Shown one piece after another: positions 1-64,000 of a stretch of 64,000 nucleotides of DNA. The DNA is from Pseudomonadota bacterium. GTDB taxonomy: Bacteria; Myxococcota_A; UBA9042. The DNA lies in assembly GCA_005792545.1 (NCBI GenBank), contig SXRM01000037.1, positions 1,706 to 65,705 on the forward strand. Reading direction: 5' to 3'. A program made the translations under genes and the position numbers. The first letter of the stretch is position 1. Each line of letters opens with the position of its first letter. Below the pieces are notes generated by a model. That model saw nothing but the letters and a program-made list of their open reading frames with translations, had not been told where the DNA came from and ran no database searches.

Positions 1-122
1 TGTGCCGGCGGAAGCTGCCAACCCATAGCAGACTTCAAGAAAATCAACGCTCTGAGCAAAAGCGGGGTCCGCCTGAGGGCGTCGGCGGGCAGTTGATGGG
101 ACGGTGGGCGAGCGCCGGGCGA

Positions 123-151
123 TTGCCGCAGCCCTTGCGCGGGCCTATACT
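123..151 (+). promoter_or_regulatory. sigma70-like promoter for thiolase-rnj-engB-rimI operon
   Basis: TTGCCG (123-128), 17 nt spacer, TATACT (146-151), 44 nt upstream of ATG 196. Confidence 0.6.
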
Positions 152-195
152 GCCGCCCCCGCGGCCGGCCCGGCCGCAATAAGGTCGCCCACGCC

Positions 196-1386
196 ATGAA
201 GCCGCAGAAATCCATCGTCATCGTCGCCGGCAAGCGCACGCCGTTCGGCAGCTTTGGGGGTTCGCTCAAGGACCTGACGGCGACCGACCTCGGCGTGTCC
301 GCGTCAAAGGCCACCCTGGCCAGCATCGGCTGCGACCCCGCCAAGGTCGACATGGTGGTGTTCGGCAATGTGTGCCAGACGTCGGCCGACGCCATCTACT
401 TCGCCCGCCACAGTGGGCTGCGCAGCGGCTGTGGCGTCGCGGTGCCGGCACTGACAGTCCAGCGCCTGTGCGGCAGCGGCTTCGAGGCGATCTTGCAAGC
501 CATGCAGGCCATTGAGCTCGGCGAGGCCGAAGTTGTGCTGTGCGGCGGCAGCGAGTCGATGTCGCAAGCACCGCACGTCGTCCGCGGCGCGCGCTGGGGC
601 CTGCAGCTCGGACCCGGCGGCAAGCTCGAAGACACGCTGTGGAGCTGCCTGACCGACACCCAGACCGGCATGGCGATGGCCAACACGGCCGAGAAGCTCG
701 CGCGCACGCACAGCATCAGCCGCCAGGCCTGCGACGACTTCGCATTGCTCGGCCAGCAGCGCTACGCCAAGGCGCTGGCAGACGGCGTCTACGACGACGA
801 GATTGCGCCCGTCGAGGTGCAGACACGCAAAGGCCCGCAGGCGGTGAGCAAAGACGAGCACCCGCGGCCAGAGACGACCCCCGAAGGGCTGACCAAGCTC
901 AAGGCGGTATTTGAAAAAGACGGCGTGGTGACGGCAGGCAACGCCAGCGGCATCGTCGACGGCGCGTGCGCGCTGCTGGTGACGAGCGAGGCGCGCGCCA
1001 AGGCCGAGGGTTGGCCCGTGCTCGCACGGCTGGTTGCGGCGGCGGCGGTGGGCTGCGACCCGACGGTGATGGGCATTGGCCCAGTCCCAGCGGTGCAAAG
1101 GACCCTGGCGCAGGCGGGCCTGACGCTTGCCCAGATGGACGCCGTCGAAGTCAACGAGGCGTTTGCGCCGCAGTTCCTGGCCGTTGCCAAGGACCTGGGC
1201 CTGGACCTGGACAAGACCAACATCCACGGCGGCGCAATTGCGCTGGGCCACCCGCTGGCAGCGTCCGGGGCGCGCATTACGTTGCACCTGGCCCTGCACC
1301 TGCGGCGCTCCGGCGGCCAGTATGCGGTGGGCTCAGCGTGCATCGGCGGCGGTCAGGGTATCGCCATCGTGCTGCAAAAGGCCTAG
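196..1386 (+). CDS. acetyl-CoA C-acyltransferase (thiolase)
   Basis: Motifs RTPFG, QRLCGSG (catalytic Cys), NEAFA, GHPLAASGAR, CIGGGQG. Confidence 0.95.
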   Translation: MKPQKSIVIVAGKRTPFGSFGGSLKDLTATDLGVSASKATLASIGCDPAKVDMVVFGNVCQTSADAIYFARHSGLRSGCGVAVPALTVQRLCGSGFEAILQAMQAIELGEAEVVLCGGSESMSQAPHVVRGARWGLQLGPGGKLEDTLWSCLTDTQTGMAMANTAEKLARTHSISRQACDDFALLGQQRYAKALADGVYDDEIAPVEVQTRKGPQAVSKDEHPRPETTPEGLTKLKAVFEKDGVVTAGNASGIVDGACALLVTSEARAKAEGWPVLARLVAAAAVGCDPTVMGIGPVPAVQRTLAQAGLTLAQMDAVEVNEAFAPQFLAVAKDLGLDLDKTNIHGGAIALGHPLAASGARITLHLALHLRRSGGQYAVGSACIGGGQGIAIVLQKA

Positions 1387-1392
1387 ACCGTC

Positions 1393-3084
1393 TTGGCAAA
1401 TACCAAAGCCGCGCGCGTTGCCGATTCGGGCGGCGCATCCCTGCAACTGCTGCCGCTTGGTGGCGTCGGCCGTATCGGCGCCAATGCCATGCTGCTTGGC
1501 TGCGGCGACGATTGGCTGCTGCTCGACTGCGGCGTGACCTTTCCCGAGCCAGAGCTGACTGGCGTCGAGTTGGTGCTGCCGTCGATGGCCGTGCTGGGGT
1601 CGTTCGCCAGCAAGATCCGCGCCATCGTGCTCACCCACGGCCACGAGGACCACATTGGCGCAGTGCCTTACGCGTTGCAGGTGCTGCAGGTGCCCGTGTA
1701 TGCGACCCGCTTCACGGCTGGGCTCGTTCAGCACAAGCTCCGCGAGCACGGCCTGGCCGACCAGGTCACGCTGCATGTCGTTGCGCCCAAGACGCGTGTG
1801 CGGATCGGGCCGTTTGACATCGGTTTTCTGCGGGTGACGCACTCGATTCCGGACTGCGTCTCGCTGGCGATTCGGACGCCGCTTGGCAACGTACTGTTTA
1901 CCGGTGACTTCAAGATCGAAGCCGGATTGCGCGACGGCGAGGTGTTCGACGAGGCCGGCTTTCGCGCGTTCGGCGACGAAGGCGTGGACCTGATGATGGC
2001 CGACTCGACCAATGCCGAGGTGCCCGGCTGGTCGGGCAGCGAGGCTGCCGTTGGCAAGCACCTGGCCGAGGTCTTCAGTGGCATCCGCGGCCGCATCCTA
2101 GTCGGCCTGTTCGCTTCCAACATCTATCGCCTACACAGCATCATCGATGCCGCGCGCGTGAACGGCCGCTATTGCGTGTTGCTCGGCAAGTCGCTCGAGC
2201 GCTACACGACGGCGGCCAACGCCTACACGAGCATGCCGTTCGACTCCGAGGACATCATCGGCGTCAAGGACCTGCACCGCTACGACGACGACGAGGTTGT
2301 CATCATCTGCACAGGGTCGCAGGCTGAACCGCGCGCAGCCTTGTCACGTGTGGCCAATGGCACCCACCCGGAGGTCGCAGTCAAACAGGGCGATACGGTG
2401 GTGCTTTCGGCGCGGCAGATTCCGGGCAACGAGCGCCGCATCCACGCGATGCTCAACGACTTCGCTCGCGGCGGTGCGCACGTCATCTACACGCGAACGG
2501 ACCGCGAGATTCACGCCAGCGGCCATGCCTATCAGGAAGAGCTGCGGACGTTGCTGACTTGGGTGCGGCCGCGGCGCTTCATCCCGGTGCACGGCGAGTA
2601 TACTTTCTTGCAGCGGCACGCCGAGCTTGCGCAAGAGTGCGGCGTCGAGCGCACGCTGATCATCGAGAACGGCCAGACCGTCACCCTGGGCACGGATGGT
2701 ATGCGCGTGAGTGACGTGCGCACGCTCTCGCCCTGGTATGCCGATGGCCTGGTCTACGGCGACGCCGAGTCGTTGCAGTTGGTGGCCCGGCAGCAACTGG
2801 GCTGGCACGGTGCGGTAGCCGTGCAACTTGACTTGGACCGCAGCGACGGCGTCGTCACGGGTCGGGCGAGAGCGCTGCCGTGGGGCGTTCAACACGAGCA
2901 GGGCGAATTAGCCAAAGAAATCGAGACAACGCTGCAGCGCTGGTCGAGCGGCCTGAACGCCAAGATGCCGCTATCTGCCGTCGAAGGCCAGATCCAGTCG
3001 GTGGTGCGCAAGGTGGTCAAACGCTACAGCCAACGCAAGCCCGTCGTGCTGTCGTTCGTGCGCTGGTCCGACGACGTGGAGTAG
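1393..3084 (+). CDS. rnj: ribonuclease J
   Basis: PLGGVGRIGAN, THGHEDHIG metallo-beta-lactamase motif, THSIPD, TGDFK, HASGHA, PVHGE; TTG start. Confidence 0.93.
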   Translation: MANTKAARVADSGGASLQLLPLGGVGRIGANAMLLGCGDDWLLLDCGVTFPEPELTGVELVLPSMAVLGSFASKIRAIVLTHGHEDHIGAVPYALQVLQVPVYATRFTAGLVQHKLREHGLADQVTLHVVAPKTRVRIGPFDIGFLRVTHSIPDCVSLAIRTPLGNVLFTGDFKIEAGLRDGEVFDEAGFRAFGDEGVDLMMADSTNAEVPGWSGSEAAVGKHLAEVFSGIRGRILVGLFASNIYRLHSIIDAARVNGRYCVLLGKSLERYTTAANAYTSMPFDSEDIIGVKDLHRYDDDEVVIICTGSQAEPRAALSRVANGTHPEVAVKQGDTVVLSARQIPGNERRIHAMLNDFARGGAHVIYTRTDREIHASGHAYQEELRTLLTWVRPRRFIPVHGEYTFLQRHAELAQECGVERTLIIENGQTVTLGTDGMRVSDVRTLSPWYADGLVYGDAESLQLVARQQLGWHGAVAVQLDLDRSDGVVTGRARALPWGVQHEQGELAKEIETTLQRWSSGLNAKMPLSAVEGQIQSVVRKVVKRYSQRKPVVLSFVRWSDDVE

Positions 3085-3087
3085 CCG

Positions 3088-3738
3088 ATGCCTGACCGAC
3101 CTGGTGCACCATCCAAGCCGGCGTCGCAGCGTGGTCGCACGCTACGGGTCAATGCGGCGCAGTTCGTGGCGGCAGTCAATAAGGTCGGCGAGGTGCCGCA
3201 TGGGCCGCCTGAGGTCGCGTTCTGCGGTCGCAGCAACGTCGGCAAGTCGTCGCTTATCAACGCCATGTGCAACCAGAACGCACTTGCGCGCACCAGCAAG
3301 ACTCCAGGGCGCACGCAGTCGGTGGTGCTGTTCGACGCGACGCTGTCGAGCGGCCAGGTGCTGCGCCTGGTCGACCTGCCGGGCTTCGGACATGCGGAAG
3401 TCAGCAAGACCATGCTCGCGGCGTTCGCGGAGATGATCCAGTACTACCTGCTGGCGTCGCAGCAGCTCAAGCTCGTGGTCATCTTGCAAGACTGCCGCCG
3501 CGACCGCGACGACGACGCCATCGGTTTTGCGGGCTGGCTGCGCGACAACCACGTCGCCTATACCGTCGTCGCTACCAAGTCGGACGCCGTACCCGCCACC
3601 CGCCGCGGCGCCGTCTGCCAGCGCCTTCAGACCGAGTTTCGGCTCAAGCAACCGCCGCTGGCTGTCAGCGCACGCGATCGATCGGGCATCGACGACCTGG
3701 TCGTGCGCGTGCGCAACGCGGCGTTTCCCAAGCCGTGA
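3088..3738 (+). CDS. engB: ribosome biogenesis GTPase YihA/YsxC
   Basis: GRSNVGKSS (G1), SKTPGRT, DLPGFG (G3), TKSD (G4). Confidence 0.92.
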   Translation: MPDRPGAPSKPASQRGRTLRVNAAQFVAAVNKVGEVPHGPPEVAFCGRSNVGKSSLINAMCNQNALARTSKTPGRTQSVVLFDATLSSGQVLRLVDLPGFGHAEVSKTMLAAFAEMIQYYLLASQQLKLVVILQDCRRDRDDDAIGFAGWLRDNHVAYTVVATKSDAVPATRRGAVCQRLQTEFRLKQPPLAVSARDRSGIDDLVVRVRNAAFPKP

Positions 3739-4187
3739 GCGCGCCCGTGGCGGTGCGGTCTTGCACGGTGGCCGACGTCGCGACGCTTGCAGAGTTGGAA
3801 GCGCGGTGCTTTGCCGACGCGTGGAGCACAGGCAGCGTCCACAACGAAGTCAGCGCCGCGCATGGTCGGGCTTGGCTAGCGACAGACGACGGTGAGCCGG
3901 TGGGCTACCTGCTGGCGTGGCTGGTCGGCGATGAAGCGCAGATCAATCGGGTGGGCGTGATTGCCGAACAGCGCGGCCGTGGGCTGGGGCTTGAACTGGT
4001 GCGCGTTTGCCTGGCTGCCGTTGCCGAGCAGGGTGCGCAGTCTGCGCTCCTCGAAGTCCGCGCCGACAATGCGCCCGCGCTGGCCGTCTATCGCCGTTGC
4101 GGCTTTGCGCAAATCGGTCGACGCAAGGCGTATTACCCGGACGGCGGCGATGCGCTGGTGTTGCGCGTGACGCTGACAGCGGACTGA
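3735..4187 (+). CDS. rimI: RimI-like ribosomal-protein N-acetyltransferase (GNAT)
   Basis: GTGA overlap with engB stop; QRGRGLG acetyl-CoA motif, LEVRADN, YRRCGF, RKAYYPDGGDA. Confidence 0.85.
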   Translation: MSAPVAVRSCTVADVATLAELEARCFADAWSTGSVHNEVSAAHGRAWLATDDGEPVGYLLAWLVGDEAQINRVGVIAEQRGRGLGLELVRVCLAAVAEQGAQSALLEVRADNAPALAVYRRCGFAQIGRRKAYYPDGGDALVLRVTLTAD

Positions 4188-4599
4188 CAGCGTCACGTCG
4201 GCATACGCCGCGGGGCGATCCACGGCAGGCGGCTGCGACCCCGTGGATCAACACCTTGAACACGCGTGAACCCGCGCAATGCCCGCGCCGCGGCAGCAAA
4301 GCCCGCACAACCACGACGACGTTGTTGTGGGTTTGTCATGCAGCCATCACAGGCGACCTGAGTCCAGTTCCGCTTTGGCGAAGTCGGCGTAACCTGCGCC
4401 TGCCCCGTCCGGCGGTGGTGGCAACCGGCCACCCAGGGCCGGCGGTTCCATAGGCCCGGCGCTGCGACCGAACCCCGCAGAGGCCGGCTGAGACCCGCAC
4501 CCCAGGCGCTGCTCGATCGCGACCTGCCGTCCTGCCTCAGCTCCGTTTCTGCCCGGCCCTCCCTCGCCTCGCAGGCCAAGCGACGAAGGAGAAGCCGCG

Positions 4600-7500
4600 A
4601 TGAAACCACGACCTTGTTCACATTCCCTCACTGCCGCGCTTGCGGTGGCTGGCCTTGCGCTAGCCGCATGTACTGCCGACCCCGGCGCCGCCGGCAAGGA
4701 CGGCAAGAACGGCACCATCTGCACCATCAAAGACAACGCCGACGGCAAGAAGGCGCTGACGTGTGACGACGGCACCAGCATCGTCATCGCCGACGGCAAG
4801 TCGGGCACCGACGGCAAGGGCTGCACGCTCACCGACGACGCCAACGGCAAGAAAATAACCTGTGGCGACGGCACGACCGTCACCTTGACCTCAGGCAAGG
4901 ACGGGACGGCCGGCAAGGACGGGGCGGCGGGCGTCAACGGCAAGTCGTGCACGGTCAAGGACAACGGCAATGGCACCAAGACCATCAACTGCGAAGACGG
5001 CACCACCGTCACCGTCGCCGATGGCAAGCCAGGCGTCAACGGCCAAAGCTGCACCATCAAAGACAACGGCGATGGCACCAAGGCCATCAACTGCCCGGGC
5101 GACGCCACGGTCATCGTCAGCGACGGCAAGGCCGGCAAAGACGGCACCAACGGCAAGTCGTGCACGGTCAAAGACAACAACGACGGCACCAAGACCATCA
5201 GCTGCGAAGACGGCACCAGCGTGACGGTCTCGGACGGCAAGGTCGGCGCTGCGGGCAAAGACGGCGGGACCGGCAAAGACGGCGCCGCGGGCGCCAATGG
5301 CAAGTCTTGCACCGTCAAGGACAACGGCAACGGCACCAAGACCATCAGCTGCGAAGACGGCACCAGCGTCGTCGTCGCCGACGGCAAGGTCGGCCCGGCC
5401 GGCGTCTCTGGCGCCAGCACCGGCGTCAACGTCGAAGTCAAGAGTGTTTCGACGGTCGCCACCGACCCCATCAAGGTCGTGTTCACGCTCAAGGACGACA
5501 AGGGCTACCCGATCGACGTGTGCGGCAACTACTCGCTAAACACGGTCATCACGCCGCGCTTCAGCCTGTCGGTCGTCAGCAAAGACAGTGCGGGCAACAC
5601 CCTGCCCTACACGGTGCTGACGCGGTCGGCGTCGACCACCGGGCCGACCGTCGCCAACCCGACATCGCTCAGCCCGCTTGGCAGCAACTGCAAACCGGCG
5701 GTAACGACCGCTGGCGCATCGACCGGCCACGGCACGTTCGCAGAGAACGCTCCGGGCGAGTACACCTACACCTTCCCGACTGCCGACACCGCGGCTGGCC
5801 CGGTCAAGGTTGGCTACGATGCCGCCAAGATGGATTTGACCCACGTGCTGTGGATCCAAGTCTCGCGGCAAACCGACGTCAACTACACGCAGAACACGGT
5901 GACCTTCAAAGCCACCAACAAGGAATATGCGTTCGTGCCGAGCGGCAAGGCCACGCCGGTGCGCCGCGAGTTGGTCGCGACCGCGACATGCAACAACTGC
6001 CACCGCGGCTTTGCGCCCGAGGGCACGACCTCGGGGTCGTTCCACGGCGCGGGCCGCGTCGAGGCGCCGTACTGCAACGTGTGCCACAACGACCGCAAAG
6101 TCTCGGCGACCGGTGCGGACAATGAAGTGGCCAATACGGGCGTCTACATTCACCGCCTGCACAGCTCGGACCACCTCAACCCGGCCAACCTGTACTATGG
6201 GATCAAGTTCTCGTTCCCGCAGGACATTCGTAACTGCAAGGCCTGCCACGCGGGTTCGCTGCAGCAAGACCAGTACAAGACCCGGCCCAACCGGCAGGCC
6301 TGCACTTCGTGCCACGACTACGTCGATCTCAAGACCAACACGCTGCCCAAGTGTGCAAAGCCGCGCAAGGCCGACGCCAATGGCGTCCTGGAGCCATGCC
6401 AGCACACCGCAGGTCCGCAAGCCGACACCGCCTGCGTCAACTGCCACACTCCGCAGCAGATCGACGACAGCCACCAGACCGTTGTGCCGCCGGACCCGAA
6501 CAACATCTACGCCAAGCCAACGGGCGGCAACACCAACACCAACGCCGGCTATCTGACCGCCGCCGGCTTCGTGCCGTCGGGTGCCGATGTCATCACCTAC
6601 GACCTCAAAGAAGTGACGACCTGGCTGGACGGCAGCGTGCGCAGGCCGCAAATGACCTTCAAGTTCAAGAAGAACGGCACAGACGTGGTGTTCCAGACCT
6701 ACCAGGCCGGCAGCGTGACCGAGCTCATGGCTGGCTTTGTCGGATCGCCGAGCGCCTACTTCGTGTTCGCGGTGCCCCAAGACGGCATCAAGATGCCAGC
6801 CGACTTCAACGCCAGCGCCAGTGGCTACATCAAGAACGTGTGGAACGGCACCACCAGTTCGATTACGGTCGGCACGGTGACGCAAGGCAAACAGGGCACC
6901 ACCGACTGCACTGCCAGCGCGCCGTGCACCTGCGCCGCCGCGCCCAACAACTGCGTGGTGCCGCTTGGTAGCCTGACGCTCGATGCCACCACCGGTTACT
7001 ACACCATCAAGCTGTTCACGGCGCAGGTGCCGGCCAACGCGACCATGCTGCAAGGTGGTCTGGGCTACACCTACAACCTATCGAGTGCCCCACCGCTGAC
7101 GCAGATCAACCTGCCGAAGTACCCGTACGATGCCGCAACCAAGATTGGCGGCCTGGTGGTGCCACCGCCCAACGTGTGGAAGCCCGCATTGACCAAGGCG
7201 GCAACCACCGGCACCATGACGACCGGCTATCAGGGCACGCAACTGTGCGCCGACAAGGCCTGTGACTGCACAACCGCAGCGCCCTGCAACGACTGGGCCG
7301 CCCGTCGCCAGATCGTCGACAACAAGCTGTGTCTGAACTGCCACAAGCAGCTGGGCGCCGCACCGAGCTTCCACGGCGGTCAGCGCAACGACGGCCAGTC
7401 CTGCAGCTGGTGCCACACGCCGAACCGCACCAGCACCGGCTGGTCGGCCAATTCCAAGGACTTCGTGCACGCCGTGCACGGCGCCCGCAAGCGCGTCGTT

Positions 7501-8004
7501 CCGTTCACCTGGCAGGCTTTCTCGGCGACGCAGAACTTTGGCGAAGTCGAGTTCCCGGGCCCCATCAGCAACTGCACGGCCTGCCACGTAGCTGGCGCGT
7601 TCGACTACAGCGGCAACGCGGTCAAGGCGGCCTTGCCAAACATGCTGCCCAGCACAGTGGCGCAGGGCAAGTACAACAGCGACCCATTGGCGAACAGCAC
7701 GTACTTCCGCCTGTCGCCCTATGTGATCGCGGACAACGTGTACAGCTACGGCAGCGGCTTCTCGTTCTCGTCGGCAACCGGCTTGGCCACTGAGGCCACC
7801 GACACCACACTGGTCAAGTCGCCAATTACCGCGACCTGTAGCGCGTGCCACGACAACGACCCGGCGCTCGACCACATGGAGGCCGCCGGCGGCAAGTTCT
7901 ACGCCACCCGCGCGCAGTACAAGGCGCCCGGCGCGACCAAAGAACAGTGCTTGCTGTGCCACGGCCCCGGCAAGATCGCGGCCATTGCCACCGTGCACAA
8001 GTAG
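4600..8004 (+). CDS. OmcA/MtrC-family decahaem c-type cytochrome lipoprotein with N-terminal repeat stalk
   Basis: Lipobox LAAC (Cys24); ten CxxCH motifs in 5+5 arrangement (CNNCH, CNVCH, CKACH, CTSCH, CVNCH / CLNCH, CSWCH, CTACH, CSACH, CLLCH) separated by haem-free domains; RBS AAGGAG. Confidence 0.9.
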   Translation: MKPRPCSHSLTAALAVAGLALAACTADPGAAGKDGKNGTICTIKDNADGKKALTCDDGTSIVIADGKSGTDGKGCTLTDDANGKKITCGDGTTVTLTSGKDGTAGKDGAAGVNGKSCTVKDNGNGTKTINCEDGTTVTVADGKPGVNGQSCTIKDNGDGTKAINCPGDATVIVSDGKAGKDGTNGKSCTVKDNNDGTKTISCEDGTSVTVSDGKVGAAGKDGGTGKDGAAGANGKSCTVKDNGNGTKTISCEDGTSVVVADGKVGPAGVSGASTGVNVEVKSVSTVATDPIKVVFTLKDDKGYPIDVCGNYSLNTVITPRFSLSVVSKDSAGNTLPYTVLTRSASTTGPTVANPTSLSPLGSNCKPAVTTAGASTGHGTFAENAPGEYTYTFPTADTAAGPVKVGYDAAKMDLTHVLWIQVSRQTDVNYTQNTVTFKATNKEYAFVPSGKATPVRRELVATATCNNCHRGFAPEGTTSGSFHGAGRVEAPYCNVCHNDRKVSATGADNEVANTGVYIHRLHSSDHLNPANLYYGIKFSFPQDIRNCKACHAGSLQQDQYKTRPNRQACTSCHDYVDLKTNTLPKCAKPRKADANGVLEPCQHTAGPQADTACVNCHTPQQIDDSHQTVVPPDPNNIYAKPTGGNTNTNAGYLTAAGFVPSGADVITYDLKEVTTWLDGSVRRPQMTFKFKKNGTDVVFQTYQAGSVTELMAGFVGSPSAYFVFAVPQDGIKMPADFNASASGYIKNVWNGTTSSITVGTVTQGKQGTTDCTASAPCTCAAAPNNCVVPLGSLTLDATTGYYTIKLFTAQVPANATMLQGGLGYTYNLSSAPPLTQINLPKYPYDAATKIGGLVVPPPNVWKPALTKAATTGTMTTGYQGTQLCADKACDCTTAAPCNDWAARRQIVDNKLCLNCHKQLGAAPSFHGGQRNDGQSCSWCHTPNRTSTGWSANSKDFVHAVHGARKRVVPFTWQAFSATQNFGEVEFPGPISNCTACHVAGAFDYSGNAVKAALPNMLPSTVAQGKYNSDPLANSTYFRLSPYVIADNVYSYGSGFSFSSATGLATEATDTTLVKSPITATCSACHDNDPALDHMEAAGGKFYATRAQYKAPGATKEQCLLCHGPGKIAAIATVHK
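4684..5417 (+). repeat. six intragenic tandem modules C-T-(V/I)-K-D-N-x-x-G-T-K-T-I-x-C-x-D-G-T separated by 3-8 Gly-X-Y triplets
   Basis: Repeats visible in protein and DNA (ggcaagtcgtgcacggtcaa... recurs near 4940, 5152, 5300). Confidence 0.92.
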
Positions 8005-8120
8005 GTGCTGCGTCTCGGCGGAGGAGTTGGTCTCGGCCAGCCCCTCCGCCGGGCGGTCCATCGCCGGCAATCCCCTGACAAATCAGGAAGCTGAACAAAG
8101 CCCCCCTCGGTTCAGGCGGA

Positions 8121-8558
8121 CTAGTTGTTCTTGGCGCCGTCGGCGATCCAGGCCTTTACGGCGTCGATCTTGTACTGGTCCAGCCGCGCACCGGGGGGCA
8201 TGCCGCCCTTGGCCTTGCCAAATGGGTGGTCGAGCACGATCCACAGCACGCTTTTGTCTGGCTTGCCGGGCTCGACACGGTTGAGCGGCTTGCCGGCGTC
8301 GTCGATCTCGCCGGATTCCTTGCCAACGAGGTTGGCAAAGCTCGTGGCCTTGTCTTTGAGGCTCAAGTTGCCGGCGCCAGTGCCCTCGCCGTGGCAAGCC
8401 GAGTTGGTGCACGACTTTGCGAAGACCTCGGTCTGGAGCACGCTGAGCTTGGGCTCCAGGGCCGGCGTCGATGATGCGGAGTCGCAAGCGCCAGCCAACA
8501 GGCAAGCAACCGGCAGGCAGACCCGCCAGGTTCGCGATGAGTTAACACTACTTGGCAT
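8121..8558 (-). CDS. monohaem cytochrome c-like lipoprotein (CX4CH)
   Basis: Lipobox AGAC; SCTNSACHG; candidate Met ligand in GGMPP; C-terminal AVKAWIADGA helix typical of class I cytochromes c. Confidence 0.7.
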   Translation of the reverse strand: MPSSVNSSRTWRVCLPVACLLAGACDSASSTPALEPKLSVLQTEVFAKSCTNSACHGEGTGAGNLSLKDKATSFANLVGKESGEIDDAGKPLNRVEPGKPDKSVLWIVLDHPFGKAKGGMPPGARLDQYKIDAVKAWIADGAKNN

Positions 8559-9108
8559 CGGTCAGACTCGGAGCATCTGCGGCGGAGGCAGCATCGGCGT
8601 TGCCATCGCTTGTGGCGCCAGCGTCGGCCGGCTTGGCTTCGCCGACGCAGGCGATGAGCACGCAGCCCTTGCCCGCGCTGGGATTGGCCGGGTCGCCGGC
8701 ACACCGCGCCCCAGCGCCACATTGCGCATCGGCAACGCAAGGCATCGTGCAGAACGCTTCTTTGCCGGCCGTAAACGCAGCGGTACACATCACGGCGGCC
8801 AGGTCGTCCTTGCCGGCCTTGCCGTCGTTGGCCTTGCATTCTCCGCCCTTGGCGGTACACGGCATGCCGACGCCGTAGGGTTGGTCGCACCAACGCTCCT
8901 GACAGGCTTCCAGGGGCGGTGTCGGGTGCTTGCACGCCGCCTTGGCGCCATCGGCGAGCGTGCCGCCATCGCTGCTTGACGCGGAATCACTCGCAGCGTC
9001 TGTGGCGACTGCCGTTGGTTCCTTGGCCGCGCACGCCGCAATGAGCACCGCAAGGACCAGTGCTCCGCCGCGGGCTCTGCCCAGGCCTTCGAAACGAGCG
9101 ACGCACAT
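8548..9108 (-). CDS. Cys-rich lipoprotein of unknown function
   Basis: GGAGG RBS 7 nt upstream; lipobox IAAC; Cys-rich core; stop overlaps the next gene by 11 nt. Confidence 0.7.
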   Translation of the reverse strand: MCVARFEGLGRARGGALVLAVLIAACAAKEPTAVATDAASDSASSSDGGTLADGAKAACKHPTPPLEACQERWCDQPYGVGMPCTAKGGECKANDGKAGKDDLAAVMCTAAFTAGKEAFCTMPCVADAQCGAGARCAGDPANPSAGKGCVLIACVGEAKPADAGATSDGNADAASAADAPSLTDAK

Positions 9109-9139
9109 GGTTGAACCTCCAGACGGTCGCGGCTGCGAA

Positions 9140-10126
9140 CTAGTCGTTATTGCAGATGATGACGCCTTCTTTGAGCGCCGGGTAGTAATACGACACTGTC
9201 GTGCACATCTCTTTGGGAAAGAACATTTGCTTGCCGCTGGTGTTGTTCCAGGTGCAGGTCACTGTGATTTCGTCGCCTGCTTTGAGGTCGAGCGACGTTG
9301 CGCCCACACCAAAGACCTCAACCGGCCCGGCGTCGCGGAATTCAGGCTTCCACTGGGCCACGTTGAACATGGTCTTGGACGGATAGGCCTTGTCAAGCGG
9401 CCGCGTGTGTTCGACTTTGATCTTGGTCCCCATCTCGTGCATGTGGCCCAAGGTGGCGAGCAACTTGATGTCGGCCGGCACTTTGCACTTCGTGCTGCGG
9501 GTGGTCTCGCCTTTGGCGGCGACGTCGACCAGGCTGTCGTTCAAGATGAAGTAGCTGACTTCGGTCAAGCTGGCCTCGGTCGCGAACTCGAGGCGGGCTA
9601 CATCTTGAATCTCAATGGTCTTGGCGCCGTAGTTGACATAATGCGACTGAAACACCGGCCGCATCCCTTTGGCCAGCCGCACGGCGTAGCCCTCTTGGAG
9701 CAAGGACTTGTCGCTGTGCGCATCCGGATCCGGCAGTACCAACGGCTGCAGGTTGACCATCTGCGCGACGCTGGTGCAGTCAAAGGTCTGACCGGGCTTG
9801 TAGTTGCCACCCTTGTCTTGCAAGGCCACGACGTGGTGACCCATCGTGCCCTGGAAGCCGCGAAACTTGCGGATCATATAGTCTTTTTCGGGCACCCACT
9901 CGGGCACCCAGCACAGCATTTTCTCTTCGCCGGGGGCGACCGTCAGCTTGGGCCCGACGAACTGCATGCCTTTGTCCGCGCTGGGCGCGGCGGGCACGTT
10001 CTTGGCTTTCTGATCCACGACAGCAGGTGCGTCGGGGGCGGCACTCTCGCACGACATCGCAACCGCAGCAGTCAGCACGGCGGCGCAGGCGAGCGCGGGG
10101 ACACGATTGGGCTTGAAAAAGCGCAT
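9140..10126 (-). CDS. copper type II monooxygenase (PHM/DBH-like) lipoprotein
   Basis: All six Cu ligands visible: GHHVV (H,H), QSHY (H), GHMHEMG (HxH), KEMC (M); lipobox AMSC. Confidence 0.85.
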   Translation of the reverse strand: MRFFKPNRVPALACAAVLTAAVAMSCESAAPDAPAVVDQKAKNVPAAPSADKGMQFVGPKLTVAPGEEKMLCWVPEWVPEKDYMIRKFRGFQGTMGHHVVALQDKGGNYKPGQTFDCTSVAQMVNLQPLVLPDPDAHSDKSLLQEGYAVRLAKGMRPVFQSHYVNYGAKTIEIQDVARLEFATEASLTEVSYFILNDSLVDVAAKGETTRSTKCKVPADIKLLATLGHMHEMGTKIKVEHTRPLDKAYPSKTMFNVAQWKPEFRDAGPVEVFGVGATSLDLKAGDEITVTCTWNNTSGKQMFFPKEMCTTVSYYYPALKEGVIICNND

Positions 10127-10158
10127 GGTTGCGACCTCGATGGGCGGAAGGGACGCGG

Positions 10159-10190
10159 ACTATACCAATTTGAGGCGCTTGCGCAAGCGC
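10159..10190 (-). promoter_or_regulatory. candidate promoter of the monooxygenase operon overlapped by a perfect 16 bp palindrome
   Basis: Minus strand TTGCGC (10186-10181)-N16-TATAGT (10164-10159); GCGCTTGCGCAAGCGC at 10175-10190. Confidence 0.5.
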
Positions 10191-10318
10191 AAAAATCGCA
10201 AGAATGACCGCAGTGTGCCGTTTGCGGGGCGGGCGATGGGGCGCTTGGGTTGCGGTCTCAGCGATTGCAAACAGCTCATCGCTCGAGCTAGACTGCGGCT
10301 GCGTCTGCCGTTCGGCGT

Positions 10319-11629
10319 GTGGTGCTGGCCTTGGTGTTCACGACCGCACAAATCGGCCACTTGCTGCACTACCCGCTGGCCGTGGCCCTGACGTGCGCGT
10401 CGCTGGGGCTGGCAGTTGCACGACCCGCCCTGGCGCAAGGTGCTGGGCCAGCCGCAGATGCCACGCCTACGAGCGCTGCCGCCGACGCCACCCCGGCAGG
10501 CCTGAGCGAAGCTGAACTCAAGGCGCTGGCCGAGGGCGCCGCTGCCGATGCCAGTTCCGCGCCCGCCGCCCCGGCGACGCCTCAGGCCACCAGCAGCGCG
10601 GCGTTGTCCAACCCAGCGCTGTCGCTGATTCTCGACACGGCGCTGGCGGGCTACAGCGAAGGCAAGCCGCTGCTTACCGGCGGCCACGACCCCAAGCGCA
10701 ACGGCTTCAACCTGCAGCAGCTGGAGCTGCACGCCGAGTCGTCGGTGGACCCGTACCTGACGCTGCAAGCCAACATCGTGTTTGCCCAGTTTGGCGTAGA
10801 AGTCGAAGAGATGTACGCAGAATCGCTGGCGTTGCCCGGGGGGCTCCAGCTCAAGGCCGGACAATTCTTGAATGCTTTTGGCCGAATCAACCCGACGCAC
10901 CTACACAGCTGGAGCTTTGCTGACCAGCCGCTGATGATTGGCAAGTTCTTTGGCAGCGAAGGCAGCCGCGGGCTGGGGGCGCAACTGGGGTGGCTGCTGC
11001 CGCTGCCGTGGTACGTCGAAATCAAAGCGGCGGCGACCGACGCCGTCGGGGCTTGCTGTGCGCGGTCGCTGCTTGGGGGCAACGACCTGCCGGTGCGCTC
11101 GCCGGCCGATGTGGCCTACACGGGCAATCTCAAGACCTTCCTGCCCCTCGACGAAGACTGGTCGCTGACGTTGTCGACCTCAGGCCAGGCGGGGCCGAAC
11201 GCGAGCGGCAACGGCAACCGCAGCGAGATCCTGGGCGGCGACCTGTACCTGCGTTACCGGCCAGTCGCGGACCCCGAGCGCCGCCACCTGTCGCTGCAGG
11301 TGGAGCACGCGGTGCGGGCGCGGCAAGTGCCGGGGCGCTCGTTGGTGGACCACGCCGGCTATGCGCAGCTGGTCGGCGCCTTGGCGCTGCGTTGGGAATT
11401 GGGCGTGCGCACCGAATGGACCACCGGCGTTGCGGGAGATCCGCTGGACCCCGACTGGACCACCAATCGCCAGCGCCATGCGGCGCAGCTGACTTTTTAC
11501 CCTTCACACTTCTCGCGGGTCCGCGTGCAGGCCACACTCGACCGACCGACGTGGCGGTCAGAGCCGATCTGGGGCGCGGTAGTGGCGTTGGAAGCGTTGA
11601 TTGGCGCGCACGGCTCGCACGGGTTTTAG
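10319..11629 (+). CDS. outer-membrane beta-barrel of the zinc-regulated receptor/porin type
   Basis: Signal peptide; GGHDPKRNGFNLQQLEL, FGRINPTHLHSW, alternating beta-strand pattern, C-terminal GAHGSHGF; exact start uncertain. Confidence 0.72.
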   Translation: MVLALVFTTAQIGHLLHYPLAVALTCASLGLAVARPALAQGAGPAADATPTSAAADATPAGLSEAELKALAEGAAADASSAPAAPATPQATSSAALSNPALSLILDTALAGYSEGKPLLTGGHDPKRNGFNLQQLELHAESSVDPYLTLQANIVFAQFGVEVEEMYAESLALPGGLQLKAGQFLNAFGRINPTHLHSWSFADQPLMIGKFFGSEGSRGLGAQLGWLLPLPWYVEIKAAATDAVGACCARSLLGGNDLPVRSPADVAYTGNLKTFLPLDEDWSLTLSTSGQAGPNASGNGNRSEILGGDLYLRYRPVADPERRHLSLQVEHAVRARQVPGRSLVDHAGYAQLVGALALRWELGVRTEWTTGVAGDPLDPDWTTNRQRHAAQLTFYPSHFSRVRVQATLDRPTWRSEPIWGAVVALEALIGAHGSHGF

Positions 11630-11762
11630 GAACTGTCCCAGAATAAGTCATTCTGGGACTGGTTCCGTTTGCTAGCTGGGTGGGTCGCAAGCTCGCGTCT
11701 TTGCAAGCCGACTCGCCGCTCCGCTAAATTGCAAAGCGATCGAGTTGATTTCGGACAAATCC
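11629..11762 (+). mobile_element. 134 bp dispersed MITE/REPIN-like element, copy 1
   Basis: 45 bp core at 11680-11724 identical to copy 2; 38 nt left-arm hairpin; imperfect terminal inverted repeats (14/21); flanked by TTA(G) direct repeats. Confidence 0.75.
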
Positions 11763-11775
11763 TTAGGAGTTTCAA

Positions 11776-12693
11776 ATGATACGCACAGTGACCCTGTTTG
11801 CGCTGGGCTTGGCAGCGACCATGCTGGCCGTGCCGGCTCGTGCGTTGCAAGTCGTGGCGACGCTGCCGAGCCTGGCGACCCTGGCGCGCGAGGTCGCCGG
11901 GCCGCACGCAACGGTCGAGTGCCTGTTGAGTCCGCGGCAGGATCCGCACTACGCCGATGCGCGGCCCAACCTGATCCTGTCGCTCAACCGCGCGGATCTG
12001 CTGGTCGTCAATGGCCTGGAGTTGGAGGTCGGCTGGCTGCCGGGCCTGGTGCGGCAGGCGCGCAATCCCAAGATCCAGACCGGCACGCCCGGCTATTTCG
12101 ACGCCTCGCTGCACGTGCTGCGCCTGGCGGTACCTGGGCGCGTGGATCGCGCGATGGGCGACATCCACCCGGGCGGCAATCCGCATTTTCACTGGGATCC
12201 GCGCGCGGCGGCGCTGGTGGCAGTAGCGCTCGGCAAGTCGCTGGGCGCGCTGGATCCGGCGCACGCGGCGGATTACACCAAGAATGCCGCGGTGATGTCG
12301 GCCCGCTTCAAGGCGCTGGCCCACGAGTGGACGCAGAAATTCGCGGCGTTGCCCGAGGCCGAGCGCAAGCTGGTCGTGTACCACGATTCGCTGGTGTACC
12401 TGGTCGACTGGTTGGGCTTAAAGCAGGTCATTACGGTCGAGCCCCGGCCGGGCATTCCGCCCGACCCGGGGCACCTGGCCAAGGTGGTGGGCACGGTGCG
12501 CACGACGGGCGCCAAAGCGCTGGCACAAGAGGAGTATTACCCGCGCGGGGCTTCCGATCAGGTCGCCAAGTTGACGGGCTTGCGGATGGCGATCGTACCG
12601 GGTGGCGCCAACTTCGGCAGTGGTCAGCGCTTTGACGACTACGTGCGCGGGCTGGCAAAGACGCTGTATGAGGCGCTGCATGGCGCACCGTAG
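11776..12693 (+). CDS. Zn/Mn-type ABC substrate-binding protein (ZnuA/TroA family)
   Basis: QDPHYADARP, DIHPGGNPHFHWDP, VYHDSLVY metal-site motifs; signal peptide; RBS AGGAG. Confidence 0.88.
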   Translation: MIRTVTLFALGLAATMLAVPARALQVVATLPSLATLAREVAGPHATVECLLSPRQDPHYADARPNLILSLNRADLLVVNGLELEVGWLPGLVRQARNPKIQTGTPGYFDASLHVLRLAVPGRVDRAMGDIHPGGNPHFHWDPRAAALVAVALGKSLGALDPAHAADYTKNAAVMSARFKALAHEWTQKFAALPEAERKLVVYHDSLVYLVDWLGLKQVITVEPRPGIPPDPGHLAKVVGTVRTTGAKALAQEEYYPRGASDQVAKLTGLRMAIVPGGANFGSGQRFDDYVRGLAKTLYEALHGAP

Positions 12694-13465
12694 CCTCGTC
12701 GCCGCGGCGCTGCTGGTGTGCCTGTGGCCCGCGTGCGCTTGGGAGCCCGGCAACCCCTGGGGCGTGCTGCAGCTCGGCGTGCAGGTGCGCGCGACCGTTG
12801 CCGCTGACCGGTTGTTGCCCGACGGGCGCTTCAAGACCGCAAGCGAATACTTGTGGCGCTACGAGCACTTTGACGTTGAGCTGGACGCCGCGCGCGTCGC
12901 AGTTGTGCCGGACACCACCAAGCTGTCGTTCGATCCCGCCAAACCGCCAAGCGGATACACGCTGTGCCACGGTGGTCATTGTCACGCCACTGACGGCAGG
13001 CTGGTGGACTACGCAACCGTGGAGGCCGGGTTGCTGGGTGAAACTGGTTCGGGGCCGCTGTTGCTGCCGCTGGACGTGACCGCGGACGCAGCGCTGCCAT
13101 CGGCAGTTGTGGCGCCTGCGGGACCGGTCGACCTGCCGCTGGGGACCGTCGCCAACGTTCAGGTGTCGTGGCGTCGTGCGGTCGTCAAGGCGCGCGTGTG
13201 GGACGGCTCGCCCAAAGGCGACCGGCTGCCCAAAGGCGGCATCGCCGTGCTGTGGCCGTTGCCGGCCGGGTCGGTGGCGGCACAAGTCCGCGCCAAGGTC
13301 GGGCCGCACGAGCCGCTGCAGTTGCGGCTGCACATGGCCGTCGAAGTCCCGGCAAGCTGGCTGGACAACGTGGATGTTGCTGCAGGCCCTGCGGATACCA
13401 AGGCCTTGGAATCTGCGCTGTTGCATGCCGCCAGTGCCAGCGTGACCGTGAACCGCCGCGACTGA
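12680..13465 (+). CDS. exported protein with CHGGHCH metal-binding motif
   Basis: ATG overlaps SBP end; hydrophobic N-terminus ending WPAC; YTLCHGGHCHATDG. Confidence 0.65.
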   Translation: MAHRSLVAAALLVCLWPACAWEPGNPWGVLQLGVQVRATVAADRLLPDGRFKTASEYLWRYEHFDVELDAARVAVVPDTTKLSFDPAKPPSGYTLCHGGHCHATDGRLVDYATVEAGLLGETGSGPLLLPLDVTADAALPSAVVAPAGPVDLPLGTVANVQVSWRRAVVKARVWDGSPKGDRLPKGGIAVLWPLPAGSVAAQVRAKVGPHEPLQLRLHMAVEVPASWLDNVDVAAGPADTKALESALLHAASASVTVNRRD

Positions 13466-13468
13466 CAG

Positions 13469-13810
13469 CTACGCGTCCCTGGCCGCGGGCAGAAACGCGA
13501 AGTACACCGCCGCCACGAGCAGTCCGAAAGCGACCAGGTGGTTCCAGCGCGGCCGCTCGCCGAGCCATAGGGCCGCGAAGCCGACGAACACCACCAGCGT
13601 GATGACCTCTTGCAGCATCTTGAGCTCGAACGCCGAAAACCGCCCGTAGCCCAGCCGGTTGGCGGGCACCTGCAGCGCGTACTCGACGCCAGCGATGAGC
13701 CAACTGACCACGATGGCCTGCCACATCGGCACATCGCGAAAGCGCAAATGGCCATACCACGCCGCAGTCATGAAGACGTTGGAGGCAATCAGCAAGAGGA
13801 TCGTGGACAT
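13469..13810 (-). CDS. small DMT-family membrane protein (DUF486-like)
   Basis: SNVFMTAAWYGHL, EYALQVPANRLG, LKMLQEVITL; four hydrophobic segments. Confidence 0.85.
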   Translation of the reverse strand: MSTILLLIASNVFMTAAWYGHLRFRDVPMWQAIVVSWLIAGVEYALQVPANRLGYGRFSAFELKMLQEVITLVVFVGFAALWLGERPRWNHLVAFGLLVAAVYFAFLPAARDA

Positions 13811-13904
13811 CGGCTGTCGTGGCGCCAGCGGGCGCGCTGCCGGGTAGCGTAGGCTAGCGCGACATTGCGACCAGTTTTGTCAGCAAGGACGCATGCGCCG
13901 GAGA

Positions 13905-15683
13905 TCAAAACCCGAAAACGCCTGGCTCGCGCTTGAGCAGCACCCACGGCCCTGGTTCGGGCAGCGCCATCGGGCGCAAGCGACCGCCGCTCCACTGCAG
14001 CCACACGTGGTCGGGGTCGGTGAGCGGCCGGTCAAAGCGAAACGCCACCACCGTCGGATGCCCGTGGTCATCGGTCTGGCGCACGATAGCGGTCATGCCA
14101 TTGATGTCGACCCGGTCGCCGGCCTTGAACATGTCGCGCGGGCCGCGCAGCAGTTGTTCAGCCTCGGTCTCGAGCAGCACGCCTTGCACGGTGCGGAGCT
14201 CAACCGTGTGCGCGTCGACGACCCGCAGTTCGATGTCGTGCAGGGCCAGGCACAACGCCCGCCACCGCGCCGGCGCCGGCTCGCGGTGTGCCATTCGCCA
14301 CAGCATCCCATAGATGCCCATGACGTCTGGAACAGCTGGGAAGATCGCGGTTTTTCCCACGGCAGCGTCCAAACCGGGGCGGTAGCCAGGCCCGGCGACC
14401 GCACGCGACGCCCAGCCCAAGACCAGCGTGCCGCCCAAAAATGCCACCGGCGCCATCACCAGGTGCAGGGCCACCAACAACCGCGCGCCTCCACGCGCCA
14501 ACAGCGATGCGTGCTGCGCGGCCAGCCCGGTCCACGCCGAGAACTTGGGCAGCAGCGGCCCAATCGCACACGCAACCGCGGCCGCGCCGCCAATGCTGGC
14601 AACGGTCAATAGGCGGCCGGCGGGAAAGGTCGCCGCAACCGGCACCAGCGCCAATAGCGATCCGGCCAGAATCCACACCAGATGCCTGCGCGCGTCGGCA
14701 TCGATAGCCGGCCACGCTCTGCCGACCAGCCACGCCAGCGCAACGGCGCCAAGCAGACCCGCCCCAGCAAAGCCCCAAATCGTGCCCGGCAGACCAACGG
14801 TCACTTCGATCGGCGCGTTGAAGGTCAGCACCCCGAGCAAGCCAGGGATGCGCAGGGCCGCAGCCGCGAGGTAAGGTCCCGTCTCCCGCACCGGATCGAG
14901 GTAGGCGCCCGAGTGGCGGGCGCCAAAGCCAAGTGCTTTGTAGGTCACCGCGTACACGACCGCCAAAGCCAGCAGCGGCCAAAGCGCCCGCCACCGCTCG
15001 ACCATGCGCGAACCGGGAGCGCCGGCGCCCGAAAGCTCAAAGCACACCGGCAACGCCAGGGCGCTCAGCGCCGTCTCGCCGCCGCACAGGCCAACCGCGA
15101 AACCGGCAACGGCCAGGGCGCGACCAGGTGGCCAGCCCCGCTGTCGCCAGCGCAACCACGCGACAGTGCCCCAAATGGCCGGCGCCACCGCCACCAGGGC
15201 ATTGCGGTTGGCCAGCCACGTCGCGGGCAAGGTATGAGCGTCATCGACCGCGTACAGCAAGGCCGCAAGGCCACCCAACCCCGGGCCAAGCGTGCGCAGC
15301 AACAGCGTTGCGACGCCGGCAACGACCAGCGCGTAGAGCGCGATGGATACGGCGTGCGCCAACGCCGGGCAATCAGCAAAGGCGGTGTGGTCCAGATAGG
15401 TCAGCGCGCTCGACAGCGGCCGCAAAAAGCGAACCCGCAGCTCGGGGTGCGCAAACCATGGGTAACCAATGTCCTGCGCCATGCGCATCCGCACCGGGTC
15501 GCCGTCGCCGAAGTCGTAGAGGTTCCACCACGCGTGCGGGCCGGGAACCTTGCCCTGCACGGTCGCGGCATGGCCCCAGTCGTCGATGATGAGGCCAGCG
15601 CCCAGCCCCGGCAGGGCCACCAAGGTCGCTACCACTACGGCCAGCAGCCGCGGTCGGGCCATCCAGGCGCGCACGTCGATCAT
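13905..15683 (-). CDS. polytopic membrane protein, GT-C-fold glycosyltransferase-like
   Basis: Many TM segments; acidic IIDDW in first loop; LLYAVDDAHTLPATWLANRNAL resembles TMTC/GT-C motif; start chosen at MIDVRAW. Confidence 0.55.
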   Translation of the reverse strand: MIDVRAWMARPRLLAVVVATLVALPGLGAGLIIDDWGHAATVQGKVPGPHAWWNLYDFGDGDPVRMRMAQDIGYPWFAHPELRVRFLRPLSSALTYLDHTAFADCPALAHAVSIALYALVVAGVATLLLRTLGPGLGGLAALLYAVDDAHTLPATWLANRNALVAVAPAIWGTVAWLRWRQRGWPPGRALAVAGFAVGLCGGETALSALALPVCFELSGAGAPGSRMVERWRALWPLLALAVVYAVTYKALGFGARHSGAYLDPVRETGPYLAAAALRIPGLLGVLTFNAPIEVTVGLPGTIWGFAGAGLLGAVALAWLVGRAWPAIDADARRHLVWILAGSLLALVPVAATFPAGRLLTVASIGGAAAVACAIGPLLPKFSAWTGLAAQHASLLARGGARLLVALHLVMAPVAFLGGTLVLGWASRAVAGPGYRPGLDAAVGKTAIFPAVPDVMGIYGMLWRMAHREPAPARWRALCLALHDIELRVVDAHTVELRTVQGVLLETEAEQLLRGPRDMFKAGDRVDINGMTAIVRQTDDHGHPTVVAFRFDRPLTDPDHVWLQWSGGRLRPMALPEPGPWVLLKREPGVFGF

Positions 15684-15779
15684 GGGCGGCACTCGACCCG
15701 GAGCAGAACCGGCGCAGCAGCAGTGTGACCGCGCCATCCAAAATCGACAACCGGCCCATTGCGTGCGATGCTGGTCGGC

Positions 15780-16757
15780 ATGCTCAGAGCCCGCATCGCC
15801 GCCACAGCCGCCTACCGAGCCGGGTCGCCCAGGTCCACGCGCGAACTTGCAGAGGCCAGCGCCCAGACGCGGCCGTTGGGCGAGATCGAGGCGATGATCG
15901 GCATCCAGAGCCGCCATTTCTCTGACCCAGAGGATACCGTCGCCAGCCAGGGCGCCAAAGCGGTGCAGTTGGCGCTGGACAAGGCCGGCCTCGCGCCGCG
16001 CGACGTCAAGCGGCTAATCCTGACCAATTCCACTGGCTTTGACATGATGTGCCCGGCCACCGCCAATGCCGTGTGTGACATCCTCGGCATGGACGGCACT
16101 TGTGGCTGCGTAGACATGAACAATGCCTGCGTCGGCTTTCTCAACGGCCTGGACTATGCCGCGCGGCTGGTCCACACCGGCATCGCGCCGGTCGTCGTGG
16201 TGTCGAGCGAGGTCGGCAGCAAGCACATCCGGCCAGATGACCCGCGTCCGTACTTGATCTTTGCCGACGCTGCGGCCGCGGCTGTGCTGACTTGCCCTGA
16301 GCCCGGCAGCGACGTTGGGTTTTCGGCGACATATTTCGGCAACCGCGGCCAGTACCGCGAGAGCGTGGTCATGCGCCATGCCTGCCTGACCGGCCAGCGC
16401 GAGACCTTGCAGTTCCTCAAGTCGGGCAAGGACATCGCTAAGCTCGCGGTTTTGGGTCTGCGCCAGGTGGCCGACGACGTCTTTGCCCAGTCGGGCTTGG
16501 GCTGGAACGACGTCGACTGGATCGTGCCGCATCAACCAAACGGCACCATGCTCCAAGACATTGCGGAGTTGTTCGGCATTGACCAGGCAAGAATGGTGCC
16601 GGTCGTGCACTTCATCGGCAATGTCGGATCGTGCTCGACGGCCTACGGCCTGGCCGAACTGTACGCCACGCGCGATGTGCGCCCCGGCCAAAAAGTCTTG
16701 CTGATAGGTGTCGGCGCCGGCTTGAGCTACGGCGCCCTGCTCTACCACGCCGGCTGA
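15780..16757 (+). CDS. 3-oxoacyl-ACP synthase III (FabH/OleA-like)
   Basis: Triad NNACVG (Cys), VPHQPN (His), GNVGS (Asn); GVGAGLSYG; start could be 15768. Confidence 0.88.
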   Translation: MLRARIAATAAYRAGSPRSTRELAEASAQTRPLGEIEAMIGIQSRHFSDPEDTVASQGAKAVQLALDKAGLAPRDVKRLILTNSTGFDMMCPATANAVCDILGMDGTCGCVDMNNACVGFLNGLDYAARLVHTGIAPVVVVSSEVGSKHIRPDDPRPYLIFADAAAAAVLTCPEPGSDVGFSATYFGNRGQYRESVVMRHACLTGQRETLQFLKSGKDIAKLAVLGLRQVADDVFAQSGLGWNDVDWIVPHQPNGTMLQDIAELFGIDQARMVPVVHFIGNVGSCSTAYGLAELYATRDVRPGQKVLLIGVGAGLSYGALLYHAG

Positions 16758-16789
16758 GTGTGCCGGCTGCGCCAACGACAGGAGCCGAT

Positions 16790-17539
16790 TTGAAACGTCC
16801 TGCGAACCTGTGGACCGCCTGGTACCTGGCCAATTTTGGTCTCGCAGCCCGTTACCACCGCTACGAAATCGACGGCCTGGACACGCTGCTGCAAGGTCGC
16901 GCCTGCATGATCGTCGGCTACCACGGCCGGCCCATCGCCTGGGATGTGTTGTTCCTCGCCGTTGAACTCTACAAGCGCCTCGGCTACTTGCCGCACGGCC
17001 TCATCCACGGCAGCTTCAAGCACGGCCCCGCCGCCAAGATGGTCCGCGACCTCGGATTCGTGTTCGGCGACACGCCGGAGCTACAGGCAGCGATTGAACG
17101 CGGCGAGCACATGTTGGTCGCACCCGGTGGCACGCGCGAGGGCTGCCGCAGCTTTCGCCACCGCTACCAAGTCGACTGGGACGACAAGTGCGGCTACCTG
17201 CGCATTGCAGCCAAGTATCGGCTGCCGATTGTGCCCGTGGCGGCGGACGGCGTGGACGACGTCTTTGAGGGCCTGAACAACGGCGATGCCCTGGGCAAGG
17301 TGCTGCAAATGCCGGCCAAGCTGCCGTTCTGGTTCGGCTTTGGCCCGCTTGGGCTGTGGCCGCTGTCGCCACCGTTTCCGGTCAAGGTGCGCCAGCGCAT
17401 CGGCCAACCGCTCGACCTGTTCCCCGCCGGCGCCATTGATCCTGGCGACAAAGCAGCGCTTCTGGCCGCTCACCGTAGCATCGGTGAACACATCCAGCTT
17501 ATGCTCAACGACCTGCGCGCTGGCGTGCGCGCGCATTGA
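16790..17539 (+). CDS. glycerolipid acyltransferase (PlsC/DGAT2/TMEM68-like)
   Basis: AGGAG RBS then TTG 16790; GYHGRPIAWD, APGGTREG, LPIVPV. Confidence 0.8.
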   Translation: MKRPANLWTAWYLANFGLAARYHRYEIDGLDTLLQGRACMIVGYHGRPIAWDVLFLAVELYKRLGYLPHGLIHGSFKHGPAAKMVRDLGFVFGDTPELQAAIERGEHMLVAPGGTREGCRSFRHRYQVDWDDKCGYLRIAAKYRLPIVPVAADGVDDVFEGLNNGDALGKVLQMPAKLPFWFGFGPLGLWPLSPPFPVKVRQRIGQPLDLFPAGAIDPGDKAALLAAHRSIGEHIQLMLNDLRAGVRAH

Positions 17540-17582
17540 CGCCGCGCCATTGTTGCCACCTGCCCTGCCCTCCAAGGTGTCC

Positions 17583-18494
17583 ATGTCCGTTTCTGACCCA
17601 CCTCGAAGCAGTTCAACCGCCCATCCAAGTAGCCCAGCCGCCGACGCCCATTGGGCCGTGGTGCTCGGCGTATCGTCGGGCAGCGGTCACGACATCGCCA
17701 AGGCGCTGGCCCAAGACCCGGGTCTGAACATCTTCGGCGCCCACCGCGGCAACTGGCCCGAGCAGATGGCCGAGCTTGACGCCAACATCGGGGCGTTGGG
17801 CCGCCGCATCGAGCACTTTGTCGGCGATGCTGGCACGCCCGACGGTGTCCGCAAGGCCGCGGATCTGTTGGAAGCGACCGTACCCAAGCGCTCGGTGCGC
17901 ATCTTCGTGCACTCGATTGCCAACGCGAGCCTGGGCCTGATGCTGCCCGGCGGCAAGGGGCCGATGCGGCAGTTCATCGCACCCAACTTCCACAAGACCA
18001 TGGACTCGATGGCCAACTCATTTTGCTGGTGGGCCCAGGAGCTGTACGGCCGCGACCTGCTGGCGCCGGGAGCTCTGCTGCTTGGGTTGACCAACCCGAT
18101 CAGCGACTCGATGATCCACAATTTCGCCCTGATTACCGCAAGCAAGGCCGCGCTGCAGGTCTACGTCAAGCACCTGGCGTGGGAGATGGGGCCGCACGGC
18201 TACCGGGTCAACCTGCTCAACTTCGGCACTGTGGACACGGTCGCCGTCAAAAAGGCCTTTACGCCCGAGAAATGGCAGCGTTTCTGCGACGTGGTGGCGC
18301 AGGCCATTCCCGCACACCGCATGCTGACCACCGATGAGGTTGGCCGCTTTGTGTCGCTGCTGCTGCGGCCGGAAGCCAACTGGTTCAACGGTGCCACCAT
18401 CGATTTTACCGGCGGCCAGTCGCAGAGCCTGCTCGACTGCCTGCTGTATGACGAGTGGGATCCGCGCGTCCACCCCGGGGCGGGCCAGGACTGA
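17583..18494 (+). CDS. FabI/FabL-like enoyl-thioester reductase (SDR)
   Basis: LGVSSGSG Rossmann motif, FVHSIANA, F-x6-K in place of Y-x6-K, RVNLLNFG, IDFTGG. Confidence 0.78.
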   Translation: MSVSDPPRSSSTAHPSSPAADAHWAVVLGVSSGSGHDIAKALAQDPGLNIFGAHRGNWPEQMAELDANIGALGRRIEHFVGDAGTPDGVRKAADLLEATVPKRSVRIFVHSIANASLGLMLPGGKGPMRQFIAPNFHKTMDSMANSFCWWAQELYGRDLLAPGALLLGLTNPISDSMIHNFALITASKAALQVYVKHLAWEMGPHGYRVNLLNFGTVDTVAVKKAFTPEKWQRFCDVVAQAIPAHRMLTTDEVGRFVSLLLRPEANWFNGATIDFTGGQSQSLLDCLLYDEWDPRVHPGAGQD

Positions 18495-19072
18495 TGCGCG
18501 CATTCGCACACACCGCCGCAGCCGCGCCTCAACTTGGGGCCGACGATGCCGCGGACAAGCCGGCGACCAAGGTCGCCACGGAGAGCCCGATGAACCCCGA
18601 TGTCCGTTCCATGTTGACAGAAGACCAACTCGCTGTGCTGCGCGGGTCGTACCGCCGCGCGGTCATGGACATGATTGCGACCAAGATCGTCGCCGCGCCC
18701 TACCCGCCCGCCGGTGCGCTGGTCGCCTTTGCGGCCGACCGCTTCTACAACGACGCGCCGCCGGTGTTGACGCAAGCCGACCGCGAGCGCTGCCTCATCG
18801 CCATCTTCGCAGCCGGCCGCCGTCCGGCCTTTGCGATGGCCGTGCACGTCTATTGGGGTCTAATGGAAGGGCTGACGGTCGGCGAAATTGCCGAGATCAT
18901 CACCCTGAGCGCGCTGTACGGCGGCCTGGACGTGCTCACCGACAACAACAAAACGCTGGCCGACACGCTCAAGTTCCTGGCCAAGACTGCCGACGCTGGC
19001 GGCGAGGCGGCGCAGTCGCAAGTGGTGCTGCCGGCGCTGGTCAACGCATTCCGGCCGCCCATCGCGATCTGA
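18494..19072 (+). CDS. carboxymuconolactone decarboxylase/AhpD-like protein
   Basis: TGATG overlap; RERCLIAI...VHVYWGLMEGLTVGEIAEIITLSALYGG pattern; no CxxC. Confidence 0.65.
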   Translation: MRAFAHTAAAAPQLGADDAADKPATKVATESPMNPDVRSMLTEDQLAVLRGSYRRAVMDMIATKIVAAPYPPAGALVAFAADRFYNDAPPVLTQADRERCLIAIFAAGRRPAFAMAVHVYWGLMEGLTVGEIAEIITLSALYGGLDVLTDNNKTLADTLKFLAKTADAGGEAAQSQVVLPALVNAFRPPIAI

Positions 19073-19082
19073 TCGCCGACGC

Positions 19083-20291
19083 GTGGCGACGGTTGCCTGG
19101 TTCAGCGATACCGAGGGCCAGTGGCCCAAGCTGCTGCATTTCTTGGACGGCAACCCGTGCGTGGCGCTGCGCGACGGGCAATTGCAGGTAGCCCCGGACT
19201 GCGTGCTGGTGTTCGGTGGCGACAGCGTCGACCGCGGCCCGGCCGGCTTGCGCCTCTTGCGCACGCTGGTGGACGCCAAGCGGCGCCAGCCCGACCAGGT
19301 GGTGCTGCTGGCCGGCAATCGAGACATCAACAAGTTACGGTTGCTGAACGAAGTCGCGCCCGACCCCGGCAAGCGTCGCCTGCATCGCCGCCTGCCCGAT
19401 GAACTCAAAAGCGCTGATCGCGCACCGCTGCTGCGCTGGACCCTGGCCGAGACCATGAGCGCCAAGGTGGCATTCGCGTGTCGCCAGCAAGAGCTGCAGG
19501 AGATGGGACTGCCTGCCGATGATTCGGCGACCGCCGAGTCGATGCTCGACGACGTGCGGCCAGGTGGGACGCTGCTGGAGTACCTGGCCTGCGCGCAGCT
19601 GATGTGGCGGCACGGCGACGCGCTGTACGTGCACGGCGCCGTGACCGACAGCAACCGCGGGCTCACGCCTGGGTTCGCGGGGCGCGACCTCGATTTTGAC
19701 GCATGGCAACAGCGGCTCAACGCCTACTTTGCACGATCAGTGGCCGCGGCGGCGGCCGGCGACAGCGCGGGCTGCGAGGCTCTGCTGGCCTATCAAGCGC
19801 CGCTGCCAGGCCAGAAATCCAATCCGTACAGCGTCGTGTACAGCCGGACCACCGACGACGACGGCACGCCGCAAGCACTGGCTGGCGAGGTCTGCAACGC
19901 ATTGAACGACCAGGGGATTGCGCGGCTGGTGCTCGGCCACGCCCCGATTGGCGACACTCCGTGCGTGGTGCGCGGTACTGGTGTGGACGTGCTGCTGGGC
20001 GACACCAGCTACAGCCGGCTGGAGCACGGCGCGCGCTTGATCTTGGATGAGGCGGGCAGTCAACTGCGCGGCCGCGTTCGGCTGGACGATGGCTGCGAAG
20101 TCGAAGCGACGACCTGGCACTGCCCCAGTGACCCGGGCCCACTGGGGCTGCACACAACAGACGGCGATCTGGTTGCTGCGCGCCTGAGTGACGGCCGCTA
20201 CTTGCTGTCCCGCGGCCTGCCGGGATGGTCGCGGCGGCAGGTTGCCGTGACCGCGGCTGAGGCGGTGCAGTTGGTGACCCGTACGCGTTGA
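19083..20291 (+). CDS. calcineurin-like metallophosphoesterase (variant motifs)
   Basis: FSDTEG, GGDSVDRG, LAGNRD, VHGA, LGHAPIGD. Confidence 0.78.
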   Translation: MATVAWFSDTEGQWPKLLHFLDGNPCVALRDGQLQVAPDCVLVFGGDSVDRGPAGLRLLRTLVDAKRRQPDQVVLLAGNRDINKLRLLNEVAPDPGKRRLHRRLPDELKSADRAPLLRWTLAETMSAKVAFACRQQELQEMGLPADDSATAESMLDDVRPGGTLLEYLACAQLMWRHGDALYVHGAVTDSNRGLTPGFAGRDLDFDAWQQRLNAYFARSVAAAAAGDSAGCEALLAYQAPLPGQKSNPYSVVYSRTTDDDGTPQALAGEVCNALNDQGIARLVLGHAPIGDTPCVVRGTGVDVLLGDTSYSRLEHGARLILDEAGSQLRGRVRLDDGCEVEATTWHCPSDPGPLGLHTTDGDLVAARLSDGRYLLSRGLPGWSRRQVAVTAAEAVQLVTRTR

Positions 20292-20441
20292 TTCGCGCGC
20301 GGCCGGCTGTTTTTCGGTTGCCGCCGCCCCTTGCAAAACGCTACGCTACGCGCCCCTCGCGCCTTGGGCGACGGTCTGATGCTAGGACCGCAGCCCGTGC
20401 CGGCGCGCGCACCGCTGACCGCACAGGGAACGGATATCACC

Positions 20442-23400
20442 ATGAAACCAAACGGCATTGCCGTGAATCGTTTGTGGATCGCCGCTCTGTGCGCTGCGGC
20501 GAGCGGCTGTATCGCGGGCGGCGGCGGCGGCGGTGGCGGCGGTGGCCCCTTTGTGGCAGACAGCGAGCAGAGCGACCTGGTGCTGCAAATCGGCGACGGC
20601 GACGCAACCGGTGGCACCGGCGATGGGACCGCTGGGGCCGAGACGGACGGCCCTTCGACCGGCGACAGCGGCGGAACCGGCGACGGCGGCGGGCAGACGG
20701 GGGACGGCGGCGGCATCGGCGACACCGCGAGCCAAGGCGACACGGCGACCACCGACGCCAAGGACAGTGCAAGCGGCTGCACCAAGGCCGGCGATTGCGA
20801 CGACGGCAACCCATGCACCAACGATACCTGCAACGCCAACAAGTGTGCGTATGCGCCGGTGGCCGGCTGCGGCACCCAGCCCGTGCCCTGTGACGCCAAG
20901 AACGCGTGCCCGGCGGGCGGCGGCGTCTGCGACAACGAGGCCCACGCTTGCGTGCCGTGCCTGGTCAGCAAGGACTGCGGCGCCGGCAAGGTCTGCGCCG
21001 GCAAGCAGTGCGTCGCCGCGCCAGCTTGCAAGAGCGACGTGGACTGCAAGGCCAGCGGCAAGGTCTGCAACAAGACCGCGGGCGCCTGCGTCGAGTGCAA
21101 TCAGCCGGGCGACTGCGGCACCGACAAGGCCTGCATCAACAACCAGTGCTTTGCGGCACCGCCGTGCGCGACCAGCAAAGAGTGCGACAAGGTCTGCGAC
21201 TTCCAAAAAGGCGTCTGCGTCGATTGTTTGAGCGCCGAAGACTGCCCGGCCGGCCAGACCTGCACCCCCGACAAGCTGTGCAAGCCGGCGCTGTGCACCG
21301 CCAACGCGTGCGGCGCGGGCCAGAGCTTCTTTGTCTGCAAGCCGGGCGGCGGCGGCTACCTCGCAGGCGTGTCGTGCGAGGACGGCAATGCGTGCACGGT
21401 CAATAGCTGCGCGCCGGACAAGGGCTGCTCGACCAAGTTCAACGCGGCGACCTGCGACGATGGCGACCAGTGCACCGAAGGTGACGTCTGTTCGGTCGGA
21501 CAATGCGTCGGCGCCAAAAAAGAGTGCGACGACGGCAACGCCTGCACCAACGACAGCTGCAGCCCCAAGCTCGGCTGCGTGACCGGCCCGGCTTTTGGCA
21601 ACTGCGACGATGGCAACTTTTGCACCACCGGCGATTACTGCGAAAACGAGAAGTGCACCGGCACGCCCAAGGTCTGCGACGACGGCAACATCTGCACCAA
21701 GGACGTATGCGACCCCAAAGCCGCATGCCAGTTCGACACTGCCGAAGGCCCGTGCGACGACAAGAACGTGTGCACGAGCAACGACAAGTGCGTGTCGGGC
21801 GTGTGCCTGGGCGAGGCCAAGGGCTGCGACGACAACAACGCTTGCACCGATGATAAGTGCAACGTCGCCGGCGGCGGCTGCAGCTACACCAACAACGCCG
21901 CTGCTTGCGAAGATGGCAACCAGTGCACCACCGGCGACAAGTGCTCGCTCGGCAAGTGCTATGCAGGCGTCACCAAGAACTGCGACGACGCCAATCCGTG
22001 CACCACCGACAGCTGCCTGAACGGAGCCTGCCAGGGCCTGAACAACACGGTGGCCTGTAACGACGGCGACGCATGCACACTTGGCGACGCCTGCAGTGGC
22101 GGTGCTTGCAAGGCCGGCGCGACGCCGCAGACGTGCAACGACAGCAACCCCTGCACCGACGACAAGTGCGACAAGCTGGTCAACTGCCAGTACCTGGCCA
22201 ACACGGCAGACTGCAACGACAGCAATGTCTGCACCGACGCCGACAAGTGCGCCAACAAGGCCTGCGTGGGTGGCGCGGCCAAGACTTGCGAGGACAACGA
22301 CGCTTGCACCCAGAACACCTGCGACAAGGTCGCGGGCTGCAAGTACCCGGCCGATCTCGCCAAGTGCGACGACAAGGACCTGTGCACCACCGACAGCTGC
22401 TCAGCGCCTGGCGGCGCCTGCAAGCACGACAAGGTGCCCAACTGCTGCACCAAGCAAAGCCAGTGCGACGACGCCGACCCGTGCACCGACGACATCTGCG
22501 CCGGCAACCAGTGCGTGCACAAAGGCAACGGCAAGTGCTGCGCAGAAGACGGCGAGTGCAATGACAATTCGGCGTGCACCGCTGACTCGTGCCTGCTCGG
22601 CAAGTGCCAGTTCACCACCTTGCCTGGCACGCCAACGCCTGCCGTTCTGGGCGACTGGGAAGACCTGGGCGACATCCAAGACTGGGTCGCCAACCCCAAC
22701 GTCGGCGTCATCGGCTGGTCGCAGAGCAGCACGGCCGGCGCCAACACCGGGTCGGGCGCGCTGCTGTTTGGCGACCCCGGCAAGCTCAAGAACGCCAGCG
22801 GCACGGTGTCGGTGTCGATCCTCAGTCCCAAGTTCACCGTGCCGGCCGGCGGCAAGGCCACGTTGTCGCTGAGTTGGAAGCAGGATTTCGTCGGCTTGTC
22901 GTCCACGGCCTACCCACCACTGGTGGTCTACGTTGTCGCGGGCGGCAAGGAGACGGCGCTCAACACCGGCTACTACAACACGCTCAAGAAGTACCAGCCG
23001 ATTACGGTCGACTTGTCGCCCTACGGCGGCCAGTTGGCGCAGGTCAAGCTCGTCGGCCTCATCTACCACAGCGCAGCCTCGCCGGCCTCGGGCTATGGCG
23101 TGGTGGTCGACGACGTCACCACCTCATGGACCTGCAAAGCGACGACCTGCACCGCAGACAGTGGCTGCACGACAGCCTCGGCGTGTTCGCAGGGCGTGTG
23201 CGTGGCCGGTTCGTGCGCCTACGCGTTCAAGTGCTGCACGCTGGCCACCGACTGCAACGACAACAACCCGTGCACCACCGACTCGTGCAGCGGCACCAAG
23301 TGCGTGCACAGCAAGATCGCCGGCTGCTGCGGCAAGGACACGGAGTGCAACGACAGCAACGTGTGTACCTACGACACCTGCAATGTCGCCACCAAGACCT

Positions 23401-24149
23401 GCAAATTCGCCGGCGTGTCCGAATGCTGCACCAGCAATGCCAATTGCAACGACAACGAAGCCTGCACCATCGACAGTTGCGACGCCGGCACCTGCAAGTT
23501 CCAGAACACCTGCTGTGCCACTGACAAGGAGTGCGACGACAAAGACAACACCTGCACCATCGACAAGTGCAACCTGACGACCAAGAAGTGCGAGTACACC
23601 GGCACCGGCGTCGCCGGCTGTTGCACCCCGATTGTGTGGAAGGAGAGCTTTGACACGCCGCTCGCGGGCTGGACCATCTCGAATTCTGGTGGCGCCACAA
23701 AGGGTTGGCAGCAATGGGCCACACCCAAGAACCCACCGGGTCCCAAGTCGGCGCCCGGCGTGCTGTACTATGGCGACCCGCCGTTACTGAACTTCAATTT
23801 TGGCGCCAACAGCGGCACCATCAAGTCGCCCAAGATCACGTTGCCGCCGACGGCGACCAAGCTGACCGTCAAGGCGTGGCTGTACATGGACACCGAAGCC
23901 GGCGGCGCCGGGTCCTACGACGACCTCTACCTGTATCCGGTTGTCGACGGCGTGCAGATGGCGGCAGTCTGGACCAAGTCGACGGTCGGTTTCACGGTCG
24001 GTTCTTGGATTGCGATTACCGGCGATCTGACGGCCTACAAGGGCAAGTCGCTGGAGCTGCTGTTCAACTTCAACACCAAGGACAGCATCGGCAACAGCGG
24101 CCTGGGCGTGCTCATCGACGACCTCATCGTGGAGCGCGCGTGTCCGTGA
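20442..24149 (+). CDS. large Cys-rich surface lipoprotein with about 21 C-D-D-G-N-x-C-T-x-D-x-C repeats and two beta-sandwich domains
   Basis: Lipobox ASGC, Gly/Asp/Thr linker, repeats counted by eye, two mutually similar domains (GxLxFGDP...SPKxTxP...DLxxYxG...GVxxDD). Confidence 0.85.
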   Translation: MKPNGIAVNRLWIAALCAAASGCIAGGGGGGGGGGPFVADSEQSDLVLQIGDGDATGGTGDGTAGAETDGPSTGDSGGTGDGGGQTGDGGGIGDTASQGDTATTDAKDSASGCTKAGDCDDGNPCTNDTCNANKCAYAPVAGCGTQPVPCDAKNACPAGGGVCDNEAHACVPCLVSKDCGAGKVCAGKQCVAAPACKSDVDCKASGKVCNKTAGACVECNQPGDCGTDKACINNQCFAAPPCATSKECDKVCDFQKGVCVDCLSAEDCPAGQTCTPDKLCKPALCTANACGAGQSFFVCKPGGGGYLAGVSCEDGNACTVNSCAPDKGCSTKFNAATCDDGDQCTEGDVCSVGQCVGAKKECDDGNACTNDSCSPKLGCVTGPAFGNCDDGNFCTTGDYCENEKCTGTPKVCDDGNICTKDVCDPKAACQFDTAEGPCDDKNVCTSNDKCVSGVCLGEAKGCDDNNACTDDKCNVAGGGCSYTNNAAACEDGNQCTTGDKCSLGKCYAGVTKNCDDANPCTTDSCLNGACQGLNNTVACNDGDACTLGDACSGGACKAGATPQTCNDSNPCTDDKCDKLVNCQYLANTADCNDSNVCTDADKCANKACVGGAAKTCEDNDACTQNTCDKVAGCKYPADLAKCDDKDLCTTDSCSAPGGACKHDKVPNCCTKQSQCDDADPCTDDICAGNQCVHKGNGKCCAEDGECNDNSACTADSCLLGKCQFTTLPGTPTPAVLGDWEDLGDIQDWVANPNVGVIGWSQSSTAGANTGSGALLFGDPGKLKNASGTVSVSILSPKFTVPAGGKATLSLSWKQDFVGLSSTAYPPLVVYVVAGGKETALNTGYYNTLKKYQPITVDLSPYGGQLAQVKLVGLIYHSAASPASGYGVVVDDVTTSWTCKATTCTADSGCTTASACSQGVCVAGSCAYAFKCCTLATDCNDNNPCTTDSCSGTKCVHSKIAGCCGKDTECNDSNVCTYDTCNVATKTCKFAGVSECCTSNANCNDNEACTIDSCDAGTCKFQNTCCATDKECDDKDNTCTIDKCNLTTKKCEYTGTGVAGCCTPIVWKESFDTPLAGWTISNSGGATKGWQQWATPKNPPGPKSAPGVLYYGDPPLLNFNFGANSGTIKSPKITLPPTATKLTVKAWLYMDTEAGGAGSYDDLYLYPVVDGVQMAAVWTKSTVGFTVGSWIAITGDLTAYKGKSLELLFNFNTKDSIGNSGLGVLIDDLIVERACP

Positions 24150-24180
24150 CTTTGGAATACGTCATCCCCGCATCGGGTTT

Positions 24181-24314
24181 GGTCACGTGAAAAATCTGCT
24201 CGATTTTCCACGTACGCCCCGTGCTTGCTCAGTGGGTCGCAAGCTCGCGTCTTTGCAAGCCGACTCGCCGCTCCGCTGTTGGGCAGGGCGATCCACTTGT
24301 TCTTACACAACTCC
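24181..24314 (+). mobile_element. 134 bp dispersed element, copy 2
   Basis: Core 24232-24276 identical to copy 1 at the same offset (51 nt); flanked by TTT(G) direct repeats; left-arm hairpin of different sequence but same geometry. Confidence 0.72.
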
Positions 24315-24326
24315 TTTGTGCCGCTA

Positions 24327-25580
24327 ATGCGCTTCAGTTCCGGCCTTAGCCGTCATCCCGAGACCAGTCAGGCCGTTGGCGAGGCAGCGGACATTGCCCG
24401 CGCCGGCCTTGCGGGCGAAGAGCCGGACCTGGTCCTGCTGTTCGTGACCTCCCATCACGCCGACCAGTTTGCGGACTTGCCGCTGACGGTGGCAGCACAC
24501 TTTCCGCGGGCGCTGCTCCTCGGCTGCTCGGCGGGCGGCGTGGTCGGATCAGCCACCGAAGTCGAGCGCGCCCCCGGCCTGTCGATGACGCTGGCGAGCC
24601 TGCCCGGGGTGGATCTGCGGCCCTTCCACGTCGAGGACAGCGACGTACCCATGCCAGAGCGCGCACCGCTGGCCTGGCGGCAACGACTTGGCCTGCCGCC
24701 ATTGATGACTGCTGCGGACGACGCCAGGCCGACGCCAATCGTGGTGCTGCCCGAGCCGTTTTCGGTGCGCATCGAGCGCCTTTTGCGCAGCCTGGACGCT
24801 GCGTTTCCAGACGGCGTCAAAGTGGGCGGCGCGGCAAGTGGCGGCACGCGGCCGGGCACCCATGCGCTGTGGTTGGGTCCGCGACTGTTCAGGCGCGGCG
24901 CGGTGGGCGTGGCGCTGCGCGGCAACCTGGCGGTCGACGGCGTGGTCGCCCAGGGCTGTAAGGCGCTAGGCACGCCGATGCTGGTCACGCGGTCGCAGGG
25001 CAACGTGATCCTCGAACTCGACGGCCGCACGCCGCTCGATGTCATCCGCAGCCTCGCCGCCGACCTGTCGGCCGAAGACCTCGAGCTCGCCAAGGCGGCG
25101 CTATTTGTCGGCATCGAGATGGAGCCGGATCGCGTCGAGTACGGCCACGGCGACTTCTTGGTGCGCCAGATTGCCGAGGTTGACCAGACCAAGGGCTGGA
25201 TGTCGCTCGGCACCAAGATTGCGCCGTGGCAGGTGGTGCAGTTCCACGTCCGCGACGGCAAGACCAGCGCCGCGGACCTGCGGCGGATGCTCGAGCGTTA
25301 CCGTAGCCAGCAGACGGAAGGCGATCCGCAAGGCGCACTGTTGTTTTCGTGCGTGGGCCGCGGTGAGAACCTGTACGGCGCGCCCAACCAGGAGAGCCGC
25401 ATCATCGAGGCGCTGGTGCCGGGCGTGCCGCTGGGCGGCTTTTTCTGCAATGGCGAAATCGGCAAGGCCGGCAAGGCGACGGCGTTGCACGGGCTGACCG
25501 CCAGCCTTGCGCTGTTTCGCGATCCGGGCGAACCGGCGGCGCCGCCGCAGTGGCAAGTGCGCGGGGCGGCAGACGCGTGA
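24327..25580 (+). CDS. FIST-domain protein (NosP-like)
   Basis: LLGCSAGG, GGAASGG, VAQGCKALG, FSCVGRG, GFFCNGEIG. Confidence 0.9.
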   Translation: MRFSSGLSRHPETSQAVGEAADIARAGLAGEEPDLVLLFVTSHHADQFADLPLTVAAHFPRALLLGCSAGGVVGSATEVERAPGLSMTLASLPGVDLRPFHVEDSDVPMPERAPLAWRQRLGLPPLMTAADDARPTPIVVLPEPFSVRIERLLRSLDAAFPDGVKVGGAASGGTRPGTHALWLGPRLFRRGAVGVALRGNLAVDGVVAQGCKALGTPMLVTRSQGNVILELDGRTPLDVIRSLAADLSAEDLELAKAALFVGIEMEPDRVEYGHGDFLVRQIAEVDQTKGWMSLGTKIAPWQVVQFHVRDGKTSAADLRRMLERYRSQQTEGDPQGALLFSCVGRGENLYGAPNQESRIIEALVPGVPLGGFFCNGEIGKAGKATALHGLTASLALFRDPGEPAAPPQWQVRGAADA

Positions 25581-26929
25581 ACCCTTTCGGTTGTCGCAGT
25601 GCGCTGGTCGCCTTGGTGCTGGCGTCGATATCGGTCGCACATCCAGCCGCCGGTCTGGACCTGGACCAGGCCTGGGCACTGGCGCGGCAACGGCTGCCGG
25701 CACTGCGCGCAGCGCAAGCGCGGACCGACGCCATGCGGGCACGCGTCGACGTAGCGGCCATCCCGCTACTGCCAACCGCGTCGCTCGACGTGACTCAAGC
25801 GGCGACGACGGCCAATTTTGTGCAGCGTCCAGGGGCGGTGCCGCGATCGTTTACGACCGGTTCCAGCGCCAACACGGTCGGCACTTCGCCAGAGCTGTAT
25901 CCGTTCTTTCAAGTTGGGGGCAATGCGCGGTGGACGGTGTGGGACTTCGGCCGCACGGCCGCGGCACTGGACGCCGCCCGCTCGAGTGCTCGCGCTGCGG
26001 CGCTGGGTGAAGACACGCTGCGCCAGCGGCTGTGGGTAGTGGTCGCCACGGCCTATTTGCAAGCACTAGCGGCGCAGGCAGTAGCTGAGGTCGCCGAAGA
26101 CGCCGTGCAATTGGCGACCCGTCGCCGCGACCTCGTGCAGGCGCGCGTCAAGGCCGAAGTGCGGCCAATGCTGGACCTGTTGCGCGCCGAGGCCGACCTG
26201 CAATCCGCAGACGTGGCCCGCATGCGCGCCTACGACGACATCCACAATGCTCGGCTGGCGTTGGGGCTGGCGATGGGCCTGGACCGCGCGCCGGACGGGG
26301 CTTTGGAAGCGCCGCGCCAACCGACCGCGGTGGTCAGCGACGCCGAGTTGCAAAGCGGCGCTGCCGTGGACAATTGGACAGCGGAGGCGAGCAGCCGGCG
26401 CCCGGAACTGCGGGCCTTGGATGCCGACCTCGATGCGGCCCGTGCCCAGTTGCGCGCCGCGGCGCTGCAGTGGCTGCCGAGCGTGTTCGTCAGCAGCCAG
26501 GCGACACTTGCCGGCACTGAGTTCGACAACCTGGTCTACAACTACAGCGCCACGGCCGGCGCTAGCCTGCCGATTTCAGGTGTGTGGCTGGCCGTGCCGC
26601 AGGCGGCGGAAATGCGCGCCAACTTGCGTCAAATCCAGGCTAATCGCGACGCCGTAGTCTTGCAGATTCGCGGCGAGGTCGACGGCGCCCGCCAGCTGTG
26701 GCTGCAGGTACGTCGGCGCCGCGGCCCGCTGCAGACCCTGTTTGCGCTCGCCGACAAGGCCCACGAACACGCGCGGGCGCGGTACCTGGCGGGCGCGGCG
26801 TCGCTGGTCGAGGTCATCGACACCGAGGCTGCGCGCAACCAGGCAAAGCTCCAGGTGGTGCAGGCCGAGCTCGACGAAGTGCTGGCCGTAGCGCGCTGGC
26901 AAGTGGCCATGGGGCGCATCGGCCAATAG
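25577..26929 (+). CDS. TolC-family outer-membrane efflux protein
   Basis: GTGA overlap; signal peptide; TVWDFGR, VATAYLQ, WLPSV, RYLAGAASLVEVID. Confidence 0.85.
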   Translation: MNPFGCRSALVALVLASISVAHPAAGLDLDQAWALARQRLPALRAAQARTDAMRARVDVAAIPLLPTASLDVTQAATTANFVQRPGAVPRSFTTGSSANTVGTSPELYPFFQVGGNARWTVWDFGRTAAALDAARSSARAAALGEDTLRQRLWVVVATAYLQALAAQAVAEVAEDAVQLATRRRDLVQARVKAEVRPMLDLLRAEADLQSADVARMRAYDDIHNARLALGLAMGLDRAPDGALEAPRQPTAVVSDAELQSGAAVDNWTAEASSRRPELRALDADLDAARAQLRAAALQWLPSVFVSSQATLAGTEFDNLVYNYSATAGASLPISGVWLAVPQAAEMRANLRQIQANRDAVVLQIRGEVDGARQLWLQVRRRRGPLQTLFALADKAHEHARARYLAGAASLVEVIDTEAARNQAKLQVVQAELDEVLAVARWQVAMGRIGQ

Positions 26930-26968
26930 CCAACCCAGCCGCCCCGATCGACGCGACAGGAACGATGG

Positions 26969-28732
26969 ATGACCCTGGCAAACTTCGCGGCTCCCGTCCG
27001 CACTCAGCAACTGCACGAAACGCTGCGCGACAACGCTGGTCGGCCGGTGCCGGCGACGTGCGTGTACCGCACCGACGACATCGCGGGCACGGTGCGGGCG
27101 TGCTTTGCGCGCGGCGAAGCGGTGTTGATGGTTGGGTCGCTGACCAGCGCGACCGGCAACTTCGAGCTGGAGATCTGGCGTCCGCATCCGGCGGTGGCGG
27201 GTTGTGCGGTCGTTGGCATTCAGCCACTGAGTCTCGCAGTCGATGCCTCCGGCGATGTGCTGCCGACCCAGCCCGCACTGCACGGCGACCCAGACGACGT
27301 GCTGCGCAGCGACCGCATTGCGTTGCACCTGCACCGCGAGGGCACCGATCGCCACACTATCCAAGCAGGGGCCGGCGTGACGCTCGCGCAGATCAACCGG
27401 GCGCTGCGCGAGTTTTTTGCCGCCGACGAGTACTTTGACTACTGCGTGCCGGTCGACCTGACCACCATCGACAGCGCGCAGGTAGGCGCGGTCTATGCCA
27501 CTGGCGCGCAGGGGCCGTCGCGGTTCCGCATCAGCGACGTCGCGCGGCGGGTGACGCTGTGCAACGACGAGGCACTGACCCGGCTCGGCGACGCGGCGAG
27601 CATCGCTGCGCACGAAGGCCTGTGGGGCATGACCGGCGCGGTCGTGGATCTGGAATTGCGGGTGTATCGGCGCCCTAAGCACCGGTTTGGCTTCTTCATT
27701 CCGCTGGTGCGTTCAGCGACGGGCAACTGGATCGATCAAGTGGCTGCCGTCCTGGCGCTGCTGCGCGACGCAACCACGCTGACTTTGCAAGACGGCGCGC
27801 TATCGTCGGGCTGGGCCAATGGCGTCATCGACGGCGCAGAGGTGGTCGCGCGCGAGACCCTGGAACTGGTCGCGAACACCAAGTTGCCCGCGGGTCCCAA
27901 CCGTCAGGTGGCTCAACGCGTGCTCGCGCTGATGCAAGCCCGAGAAAAGAGCGGCGGCTATCGCAGCCAAAGCGACTTTGGCGTCTATCTGACCGGCAAC
28001 GCGCGGTTTTCAGAGCTCGATGGCTTCTTGGACGACGCCGACAGCCCGCTGGCGCGCCTGTTGGAGTATGCAGAGCACAGTGAGCGCTTTCTGCACGCCG
28101 ACGGCATGACCACCGTCATCGACGACATGCGCGGATTGGAGGACATGCGGTTGTTGCGCGAAGCGTTCGCCGACATCGCCCGCCAGTACGCCAAGCATCG
28201 CGAGCCAGGCCAGGGCAAGCCGTTTAGCGAGAGTACCGACATCAATTGCTCGATCGATCCGCAGGCCGCCGCGGCGATGTCGGTCGATCAGTTGCGCGAG
28301 CAATTTCGTTGGATCCTGCAGCCCTATTACGCCTACGAGATGCGCATCCGCGACCTGGCCGAGGTCGCCAGGGCCCACGGCGCGTCGGTGACCCTGTGCC
28401 GCTACGGCCATCTGAACCCGCGCTCGACCAACCTGCACACCCGGGTCACGGTCCACGCTCCGGAAGGCTCGATCGCTGCGCCTGTGCTGGTGCAAGTGGT
28501 GCAGCGGGCGCGCGACAACCTGCTGGCGGTGCTAAAGGACTTGAGCGAGCGCCACGCCGCAATCCGTGCCGAGGGCGGCGAAAAGGGCAAGATGACCGCC
28601 GACGCCTGGCACCTGATGACGGCTGCGCAGCGCGACGAAGCGGTAGCCCTGCTAGCGGCGGCCGACCCGCGCTGGCAAGCCCACCTCAAGGGTCATTGGG
28701 CGCGGGCAGTGCAAGCGGCGCGCAAGCTTTGA
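26969..28732 (+). CDS. FAD-binding PCMH-type oxidoreductase (divergent D-2-hydroxyacid dehydrogenase-like)
   Basis: AGAGVTLAQIN, QVGAVYATGAQG, GLWGMTGAV, YGHLNPRSTNLH, AEGG. Confidence 0.65.
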   Translation: MTLANFAAPVRTQQLHETLRDNAGRPVPATCVYRTDDIAGTVRACFARGEAVLMVGSLTSATGNFELEIWRPHPAVAGCAVVGIQPLSLAVDASGDVLPTQPALHGDPDDVLRSDRIALHLHREGTDRHTIQAGAGVTLAQINRALREFFAADEYFDYCVPVDLTTIDSAQVGAVYATGAQGPSRFRISDVARRVTLCNDEALTRLGDAASIAAHEGLWGMTGAVVDLELRVYRRPKHRFGFFIPLVRSATGNWIDQVAAVLALLRDATTLTLQDGALSSGWANGVIDGAEVVARETLELVANTKLPAGPNRQVAQRVLALMQAREKSGGYRSQSDFGVYLTGNARFSELDGFLDDADSPLARLLEYAEHSERFLHADGMTTVIDDMRGLEDMRLLREAFADIARQYAKHREPGQGKPFSESTDINCSIDPQAAAAMSVDQLREQFRWILQPYYAYEMRIRDLAEVARAHGASVTLCRYGHLNPRSTNLHTRVTVHAPEGSIAAPVLVQVVQRARDNLLAVLKDLSERHAAIRAEGGEKGKMTADAWHLMTAAQRDEAVALLAAADPRWQAHLKGHWARAVQAARKL

Positions 28733-28735
28733 TCG

Positions 28736-31156
28736 CTAATTGCTGCTCGGCTTCCAGCCTTTTTGGACCTTGCCGCTGTGGTACACCCACAGTCGCTGGT
28801 TGGCGGCGAAGGGCCCTTTGTAGGTCTTGACGTCGGCGCCGATCCAGCGGACTTCGATGCTGTCGACGCTCTCGGCGGTGCCGAGGCCAAAGTGGCAGGT
28901 CGGGCTGTCCTGGCCACCCTGCCCACCGCCACCATTGACGTAGCGCACCTGTTTCTTGCCGCCCACCGTAATCTCGACGCTGGCGCCAAGCCCCATGCGG
29001 TTGCTCTTGCCGTCTCCGACCGTGCGGACCTGCAAGAAGCCGCCTTTCTTGCTTGCGGGCAACTGGTTGCGCAACAGCTCGTTCTGGGCAATCAGCTCCA
29101 GGTCGCCGTCGTTGTCGAGGTCGGCCGACGCCAGGCCCCAACCGCCGCGCGAGGTGATGCCGGCGTGCAGGCGATCGATGCTGAAGGTGCCGTCGCCGTT
29201 GCCCCAGTAAAAGTCGGTCGGTCGGCCTTCGTAGACGGCGCTGATCGCCAGGTCCAAGTCGCCGTCCTGGTCAAAATCGCCGAGCGCAGGCACCGAGTGG
29301 GTCTCTTGATAGCGGATGCCGGCGTCGCCCATCGGGATCTCGAAGGTGCCCTGGATGTCGTTCCAGTGGCCGGGCTTGTCCTGGATCAGCACCTGAGTCT
29401 TGTTGCTGAAGTTGTAGAAGCGCGGGTGGGCAAGGTTTGCGACCACCGCGTCCAGAAGGCCGTCGCCGTTCAAGTCGCCAAACGCGGCGCCGATGCTGTG
29501 GCCAAAGTAGGTCTGGCCGCCCCAATTGGTCTTCTTGCCGGCGAGCGTGGTCCCTGCTCCATCTTCGGTAAAGGTGCCGCCGTCGTTGCGGAAATACAGG
29601 TTGCGCACCAGCACGTAGTTGTTGACGAACACGTCGACGTCGCCGTCGCGGTCGGCGTCTACGGTCAGCGCGCCGCGGCTGGGGGTCTTGTAGCCCTGCG
29701 GCCCGGGAAAGCCGTGGGTGCCCGTCCAATCCTCAAACTTGCCGCCGCCCAGGTTGTGGAACACCGTATCCTGGTAAGGCGAGTAGTCGTCCCAGCACTG
29801 AAAGCGCGACACGTACAGGTCGAGCAGGCCATCGGCGTCAAAATCGCCCCAGGCCGCGCCGGCGCTCGGCGCGTGCTTGCCCTTGCCCTTGCAGTCGTTG
29901 TAGGTCTGGTTGCCGTCGATGCCCGAGTTGGCGGTCACGTCGGCAAACTTGCCCTTGCAGTCGCCTTTCCACAGCCGGTCGGGATCGGAGTAACCCTCGA
30001 CAAACGTGAAGATATCCGGGCAGCCGTCGTTGTCGTAGTCGCCCCACACGCCACCCGACGCTGCGCCTTGCAAGCCCGAGTCGGCGGTCGCCTCGACCAG
30101 CTTGCCGTCGTCGTTGCGCCACAGCTGGGGCCCAGGCATCAGCAGGTCGTCGTCGCCATCGTTGTCAAAGTCGCCGAACGAGTGGCGGTTCGACGGCTTC
30201 TTGGGCTCGCCCTTGTCGTCCGCTGGCGTCGGCATCGGCGCAAACACCAGCTCGGCCGGCGCGGGCTCCGGCAGCGGCTCGACCCACAGGCGCACCAGAA
30301 AGTCGGTGGCGTGCGACGACGACAGCCCGTTCCAGTTGAAGTAAGACTGATTGTTGAGCGTGAAGTTCTTGACCGTCGGCAAGTTCCACGCGGAGTGGCA
30401 GCGGGCGAACGTCTCGCAGCACTTCTGCGCGTCGGTACACTCCTTGGCGATGGTGCTGTCCAGCGCGAACGCGGCCGAATTGACGCCTTCGCGCTTGTGG
30501 GCGACGTACACCAGCTGGGGTTGCTCAAAGGTCATGGGCTCCGGCAGCGCGTAGTCCAGCCAGCCGTCGCCGTTGCCGCTCGGCGCCGGGTCGCCCTTGA
30601 GGTCGCCGGGACAACGGCCGCCTGTGAAGTAGCTCTGGAACTGCCAGAAATCAAATCCGTTGTTGCTCAGGTCCGGGAACAAGCCGGCAGTCAGATCGGC
30701 GGCATCCGGCGCGGGATTGCCCGCCCAGCGAATCGAGAAACCCCAGACGCGCACCGGCTTTTCCAGGTCAAAGCGCACAGCCTCCCACAGCTGCTGATCG
30801 GCCATCTTCTTGCCGACCACATTCAGGCCTTGTTCGGGCAGCGACTTGCCAGGCTTGCCGTCGTCCCACTGAATTGTCTGCAAGCCCTTAGGGATCCAGC
30901 CGAGCGCCGTATTGCAGCCGCTCGCCGGTGGCAGGTCGGGCTTGGGGCCGTAGTCGGGTCCGGCATCCGCTGGGATTGCAGCACTGTCGGCGCCGGCATC
31001 GCCGGCAATGGCGACGTCGGCCGCAGTGTCCTGGCCAAGGCTGTCCTTGGCGACAACTGCGTCAGCCGACGCCGGGCTGGCTGGCGTCGCGGTCGAACCG
31101 CCGCAGGCCGCGCCGAGCAAACCTGGCAGCACAAGGACAAGGGCGCGCATCGACAT
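28736..31156 (-). CDS. CRTAC1/ASPIC-UnbV family FG-GAP-repeat lipoprotein
   Basis: GGAGG RBS; lipobox GAAC; seven DxDxDGxxD repeats; C-terminal HFGLG ASPIC/UnbV motif. Confidence 0.85.
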   Translation of the reverse strand: MSMRALVLVLPGLLGAACGGSTATPASPASADAVVAKDSLGQDTAADVAIAGDAGADSAAIPADAGPDYGPKPDLPPASGCNTALGWIPKGLQTIQWDDGKPGKSLPEQGLNVVGKKMADQQLWEAVRFDLEKPVRVWGFSIRWAGNPAPDAADLTAGLFPDLSNNGFDFWQFQSYFTGGRCPGDLKGDPAPSGNGDGWLDYALPEPMTFEQPQLVYVAHKREGVNSAAFALDSTIAKECTDAQKCCETFARCHSAWNLPTVKNFTLNNQSYFNWNGLSSSHATDFLVRLWVEPLPEPAPAELVFAPMPTPADDKGEPKKPSNRHSFGDFDNDGDDDLLMPGPQLWRNDDGKLVEATADSGLQGAASGGVWGDYDNDGCPDIFTFVEGYSDPDRLWKGDCKGKFADVTANSGIDGNQTYNDCKGKGKHAPSAGAAWGDFDADGLLDLYVSRFQCWDDYSPYQDTVFHNLGGGKFEDWTGTHGFPGPQGYKTPSRGALTVDADRDGDVDVFVNNYVLVRNLYFRNDGGTFTEDGAGTTLAGKKTNWGGQTYFGHSIGAAFGDLNGDGLLDAVVANLAHPRFYNFSNKTQVLIQDKPGHWNDIQGTFEIPMGDAGIRYQETHSVPALGDFDQDGDLDLAISAVYEGRPTDFYWGNGDGTFSIDRLHAGITSRGGWGLASADLDNDGDLELIAQNELLRNQLPASKKGGFLQVRTVGDGKSNRMGLGASVEITVGGKKQVRYVNGGGGQGGQDSPTCHFGLGTAESVDSIEVRWIGADVKTYKGPFAANQRLWVYHSGKVQKGWKPSSN

Positions 31157-31273
31157 GACAACCTCCATAGGCGGCTGAGCGTACGCCAAATCGGGGTTTG
31201 GAGCAAAGGGGGGCTTTGTTCAGACGCTTGAAATCACGAATGAACTACAGGTGGATTCGATCGCCCCAGGCGG

Positions 31274-32176
31274 CTACCAGCGCCAGCCAATGCCGCCGCG
31301 CCAGGTCGCCAACAGGTCCATGGTCAACGCGACCGCATAGTGCAGGGCCACGCCGAGCCAGACGCTGCCGTGACGTAGCGCCAACCAGCCGAGCACGCTG
31401 CCGGCCACAATTGCGCCCAAAGTCTCCGCCAGGGGCTTGCCAAAGTGCGCGATAACGTACGGCACCAGCATCCACGCCAGCGCATACGCGCCCCAGTCGC
31501 GGTGCAGGCCAAAAGCAATCCAGCCGCGCCAGAAGCACTCGCCGCTGACGAATACCAGCACGTAGAGCGCCTGATAGGTCGCAAACTCGAGGACTTGCAG
31601 GGTATTGGCGCTATCGAGCAGCGCCCGCGCCAGCGGGTATTTGGCCTGAAACGCCGCGGTGCCGCTGGCGTACCACACGGCCGGCAGCACCAGCAGGTAG
31701 AGCCCCAAGTACACTGGCCATGTGCGTTGCCCGCTCGGGGCGCGCCGCCAGCCCAGATCGCGCATCGTCAACCCGAGCCGATCCGCCAGCAACCACGGCA
31801 CGCCGAGCCTGAAGATCGCGGCAGCGATCGAGAAGTAGGCAAAGCCCCACACCGGCCGCAGCCAACCCACTGCGGGCAAGCGCGGTTGCCACCACCTTTC
31901 CCAGGCATCCAGGCGACCGAGGTACCAGAAGGCACACAGCGCGACGGCAGTGCCAGCCAGCACCCAGGCCGTACGGTCCGTCTGGCCGCGCCGCCACGCT
32001 TGAGGGTCGGCTAGGCGCAACAGCAGCGCCAGCGCCGCCCAGCCGCAAGCCAGATGGACGATGAACCACGCCTCCGGCTCCACCACACCGGCATGGCGCG
32101 CCAGCACCTGCCCAGCCAGCAGAGCGGCAGCGGCAATCAGCACCCACGGCTTGCCCGGCAGCGCCGCGGACGGCAT
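31274..32176 (-). CDS. CPBP-family intramembrane glutamic protease
   Basis: GECFWRGW, HFGKPLAE, LHYAVA; multi-TM. Confidence 0.8.
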   Translation of the reverse strand: MPSAALPGKPWVLIAAAALLAGQVLARHAGVVEPEAWFIVHLACGWAALALLLRLADPQAWRRGQTDRTAWVLAGTAVALCAFWYLGRLDAWERWWQPRLPAVGWLRPVWGFAYFSIAAAIFRLGVPWLLADRLGLTMRDLGWRRAPSGQRTWPVYLGLYLLVLPAVWYASGTAAFQAKYPLARALLDSANTLQVLEFATYQALYVLVFVSGECFWRGWIAFGLHRDWGAYALAWMLVPYVIAHFGKPLAETLGAIVAGSVLGWLALRHGSVWLGVALHYAVALTMDLLATWRGGIGWRW

Positions 32177-32179
32177 GGA

Positions 32180-34978
32180 CTACCGCCGCAAGAACGTGGG
32201 CACCGGCGCGTGGCGCTCGTTGGCCGGCTTCTTGCGCAGGTTGAGCGTCAGGCGCGCGGGGTTGTAGACCAGCAGGTTGTGGGTCGTCGGCGTGGTGATG
32301 ATGAACTGGGCGCGGGTCACCCCAAGAAAACGCGCCACCTCGTCGATGCGCTCGACCGACAGGTGCGCGAATGGTTCGTCGAGGATGAAAAAGCCCGTTG
32401 CGTCGCCGCCCTCTTCCATGGTCAACGCCATCAGTAGGATAAGCGACGACACCACGCTCTGACCGCCCGACAGCTTGGGGTCGTCGACCGCCACCGGCTT
32501 CTTGCCGTCAAAACCGATGCGGATTTCGAGCCCTGCCTTGCCGAGCAGATCGTCGTTGTCCTCGCGCAGCACCTCGGCATTGGGCACTTTGACCTGCACT
32601 TCGACGCGGCACAGCTCTCCCAAGCGCAAGACATTGTTCCGGTATCTGCGAATGGTCTCGTGCACGACGCGCCGGTAGGCCTGGCGGGCCAGCGCCAGCT
32701 CTTCGTTGCCCTGGGCCAGCTGATTGCGGTGGCGGGCCATGGCGCGCTCGTGCTCCGCAAGCTCAGCTGCCGCGCGCTCAAAGATGTGGACGCTGCGCGG
32801 ATCGCGGTTGCCGTCGAACTGAGCGATGCGATCGCGCACGAGGTTCAGGCGCTCGATGAGCTGCAGCTCTGGCGGCAGCAACTCTTGCGCAGCCGGGGTC
32901 TGCAGCTCGGGCGGCACGGTCGCCGCCAGTTCGGTGCGCTCGGCCTCCAGGCGCTGCAACTTGGCTGTGTAGGCGCCGAGCTGGGTGCGCGCGCGGTCGC
33001 GTTCCAGGATCGCCTCGCGATTGCGGTACTCCAGCTGCGAAATGCGCCGCTCGCGGTCCACCACCTCGACGTTGGCAAGATCGATCTGGTTGAGCAACGC
33101 GAACAGCCGCTCAGAAGCACCCCGGCGCGCATCGACTAGCTCAGCGATGCGGCCAGGCAGCGCATCCGGGTCGCCGATGCGCGCGAGCAGCTTGCCGCGC
33201 ACCTTGTCCGCGACCAGCAGTTCGTCGATTTGCGCAATACGCCGCGACGTGGGCCCGAGCGACGCTTCCAGGCTGTCGCGCAGTTGGCGCAAACGACCGA
33301 GCTCAGACTCGACTTGGGCTTTGCGATGGCCACCGGACGACGCGCCGCAGTACAGGTCGGTGACACCCACGAAAATGCCGCCGCGGGTGTCTTGCCGATA
33401 GCCGTCGGGCGTGATGCTGGTCTGCCGCCCCAGCTTGTGCCCCTCTTCGACGCTGTGCACCAGCTGCACCGACGCCAGCTGCTGCACGATGTGCTCGGGC
33501 AGACGGGCGTCTGTGATTTGCACCGCCGACAGCGCTGAGCCTTGGCGCACCGGATGCCGGCGCGAACTCTCCCATGCGGTCACATAGTTGCGGTACTTGT
33601 TGCGCTGACCGATCTTGCGGCCGGACAGCTCGTCTTTGGCGTCGACCAGGATCGTGAAGCGGGCGTTGCCAAGCACGGACTCGACGGCGACCTGCCACTC
33701 TGGCTCAGTGATTTCAAGCACGTCGGCGACGATCGAGGCTTCAATGCCCTCGCGCCGCAATTCGCGCAGCATGGCCGCCGTGGCCTCCGGCGGCGCACGC
33801 CGAGACCGGCCACCGCCGTCCAGCTGACTCAATTCGCTGCGAAGCTCTGAGATCTGCGCGATGACCCGGGTCAGATCGCCGCGGGTACTCGACTCGCCGG
33901 CCACCAGCCGCGTGCGCTCTTCCGCCAGCCGTTCGGCCTCGCCCGCCGCATCCAGTGCACCCTGCGACCGCAGCTCTTCGAGCTCCGCCTCCATGCGCTT
34001 GAGGTCGCGATGCCTGCCGTCCAGACCTTCCTTTTCGGTCATCAGCGCCTGGTAGCCGCGCTTGGTTGCTTCGATGCCCTCGCGCAGCTCAGACACCGCC
34101 ACACGCAAGGCGTCGGCTTCACCGGTAAAGCCGGTCAGCACGTCGTCCGCCGCCTTGAGCACCGAGCCGGCGCGGGCGAGATCGCTGTGTACGTCGTCGA
34201 CGTCGCGACAGAGGCCCTTGAGACGCGACGCCGGCAGCGAAACGTCGCGCAGTTGCCGCTCTTGGGCTTCCAGGCCGCTCAGCTCTTTGTACTGCTCGGC
34301 GTCGCGGCGCAGGACATCGACGTGCAGCGCCTGCACCTGCAAGCGGCGCTCCATATCCTCGAGATCGCGTTGGCCGGCCAGGTACTCGCTGCGGGCGTCG
34401 GCGTAGCGCTCCAGAACTTGCTTGTCGCCTTGCAGCTCCAGCACGTATTCGAGCAACTGCTCTGGCGTACGCTGCGCCAGCTTGTGGGTCTCGCCCTGCT
34501 CCAGCGCTAGAACCTTGAGCAGCGTGCGCGGCACCTGCGCCTCTTCAAGCGCCTTGGCGTACTCCTCCGGGCCCATGCCGTGCGCCGCGATCTTGAGCGT
34601 GTCGATCGGGGCGTCGCCGGCCACGATGTGGTAGCGACGTTGCCACTGGCCTTGCTTGCGTTCGAGCACGCAGGCGATGGTGGCCTGGTCGTCAAATACG
34701 CCGCGCGACGAAAACGGTCGCTTGCCCGTGCCCTTGCGCAGCGGGTTGGTCACCACCGCTTTGACGATCGCTACGCCGGTGTCGTCGCGCAGGTACTGCG
34801 GCATCTTGCGCGACGTCGACAGCTTGCGCGCGCCCAGCAACACCCGCACGGCGTCGAGCACGGTGGTCTTGCCGCTGCCATTGGGCCCGGCGATGAGCAC
34901 TACCTGCTCGTCGAGCGGCATGCGCACGTGGGACCAGTAGTCCCAATTCATCAATTCCAACCACTTGAACGTGAACAT
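32180..34978 (-). CDS. SMC-family ATPase, MksB/JetC-like
   Basis: Walker A GPNGSGKT, Q-loop LEQGE, coiled coils, hinge ADVLEITEPEWQVAVESVLGNARFTILV...ITPDG, LSGGQ, Walker B/D-loop FILDEPFAHL; 932 aa. Confidence 0.85.
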   Translation of the reverse strand: MFTFKWLELMNWDYWSHVRMPLDEQVVLIAGPNGSGKTTVLDAVRVLLGARKLSTSRKMPQYLRDDTGVAIVKAVVTNPLRKGTGKRPFSSRGVFDDQATIACVLERKQGQWQRRYHIVAGDAPIDTLKIAAHGMGPEEYAKALEEAQVPRTLLKVLALEQGETHKLAQRTPEQLLEYVLELQGDKQVLERYADARSEYLAGQRDLEDMERRLQVQALHVDVLRRDAEQYKELSGLEAQERQLRDVSLPASRLKGLCRDVDDVHSDLARAGSVLKAADDVLTGFTGEADALRVAVSELREGIEATKRGYQALMTEKEGLDGRHRDLKRMEAELEELRSQGALDAAGEAERLAEERTRLVAGESSTRGDLTRVIAQISELRSELSQLDGGGRSRRAPPEATAAMLRELRREGIEASIVADVLEITEPEWQVAVESVLGNARFTILVDAKDELSGRKIGQRNKYRNYVTAWESSRRHPVRQGSALSAVQITDARLPEHIVQQLASVQLVHSVEEGHKLGRQTSITPDGYRQDTRGGIFVGVTDLYCGASSGGHRKAQVESELGRLRQLRDSLEASLGPTSRRIAQIDELLVADKVRGKLLARIGDPDALPGRIAELVDARRGASERLFALLNQIDLANVEVVDRERRISQLEYRNREAILERDRARTQLGAYTAKLQRLEAERTELAATVPPELQTPAAQELLPPELQLIERLNLVRDRIAQFDGNRDPRSVHIFERAAAELAEHERAMARHRNQLAQGNEELALARQAYRRVVHETIRRYRNNVLRLGELCRVEVQVKVPNAEVLREDNDDLLGKAGLEIRIGFDGKKPVAVDDPKLSGGQSVVSSLILLMALTMEEGGDATGFFILDEPFAHLSVERIDEVARFLGVTRAQFIITTPTTHNLLVYNPARLTLNLRKKPANERHAPVPTFLRR

Positions 34979-35040
34979 CGCGCGCTGTCGTCACCCTTCG
35001 AACGGCCACCGCCGTCCAATCCATGCCCGATCGTGCTTGC

Positions 35041-35787
35041 CTATTCGCCAAACTCGTCGCCGTCGACTTCGCTGGCCTCGTCCGCGCCTTCAGCCACGTC
35101 GGCCACGCCTTTGTCCAGGACGTCCCACAACACCGAGTCGCGCAGCTTTTGGGCCATCTGTACGCCGTCGATCAGCAGGTCGAGCAGCGGCCCTTCGCGC
35201 AGGTTGCCGGCGCGATCCTCGCGCACGAAACCCGCCGATTTGAGCTGGCCGACGTAGCGGGCAAACGCCGTCTTGCCGAACTTGCGGCCAAACTCGGCGT
35301 ACAGCTGATCGCGGCTGATCGAAGGCGCAGGGCCTGGCTCTGCCGGAGCCGAAGCTGCGGCGCCAGTGCCATCCGCAATCGGCGCCGGCGCCAGGTGATC
35401 CGCGGGATCCAAGCGTTTGGGCAGCACGAGCTTTGCCCACAGCACCACCAACAGCGCCACCGCGCCGCGTGGCAACCGCGCGTTGGTGGCCCAGTCGAAA
35501 GCAATGTCGCCTTCGATTGCGCGCTTGAGCCGCGCGGCAAAGTAATCCGACGTGAAGGACTCAACGAGCTCAAGGCCCACCATGCCCAAACGCCGGCCGA
35601 CCATCGCCCGCAGGTCGTCGTCGAGCAGCAAGTCGCGGTACGCGCGCTTGGGCACCCAGCGTTCGATGAGCAGGCGCGAGCAGATTTCCTCTGCGCGCGT
35701 TTCGCGTTCAGCGTCGTGGCGCGCGGAGCCCCCGTCGTTGCGCAGCTGTGCCGCCGGTGCTGCCGTGGTCTGATCGCGGTCTTCCAT
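35041..35787 (-). CDS. KITE (MksE/MukE/JetB-like) tandem winged-helix protein
   Basis: Directly upstream of the SMC gene; ALLVVLWAKL helix and GPLLDL motif; about 250 aa; family call partly from context. Confidence 0.6.
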   Translation of the reverse strand: MEDRDQTTAAPAAQLRNDGGSARHDAERETRAEEICSRLLIERWVPKRAYRDLLLDDDLRAMVGRRLGMVGLELVESFTSDYFAARLKRAIEGDIAFDWATNARLPRGAVALLVVLWAKLVLPKRLDPADHLAPAPIADGTGAAASAPAEPGPAPSISRDQLYAEFGRKFGKTAFARYVGQLKSAGFVREDRAGNLREGPLLDLLIDGVQMAQKLRDSVLWDVLDKGVADVAEGADEASEVDGDEFGE

Positions 35788-35971
35788 TCGTCGGCGCCAA
35801 CCGCGTGCTCAATGGCAGACGGCGGCGCAGGGATAACATAATGTGGCGGGCTTGGCTATCGGCGCGATCGGGGAACAGCACCGCCGTTGCCCATCAGATC
35901 AGGCTGTTGAACCGAACAGGCAAATGCGGCCGCTGCGCACGCTGCGGTCACTCGCGGCCTGGCACGAAGCT

Positions 35972-36541
35972 TCAGGCAGGCGCAGCCTGTCGCCAGTCGG
36001 CCGCGTCAGCACGCGCGCGTTCTGCCAGTTTGATCAATGCCCCGACATCAAGCGACGGGCGAAGCGCTGCCCGCGCCGCCAATTGCGCCCGCGCCTGCCC
36101 TTCGCCTAGCCGCGCCGCCTGCTCGCGCGCTTCGGCCGCGCGCAGGGCGGACTGCAGTCGCTCAATCGTCCGGTACGCCTCCGCGTAATCGGACTCCAGA
36201 TTTGCGCGGCGCTGTTCGTGCGCCGGGTCTGCGCGCGGCGGCTCCGGCGGCGCTGCCAGGGCCTGACGCGCCCCAGCAATAGTCATGCCCTTGTCGTACA
36301 GCAGACTGCGGATCCGCAGCAGGCGCTCGGCGGCCGGCCTGCCATACAGCAGGCGGTTGGTCGAACTGCGCTCTGGGCGCACCGAGCCGAACTGGTCGGT
36401 CCAAAACCGCACAACGTGGGTCTGTACGCCAAGCAGGTCGGCCAATTCGCCAATCCGCAACAGGGTCTTGTCCGGCCACTGGTCGAGCGGCACTGCGGGG
36501 CGCACGCTCGAATCGGGTGGGGCGGCTGGTTTGCTGGGCAT
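35972..36541 (-). CDS. MerR-family HTH regulator (ihfA-linked type)
   Basis: LRIGELADLLGVQTHVVRFW...RLLY...LYDKGMTIAGAR; follows ihfA. Confidence 0.88.
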   Translation of the reverse strand: MPSKPAAPPDSSVRPAVPLDQWPDKTLLRIGELADLLGVQTHVVRFWTDQFGSVRPERSSTNRLLYGRPAAERLLRIRSLLYDKGMTIAGARQALAAPPEPPRADPAHEQRRANLESDYAEAYRTIERLQSALRAAEAREQAARLGEGQARAQLAARAALRPSLDVGALIKLAERARADAADWRQAAPA

Positions 36542-36691
36542 GACGTCGCTCGTTTGGAGGCAGCGCCGAGCCTAGCGCAAAACCCGGCGCGCGTGAACGG
36601 GCCGGGACGGCACCGGGTGCGGATCGCGCTGTGGGGTCTACGGCCTGGTGCGCGGAACTGGTGAATATGCATGGCGTTCAGGTTGGACCCG

Positions 36692-36740
36692 GCGGCTAAA
36701 GCCGCAGGCTTGTTGTACGAAGCCCGGCCTGCGCCGGGCT
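36692..36740. repeat. REP-like double hairpin (second family, single copy in window)
   Basis: GCGGCT-AA-AGCCGC (36692-36705) and AGCCCGG-CCTGCG-CCGGGCT (36721-36740). Confidence 0.5.
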
Positions 36741-36900
36741 AATTTTTCCTTGTGATGATCTAGCTTTGCGGAGGCAAGGCTTTTCGCCCGGAGGCCGCGG
36801 CCTCAGCCGCCGGCAGCAAATACCAGGACCGTGTGGGCACCATGCCAGCGATCGCCCCCATTTCAGGAACCGCACCCGACCGCACCATCAACGGCAAGCC

Positions 36901-36942
36901 CAAAAACGCCGCGACCCGGCAGCCAAACAACTGCCGGGTCGC
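36901..36942 (-). terminator. intrinsic terminator after ihfA
   Basis: Perfect 12 bp stem GCGACCCGGCAG/CTGCCGGGTCGC (36911-36942) followed on minus strand by GGCGTTTTT. Confidence 0.72.
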
Positions 36943-36966
36943 GATCGCGAACGTTGTGCTCTGCGA

Positions 36967-37248
36967 CTACTTGCCGTTGAGCTGGCTCTTGAGCACCTGC
37001 GACGGCTTGAAGGTCAGCACGCGACGCGCCGAGATCTCGATCGGCTGGCGGGTCTGCGGATTGCGGCCCATGCGCGCTTTCTTCTCGCGAACCACGAAGT
37101 TGCCAAAGCCGGAGATCTTGACTTTCTCCTGCTTGGCCAGCGTGTCCTTGAGGGTGTCAAACACGTGCTCGACCAACTCGGCGGCTTCGCGCTTGGAGTA
37201 TCCGCCCAGCTTGTCATACACAGCTTCGATGATGTCGGCCTTGGTCAT
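36967..37248 (-). CDS. ihfA: integration host factor subunit alpha
   Basis: MTKADII, KISGFGNF, GRNPQT, ISARRVLTFKPSQ; AGGAG RBS. Confidence 0.93.
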   Translation of the reverse strand: MTKADIIEAVYDKLGGYSKREAAELVEHVFDTLKDTLAKQEKVKISGFGNFVVREKKARMGRNPQTRQPIEISARRVLTFKPSQVLKSQLNGK

Positions 37249-37466
37249 GGTCTGGCTCCTGTCCAATCAATGCGGCACTGGTTGCGCCTGGGCCACTGCC
37301 GGAAAATCCGGGCGCGCGGCGTGGTGGCTAGCCCCGCTGGTTGTGCGTCTGCCGGCGATGGCGAGACGCGAGATTCTGCCTCTGGTTCGCGAAGCGCTCG
37401 CACCGTGCGAGCGACCGCCGGGGCGTGGGCCAATGCCCAGGCTGCACCCCGCGCGACGACAACCGG

Positions 37467-37829
37467 CTACTTGCCGGCGGCCGCCTGCTTGATCTGGTTG
37501 AACACCACTTTGAACGCCTCGAGATCGGCAAGTGCCAGATCGGCCAGCGCCTTACGGTCAAGCTGCACGCCGGACTTGTTCAGCCACCCGGCAAACACCG
37601 AGTACTTGCTGCCCAGCGAGCGCACGGCGGCGTTGATGCGCACGATCCACAGCGAGCGGAATTCGCGCTTCTTGCGGCGACGCTCGCGAAACGCCAGCTT
37701 GAGGCCACGGTAGACCTGCTCGCGGGCAGTGCGGAACAGCCGCGAGCGCGCTGCGCGCATGCCCTTGGCCATCTTGAGAACTTTCTTGTGACGGGCGCGG
37801 GTTTTGGTCCCGCCCTTGACGCGTGGCAT
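37467..37829 (-). CDS. rplT: 50S ribosomal protein L20
   Basis: MPRVKGG, RRRKKREFRSLWIVRINAA, LDRKALADLA. Confidence 0.97.
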   Translation of the reverse strand: MPRVKGGTKTRARHKKVLKMAKGMRAARSRLFRTAREQVYRGLKLAFRERRRKKREFRSLWIVRINAAVRSLGSKYSVFAGWLNKSGVQLDRKALADLALADLEAFKVVFNQIKQAAAGK

Positions 37830-38252
37830 GTCGAACTCCATTGCCGCGACGCGCATCTGGTCGGATGCGTGCGTGCGGCCCTATCGCCAACGCCGTCGGT
37901 CGCGTCCAAGCCAGCCTTTGGCCAGGCACGCGCCGGCAGTTGGTGCGCGGCGAAATCCATGAAAATGCGGGCTGACCGGGACACCCCAGCCCACCCCGAC
38001 CATCGGCCACCGGGGGTACGCCCCGGAAGCCTCCCGACCGCGCGCGTGGCCCGATCGGCAATACACCGTGTCCGGCACAACTCAACCCCGTGTTTTCCAC
38101 GGGAAATCGCAGCTTGCGGCGGAGCGCGCCCGCCAGCGGTTGCCGGCGAGGTCGCGGAGTTTACAGCGTTCACGATCCGTTGCCAAGGCCTCCAGCCGGG
38201 CCGTCGCGAAATTCCTCGCGCCGCTGCGGTGGAAAACCTGAGCAACCGGCCG

Positions 38253-38450
38253 CTAGCCGTACGGCATCTGCTCGTGAACCATCCGCTGCAAACCGGCGGG
38301 CACCACGCCCGGCTCGCGCATCTGGCGCTTGCGCTTGGTGGTCTTGCTGCTCAGCAAGTGGCGCTTACCGGCCTTGCCGCACTTGATGCGGCCGTTGGCC
38401 ATGATCTTGAAGCGCTTGGCGGCGGCGCGGCGCGTCTTCTGCTTTGGCAT
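38253..38450 (-). CDS. rpmI: 50S ribosomal protein L35
   Basis: [15 protein letters not shown]...GKRHLL..KTTKRKR. Confidence 0.96.
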
Positions 38451-38624
38451 GTCGTCTCCTGGTCATGCGCCCCCATTGAGGGCGCGGGCTGGGGGCGGCC
38501 TACGCGGTCGCGCCCGTCGGGGCAAGCGGCGAATGCCGCCCATCTTGGTTGTCCGTGTTGAGCAAACCGGGCGACCGAGCGGGCGCCCACCTCATCGGCG
38601 CCGCAACCGCAACGCCTGGAAAAG

Positions 38625-39296
38625 CTACGAGACCTGGCCGCCCGAGCGCCGCGTCGTGACCGTGGGCCCCGTCGGCACAATGGGCGCTGGCGCCGCCGGG
38701 GTCTGCGCGGGCGCAGGCGCCTCCGCCGGCTTGATCGGCGCACCGCCGCGCCTGGGGTTGAGCATCATCGACATGTTGCGGCCCTCGACCTTGGGCAGCA
38801 CGTCGACCGCCGACACGTCGGCCAGCGCAGTCGCGATTTCCATCAGCCGCTCTTGCTGCGTACGGGCGTAAGCGATCTCGCGACCGCGGAACATCACCGT
38901 CACCTTGACGCGATCGCCGTCCTGCAGGAAACGGCGAGCCTGGTTCATCTTGGTCTGGAAGTCGTGATCATCGGTCTTGGGCCGGAATTTGACCTCTTTG
39001 ACTTCGATATGCGTCGAGGTTCGCTTGGCTTCGCCCGCTTTCTTCTTCTGCAAGTACTTGAACTTGCCGTAGGCCATGAGCTTGCAAACCGGCGGCCGGG
39101 CGGCAGCGGCACCCTCGACGAGATCGACGCCGGCCTCGTGCGCCATGCGCATGGCTTCTTCGATGGGCACGACCCCCAGCTGGTCGCCGTCAACGCCGAC
39201 GAGGCGCACCTCTGGTACGCGAATGCGGTGATTGACGCGCGGTTCACGCGCGCGAGCGTCTTCTTGCTGCCTCGAGGGGATGCTTGGTGCGACCAT
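38625..39296 (-). CDS. infC: translation initiation factor IF-3 with Pro/Ala-rich C-terminal extension
   Basis: RVNHRIRVPEVRLV, PPVCKLMAYGKFKY, KEVKFRPKTDDHD, FRGRE; start codon uncertain. Confidence 0.95.
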   Translation of the reverse strand: MVAPSIPSRQQEDARAREPRVNHRIRVPEVRLVGVDGDQLGVVPIEEAMRMAHEAGVDLVEGAAAARPPVCKLMAYGKFKYLQKKKAGEAKRTSTHIEVKEVKFRPKTDDHDFQTKMNQARRFLQDGDRVKVTVMFRGREIAYARTQQERLMEIATALADVSAVDVLPKVEGRNMSMMLNPRRGGAPIKPAEAPAPAQTPAAPAPIVPTGPTVTTRRSGGQVS

Positions 39297-39602
39297 TCGG
39301 GGTGAATTTCCTCCATTGTGTGCGGTCAGCCGCGTCGGACACCGAGGCGTCTTCCGAGCCGGACTGCGGAGCACGCCAACCGGCGATCGCTCTTACAGTT
39401 CAAGCTGTTCCGGAGTTCGCCGTCCGCTGTGGCGCTGCCGCCGGCGCTTTTTGCGCCGTTCTACCAACTCGACCCACGCGTTGGCGGCGCGGATTGTGCA
39501 GCAAAACCGTGGACTGTTCAAGGGCGACGTGCGACTGCCGGCGAGTCGGTGCGGCTCCGAGCTTTCGGCGAGCAATACCGGCTTCGGTCTGCAGCAGGGG
39601 GG

Positions 39603-39630
39603 TTGACGGCCTCGAACCGGTCTTTATACT
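39603..39630 (+). promoter_or_regulatory. sigma70 promoter upstream of tRNA-Ala
   Basis: TTGACG-N16-TATACT. Confidence 0.7.
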
Positions 39631-39755
39631 AGTGCGCCCACGGACGGCCTGCGCGGCCTGTCCTCGCCGTTTGCGCAGCCCGAATTCGCAGCGCTCGCCC
39701 TCGCCAGGCGGCCGCAGTGACCGAAATCAGGCCATGCAAAGCGGTCAACTAGTAC

Positions 39756-39828
39756 GGGGGTGTAGCTCAGCTGGGAGAGTACCTGAATGGCATTCAGGGG
39801 GTCACGGGTTCGATCCCCGTCATCTCCA
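39756..39828 (+). tRNA. tRNA-Ala(GGC)
   Basis: Cloverleaf; G3:U70 alanine identity pair; anticodon arm CCTGA-ATGGCAT-TCAGG (A32/U38); TTCGATCC T-loop; 3' end ACCC (no encoded CCA). Confidence 0.97.
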
Positions 39829-39906
39829 CCCGTCGCGATCGCCAGAATCAGTAGACCAGGTCGCGTGTTTCGCGGCCGTGTCGACCGTGCGATGCCGAAA
39901 GACGCA

Positions 39907-39944
39907 AAGGGCCTGACCTCAACGGTCGGGCCCTTGGTGTTTTT
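39907..39944 (+). terminator. probable intrinsic terminator after tRNA-Ala
   Basis: AAGGGCCTGACC/GGTCGGGCCCTT stem followed by GGTGTTTTT. Confidence 0.6.
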
Positions 39945-40092
39945 GGCCCGAACAGCGTGGGCCTGGGCGTCGCAGGCGCTCGGCGTTTTTTGCCTGTGTC
40001 TTTGCGTTTTTATCGCGGTTCGGTGAACACTGGCCCGCCGCCGCGGATGGTGTCGACGGCGCAGCGCTTCCGCCCCGCAGGGACCAACACCC

Positions 40093-41394
40093 GTGTCGAT
40101 TGCCGCCCCCTCGCATGCCGCGCCCGGGCCCAACGCCGACCTGTCGCCACAACAGCGCCAGTGGCGCCACCGGGTGTTCGCGGCCACCTGGCTGTCGTAC
40201 GTCGGCTTCTATTTTTGCCGCAAGCCGTTCTCGATCGCCAAGGCCGATCTCGGCAAGGCCAATGGCTTCGACGCCGACCTGCTGGGCCAGATCGGGGCCG
40301 CGTACCTCATCGCCTACACGCTGGGCCAGTTCGTTTCGGGTGGCATCGGCCCGCGGATTGGTCCGCGGCGGATGCTACTAAGCGGCATGGCGATTTCGGC
40401 GGCGACCGCGCTGGCCTTTGGCGCAATCTCGGGCGCATTGACGTTTGCCGTGGTTATGGTCGTCAACGGCCTGGCCCAGGCGACCGGGTGGTCGAACAAC
40501 CTGGGGGTCATGGCGCAGTGGTTCCGCCGGCAAGAGCGCGGGCGCGTCATGGGCCTGTGGTCGACCAATTTCCAGGTCGGCGGCGTTGCGGCCAATGCCC
40601 TCGCGGCGTTTGCGCTGGCCCACTTCGGGTTGGCCTGGAGCTTCTGGTCGGGGGCGCTGGCGCTGTCTGCCGTCATCGCAGTGTTCTGGTTCCATCAGGC
40701 GAACCAACCGCAAGACGTCGGCCTGCCGGCGATCGTGTCGGACGAAGCTCCGGCTGCAGGTCCCGGCGCGGATGCGGGCGAAGTGCGCTGGGATCGCAGC
40801 ACGTGGATCAGCGTGTTTCTGGTCGGCGGCGCGTATTTCGGCATGAAGTTCATTCGCTACGCGCTGTGGTCGTGGGCGCCGTACGTGCTCGGCAACAACT
40901 TCAAACTGGCGGGCGACGACGCGGGTTACGTGTCCACGGTGTTCGACTTGTGCGGCATTGCGGGGGTCATCGCGACCGGTTACCTGTCCGATCGGCTGTT
41001 TGGCGGGCGGCGCGCCTTCATCAGCTTTTTGATGCTGCTGGGACTGGTCGGCGCCACGGCGCTTTTGTTCACGGTCGGCGCACAGAGTGTGACTGCGTTC
41101 GCGCTCTGCATTGGCCTTGTCGGCTTCGCGCTGTTCGGGCCCGACGCGTTGCTGACTGGCGCGGGCGCGATGGACATCGGCAAGGGCCGCGGAGCTGTGC
41201 GGGCGGCCGGCATCATCTCGGGCTTGGGATCCGCAGGTTCGGTCGTGCAAGAACTGGTCATCGGCAAGTCGTACGCCGCAACTGGCGGTGCGATTGGGCC
41301 GATCCTGTTGATGCTGCTGGGGTCCGCGGCGTTCGCTGCTGTGTGCGTGGCGGTAATCCTGGTGCGCAACCGCCAGGGCGCGAGCGACGTGTAG
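40093..41394 (+). CDS. MFS transporter, organophosphate:Pi antiporter (GlpT/UhpT-like)
   Basis: YFCRKPFS, WFRRQERGRVMGLWST, GYLSDRLFGGRR; 12 TM. Confidence 0.88.
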   Translation: MSIAAPSHAAPGPNADLSPQQRQWRHRVFAATWLSYVGFYFCRKPFSIAKADLGKANGFDADLLGQIGAAYLIAYTLGQFVSGGIGPRIGPRRMLLSGMAISAATALAFGAISGALTFAVVMVVNGLAQATGWSNNLGVMAQWFRRQERGRVMGLWSTNFQVGGVAANALAAFALAHFGLAWSFWSGALALSAVIAVFWFHQANQPQDVGLPAIVSDEAPAAGPGADAGEVRWDRSTWISVFLVGGAYFGMKFIRYALWSWAPYVLGNNFKLAGDDAGYVSTVFDLCGIAGVIATGYLSDRLFGGRRAFISFLMLLGLVGATALLFTVGAQSVTAFALCIGLVGFALFGPDALLTGAGAMDIGKGRGAVRAAGIISGLGSAGSVVQELVIGKSYAATGGAIGPILLMLLGSAAFAAVCVAVILVRNRQGASDV

Positions 41395-41420
41395 CCGCGA
41401 CGGCCTGCCCCTCCTATAAT
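41392..41420 (+). promoter_or_regulatory. candidate sigma70 promoter
   Basis: TAGCCG-N17-TATAAT, 44 nt upstream of ATG 41465. Confidence 0.45.
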
Positions 41421-41464
41421 TGGCGGCCCCCAAACGCCTTGCGGGCCGGGACTGGATTGAACCT

Positions 41465-42190
41465 ATGGGATTTTTGGACTTTCTTACCGGCGGCGGCGAT
41501 CCGCAAAAGCAGATCGACAAGCTCAAGCGCATTCTGATGGATCAATACCGTCAGCGCGAGCAGCGGCTGGAGGCCATCGACGACCTGGTGCGCATGGGCA
41601 CGCCGGCCGCGCTGGCTGCGCTGCTCGAACGTTTTACGCTGCGCGTCAGTGGTCCGACGGTCGACGAGCAAGAGAAGCAGTACACCTACGAAAAGATTGC
41701 ACTTTGGGGTCCGTCGGCCGTCGAACCGTTGCAGCAGTTCATCTTCACCAAAGACGCCGTGTACTTTCCGCTGCGCGCGCTGCGCGACCTCGCAGGCGAC
41801 GAGGTTGCCGTCGATACCCTGCTCAAGGCCATCGCCGACTGCGATCCGGGTTACCATCAGGGCCTGGATCGCTTGCGCGAAATCGTCAGCAACCTGCGCG
41901 ATTTTCGCCACGACCGCGTGCGCGCTGCGCTGGTGGGCCTGCTGCAGTCGCGCTCGAATGAAATTCGCTTCTACGCGCTGGACGGGCTGAGCGGCTACCC
42001 GGCCGAAGAGATCGCCGAACAATTCGCAAGTCGCATGATCGACCCCGCGGAAAGTCAGCGCGTCAAGGCGCTTGCGTACGAACTGGCGGTGGAGCATCGT
42101 TTGCCTCTGGCAGCCTGGGCGGAGGCGCTGACGCCGGCACTGCCGCCGAGCTACAGCCTGGATGGCGACGGCTACCTGGCGCGCGCCTAG
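41465..42190 (+). CDS. HEAT-repeat protein
   Basis: Helical repeats (EQRLEAIDDL, VRAALVGLLQSRSNEIRFYALDGL). Confidence 0.7.
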   Translation: MGFLDFLTGGGDPQKQIDKLKRILMDQYRQREQRLEAIDDLVRMGTPAALAALLERFTLRVSGPTVDEQEKQYTYEKIALWGPSAVEPLQQFIFTKDAVYFPLRALRDLAGDEVAVDTLLKAIADCDPGYHQGLDRLREIVSNLRDFRHDRVRAALVGLLQSRSNEIRFYALDGLSGYPAEEIAEQFASRMIDPAESQRVKALAYELAVEHRLPLAAWAEALTPALPPSYSLDGDGYLARA

Positions 42191-42358
42191 CGCGATCGCA
42201 GCCGATGCTGCGTTTATGGCGTGGCGCCGCGCCCAGCGCCGGCTGAGGGCGCGCGGCTGGTGCCGCTGACCGATTCGAGCCTGCGCAGTGAGGCTGACCG
42301 ACCGCGTCTGACTGCTACTCTCTCACTCATCGTTTCCCCACTTTTTTGCGGAGCCAAC

Positions 42359-42832
42359 ATGCCGACCATCCCGATCACGCCTGCGGGCCTCGCCAAGCTG
42401 CACACGCAGCTCAAGCGGCTGCGCGAAGTCGAGCGGCCGCAGAACGTGCGCGATATTGAAGAGGCGCGCGCCCACGGCGACCTGCGCGAGAACGCGGAGT
42501 ACCACGCAGCCAAGGAACGTCAGGGCCACATTGCCGGCCAGATGCAGTTCTTGGAGTCGGTGATCGCAGACGCTGAAGTCATCGACCCCAAGAAGCTCTC
42601 GGGCACGCGCGTGACTTTCGGCGCGACGGTGACGGTCACCGATGTTGAGACGGAGGAAACCAACCGCTTTCAGATCGTCGGCGAGCATGAGGCCGAGTTG
42701 TCGGCCGGCCAGATTTCGATCAAGGCGCCCACCGCGCGCGGCTTGCTTGGCAAGGAAGAGGGCGATGAGGTCGCCATAACCACGCCACGCGGCAAGCGCG
42801 TGCTGAGCATCGACAAGGTGGAGTGGCTGTGA
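42359..42832 (+). CDS. greA: transcription elongation factor GreA
   Basis: AHGDLRENAEYHAAKE, VTFGATV, ISIKAPTARGLLGK. Confidence 0.95.
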   Translation: MPTIPITPAGLAKLHTQLKRLREVERPQNVRDIEEARAHGDLRENAEYHAAKERQGHIAGQMQFLESVIADAEVIDPKKLSGTRVTFGATVTVTDVETEETNRFQIVGEHEAELSAGQISIKAPTARGLLGKEEGDEVAITTPRGKRVLSIDKVEWL

Positions 42833-43275
42833 AGTCGGTGCTCGACCTGCCCACCGAACCGATCGCTGACGCCGACGCCCTGCACCGGCTCGGGCGCTAC
42901 GTGGCGCGGCAGTTGGGAGCGGGTGACGTGCTGGCGCTGGTGGGCGATCTGGGCACGGGCAAGACGACATTTGTGCGCGGACTGGCCGAGGGCCTGGGCT
43001 TGGATCCAGAGGCGGTGTCGAGCCCGACGTTTGCGCTGGCGCAACAGTACCGCGGCGGCGATGTGTCATTGGTGCATGCCGACCTGTACCGCATTGGCTC
43101 GGATGCGGAAGCCGAAGCCGCGGGCCTCTCGGATCTGCTGCACGACCCAGAAGCAGTCGTGGCGGTCGAGTGGCCCCTGAACGCCAAGGGGCTGATGCCG
43201 CGCCATGCGCTTTGGCTGCACTTCGCGATCGTGGCTGCGGGCCGGGCTGTGGTGCAGGTATTGCCTCCGGCCTGA
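42829..43275 (+). CDS. tsaE: tRNA threonylcarbamoyladenosine biosynthesis ATPase TsaE
   Basis: GDLGTGKTT, VSSPTF, HADLYRI, VEWP; GTGA overlap with greA. Confidence 0.93.
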   Translation: MKSVLDLPTEPIADADALHRLGRYVARQLGAGDVLALVGDLGTGKTTFVRGLAEGLGLDPEAVSSPTFALAQQYRGGDVSLVHADLYRIGSDAEAEAAGLSDLLHDPEAVVAVEWPLNAKGLMPRHALWLHFAIVAAGRAVVQVLPPA

Positions 43276-43377
43276 TCGCCGCGTCATCGCAACCCGGTGT
43301 TTTCTTGAAAGCGCGACCGCCCGGCGTACGCTTGGCCGCGCCGCGCGATTGTGCGCGGCGGTTCGGTCGTCGCCACT

Positions 43378-44211
43378 ATGTGCACGCTTCGTCCCTATTT
43401 GGCCCTGGTCCTGGTCGCCCTGTTTGCGGTGCCCGCCATTGGCAGCGAACCGCCGGCGCACGAGGGCCGCGAGTCGCACGCGTGCCCGCTGGACGGGACC
43501 GCCACGTTCCCGATTGGCAGTGACGGCAAGACCTCGCCCAAGCTCTACACCGACCTGGAGATCCCGACCCAAGCCTACACCAACCTCGTCGTCGCCTGTC
43601 CCAAGTGTGGCTACGCCTCGTGGACAAGCGACTTCTCGCGCCCCGTCGATGCGGCAACTGAGGGCTGGGTCAAGGCCAACCTGGCCACCACGGCGCGCCG
43701 AGCCGCCGAGGATCCGGCCTGGGCTTACCGCCACCACGTGCAGCTGCTCAACCGCCGCAACGCACCCTTGCGCGAGCGGATCGGCGCGCTGGTGTTCCAG
43801 TCCTACGTGCTCAAGCGCCGGCGCCCGCGCGGCGGCAGCGATCCCAACGTCGAACGCGAAATCGCCACTGTGCGTCGCGACATCACCACCTTGCTGGCCC
43901 AGGGTCTGCGCGAAGACCCACCCAAAGCGGCGCGCACGCGGCTGGAGTGGGCGTATCTGCTGGGCGAACTGACGCGGCTGGTCGGCGAACCGGCGAACGC
44001 CAAGCCTCTGTTGGCCGATGTCTGCGCGCAGAAGGACACCCTTGGCCTTACGCTGGGCAAGATGGCGTGCGATCAAGCCGATAAGGCCGCGCACAAGGAT
44101 ACCTTTGAAGAGTACCGCGACGGCCTGATCAACCCTGCGGCTGCAATCGCGTACAAGCCCGCAGAACCACCGGCCGCGCCTACGGATTCGGCGCCGACGC
44201 CGCCCAAATAG
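43378..44211 (+). CDS. DUF2225-like protein with signal peptide
   Basis: CPLDG...CPKCGYA N-terminal motif, TPR-like YLLGELTRLVG; hydrophobic N-terminus ending AIG. Confidence 0.6.
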   Translation: MCTLRPYLALVLVALFAVPAIGSEPPAHEGRESHACPLDGTATFPIGSDGKTSPKLYTDLEIPTQAYTNLVVACPKCGYASWTSDFSRPVDAATEGWVKANLATTARRAAEDPAWAYRHHVQLLNRRNAPLRERIGALVFQSYVLKRRRPRGGSDPNVEREIATVRRDITTLLAQGLREDPPKAARTRLEWAYLLGELTRLVGEPANAKPLLADVCAQKDTLGLTLGKMACDQADKAAHKDTFEEYRDGLINPAAAIAYKPAEPPAAPTDSAPTPPK

Positions 44212-44232
44212 GCGGACGGTATCGCGGCGCAG

Positions 44233-44817
44233 CTAAAAACTGGCGCCCAACTGCACGTTCAAGAACGGCTCTGCTGAGCCATCGGTGGTTGCCTGGCTGC
44301 TCGACTGCAGCAGCCAGCCGTAGCCGGCTTGGACCAGGCCGGTCAGGCCGAGTTGCGCGGTCAGCGGCCAACTGATTTTGTAGCCACCAAAGACACCAAG
44401 CGATGTGCTGGTCTTGGGTGCGGCCGCGGACACCGTGCCGGTCGTGGTGGCGAATTCCTTGCGGGCATACAGCACCTCGACGCCGCCGTGAAAGCCGTCG
44501 TCAAAGTTGCCACTGAAGTAGTACGACCCTTGCGCGCCGGCCAGGATCAGGTTGCTGGTGGTGGTGGCGCTGCCAAAACCGGTGTTGGCGGTCTCAGTGC
44601 GCTTGCCGCCGCCGCCGATTGCGGCAATGCCGATCATGGGCAGAACCCGAAATTCGGCGGTCGCCTCGAAAATCGGCTCCAACAGATGCAACGGGTTGAA
44701 CGTCACGGTAGCGCGGTAGCGCGATGGGCCACCCTCGCTGGACTGCGCCATGGCTGGCACGCCGGCGGCAGTAGTGGCTGCAACGACAACGGAAATGATC
44801 AACGAACGTGCGGTCAT
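44233..44817 (-). CDS. small outer-membrane beta-barrel (DUF3575-like)
   Basis: Signal peptide; alternating strands; terminal VQLGASF. Confidence 0.65.
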   Translation of the reverse strand: MTARSLIISVVVAATTAAGVPAMAQSSEGGPSRYRATVTFNPLHLLEPIFEATAEFRVLPMIGIAAIGGGGKRTETANTGFGSATTTSNLILAGAQGSYYFSGNFDDGFHGGVEVLYARKEFATTTGTVSAAAPKTSTSLGVFGGYKISWPLTAQLGLTGLVQAGYGWLLQSSSQATTDGSAEPFLNVQLGASF

Positions 44818-44988
44818 GGTGTGCTCGCAAGCGCCGACGGGGCACGCACACGCTGGCGCGGCGGCGCGGCGCTGTCAAGGTGGCCATGGGGCGACGACCG
44901 GCGAAACGACGTGAGATCTGGCGATTCCGCCGAAAACGGGTAGTCTTGCCGCGGGGGGTGTAGCGGGCCAATGCCACACGGCGGCAGG

Positions 44989-46536
44989 ATGATTGCAAAT
45001 GTGGCCGGAGCTGTCGCCGAGACCTTGGCCCAGGTCGCGCCGCGCACGCGCTCGACGCCAACCGCGGTCGTCGCCAACGCCGGTGCGCCACAGCCTGGCC
45101 TGCGCGTCGCCGTCCACGACCGTTCGCGCCTGGAGTGGGTTGCAACCGTCCCCATCGCGCCAGCGGGCGACGACCACACCTGGGACATCACCTTCGACAT
45201 CACGGTGCCCGACGCCATCTGGCTGGCACACCACCCGTGGGACCACTTCACGGTGCGCTCGCGACTGATGAGTCCAGTGCTACTGCCCGGCCACCGCCAG
45301 GTCGGGTTGCCGGTCGAGCAGTTGCGTCGTCAGGCGCTGGCTGCTGCGCATGAGCTCAAGCTGGCGACCGAAGCCGTCGGTGGCCGCCTGCTGGCCATTC
45401 GCAAGCGCGACCGGCTCATCGACGACCGCGAGGCCGATGAACTGGTTGCGGGAATCGAACGCGCCAACGGCGGCGCTCTGCGCGCACGCGAAAGCCTCGA
45501 TCAGCTTCGGCTGCACGCCGACGAAGCGCTGTTGCGCGAGTTGGGTCTGGCGGACGAGTTTATCTCGAACCAGTTGCTGATGCTGGTCACCAAGGTCGTG
45601 CGCACGCTTGGGCCACTGCGCGCGCGCTCTGGTCGTATTGACCCTGCGCTGGTGGGCGCTGGCGCCGACCGCGTGCAGGCGACCATCCACGCCGCCATGG
45701 CTCGCGAAATCGCCCATCGCAAGCGCCAAGGCATGCGGTTCGCCGATCCGCGCAAGCCGTTGGACATCGAGGGCTTCGTGCAGCGCGGCGCACTGCTAAA
45801 GAAGCACTTCCAGCAGGCCCTGTTCTTGGAAGCGCGCGCCTACATGCTCGACCAGCGGCTGCGCAATTGGATTGCCGCGGCGATGGCGATGGTAGCGTCG
45901 GTGTTCTACTTCGTGGGCCAGATCTGGCTGTTCAGCAACGCGACGGCGGCCAGCACTACGTTTTCATTGCTCGCGGCCTGCGGAATTGGCGCTTTGGTAT
46001 ACGCCGCCAAGGACCGCATCAAGGAACTCGGGCGCGACTGGCTGGCCCGCCGGGTCAAGCACGGCTACGCCGACCGCGTCGCCCACCTGAGCCTGCAAGG
46101 GCGAATGGACCCGAACCACAGCGACTTTGCGCTCGCTCGCGAGACGATCACGCTAACGCGCAAGATGGAACCGGACCCGCTGAATGCGGCACTCGGCAAC
46201 ACCAGCGTCGTGCATCACCTGACGATCAAAGAGCGGCTCAAGCACGACGGGCTGCCGATCCTGCACCAGCAAGGGCTAGTAGGCCTTAAGCACGTGTTTC
46301 GCTACGATTTTTCTCCGCTGCTGGTCAAGCTGGACGACCAACGCAAGCGTGTGCCGGTGCTGGCCAGGCAGCGCGTGACCTTGCGCACCGCGACCCGTGT
46401 CTATGGCCTGCCGGTGACGGTGCGCCTGCACAAAGTCGGCACCGACTTCGCCATCACCCATCGCGGTCACCTGCGCGTGCGGCGCGACGGCCTGGAGCGG
46501 GTGGTGCTGCAAGCCGAAAAGGACGCGCCCGCGTGA
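44989..46536 (+). CDS. hypothetical membrane protein (two central TM helices)
   Basis: Long ORF with host-like codon usage; two hydrophobic segments (IAAAMAMVASVFYF, LLAACGIGALVY). Confidence 0.75.
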   Translation: MIANVAGAVAETLAQVAPRTRSTPTAVVANAGAPQPGLRVAVHDRSRLEWVATVPIAPAGDDHTWDITFDITVPDAIWLAHHPWDHFTVRSRLMSPVLLPGHRQVGLPVEQLRRQALAAAHELKLATEAVGGRLLAIRKRDRLIDDREADELVAGIERANGGALRARESLDQLRLHADEALLRELGLADEFISNQLLMLVTKVVRTLGPLRARSGRIDPALVGAGADRVQATIHAAMAREIAHRKRQGMRFADPRKPLDIEGFVQRGALLKKHFQQALFLEARAYMLDQRLRNWIAAAMAMVASVFYFVGQIWLFSNATAASTTFSLLAACGIGALVYAAKDRIKELGRDWLARRVKHGYADRVAHLSLQGRMDPNHSDFALARETITLTRKMEPDPLNAALGNTSVVHHLTIKERLKHDGLPILHQQGLVGLKHVFRYDFSPLLVKLDDQRKRVPVLARQRVTLRTATRVYGLPVTVRLHKVGTDFAITHRGHLRVRRDGLERVVLQAEKDAPA

Positions 46537-46850
46537 CAGCGCCTTTTGCCTGGGCACGATGGATGGCGGGCCTGGCTGTGCCAGGGCTGTCGCTGGCCCT
46601 GCGGCGGCAATGGGTTGCTGCGGCCTGGTCGGTCTATGCGGTTGTGCACTTGTTGGCGCTGGCCTGGGCCGATGCGACGGCGGTTGTGCAGCGCTTTGAT
46701 GGCGACTTGCTGGCCGAGCCTGTCGCCGTGGCATGGATACCGGTGCGCTTTGGGCCACAGGCTGGGTGGGCGCTGGCCTTGGCCCTGTCAGTGCACGTAC
46801 TTGCAGCCTGGTCCGGCGCACGCAGCGGGGTAGCGGCCGACCCGGGCTAA
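46533..46850 (+). CDS. small hydrophobic hypothetical protein
   Basis: GTGA overlap with upstream stop; hydrophobic stretches. Confidence 0.5.
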   Translation: MTAPFAWARWMAGLAVPGLSLALRRQWVAAAWSVYAVVHLLALAWADATAVVQRFDGDLLAEPVAVAWIPVRFGPQAGWALALALSVHVLAAWSGARSGVAADPG

Positions 46851-46921
46851 TCACCTTCCGCCCGCGACGGTCCTGCGCTAACCTTGGGGCCCCAAATCGG
46901 GTCACCGCAAGGACCGCGACC

Positions 46922-47257
46922 GTGCGCATCGTCAACAAACCCTGGGGCCATGAGGAGATCTGGAGCGAGACCGGCCGTTACGCTGGCAAGTTCCTGATCA
47001 TCCGCAAAGGCTTGCGATTGAGCCGCCAGTACCACCAGTGCAAGGAAGAGTCGATTTGTGTGCTCGAGGGTACGCTGTCGCTCGAGCTCGGCCCCGGCCC
47101 TGACCAGGTCGTCAACTTGCTGCCCGGCCAGTCGTGGCACATCACACCGGGCACGGTGCATCGCTTTTGCGCGCCGCACGGCGACGTTCGGCTGGTCGAG
47201 GTCAGCACGCCAGAGTTGGACGACGTTGTGCGTCTCGCGGACGACTTTGCGCGCTGA
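46922..47257 (+). CDS. cupin-domain protein (mannose-6-phosphate isomerase type II C-terminal-like)
   Basis: KPWGHEEIW, LSRQYHQCKEE, PGTVHRF, EVSTPELDDVVRLADDF. Confidence 0.85.
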   Translation: MRIVNKPWGHEEIWSETGRYAGKFLIIRKGLRLSRQYHQCKEESICVLEGTLSLELGPGPDQVVNLLPGQSWHITPGTVHRFCAPHGDVRLVEVSTPELDDVVRLADDFAR

Positions 47258-47274
47258 CAAAGCGCTTGACGCGC

Positions 47275-47303
47275 TTGGCATCGTCGCCGTTCGCCCCTAC
47301 ACT
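47275..47303 (+). promoter_or_regulatory. candidate sigma70 promoter for the giant TPR gene
   Basis: TTGGCA-N17-TACACT. Confidence 0.45.
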
Positions 47304-47457
47304 CGGACGCGCGCCGTGCAGGGCCATCCCGCCCTTGCGCGGTGTGTTCGCGCAAACCGGCGCAGTCGCTCGCGGACGCGCCAGAAATTTGCCGTATCGG
47401 GCACGGCACTAGCCGCGGCTGCAGCCGGGGCAAGGCCAGATCCGTTCTGAGGTTCCG

Positions 47458-50400
47458 ATGATCGCGCCAGATCAATCCGCGCCGACCGATGGCATGCAGT
47501 GGCCTGTGCTGGGCGACGTCGAGCAAATCGCCGAAGCGCTGCAATACGGCACCGCCGACGCCGCCAAGGCGACAGAAGTGCTGCTGGAATTGTCGTCGCG
47601 TGAGCCTCACCCGCGCGTGCGTGCGGCGCTGCTGCGGGCCACAGCCAGCCTGGTCGCCGGTAATGACGCCGCTCGGGCGACGGGGCTGTACCGGGAGTCA
47701 TTTCGTTTGTTTCCGACGGTCGAGGCCGGCCAGGCCCTCGCCCAACTGACGGCGGATGACCCGACCTTTCAGCGGCTGTTCCGCTACGGCCACGTCGTCG
47801 ACGCGGTGGCAGCGCTGGCGGCAGAAGGGCCGACTGCGGTCGAGGCGCTGGCCGATGCCGCGCGAGGCCACGTAAGCCAGGGTCACGGTCGCGCGGCCCT
47901 TTTGTGTCTGGATCGCTTGCTGGCCGCCCAGCCCGAACACGCGGAAGCGCAAGAACTGCGCGAGACGGCGCTGGCCCAGATCGAAGCACGTCAGGAAGCG
48001 CTGATTGCGCAGCGGCTGGCCCTGGCAGAATGCGACGAAGCCGACCGCGCCAACAGCCTGTTGGCCTACGCAGAGCTGCTTTTGGCCGGCGACGAGCCGC
48101 TCGCAGACGCCGCCGCAGCCCTGGCAGACGCAGTGGAGAGTGGTGCCGAGTTCGCGGCTGCAGCGCCGCTGTGGGTCGAGGTTGCGCGGGCGCTGGGCGA
48201 CGAGACCGAATTGACGCGGGCGTTGGCCTGCTCGTTGGCAGCCGGCGATGCGTTGCCAACCCGACTGCAACATGCCGACGAACTGGTCAACATCGCCGGG
48301 ATCGATCGCACCGCGCCGGCCGCGGCCCTGGTCGCGCTCAAGACGCTGCACGAAGCGATGCCGGACGATCTGGCGATTGCCGCGCGACTTGAAGGTGCGA
48401 CGCGACTGGCCAGCGACGATCCCGACGGCCAGTTGGAGGTCATGCGCTTGCAGGCGGTCCGCGACCGTGATCGCCTGGCTGAGACCGTGGCCAGCCTGGG
48501 TCTGGCCTCGCTCGCTGCTGGCCGTCAAGACTGGGCCGGCGCCGAGCGGCACTATCGCCGGGTGCGCACGCTGGCACCGCAAGATGGCGAGGCGTTGGAC
48601 TTTTTCGAGCGATTCTACCGGCAGACCGGCGACCACAAGCGCCTGCTCGTAGCGCTGAGCCAGCGCTTGGGCGCGACCGAGGGTCGCGAGACCGTGCGGA
48701 TTGCCCTGGAAATGGCGCAGCTGTGCGAGGGTCCACTCGAGTCGCCGGACCGCGCCGTCGAGGCCTTTCAACGCGTACTGACCGTGCAGCCGGACCACGA
48801 CGGCGCCTTGCGGGCGCTGCGTCGCCTGCACGAGGGTCAGGGTCGCTGGGCGGCCGTGCGCGACACCCTGGAGCGGACCGCACGGGCCCAACTGGCTAAG
48901 GCAGCAGTGGATCCGCGTACCAAGAGCGCGGCCGTCGCGACGCTCGAGCAACTCGTCGACGTGTGCGCCGATGCCGCTCGCGCAGACGACAAGGCTGCGG
49001 CAGCGCAGTTTGCGCGCCAGATCCTCGATGTCGATCCCGGCCATGCACGCGCTCTGGCGCTGGTCGATGCACACCTGCATGAATCGGGCCGCTTTGCCGA
49101 ACTGGTCGCGGTGCTGCGGCGGGCAGCTGCCCAAGCGGGCGACGCCAAGGCGGGGATCCTGCTGCGGATGGGCAATGTGCTCGCCGATGACCTCGGCCAG
49201 CCTGCGGCAGCCATCGATGCCTGGCGCGCCGCGTTGGACGCCCAGCCGGGGCTCGCAGAAGCGCAATCACGCCTGCGCCATGCTGCGCGCGCTACCGGCG
49301 ACTCGGGTGCTGTGCTGGCGTCGCTCCTGGACGAAATCGGCTCGGTAGTGGGCATTGCAGCAATCGATCTCAACACGCCGGTGCCCGAAACCTTGGGTGC
49401 CGTGATTGCCGCGCCGGCTCAGGCCGACGTCGCGGCACAATTGCTCGAGGCCGCGGTGCTCGCCGAGGCGCGCGGCGATGGAAAACGTCTTGCAGGTCGC
49501 CTCTATGCCCTGATCGCGGCGGGAACCCCCGCGGACGATGCGGCGGTCGAGGGCGTGGTGCGGTGCTGGGCAACGGCCGACGACGGCGCGCAATTGCTGA
49601 CGGTGTTGCAGCGGTTGGTGGGCTTGGAGGACCAGGCCGAGCGCAAGGCGCGGTTGCTGACACTGCAGGCCGATATCCAGCTCAATGTCGCCATGGACAT
49701 GGCCGGCGCGCTGGCGACCGCCAAGCAAGCCCGGCAGCTGTCCGCCGACGATTCGCGCACCCGCGAGATCCACATCGAGGCAGCAATTGGCGTGGGCGAC
49801 CTGGACGAGCTGCGCGGTGCGTGCGGCACGACCAAAGAGGGCCTCAGCCTTTTTGCCGATCGGGCATTGCACATCGCCGCGTCGAGCGAGGGTGTCGGTC
49901 GGTTTAGGTGGTGGCAGGCCGCCGCGACCGTGCTGCACGACGAACTTGGCGAGACGGAGCGCGCCGCGCTGGCGCTCTCTGACGCGGTCCAAGCTTGCTT
50001 ATCGGCAGCCGCGGAACCTGCCACGGCCTCGACGCAGCAGTTCTTGGGAGCAGCGGAGCGCGGCCAGCTGTGCGACCAGTTGCGCAAATACGCCCACGAC
50101 GCGGGATTGCGCGGCGCAGAGCGGCTGGCGCTCGAAGCGTGGCTTGAAGTCGCCGAGGGCGCGGAACTGCGTGCGGCGCGGTTGGCCCTGGTCGACCTGA
50201 TGGTGGCTTCCGGCGAGTTGGGCGACGCCGACGCGATGGCACGCAGCCTCGCCGAAGAAGCGGTAGCCGAGCGCGACGCGACGATGCTGGTGCAGGCGCT
50301 GGACCGCCAGATTGGTCTGGTCCAGGACCCGGAAGTCGCCGATCCGGCTCTGGGCTGGGAGTCGATTGCCGACGTGCTGACCTTGGCGGCGGGCGACGCA

Positions 50401-53400
50401 GAGTTGCTGACGTTGGCCGGCGACGCCCTGCTCGAGCGGTGCATGCGCGCGTGCGGTGATCTGGCACAGGGTGAGACCCTGTGGCCGACGCTGGCCCGCA
50501 TTGCGGTGGCCGGGCTGGCGTGCTGTCGCCCGCGAGAAGCTGCGACGCGCTTGCAGTTGCTGGAATGGCAAGAGACGGCCTGCGTCGAGTCGGGCCAGTG
50601 GCAAGGTGCGGTGCAGGCCGCTCAAGCGCTGGCAGAGGCCAGCTTGGGCGATGGCGCCGCAGGGTCGGCGAGCGCGGCGTGGGTGCGAGCGGCGGAATGG
50701 GCGCAGGACCGGCTGAATGACAGAGCGACCGCCGAAGCGCTCTACCGCAAGGCGGTAGCCGCAAGTCCTGAGGATACTGCGGCGTGGGCGGGCCTCGTGG
50801 CGACGCTGCGCGACGGCGACGCGACGGCGCTCGCGCTGGTCCTTGAAGATGTTCTGACACTGCCGGCGACGGGCCGCGAATCGCGCGCACGCTACGCGCT
50901 GGAGCGCGCTGAGTTGTCGTCGGCCTTGGCAGAATCGGACCCGCTCGGCGCCGTGTGGCCGGTCGTCGGTAGCCTCGGCGAAGTCGACGGCCTGACCGAG
51001 GCCGAAGAGGCGCTGGTCGCTATTGCCGCCGGTCAGTTGGACATGCCGGAGTTCGGGTCTGCGATTGCGCAGCGCCTGCTGCCAGTGTTCGAGCGCCATG
51101 GCCGTGCCGAAGAAGCGATGCGTTGCCGCGAACTCATCGCGCTGCACGCGCCGCGCCGCAGCGATGCCCGCATCTCGGGTCTGGTTGCCGTTGCCGATGC
51201 CGTCGCCCAAGGTTCACCGCGGCAGGCGTTTGACGCCCTGTTTCATGCGGTCGCCGACGCTCCGGAGCGCGCTGACCTGTTCGACCGCCTCGACGCACTT
51301 GCCGGTCGCATCGGGGCTCAGGATCGGCTCCAGCGGCTGCTGCGCGGCATGGCTGGCCTGGACACCAGCGGCGAATTCGTCGCGGTCGCCGAGGCGGCGC
51401 GGGCCGCAGTGCTTGGCAAGCTGGCCCAGCTGGCCGTGGCCCGCGCGGATTACGCTCAGGTCGTTGAGGCCTGTTCGGCGTGGCAAGCCCTGCAAGCCGA
51501 GGCGGCTGAGCCTTGGGCGCTAGCCGAGCAGGCATACCTGGCGCTGGGCGAAGGCAACGCCGCGGACGCTGCCGCGCAAGCCCAGACGGAGCGCGGCACC
51601 CCTGCTGCTCGCGCCGATGCCTGGCTGCGGCGGATCGCGCGCGCAGCCGATGAGGATGCCGCGCTAGCGTGGGAAGTTTCCAAGCAGGCAGTGGCCGCCC
51701 TGCCGCAGGACGTTGGTGTGCGTCAACGCCATCTGGCGCTGGCACACGACCTCGGCGATGACGGGGCACTGGCCGAGGCACTGGCTGGCGCGTTGGACGC
51801 GCTACCGTCAGCGCTGGCGGACGTTGGCGTTGCGCGGCGACAACTTGCAGAAGCGCTCACGCGCTGCGGAGACGACCGGGCCTTGCAAGCCGCGACGAGC
51901 TGGCTCGCGCTTCTGGACGACGATCCGGCCGACGACGAGGCCATCGCGGCGTGCTTCTCCCTGCTGCCGGCCCTGCGGAGCGCCAACGCCGCGGAGGCGC
52001 GCGCCTTGCTGGAGCGGCTGGAACCCATTGCCGATGCGCGCGGCGAGAGTGACCGGGTCGATGCGCTGCTCGACGCCCTGGTCGAGTTGGCCGCGGACGA
52101 CGTTACCCGCGTTGAGCTGTTGCAACGTCAGGCCCGCGTGCGCGAGGTCGCGCTCGGCGACCAGTTGGGCGCGCTGACCTGCCTGGGCCGGGCTGCCCAA
52201 TTGTCTGGCAACGTGCAGACGCAGTTGCCGGGCATGACCACGGCGGGCAAAGCCGCGCTCGATGCCGGCCAGGCGCCAGCGCAAGTGGCGGCGGCTTTCG
52301 AATGGGCTGCGGCAAGTCGCTCACAAGCCTCCGACCGCCTGGCGCTGCGTCGCGCGGGTCTAGGCGTCGTCGGCGATGGTGCCGGGCTCGACGCTAGTCG
52401 GGCGCTACTCGAGGGCGTTCTAGCGGACGATCCGACCGACGCCGGCGCGATGGCGCAGCTGGACCGGTTGGCCGCTGCTAGTGGCGACGCGCGAGCGCGG
52501 CTAGCCCTGTTGAGCTTGCGCATTGCACGCGCAGGCAACGCGGACGAAGCCAACGCGATCTGGCTGGAGCGCGCGCAAATCGCCGCTGATGCCGCGCTAA
52601 CCGATGATGCTCGCCATTCGTACACGCAGGCGGCGCTGTCCGGTGACGCTGAATTGCGCATCGCAGCGCGGGCCGGACTTGCCGATCTATGCGAAAGCAC
52701 CGGCGATCTCGTGGGTGCAGCTGCCGCAGTGCGCGGTCTGGTGAGCGATCATACCGATAAGGACGACCGCGTCGGGTTGCGCATGCGCGCGGCCGCGCTG
52801 GCCCAGGCGGGCGAAGACCTGCCACTGGCGCGCGACATCTTGGCCGAAGGTCTAGCGGAAGCGAGGGACAGCTTGGCGTTGTTCAACGCCATGGATGCCG
52901 TGCTGGCAGACGCCGGCGACGACGAAGCGCTGGTCGAACACCTGCGCGACGCCTGGCAGCGCATCACGGACCTCAGTGACGACGATCGCCACGCCGTAGC
53001 CGCGCGCTGGATCGGTCTTGTTCAGCTGCTGCATGGTCCGGGTGAAGACCTGGCTAACGCCGCAGCCAACCTCGATAGCGGGATGCTGGCCGACGGTGCC
53101 ATTGGCGATGCTTTGGACGCGCTGACCTCCGCCGACACCGAAGGCGCCCAGTGGGCGCCCTGGCAACAGCAAGCCTGGTCGCTGGTGGCTGAGCGGGCGG
53201 CGCGTGCGCAGGACGCTGAGCGCGAACTGGGTGCGCGCTTGCAGCTGGGCACTTCTGGCTTGGACCGGACGACCCGCGTCGATGGCCGGCGGCGCTCCGC
53301 GGCGCTGTTGGATCAAATCGGCGAGACGGGCGCCGCGCTGGCCAAGTGGTACGAAGTGCTTGAGCTCGGCGTCGTCGACAACGTGGGCTGGACCGATGGC

Positions 53401-56400
53401 GATGTTGATGCCATCTTCGAATTGGCAGATCGGGCGGACTCGGCGAGCGAAGCGGGCGAGTATGTGCAGCTCGCTGCAGCCGAACTGACGGACCTGGCGC
53501 GCAAGGCCTCGGTGCTGCTGCGTCTTGCCGACCGGGCGGCTGCTGCCGGTGATCGCGAAGCGCAATGGGCGCTGGCCCAGCAAATCCTGGCTGAAGACCC
53601 TGCGCACAGCGCCGCGCTTGCCGCTCGCGGTGAGGCCTTGGCCGCATGGTCGGATGCCCCCCCCGAAGCTCGCGTGGCGCACGCGCGCGATGTCGCGGCT
53701 CATGCGAGTGATAGCGCGCGGGCGGCCGCACAGTTGGAATTGGCAGCGCTGTTGGTTGCCGACCCCGCCACCGTAGAAGAAGGGGCGCGGACGGCGCTGG
53801 CGATCGCGCAAGCAGACACCAGCCAGGCCCAAGCCGCATTCGCGTTGGTCCAAGCCGTGGCGGACCGGACTGAAGCAACTGTCGCGCTGGCCCGCCTCGC
53901 TGCGCCGCTGTCGGTTGCGGCGGCCGCCTGGCTACAGAACCGCGCCCGCGATGCTGGCGACTGGGCTGAACTGGACGCGCTGCTTGCAGCAAGTGCCGAA
54001 CGCTCAGGCGCTGACGATCCCGACGCTGCTGTCGCGGCGCTGCTCGAATTGGCCGATTTGCGCTCAGGCGAGCGCAACGACGCGGCCGCGGCTGCACAGG
54101 CACTGGACCGGGCCCGCGCGCTTGCACCGACCAACGAATCGGTGCTGCGGCTGCGGCTACAGATGGCCGACGACGCCGGCGACCACGCGGTGGTTGCCGA
54201 CCTGTGCGAAGCGCTAGCGGCCGTCGTCCAAGGCGAGGAAGCGCCGGTGCTGTCTTACCGCGCCGCCGAAGCCTGGTATGCCGCGGACCAACATGACCGC
54301 GCGATTGCTGCGTGCGACCGGGCAGTAGCCGCAGACGACAGCGCGGCCGATGCACACTTGCTGCGCGCCGAACTGCGCGATCGGCAAGGGCAGCCCGAAG
54401 TTGCGGTCGCGGACTTGGACGCCGCGGCCAGTCGCCAGCGTGGCGTGGACGAGGCTGCGGCTGCGCGGTTGTGGCTGCGAACGGCAGAGCTGGCGCGCAA
54501 AGCCAATCTGCCAGAGGCATGGTCCAAAGCGCTCGCGCAGGCCACGGGCGCAGGGGCTGGTTCGCGCGCAAACGCACTTGCGGAAGCGGGAAGTCTCGAA
54601 GGCGCCTGGCTGCGGCGCGCGGTCGCCGATCTGGCGCCCGCCCTGCACGCTGCCAATCTTGCAGGGGAAGCGCTGGCGCTGCGCCGCCGTTTGGCGGACA
54701 CGGCGACGGGTGCCGATCGCCTCGCAGCACGCCGCGGTTTGGCCCAGCAATCGGCAGCCGACGGCGACCCGGTGGGCGCGCTGGCCACACTTTTCGAGGT
54801 CGCTACCGACCGCGAACTGCCGCCGGACGACCTGCTGGAAGTGTTGGTCGAGGCACACGGGGTCGCTGCCTCGGGCGCATTGGTCGAGGATTGGATCGAT
54901 CGGGTGGCCGAGCTGGTGGGCTGCGGCGACGTGCCGGAAGACCAGGCCACGGCGGTCGTTGGGTTTGCGGCGCAGACTGCCGCGGACGCCGGTCGCGCGG
55001 ATCGCGGCGCCGACTTGTGGGACGCGCTGTGGGACCAACGGCCAGACGACGGCGACGCCCGCGACGGCACCCTGGCGTTGCGACGGCAGGCGGACGATCC
55101 GTCGCGTTTGGCAGCGGCGCTGGAAAAGGCGTTGGTGTTCGCCGACGCCGCAGACAAGCCAACGCTGCGCATTGAACTGGCCGCGCTCAAGCTGGACGAC
55201 CTCGGCCGCCCGCGTGAGGCGCTGCGACTGGTGCAAGACGTGCTGGCGGCTGACGCGGCCCACGATGAGGCGCTGGCCTTGGCCGAGCGTCTAACCGACA
55301 ACGCGGTGCTCGGCGACGAGACGCTAACGCTGCTCGACAAACACTATCGAGCCACCAAGAACTGGACCGGCCTGGAGCGCGTGCTCAGCAAGCGCATGGA
55401 ACGCGCTAAGAACGCGGCCGTCAAAGCGGAACTGGCGCAGATGCTGGCGCAGCTGCAGTCCGAGCAGCTGAGCCATGCCGACGACGCGCTGCGCAGCCTG
55501 TGGGCGGCGATGCAAGCCGATCCGCGGCTGACCACGCTTGAGACCATTGAGAAGCTCGCCCGCAATTCGGACCACGACGATATGCTGGCCAAGGCCTACG
55601 GGCAGGTGCTGACTTCGGCGCTGCGGCCCGATGACCGCGCCCAGGTGCTGACACGGGCGGCGGCGCTCGACAAGCGGCGGGGCGACCTGGCGGCGGCCGA
55701 GCGGCGGCTGCGCGAGGCGCTGCAGGTGTCGCCCAACCTTGGTGACGCTTTTGACCTGCTCGACGTGCTGCTCGATGAGCAGAATCGCTTTAGCGACCTG
55801 GTGACGTTGCTACTCGAGCGCGCCGCCAAGGTGGGCGAATCGGATGTGCAGCGGGCGTTGTTCGGCCGGGCCGCCGAACTGGCGCGCGCGACCAACGACC
55901 AGGAAGGGGCGCTGGACGCCTACGCGCGGCTGGCGGCGCTGGACCCGGGCGATGTTGCCAGTCGACTCGCGCAGGTCGAGATTCTGCGCGAAGCCGGGCT
56001 GGATGCGCGCTTGAGCACCGCGCTCGCCAGTCTTGCCGACGTGACCGGCGACCGGCGCGAACGCGCCGAACTGCTGTGCGAAGCCGCCCGCCTGCAGCAC
56101 ACTGGCGCCGACGCCAACGAGCGCATCGAGGGGCTGTACCAGCGGGCCTTCGCGGCGAGCGGCGCCTGCGACGAGGCTTTCGTGTGGCTAGAGCGCCACC
56201 TGCACGGCAACCCGCGGCAACTGATCCCGATCCTGCAGGCGCGGGCCGAAGCGCTGTCGAAGGGTCCAACGCGGACGCTGGCATTGCGCAAGTTGGCCCA
56301 CGCCCACCGCGACCTGGACAACGCTGCTGACGCCTGTGCGGCGCTGGAAGCAGCGCTCGCCGACGACAAGCACAACGCGGCAGTGCTTGACGAACTTATT

Positions 56401-57525
56401 AAGACCTCGGAATTGCTGCGCAATTGGACGTCGTGGGCCAACGCCATGGAACTGCGGCTGGTCACCGAAAAGGCCCGCGACGTTCGCGTCGCGCACCTGG
56501 CGCAGCTGGCGCGGGTGCTGCTGACGGAGCTAGGCGACGAGCGTCGCGCCAAGCCAATCGTGGCGGAATTGCAGAAGCTGGCGCCCAAAGAGCCGGCCAC
56601 GCGGCAGGTGCTGGCGATGGTCAAGTCGCACAGCGGCGACCCGGCTGAGGCTGCGGCAGGCCTTGAGCAGGTGGTCAAGGAGACCGACGACCCGCAGGCG
56701 CTGCTGGCCATCCACCAGCAGTTGGCCGATCTGTACCTGGGCCCCTTGAACAACCCGGGCAGGGGTATTCGCGAGCTGCAGCGGCTGGTGGCGCTCGATC
56801 CGCGGCGCTGGGAGTTCCGGCGCAAGCTGTGCGATCTGTACGCCCAGCGGCAGTCGTTTGAAGCGCTGGCGGAGTCGCTCAAGCAATGGCTGGCGCAGCT
56901 CGAAGACCCTGACGACAAACGCACGCTACAGCTGGCGCGCGGCTTGGAAATCGTGACCATCATGCGGGAACTGGCCGACGTTCTGATGACGCTCGGCAAG
57001 CCGCAAGAAGCCGCGACCAACTTGCGGCGCGCCTGGGAGCTCAACGGCAGTGACGCGGCGCTCAACACCACGCTCGCGCCGTTGCTCGAGCTGACGGGCG
57101 AAGTGCGATTGGCTGGCGAGCTGCACGACTGGCTGGCAGCGCACCACGCCAGCGACAAGGCCAAAGTTGCCGTACACTTGTCGCGCTCGGCGCTGCTGCA
57201 CGAACGTCAAGGCGACCTGCAGGGCGCCCGCGACCGCTTCAAGCGGGCGATGGAGTCCGCGCCCGGCGACGACGAGGCCACGCTCGGCAGCGCACGGGTG
57301 TGCCTGGCGTTGGGCGAAGCCGATCGCGCCATGCGCTTGTTTGACCTGGTCGCGCGCAAGCCGGCCAACACCGTGCCCGCGGATTTGCGCGCCGATGCGC
57401 AGGTCGGCATGGGCAAGTGTCGCCTCCAGCGCAATCAGCGCGACCAGGCGCGGGCCTGCTTTGAGCAGGCGCTGGCGCTGGTGCCGGGCCACAAGGCCGC
57501 TGCCGAGGCCTTGCTGGGGCTTTAG
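47458..57525 (+). CDS. giant (3355 aa) TPR/alpha-solenoid protein
   Basis: Uninterrupted 10 kb ORF; recurring TPR-like units (...LALDPxxxxA...) throughout; no signal peptide seen. Confidence 0.85.
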   Translation: MIAPDQSAPTDGMQWPVLGDVEQIAEALQYGTADAAKATEVLLELSSREPHPRVRAALLRATASLVAGNDAARATGLYRESFRLFPTVEAGQALAQLTADDPTFQRLFRYGHVVDAVAALAAEGPTAVEALADAARGHVSQGHGRAALLCLDRLLAAQPEHAEAQELRETALAQIEARQEALIAQRLALAECDEADRANSLLAYAELLLAGDEPLADAAAALADAVESGAEFAAAAPLWVEVARALGDETELTRALACSLAAGDALPTRLQHADELVNIAGIDRTAPAAALVALKTLHEAMPDDLAIAARLEGATRLASDDPDGQLEVMRLQAVRDRDRLAETVASLGLASLAAGRQDWAGAERHYRRVRTLAPQDGEALDFFERFYRQTGDHKRLLVALSQRLGATEGRETVRIALEMAQLCEGPLESPDRAVEAFQRVLTVQPDHDGALRALRRLHEGQGRWAAVRDTLERTARAQLAKAAVDPRTKSAAVATLEQLVDVCADAARADDKAAAAQFARQILDVDPGHARALALVDAHLHESGRFAELVAVLRRAAAQAGDAKAGILLRMGNVLADDLGQPAAAIDAWRAALDAQPGLAEAQSRLRHAARATGDSGAVLASLLDEIGSVVGIAAIDLNTPVPETLGAVIAAPAQADVAAQLLEAAVLAEARGDGKRLAGRLYALIAAGTPADDAAVEGVVRCWATADDGAQLLTVLQRLVGLEDQAERKARLLTLQADIQLNVAMDMAGALATAKQARQLSADDSRTREIHIEAAIGVGDLDELRGACGTTKEGLSLFADRALHIAASSEGVGRFRWWQAAATVLHDELGETERAALALSDAVQACLSAAAEPATASTQQFLGAAERGQLCDQLRKYAHDAGLRGAERLALEAWLEVAEGAELRAARLALVDLMVASGELGDADAMARSLAEEAVAERDATMLVQALDRQIGLVQDPEVADPALGWESIADVLTLAAGDAELLTLAGDALLERCMRACGDLAQGETLWPTLARIAVAGLACCRPREAATRLQLLEWQETACVESGQWQGAVQAAQALAEASLGDGAAGSASAAWVRAAEWAQDRLNDRATAEALYRKAVAASPEDTAAWAGLVATLRDGDATALALVLEDVLTLPATGRESRARYALERAELSSALAESDPLGAVWPVVGSLGEVDGLTEAEEALVAIAAGQLDMPEFGSAIAQRLLPVFERHGRAEEAMRCRELIALHAPRRSDARISGLVAVADAVAQGSPRQAFDALFHAVADAPERADLFDRLDALAGRIGAQDRLQRLLRGMAGLDTSGEFVAVAEAARAAVLGKLAQLAVARADYAQVVEACSAWQALQAEAAEPWALAEQAYLALGEGNAADAAAQAQTERGTPAARADAWLRRIARAADEDAALAWEVSKQAVAALPQDVGVRQRHLALAHDLGDDGALAEALAGALDALPSALADVGVARRQLAEALTRCGDDRALQAATSWLALLDDDPADDEAIAACFSLLPALRSANAAEARALLERLEPIADARGESDRVDALLDALVELAADDVTRVELLQRQARVREVALGDQLGALTCLGRAAQLSGNVQTQLPGMTTAGKAALDAGQAPAQVAAAFEWAAASRSQASDRLALRRAGLGVVGDGAGLDASRALLEGVLADDPTDAGAMAQLDRLAAASGDARARLALLSLRIARAGNADEANAIWLERAQIAADAALTDDARHSYTQAALSGDAELRIAARAGLADLCESTGDLVGAAAAVRGLVSDHTDKDDRVGLRMRAAALAQAGEDLPLARDILAEGLAEARDSLALFNAMDAVLADAGDDEALVEHLRDAWQRITDLSDDDRHAVAARWIGLVQLLHGPGEDLANAAANLDSGMLADGAIGDALDALTSADTEGAQWAPWQQQAWSLVAERAARAQDAERELGARLQLGTSGLDRTTRVDGRRRSAALLDQIGETGAALAKWYEVLELGVVDNVGWTDGDVDAIFELADRADSASEAGEYVQLAAAELTDLARKASVLLRLADRAAAAGDREAQWALAQQILAEDPAHSAALAARGEALAAWSDAPPEARVAHARDVAAHASDSARAAAQLELAALLVADPATVEEGARTALAIAQADTSQAQAAFALVQAVADRTEATVALARLAAPLSVAAAAWLQNRARDAGDWAELDALLAASAERSGADDPDAAVAALLELADLRSGERNDAAAAAQALDRARALAPTNESVLRLRLQMADDAGDHAVVADLCEALAAVVQGEEAPVLSYRAAEAWYAADQHDRAIAACDRAVAADDSAADAHLLRAELRDRQGQPEVAVADLDAAASRQRGVDEAAAARLWLRTAELARKANLPEAWSKALAQATGAGAGSRANALAEAGSLEGAWLRRAVADLAPALHAANLAGEALALRRRLADTATGADRLAARRGLAQQSAADGDPVGALATLFEVATDRELPPDDLLEVLVEAHGVAASGALVEDWIDRVAELVGCGDVPEDQATAVVGFAAQTAADAGRADRGADLWDALWDQRPDDGDARDGTLALRRQADDPSRLAAALEKALVFADAADKPTLRIELAALKLDDLGRPREALRLVQDVLAADAAHDEALALAERLTDNAVLGDETLTLLDKHYRATKNWTGLERVLSKRMERAKNAAVKAELAQMLAQLQSEQLSHADDALRSLWAAMQADPRLTTLETIEKLARNSDHDDMLAKAYGQVLTSALRPDDRAQVLTRAAALDKRRGDLAAAERRLREALQVSPNLGDAFDLLDVLLDEQNRFSDLVTLLLERAAKVGESDVQRALFGRAAELARATNDQEGALDAYARLAALDPGDVASRLAQVEILREAGLDARLSTALASLADVTGDRRERAELLCEAARLQHTGADANERIEGLYQRAFAASGACDEAFVWLERHLHGNPRQLIPILQARAEALSKGPTRTLALRKLAHAHRDLDNAADACAALEAALADDKHNAAVLDELIKTSELLRNWTSWANAMELRLVTEKARDVRVAHLAQLARVLLTELGDERRAKPIVAELQKLAPKEPATRQVLAMVKSHSGDPAEAAAGLEQVVKETDDPQALLAIHQQLADLYLGPLNNPGRGIRELQRLVALDPRRWEFRRKLCDLYAQRQSFEALAESLKQWLAQLEDPDDKRTLQLARGLEIVTIMRELADVLMTLGKPQEAATNLRRAWELNGSDAALNTTLAPLLELTGEVRLAGELHDWLAAHHASDKAKVAVHLSRSALLHERQGDLQGARDRFKRAMESAPGDDEATLGSARVCLALGEADRAMRLFDLVARKPANTVPADLRADAQVGMGKCRLQRNQRDQARACFEQALALVPGHKAAAEALLGL

Positions 57526-57659
57526 GGCCTCGAAATGATTGACTCAATCATTTCTCTGGCCCATTTGCTTGCTCAGTGGGTCGCCAGCTCGCGGCCTCGG
57601 AGGCCGACTCGCGGCTCCGCCTTGGGCCGAGAGTGTTCAAGTCATTGTTTTCCAGTCCC
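57525..57659 (+). mobile_element. 135 bp dispersed element, copy 3
   Basis: Core 57576-57620 at offset 51; terminal inverted repeats 14/19; TTA(G) direct repeats; left-arm hairpin GAAATGATTG/CAATCATTTC. Confidence 0.72.
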
Positions 57660-57690
57660 TTAGCAGCAGGCCGCTTGTAAAGGTTAGCCG

Positions 57691-58773
57691 ATGTCCGATT
57701 CATCCAGCGTATCCGGGCTGCCCCGCCCGTGCCGGGTAGCCGTCGTCGGTGCCACCGGCTATGGCGGCGCCGAATTGTTGCGCCACCTGCTGGTTCACCC
57801 GCACGTGCAGGTCACGCGCCTGGTAGCCAAGGACAACATCGGCAAGCCGCTCGGTCAGGTGCACCTGTCGCTGGACGGCCTGACCGATCTGCGCATTGAG
57901 GACGCTGATGCGGAGTCGGTCGCTGCTGACGCCGATCTGGTGTGCGTGGGCCTGCCACACAAGGTTTCGGCGCAGGTGGTGGCGCGCTACGTCGACCTGG
58001 GCAAGGCTGTGGTGGACCTGAGCGGCGACTACCGCCTGCTTGATGCCGCGACGTACCGCACCTACTACGAAGTCGACCACCCGCTGCCCGAGCGCCTGGG
58101 TTCGTTTGTGTACGGCTTGCCGGAGCTGAGTCGTGCGGCGCTGCGCGGCGCCCGCCGGGTGGCCTCGCCGGGGTGCTTTGCCACCGCTATTACCTTGGCA
58201 TTGTTGCCGTTTGCGACCCGGGGCCTGCTGCAAGGCCGCGTGCGCGTGACTGCCATGACCGGGTCCTCCGGCTCGGGCGCAAACCCGGCGCTCGGGACGC
58301 ACCACCCGCTGCGGGCGCAGACGTTGCGGGCCTACAAGCCATTGACACACCAGCACACGCCCGAGATCGAGCAGACGCTGCGGCTGGCCGGCGCGCCGGA
58401 CTTCGCGCTGGACTTCGTGCCGGTGTCGGCGCCGCTGGTGCGCGGAATCCTGGCGACCTGCTGGTTCGACGTCGACGCAGGGCTGGACCCGGCCGAGCTC
58501 ATGGCGATGCCCGGAAAGCAGTATGCGGGCGAGCGTTTAGTGCGCGTTCTGCGCGACCGCCTGCCCGAGGTCAACGCAGTGGCCGGGTCGATGTTTGCCG
58601 AAGTGGCGGTCAGCGTGGACGAGCGCATCGCCAGCGGCCGCCGCACCGTGCTCGCCCACTGCGCCATAGACAACCTCATCAAAGGCGGCGCGGGCCAGGC
58701 CGTGCACGCCATCAACTTGATGCTTGGCTGCGACGAATACCAGGGCCTGCTGGCCCCGGCGCAGTGGCCGTAA
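57691..58773 (+). CDS. argC: N-acetyl-gamma-glutamyl-phosphate reductase
   Basis: GATGYGGAEL, YGLPE, ASPGCFAT, SGSGA, IDNLIKGGAGQA. Confidence 0.95.
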   Translation: MSDSSSVSGLPRPCRVAVVGATGYGGAELLRHLLVHPHVQVTRLVAKDNIGKPLGQVHLSLDGLTDLRIEDADAESVAADADLVCVGLPHKVSAQVVARYVDLGKAVVDLSGDYRLLDAATYRTYYEVDHPLPERLGSFVYGLPELSRAALRGARRVASPGCFATAITLALLPFATRGLLQGRVRVTAMTGSSGSGANPALGTHHPLRAQTLRAYKPLTHQHTPEIEQTLRLAGAPDFALDFVPVSAPLVRGILATCWFDVDAGLDPAELMAMPGKQYAGERLVRVLRDRLPEVNAVAGSMFAEVAVSVDERIASGRRTVLAHCAIDNLIKGGAGQAVHAINLMLGCDEYQGLLAPAQWP

Positions 58774-58775
58774 CC

Positions 58776-59615
58776 ATGGCAACACTGGTCGACCGCAAGA
58801 TCCTGGTCAAAGTGGGCGGCGAGACCGTCAAGGCCGCTGCCGATCGCGAGCGCCTTGCACGCGACATCGCCGCCGTGGTGCGGATGGGCGCCAAAGTGGT
58901 GGTGGTGCACGGTGCCGGTCCGCAGATCACCGCACTGGCAGAGCGCCTTGGCGTGCCTTCGCTGTTTCGCGGTGGGCGCCGCGTGACCGATGCCGCCATG
59001 CTGCGCGCGGTCGCCATGGCGATGTGCGGCGAAGTCGCGACCGACCTGCTGGCGGCGCTGCTGGCCGCAGGTGTCGATGCCTTGCCGTTTCCGGCTGCGG
59101 CGGCTGGCATCGTGGTCGGGCATAAGCGGCCACCCAAACAAGTGCCGGGCGAGGCAGAGCCCGTGGACTTTGGGTTGGTGGCGGACGTCGATAGCGTTCA
59201 GGCGCGGCATCTGCTGGCGCTGTGGTCGGCGGGGCTGGTCCCGGTGCTGTCATCGCTGGTCGCAGATGCTGGCGGCAACCTGCTGAACCTCAACGCGGAC
59301 ACCCTGGTCACGGCGCTGGTGCCCGCGCTCGGCATCGACGAAGTGGTGCTCGTGACCGGCGTGCCTGGTGTGTTCCGCAGGCTGGACGACCCGACGACGC
59401 ACTTGCCGCTGCTGTCCGATACCGACCTGCCTGGGCTAGTCCACAGCGGCGCGGTGCAGGGCGGCATGGTTGCCAAGCTTGAAGAAGTCGGCAACATCCT
59501 GCGCAAAGGCGCCCAGCGGGTCATCATTACCGGCTACCAGGATGAGGGCGCGATGACGGCCGCGGTCACCGACTACCCGACAATGTGCACCATCGTGCAG
59601 CGGAGCGCACGGTGA
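58776..59615 (+). CDS. argB: acetylglutamate kinase
   Basis: VKVGG, VVVHGAGPQI, GRRVTD, NLNAD, GGMVAKL. Confidence 0.93.
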   Translation: MATLVDRKILVKVGGETVKAAADRERLARDIAAVVRMGAKVVVVHGAGPQITALAERLGVPSLFRGGRRVTDAAMLRAVAMAMCGEVATDLLAALLAAGVDALPFPAAAAGIVVGHKRPPKQVPGEAEPVDFGLVADVDSVQARHLLALWSAGLVPVLSSLVADAGGNLLNLNADTLVTALVPALGIDEVVLVTGVPGVFRRLDDPTTHLPLLSDTDLPGLVHSGAVQGGMVAKLEEVGNILRKGAQRVIITGYQDEGAMTAAVTDYPTMCTIVQRSAR

Positions 59616-60232
59616 AATACGGCTGGCTTGTTTCGGCCTGTGGCGTCGCCCTTGCGTGGACCGCGCCTGCGCGAGCCCATGACGTGGACGGTAAGTGGGG
59701 CATCGGCTTCGAGGAGACGCTGACCGCGGTCGGCAGCCGCCAGATCATCCCGATCACCGATGGCCTGAGTGGCACCACGACAGCGGCGCAGCCTGACATC
59801 CGTGCTTCAGGGTTGTGCGGCCGCTGGTGGTTCGGCAACGTCGGCGTTGAAGCGGTGTTCGGGTTCGCGCTGCACAAGCCGGCGGAAGGCGATACGGAAT
59901 TCGGCAGTTTCTTGTCCGCCGGCCTGCTGTACAGCGTCGTGCGGGCGCCACAGGTCAACTTGACCATCGGCCTGCGTGCACTGGGCGGCGTCGGCCGGAC
60001 CAACGCCAGCAACGTGTCGACCGGCACGCGACTTGGCATGGCTTTCGAGATCCCGATTCGCGCGGAGTACTTCTTCAACCCGCAGTTCGCCATCGCCGGC
60101 GCGTTCGGACCGACGCTGGCCTATAACGGCGACCGCAGCAACCCGCTGACTGGCGGCAGCTCATCGGTCGACCTGGCCATTGCGCGCGGCGACTTTGGCG
60201 GCGGTCTCGGCTTTACCTACTACATTCACTGA
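59612..60232 (+). CDS. outer-membrane beta-barrel protein
   Basis: GTGA overlap with argB; signal peptide ending ARA; beta-strand pattern; terminal FTYYIH. Confidence 0.65.
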   Translation: MKYGWLVSACGVALAWTAPARAHDVDGKWGIGFEETLTAVGSRQIIPITDGLSGTTTAAQPDIRASGLCGRWWFGNVGVEAVFGFALHKPAEGDTEFGSFLSAGLLYSVVRAPQVNLTIGLRALGGVGRTNASNVSTGTRLGMAFEIPIRAEYFFNPQFAIAGAFGPTLAYNGDRSNPLTGGSSSVDLAIARGDFGGGLGFTYYIH

Positions 60233-60284
60233 CACGGCCGCGGCGCCTCGGTCGCGTTCGCCAGCGCCAACGCCAAGGACATCC

Positions 60285-61349
60285 ATGCCCGCCTCAATAC
60301 CCCCTGTCACCCGCATTGCGCTCGTACCCGGCGACGGCATCGGCCCTGAAGTCATCCGCGCGGCAGTCCACGTGCTTGACGCTTGCCAGGCCCGATTCGG
60401 CGGCAGCTTCTCGACCGAGTGGTTTGACCTGGGCGCCGAGCGATACCTAAAGACCGGCGAGACGCTGCCGCAAGCCACCTTCGAGCACTTGCGCGACGAC
60501 TTCGACAGCATCCTTCTGGGCGCGTTTGGCGATCCACGCGTGCCGAGCAACATCCACGCCAAGGACATCCTGCTCGGCCTGCGTCAGCGCCTAGACTTGT
60601 ACGTCAACCTTCGACCGGTGCGGCTGGTAGACGCGCGGCTGTGCCCGCTCAAGGACGTGACTGCGGGCGGTGTCGATATGGCCATCGTCCGCGAAAACAC
60701 CGAGAGCGTCTACGTGGGCATCGGCGGTTCGTTCAAGCCAGACACCGACGACGAAGTCGCGCAGAACATGATGCTGTCGACCCGCAAAGGCTGCGATCGG
60801 TTGCTACGGTACGCTTTCGAGCTGGCACGGACGCGGCGGCACAAGTTGGTGCTGTGCGACAAAGCCAACGCCATCGAGGCGGCACACGGGCTGTGGCGCA
60901 AGTCGCTCAAAGCACTGGCGCCCCTGTATCCCGATGTGCAGGCGACGACGCTGTACGCCGACGTCGCTGCGATGCGCATGACCACCCACCCACACGAGTT
61001 CGATGTGGTGGTCGGCGACAACATGATCGGCGACATCCTGAGCGATCTGGCGGCCGCGCTGGTCGGCGGCTTGGGGCTGGCGCCATCGGCGTCGACGCAC
61101 CCTGGCCGGGTCGCCCTGTACGAGCCGGTGCAGGGCTCTGCGCCCGACATCGTCGGCACCGGCAAGGCCAATCCGCTGGCGGCGATCTTGTCGCTGGGGA
61201 TGCTGCTGCGCGACCAGGGCATGGCGCAGGCGGCCGACGCGTTGGAGTCAGCGTGTGCGCAAAGCGTGGTCGAACGCGCCTGCACACCTGACCTGGGGGG
61301 CACGTTGACCACCAGTGCAGTGGCGGCTTGGGTGGCAGCAAAGCTGTAG
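60285..61349 (+). CDS. isocitrate/isopropylmalate dehydrogenase family enzyme (LeuB-like)
   Basis: PGDGIGPEV, LRQRLDLYVNLRP, VRENTE, DNMIGDILSD, EPVQGSAPDI, ANPLAAILS. Confidence 0.88.
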   Translation: MPASIPPVTRIALVPGDGIGPEVIRAAVHVLDACQARFGGSFSTEWFDLGAERYLKTGETLPQATFEHLRDDFDSILLGAFGDPRVPSNIHAKDILLGLRQRLDLYVNLRPVRLVDARLCPLKDVTAGGVDMAIVRENTESVYVGIGGSFKPDTDDEVAQNMMLSTRKGCDRLLRYAFELARTRRHKLVLCDKANAIEAAHGLWRKSLKALAPLYPDVQATTLYADVAAMRMTTHPHEFDVVVGDNMIGDILSDLAAALVGGLGLAPSASTHPGRVALYEPVQGSAPDIVGTGKANPLAAILSLGMLLRDQGMAQAADALESACAQSVVERACTPDLGGTLTTSAVAAWVAAKL

Positions 61350-61367
61350 TGCGCTGAACGAGCTATA

Positions 61368-61501
61368 CAGCATCGCCTTGAGTTGAGATCAGAACCTTGG
61401 ATAACCGCGGAGCGACGAGTCGGCTTGCAAAGCCGCGAGTTTGCGACCCACGCAACAAGCAGGAACAGCAATCGCGATGGCCACGGGTCATTGCGGTCCT
61501 G
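61368..61501 (-). mobile_element. 134 bp dispersed element, copy 4
   Basis: Core 61451-61407 on minus strand; TATA direct repeats; terminal inverted repeat CGAG(C/G)TATACAG; left arm overlaps the last codons of the CHAT gene. Confidence 0.65.
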
Positions 61502-64000
61502 TATACCTCGCCCCCGAGCCCACAAACGCCGCCCAGTAGAACGGATGCTGCCACTTCGGGTTGGCGCGCACCACCGCCTGCGCCGTCCGCAGTGCCTCTG
61601 CTTTGGGCTGCCCGCCCTTCCAGGCCCGATAGAAGGCCTCCATGAGCGCCCGCGTCGCCTGATCGTCCACCGGCCAAAGGCTGAGCACCACCGACTGCGC
61701 CCCGGCAATGGCCAACGCGCGCCGCAAGCCATGGACGCCGTCGCCGCCGCGAACCTCGCCCATGCCGGTATTGCATGCCGACAGCACCGCCAACTCAGTG
61801 CCCTGCAGGTCCAGGCTGGCGACCTCCAGTGCCGTCAGCACGCCGTCGTTCGGGCTCTTGTGGCGGTTGAAGCCGGCGAGCAGTAAGCCACTGCGCAGCA
61901 GCGGCATCTTGGCAGCGACGGCGGTCGCTTTGCCGGCGGCCAGGAAAAACCCGTGGGTGGCCACGTGCAGCAATTTCGGTCCGCGCGTGGCCAGCAACGC
62001 CTGCTTGGTCGCTGCGGCGCCCGTCAGCAGTCGTGCATCGCTGAACAGTTCCGCGACCGCCTGCCCTTCGGCCCTGGTGCCGGGCAACGCGTCCACAGCC
62101 ATGGCACTCAGGTCTGCCGCGCGGTCGACGGCGACCTTCGCACGCGGCCCAAAATCCGGGTTGGCCAGTACCAGCGGCGGTTGCCGCGAGGCCGCGCGCG
62201 CTGCGCCGGTGATTAATTCGCGCCCCGATCCCAGATAGCTGAGCGTGGTCGTTTCACCCAGCGCTTGGCCCCCGGCCACAGGCAAAGCGGCCAGGGGCAC
62301 CAAGAGCAGCGTGCCATCGGCCGAGACATGCAGGCGACTGGCACCCTTGAGGGCCGGCATCAGGGGCTGAAGCACGCGCCCGGCCAGTGCGAGCAGCGCC
62401 GGTTGGGCCTCTGTGGCCGGATTCGCCAGCGCCTGCCGCGCAGCCTTGACCGACTGGTCCAGTTCATCGGTAGGGCCCAGGTCATACCACTTGGGTGCAC
62501 CGCGGTCGCGCAGAACGCAGGCGGCCATGCGCGCCGGCAAGGGGTGCGGCGACCAGGCTCCCGCGCGCAACGTGTCTTGCGGAGTCCAGGCGGCAAACTC
62601 GACGAGCGCCGTCGCCGCATCCAGCTTGCTCTGAACCGCCGCGACCGTGGCTTCGGGCGCGGTCTTGTCGCGCCATGCCGCGCTGCGTTGGCCCAATTCG
62701 CCCTCGTGGCGGGCAATGGTTGCGGTCAGTTCACTGACCCTGCCTTGCCACGCCGCCACATCGGCCTTGGCCGGCTTGTGCAGGTAATAGGCCGCCAACT
62801 GCAGCCGCGCCTCGCTCAGCGCAGCGACCGCCTGCTGATCCTGCGGGTCCAGGCGTCGGCGCAGCACATCGACGGTGTCGGCCAGCACATCGACTGCGCG
62901 ACCGTGACGACGCAGCACAGTCTGCAGCGCAAGCTCGGCGGCCTGCGGGTTTTGTGGCAGCCATTGCACGGCGTATCGCAGCACGACCGCGGTCTCGTCG
63001 CTGACGTTTTGCAGGACACTGGCCTTGCGCTGCTCGTCGCCACTCCACAGCAGCAGGGCCACCTCCGCGTCGCGGATGGCAGTGGCGCGCACGCGCAGTG
63101 GCAGCGCTTGCTCGTGGGCGCCACGGGCGTCGAGCAGGTCGCCGAGGCGCCAAAGTTCGGCAAAAGCCTCGCCGGAATTGTCACCCGCCACCTTTTCGGC
63201 CATCGCGAGCGACTTGCGCATGTTCCTTTCGGCGTCGGCCAGCTTGCCCTGCATGGCGTCGGTCATCGCCAGGTTGTACCAGTCCGCCGCCAATTCGCGG
63301 CTGGGATCGCCAAACAGCTTGCTGTCCAGGATCATCGCTTTGGTATTGTGCTCCCGCGCCTGCGCGAACTGGCCCGCCGCGCCAAGCGCCGCGCCGAGGT
63401 TGCCATGGGCAGTCGCAGCTTGCGCACGGTCTTCGCCGAACGCTGCGACTTGAGTCGCCAGCGCCTGCCGCATCAGGGCGACCGCGGTGGTCGGGTCGTC
63501 CGCCAACAGCGCATCGGCCAGGTTGTTCTGCGCAGACGCGGTGTTTGGGTGCGTCGGGCCGTTGGTTGCGAGGTGAATGCGCAGGACTTCGCGCCGCCGC
63601 GCCAACAAGCGATCGCGGTCGCCACAAGAATCGTCGATGCGAGCCAGCACATCCAAGGCACCGACGCGCGCTGGGTGATCTGGGCCGTGCGCGCGCACGA
63701 TCAGCTTCTCGGCGCGTTGTGCATCGCGTTCTGCACCTGCGACGTCACCCCGGTCGAGCGCGAGACTGGCAAGTTCCAGCAGCGAGTTGGCCAGGTCGGG
63801 GTGGTTCTTCCCCTGCACCTTTTCGCGCAAAGGCAAGGTCTGGCCTAGTAAGAGCGCGGCCTTGTCCGGCTGGCCCATCCGCCGCAGCACCCGCGCATAG
63901 TGCTCGGCGATGTTGATGACGTCGGGATGTTCTTCGCCGTAGGCGGTTACCCCAATTGCGAAGGCCGCTTGCAGCTTCTTGGCTGCTTCATCGAGCAAAC
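61488..64000 (-). CDS. TPR-repeat plus CHAT (caspase-like) domain protein, 5' end outside window
   Basis: Kinesin-light-chain-like TPRs (HPDLANSL, HPNTASAQNNLA); LHVATHG and VLSACNTG catalytic dyad; HPFYWAAF. Confidence 0.92.
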   Translation of the reverse strand, partial: LLDEAAKKLQAAFAIGVTAYGEEHPDVINIAEHYARVLRRMGQPDKAALLLGQTLPLREKVQGKNHPDLANSLLELASLALDRGDVAGAERDAQRAEKLIVRAHGPDHPARVGALDVLARIDDSCGDRDRLLARRREVLRIHLATNGPTHPNTASAQNNLADALLADDPTTAVALMRQALATQVAAFGEDRAQAATAHGNLGAALGAAGQFAQAREHNTKAMILDSKLFGDPSRELAADWYNLAMTDAMQGKLADAERNMRKSLAMAEKVAGDNSGEAFAELWRLGDLLDARGAHEQALPLRVRATAIRDAEVALLLWSGDEQRKASVLQNVSDETAVVLRYAVQWLPQNPQAAELALQTVLRRHGRAVDVLADTVDVLRRRLDPQDQQAVAALSEARLQLAAYYLHKPAKADVAAWQGRVSELTATIARHEGELGQRSAAWRDKTAPEATVAAVQSKLDAATALVEFAAWTPQDTLRAGAWSPHPLPARMAACVLRDRGAPKWYDLGPTDELDQSVKAARQALANPATEAQPALLALAGRVLQPLMPALKGASRLHVSADGTLLLVPLAALPVAGGQALGETTTLSYLGSGRELITGAARAASRQPPLVLANPDFGPRAKVAVDRAADLSAMAVDALPGTRAEGQAVAELFSDARLLTGAAATKQALLATRGPKLLHVATHGFFLAAGKATAVAAKMPLLRSGLLLAGFNRHKSPNDGVLTALEVASLDLQGTELAVLSACNTGMGEVRGGDGVHGLRRALAIAGAQSVVLSLWPVDDQATRALMEAFYRAWKGGQPKAEALRTAQAVVRANPKWQHPFYWAAFVGSGARYTGPQ

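Follow-up and report, generated by a model that had tools for sequence, protein, structure and literature searches.

A predicted short-armed, nuclease-free MksBEF-type condensin with an unlinked kleisin gene in freshwater Myxococcota

We analysed a window of 64,000 nt from contig SXRM01000037.1, part of a genome that is ~78% complete, in which the gene of an SMC ATPase (B) stands next to that of a putative KITE partner (E). With a probability of roughly 0.7, the E-B pair and a kleisin (F) encoded elsewhere in the genome make up a nuclease-free, short-armed condensin of the MksBEF type, probably acting on the chromosome. The sequences place these proteins in a predicted divergent short-armed lineage, with B of ~930, E of ~230–250 and F of ~420–460 amino acids. 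The apparent anomaly of an SMC-KITE pair lacking its kleisin is thereby removed, the kleisin gene appearing merely to have moved. Wadjet systems (JetABCD, synonymous with MksBEFG and EptABCD) act against plasmids; the chromosome is organised and segregated by MukBEF in E. coli, where it is the sole SMC complex of its host, and by MksBEF in Pseudomonas.

The SMC-KITE pair and its locus

The B protein carries the motifs of an SMC ATPase, namely a Walker A (GPNGSGKT, residues 31–38), a Q-loop (159–162), the signature LSGGQ (836–840) and a Walker B (863–869), borne by two head segments (~1–165 and ~800–932). Two helical arms of ~230 residues each, seen as helix-rich stretches in the composition profile (~165–400 and ~565–790), flank a hinge region (~400–560) with a hinge-like block, AVESVLG (431–437); the hinge model PF06470 matched at E = 7.5e-4, its 20.3 bits lying below the 22.5-bit cut-off. 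B matched SMC_N of Pfam (3.7e-17), and its best match in the defence library was JetC (PADLOC JetC1, PDLC00519, 3e-30). It stayed under the cut-offs of the Smc model TIGR02168 (75 against 567 bits) and of MukB_N, PF04310 (17.8 against 23 bits). B is thus predicted to be an SMC protein with an ABC-type head, long antiparallel arms and a hinge, like the SMC subunits of the Mks/Wadjet group.

A profile of the B family, searched against the PDB, matched Smc3, Smc2 and Smc5, JetC chains and Rad50 heads among others, MukB not being among the best 60 matches. We also compared head domains in a tree of 29 rows covering Smc, JetC, MukB and the present family, built without JetC types II and III and without the MksB of Pseudomonas. 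The family formed a separate clade, about equally far from Smc and from JetC-I/MukB and not nested inside the latter, with MukB on a long branch of its own. The deep forks of this tree are open and its long branches meet, so that the SMC phylogeny proposed in the first-pass annotation of the window gave a clade for the family but did not decide its placement inside the Wadjet group.

E consists of two winged-helix domains (~18–131 and ~159–234) joined by a Pro/Ala-rich linker and followed by an acidic C-terminal tail. The AlphaFold2 model (pLDDT 80.5) folded into two winged-helix halves, and its top Foldseek matches were JetB chains (8dk1_E/F and 8as8_C; E = 4e-5, probability 1.0), followed by chains of ScpB, Nse3/MAGE and MukE. 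The sequence itself had no match in Pfam, PADLOC (none at E ≤ 1) or NCBIfam, and its alignment profile retrieved generic winged-helix proteins only from the PDB sequences. In all 263 homologues of E that we collected, an SMC gene is adjacent. The predicted fold supports the assignment of this 248-aa protein as a tandem winged-helix KITE of the MukE/JetB type.

Features of the E-B locus (positions in the 64,000-nt window)
Feature	Position	Strand	Basis or context
CPBP (Rce1-like) intramembrane protease gene	31274..32176	-	PF02517, 5.6e-8
MksB/JetC-like SMC ATPase (B), 932 aa	32180..34978	-	SMC_N, PADLOC JetC1, motifs
MksE/JetB-like KITE (E), 248 aa	35041..35787	-	AlphaFold2 + Foldseek
MerR-family regulator	35972..36541	-	PF13411, 4.2e-17
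Intrinsic-terminator-like hairpin, 16-bp stem + T-run, 3' of IHF gene	36909..36944	-	consensus scan only
IHF/HU-type nucleoid protein gene, 99 aa, Bac_DNA_binding	36967..37266	-	PF00216, 6.5e-32
L20 gene (rplT)	37467-37856		in infC-rpmI-rplT-ihf cluster
L35 gene (rpmI)	38253-38450		in infC-rpmI-rplT-ihf cluster
IF3 gene (infC)	38625-39374		in infC-rpmI-rplT-ihf cluster

The IHF/HU gene is the last of the infC-rpmI-rplT-ihf cluster and precedes MerR, E and B. The MerR gene ends 184 nt upstream of E, 62 nt separate E from B, and the CPBP gene starts 3 nt past the SMC stop codon; the CPBP protein also matched NF040590 (1e-17), under the cut-off of that model. The predicted terminator after the IHF gene suggests that MerR-E-B, possibly with CPBP, forms a transcription unit of its own. 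Since MerR stands directly upstream of the pair across the family of the host (f1, freshwater Myxococcota), it may be co-transcribed with E-B or regulate it. The first-pass annotation had described the open reading frames of the locus accurately: a complete 932-aa SMC ATPase with a hinge following a winged-helix partner, the 'ihfA-linked MerR', the CPBP protease at its short distance, and a KITE recognised by eye that the JetB match now supports. It had also reported that no kleisin or nuclease gene is adjacent, which is correct for the locus and does not extend to the rest of the genome, where a kleisin homologue was found.

The kleisin gene and the split of the operon

In the distant relatives Jeongeupia, Chitinimonas and Lentisphaeria, a gene of ~400–430 codons lies directly upstream of E-B. 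The host genome encodes a homologue of these upstream proteins on another contig (protein P0222, 463 aa, G000:C364:3060-4451, minus strand; E = 2e-28 and 1e-22, 30% identity over 381 residues). Its model (pLDDT 73.5) runs from a winged helix at the N terminus through a helical bundle and a linker to a second winged helix at the C terminus, and its best PDB matches were full-length MukF (9gm7_C and 7nz2_C1; E = 1e-3, probability ~0.9) and then JetA (9qe1_E). The fold scores are weak (TM ~0.17–0.25), as expected of a flexible multi-domain protein. No usable profile match was obtained with Pfam JetA/DUF3375, PADLOC JetA/JetB, NCBIfam or MukF, the sole trace being a faint JetA match of the Lentisphaeria protein (E = 0.025), and alignments of the F candidates retrieved generic winged-helix proteins only from the PDB sequences. 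Because sequence profiles gave nothing usable, E and F were classified on predicted folds and gene neighbourhood. The model with its weak fold scores and the gene position in relatives give moderate support to a MukF/JetA-type kleisin encoded away from E-B.

Of 41 related genomes, 26 carry the SMC gene; 24 of these encode the kleisin homologue as well, and no genome without the SMC gene has it. One of the two exceptions (G026) has as its sole match a distant, 27%-identical, Wadjet-like protein; in the other (G032), the B gene is cut by the contig end. Against the nearest relative (dS ~0.85), dN/dS was 0.053 for B, 0.081 for F and 0.124 for E, F being under purifying selection. A 393-aa ORF (P0223) adjacent to the kleisin gene was considered as a fourth partner and rejected, as it is Arg-rich and reads antisense to a CoA-transferase III gene (PF02515, 6e-98); antisense reading also accounts for the 'CoAT' tblastn matches next to the kleisin gene of other genera.

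We surveyed gene order at 80 loci from named genomes, 18 in f1 and 62 outside it. A contiguous, co-directional F-E-B arrangement was found at all 62 non-f1 loci (other Myxococcota, Chromobacterium, Jeongeupia, Dyella), and F was upstream of E-B at none of the 18 f1 loci; F and E-B always lie on separate contigs in f1 and are contiguous in families f6, f9 and f12. Within f1, the pair sits in a conserved infC-rpmI-rplT-ihf-merR-E-B cluster. The series rplT-IHF-MerR-E-B, or all of it that the contig holds, was recovered at 16 of the 18 loci, and the IHF-MerR-E-B order at 16–17, with MerR proteins 36–72% identical. The exceptions are L051, where the 2.2 kb before E-B match none of the cluster genes, and L069, whose contig starts inside E. 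Among the loci compared, the split of the operon is therefore limited to the f1 family. The CPBP gene follows the SMC gene only in G003, among ten SMC loci compared.

These data bear on two other accounts of the locus. That it represents the decay of a Wadjet (JetABCD) island, no longer functional against plasmids and deprived of jetA and jetD, could be argued from the presence of only two of the four genes, from the JetC match of the SMC protein and from the complete accessory Wadjet loci of a few relatives. We regard it as extremely improbable: both genes are intact in more than 20 f1 genomes (58–92% identity) at the same housekeeping position, dN/dS values are 0.05–0.12, and the kleisin gene is retained at a separate site, its occurrence following that of the pair. 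The sharing by every f1 relative of one two-gene arrangement with intact genes, at a position where decay would have left relatives with the full jetABCD, speaks for a stable rearrangement. A two-subunit SMC-KITE machine working without a kleisin, or with a new, unrelated partner such as MerR or CPBP, would fit the missing kleisin gene at the locus and the constant proximity of MerR, and is very improbable given the F homologue under purifying selection in the host and in nearly all SMC-carrying relatives, the ancestral F-E-B order and the restriction of the CPBP linkage to a single genus, that of the host. The 'minimal SMC-KITE variant with a new partner' of the first-pass annotation accordingly fails, as a candidate for the classical third subunit exists. 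Its other proposal, a 'split or domesticated condensin used for chromosome organisation', holds for the split, on the strength of the unlinked F, its co-occurrence and its selection, and stays conjectural for the chromosomal role. The checks it had suggested gave, with PADLOC, a match for the SMC protein and none at E ≤ 1 for the other two subunits, and, genome-wide, the F gene by homology, with neither ScpA nor JetD found.

Nuclease, Smc-ScpAB and the probable role of the complex

JetD was sought in the 78%-complete host genome with PF09983, with the PADLOC model JetD1 and by tblastn with the JetD of Pseudogulbenkiania, and was not found; JetD1 likewise had no match in 20 of 23 f1 relatives that were sampled and carry the pair. 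Where JetD occurs in relatives, it lies beside separate Wadjet-like loci only. A JetD gene directly follows B in Pseudogulbenkiania, Aquitalea, Crenobacter and Silvimonas (PF09664, 1.4e-7; JetD1, 6e-17), and two more distantly related loci within the same class (G026, contig C33; G023, contig C65) likewise have JetD behind them.

Searches for Smc (TIGR02168), ScpA and ScpB detected none of these proteins in the 41 class genomes or in the 78%-complete host genome; Smc is present in 116 of the 149 high-quality genomes of our phylum sample. In that sample, the short-B family occurs in f1 only (11 of 12 genomes) and in no genome outside the class. To judge from these searches, the host genome yielded no SMC complex besides E-B-F. 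A JetD or Smc gene could sit in its unassembled part, against which the near-complete relatives argue. The system is absent from 15 of the 41 class genomes. A replacement SMC was sought in these with SMC_N, the family profile and the JetC model, and the matches were limited to proteins of the size of RecF or RecN, apart from a few long ORFs with weak scores. The class can thus live without the system, and this makes an essential replacement for Smc less plausible.

An involvement in defence against plasmids or phages, by means of an unlinked or unrecognised nuclease or by silencing or excluding foreign DNA without cutting it, is unlikely, though it draws on the place of the family within the Wadjet group and on the JetD genes that follow B in the four genera and in the two more distant relatives. 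Against it stand the failure to find a JetD-like gene in the host and in most f1 carriers, the housekeeping position outside any defence island, and hosts in which no other SMC complex was found. A role in DNA repair or recombination, comparable to the tasks of Smc5/6, RecN or Rad50 rather than global chromosome folding, would agree with the Smc5 and Rad50 heads among the profile matches, and the third of the Smc-less class that lacks the system would suggest a non-essential, conditional function. We consider it quite improbable: the partners are of the MukEF/JetAB type, not subunits of repair complexes, and RecN-like and RecF-like genes are separately present in class genomes without the system. 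With no JetD found and Smc-ScpAB undetected throughout the host class, the most likely reading is a complex that serves chromosome organisation or segregation rather than plasmid cleavage.

By inference from the solved MukBEF and JetABC structures, B would dimerise through its hinge and its ATPase heads would be bridged by dimeric F carrying E dimers; such a B2-F2-E4 assembly would entrap DNA and extrude loops with ATP. The ancestral operon was presumably F-E-B, to which the JetD/MksG nuclease would have been added in some lineages. It would have been split in the common ancestor of f1, F becoming a stand-alone gene and E-B coming to stand behind infC-rpmI-rplT-ihf-merR. A more speculative scenario, which we put forward tentatively and hold to be possible but somewhat doubtful, is that the class lost Smc-ScpAB as a whole and that a Wadjet-derived complex, having shed its nuclease, became the resident condensin in part of it, a MukBEF-like take-over independent of that in Enterobacteria. 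The break-up of the operon would have wired E-B into the ihf-merR nucleoid and translation cluster and left the kleisin under separate control, so that kleisin supply would offer a means of controlling assembly.

Relation to known SMC complexes

The proposed complex resembles MksBEF of Pseudomonas aeruginosa, the MksB complex of Mycobacterium smegmatis and MukBEF of E. coli in its SMC ATPase, double-winged-helix KITE and MukF/JetA-type kleisin. It shares with the nuclease-free MksBEF and MukBEF the ancestral order F-E-B, the lack of MksG/JetD and a housekeeping chromosomal context, and with MukBEF the property of being the only SMC complex found in its host. It differs from them in that B, at ~930 residues, is shorter than E. 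coli MukB (1,486) and the JetC models (~1,100–1,200), in that E and F escape Pfam and PADLOC, in a head that lies at similar distances from Smc and from JetC/MukB, and in the unlinked kleisin gene of f1. None of the profiles defining MukBEF (PF04310, MukE, MukF) recognised it. A co-directional F-E-B operon, usual in the Mks/Wadjet group and not a mechanistic requirement, is lacking in the host genome.

With Wadjet, the complex shares its architecture, the JetB and JetC matches of its KITE and SMC subunits, and short-B family members in which JetD follows B. Since no JetD was found in the host or in most of f1, the defining DNA-cleaving step of Wadjet is missing; the locus lies outside any defence island, and E and F were recognised by none of the profiles for Wadjet types I–III (PF18982/DUF3375, DUF4194, PADLOC JetA/JetB). 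Smc-ScpAB likewise has an SMC ATPase whose hinge bears the SMC-type motif and, in ScpB, a subunit of the KITE fold, and a chromosome-organising role is presumed for the present complex as well; unlike Smc-ScpAB, the present system has a MukF/JetA-like rather than ScpA-like kleisin and shorter arms (932 against ~1,180 aa), and it shows neither a score at the TIGR02168 cut-off nor ScpA and ScpB.

The short-B family is already represented in the published table of the Wadjet group, where Pseudogulbenkiania sp. NH8B is entered as 'FEBG' with a 938-aa B (PMC7617805, Data S1). MukBEF and several other members of that group also lack MksG/JetD (PMC7617805), and MksBEF is scattered across the bacterial tree (bioRxiv 10.1101/2020.05.18.101659). 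Our literature searches returned no paper on Myxococcota without Smc and none on the short-B lineage beyond the supplementary table entry. Surveys that demand contiguous F-E-B matches, as that of PMC7617805 did (methods), will overlook the f1 lineage. The apparent class-wide lack of Smc, ScpA and ScpB is noteworthy, as is the third of the class without any detectable SMC complex. The family offers a natural series, from members that keep the JetD nuclease (Pseudogulbenkiania, Aquitalea), through members without nuclease that coexist with Smc (Jeongeupia, Chitinimonas), to the present Myxococcota, without nuclease in hosts without Smc-ScpAB. This series could address how a plasmid-cutting SMC machine becomes a chromosome condensin, the same question as that posed by the origin of MukBEF.

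The SMC and KITE genes of the window

The 932-aa protein encoded by B, the SMC gene, is by its sequence features an intact SMC-family ATPase. It carries a Walker A motif (GPNGSGKT, residues 31-38), a Q-loop (159-162), an ABC signature (LSGGQ, 836-840), a Walker B motif (FFILDEP, 863-869) and a hinge-type block (AVESVLG, 431-437), which is connected with the heads on each side by a stretch of ~230 residues that is poor in proline and glycine and favours helix. Pfam recognised SMC_N, with an SMC_hinge match below threshold; PADLOC matched JetC1 (3e-30), and NCBIfam SMC_prok_B scored 75 bits against a cut-off of 567 bits. When a profile of 27 family members was compared with the PDB, it retrieved the heads of eukaryotic Smc3, Smc2 and Smc5 (best 5e-33) as well as JetC (4e-18), and MukB was missing from the best 60 matches. 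The 248-aa protein encoded by E matched no sequence profile at all. Its AlphaFold2 model, built from a 43-sequence alignment (pLDDT 80.5), has two winged-helix halves, and Foldseek placed JetB at the top (8dk1_E/F and 8as8_C; E-value 4e-5, probability 1.0), followed by ScpB, MAGE/Nse3 and MukE, which are known KITE proteins. On this modelled fold, E is a KITE.

Both genes lie on the minus strand in the order infC, rpmI, rplT, IHF/HU, MerR, E, B, CPBP. The first-pass annotation had described a KITE-SMC pair in a housekeeping context with neither kleisin nor nuclease next to it, an observation that is correct for this locus: the gaps that we obtained (MerR-E 184 nt, E-B 62 nt, B-CPBP 3 nt) agree with it. 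The G+C content of the window is ~67%, without a compositional break. In many bacteria, pheS-pheT sit between infC-rpmI-rplT and the IHF/HU gene; here, infC-rpmI-rplT leads directly to the latter (36967-39374, minus strand). Downstream of CPBP lies a gene for an 817-aa FG-GAP/ASPIC-UnbV repeat protein (28736-31189, minus strand), which is kept in the nearest relative.

Features of the E-B locus in the window
Feature	Position	Strand	Match or remark
infC	38625-39374	-	IF3_N / IF3_C
rpmI	38253-38450	-	L35
rplT	37467-37856	-	L20
IHF/HU-type gene	36967-37266	-	PF00216 6.5e-32
Terminator-like hairpin, strong, 16-bp stem	36909-36944	-	3' of IHF gene
MerR-family gene	35972-36541	-	PF13411 4e-17
E, 248-aa gene	35041-35787	-	without family match
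B, 932-aa gene	32180-34978	-	SMC_N 3.7e-17
CPBP/Rce1-like protease gene	31274-32176	-	PF02517 5.6e-8

The unlinked kleisin gene and the split operon

The missing kleisin, a puzzle in the first-pass annotation, is explained by a candidate kleisin gene, F, elsewhere in the genome. In Jeongeupia sp. HS-3, Chitinimonas lacunae and a Lentisphaeria MAG, distant E-B homologues are preceded by a gene of ~400-430 aa without a Pfam family. Searching the window's own assembly (G000) with these upstream proteins yielded one homologue, of 463 aa, on another contig (G000:C364:3060-4451, minus strand; E-values 2e-28 and 1e-22; 30% identity with the Jeongeupia protein over 381 residues). Its AlphaFold2 model (pLDDT 73.5) starts with a winged helix at the N terminus, continues with a long bundle of helices and a disordered linker, and ends in a C-terminal winged-helix/beta domain; the best Foldseek matches were full-length MukF (9gm7_C, 7nz2_C1; E-value ~1e-3, probability ~0.9), with JetA of Wadjet II and further MukF fragments next in rank, and TM scores were low, as expected of a flexible multi-domain protein. 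The modelled fold thus argues moderately for a kleisin, and we give most weight to gene position and to co-occurrence. F is flanked on C364 by a divergent CoA-transferase III gene on one side and by a NamZ gene downstream. A 393-aa Arg-rich ORF beside it (G000:C364:4458-5639, minus strand) was rejected as an antisense artefact of the CoA-transferase III gene; such long spurious frames are typical of this 67% G+C genome.

Among 41 related genomes drawn from the same genus, family or class, the SMC gene was found in 26 and a kleisin homologue in 24, and no genome had a kleisin match without having the SMC gene as well; in the window's own family (f1), the four members that are without one of the two are without both. 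Two genomes account for the difference: in G026, the sole kleisin match is a distant copy, 27% identical, that belongs to a separate Wadjet-like locus; G032 has no kleisin match and a B gene truncated by the contig end. Within f1, F and E-B are always on separate contigs (for example C10 and C2 in G013, C20 and C36 in G018); in G029, G036 and G039, from three other families of the class, the three genes are contiguous. Using the KITE alignment to scan the species genomes of GTDB, we kept 80 of more than 557 loci. All 62 kept loci outside f1 show contiguous F-E-B, in other Myxococcota MAGs and in Chromobacterium, Aquitalea, Pseudogulbenkiania, Jeongeupia, Chitinimonas, Deefgea, Silvimonas, Dyella, Aquimonas and Janthinobacterium, and an upstream F is absent at all 18 kept f1 loci. 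Sixteen of these 18 have rplT-IHF-MerR-E-B, or whatever part of it the contig covers; E-B alone was seen at L069, where the contig begins within E, and at L051, where 2.2 kb upstream gave no match to the rplT, IHF or MerR genes. The infC-rpmI-rplT-ihf-merR-E-B cluster is conserved down to 58% SMC identity. The stand-alone F has a conserved site of its own in five other f1 genera (L038, 2709-9286, and matching parts of L039, L040, L041 and L043), with a mevalonate-pathway operon on the divergent side (FMN-dependent type-2 IPP isomerase-like gene, GHMP kinase, diphosphomevalonate decarboxylase) and a TMEM260-like glycosyltransferase gene on the convergent side; this site is rearranged again in the window's own genus. 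Relative to the nearest relative (dS ~0.85), dN/dS is 0.053 for the SMC, 0.124 for the KITE and 0.081 for the kleisin gene. Thus, contig separation, synteny, co-occurrence and dN/dS indicate that the operon split is old and probably a single event, and that all three genes are maintained.

JetD homologues and placement among known systems

Neither JetD_C (PF09983) nor a homologue of the JetD of Pseudogulbenkiania was found in the window's own genome. In Pseudogulbenkiania ferrooxidans, B is followed by a gene for a 431-aa protein matching DUF2399 (1.4e-7) and PADLOC JetD1 (6e-17). Searching with this protein, we found JetD homologues after B in Pseudogulbenkiania, Aquitalea, Crenobacter and Silvimonas (L101, 9622-10917; L079, L080, L081, L096, L105, L114, L123, L124, L126) and none after B in Jeongeupia, Chitinimonas, Deefgea, Chromobacterium, Dyella or any Myxococcota locus. 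Hence, at one fixed chromosomal site (obgE-...-rlmL), the nuclease is present in some genera and absent from others close to them. No JetD was detected in 20 of the 23 sampled f1 relatives with the E-B pair, and JetD matches in the class are confined to the vicinity of Wadjet-like loci that are separate and more distant (G026 C33, G023 C65, G001 C208). In two of these (G026 C33, L044, 3925-9877; G023 C65, L045, 2318-8623), a distant F-E-B-like locus whose B is ~27% identical to that of the window is followed by the JetD match. The two loci seem to represent a sister lineage that carries the nuclease; in G023, B appears frameshifted or split.

We assign the family to the MukBEF-like 'Mks/Wadjet group', in the definition of PMC7617805, on the basis of its F-E-B(-G) gene order (G, the JetD/MksG nuclease), JetB-like KITE, MukF/JetA-like kleisin and, in some members, JetD homologue. 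In Data S1 of that survey, Pseudogulbenkiania sp. NH8B is entered as 'FEBG', its four genes having 431, 252, 938 and 408 codons, and this entry clearly belongs to the lineage of the window's system; none of the other carrier genera that we looked for is named in the accessible portions of the article. The survey demanded consecutive co-directional matches to F, E and B, and the split myxobacterial loci were therefore undetectable by it. In a carefully searched head-domain tree of 29 rows, the family forms a compact separate clade with a Myxococcota subclade supported at 99/98. Path lengths from the family to Smc (~3.3) and to JetC-I/MukB (~4.8-5.2) are roughly equal, in a tree where long branches meet and deep forks are poorly resolved; we therefore describe the family as a divergent, short-armed lineage of the Mks/Wadjet group and leave the exact branching unclaimed. 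Most probably, then, the window's genes belong to an MksBEF-type condensin without a nuclease, from a lineage already present, uncommented, in a published table. The novelty is modest: a conserved operon split, a fixed ihf-merR-E-B cluster, and carriers from a class whose 41 sampled genomes yielded no Smc, ScpA or ScpB.

By analogy with the solved MukBEF and JetABC structures, B would dimerise through its hinge, and a dimeric F kleisin would bridge the ATPase heads at neck and cap, bearing the E dimers. ATP binding would then open a gate, so that DNA could be trapped and reeled into loops. Since JetD is undetected, the DNA would be left uncut and the output would be chromosome folding or segregation. 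We speculate that, with E-B placed after ihf-merR and F under a promoter of its own, kleisin supply could set the amount of complete complex.

Smc-ScpAB in the host genomes

TIGR02168 found no better match than the 932-aa gene in the window's own genome, where ScpA (PF02616) and ScpB (PF04079) gave nothing. The count of 0/41 for Smc (TIGR02168), ScpA and ScpB spans 13 family codes, and 33 of the 41 genomes are at least 90% complete. In a phylum sample of 150 high-quality genomes, Smc is present in 116/149; nearly all genomes that lack it belong to the window's class (Smc in 0/12 f1 genomes, 0/10 of family f7, and others), and the short-B family, the F-E-B lineage with a B of ~930 aa, occurs only in f1 (11/12) and in none outside the class. 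A reading of the short-B system as a replacement for Smc-ScpAB is tempered by 15 of the 41 class genomes, in which neither Smc, nor the short-B family, nor a JetC-like gene was found, that is, no recognisable SMC complex; the five of them that were inspected had, apart from a few weak long ORFs, just SMC_N proteins of RecF or RecN size. The class can therefore live without any recognisable SMC complex. Canonical Smc is also present in Betaproteobacteria carrying the family (Jeongeupia, Chitinimonas). In Jeongeupia sp. HS-3, a gene for a 180-aa GNAT acetyltransferase is inserted between E and B (L001, 8684-9226), and E-B gaps of ~550-600 nt suggest the same insert in other Jeongeupia and Deefgea loci (L071, L077, L097, L115).
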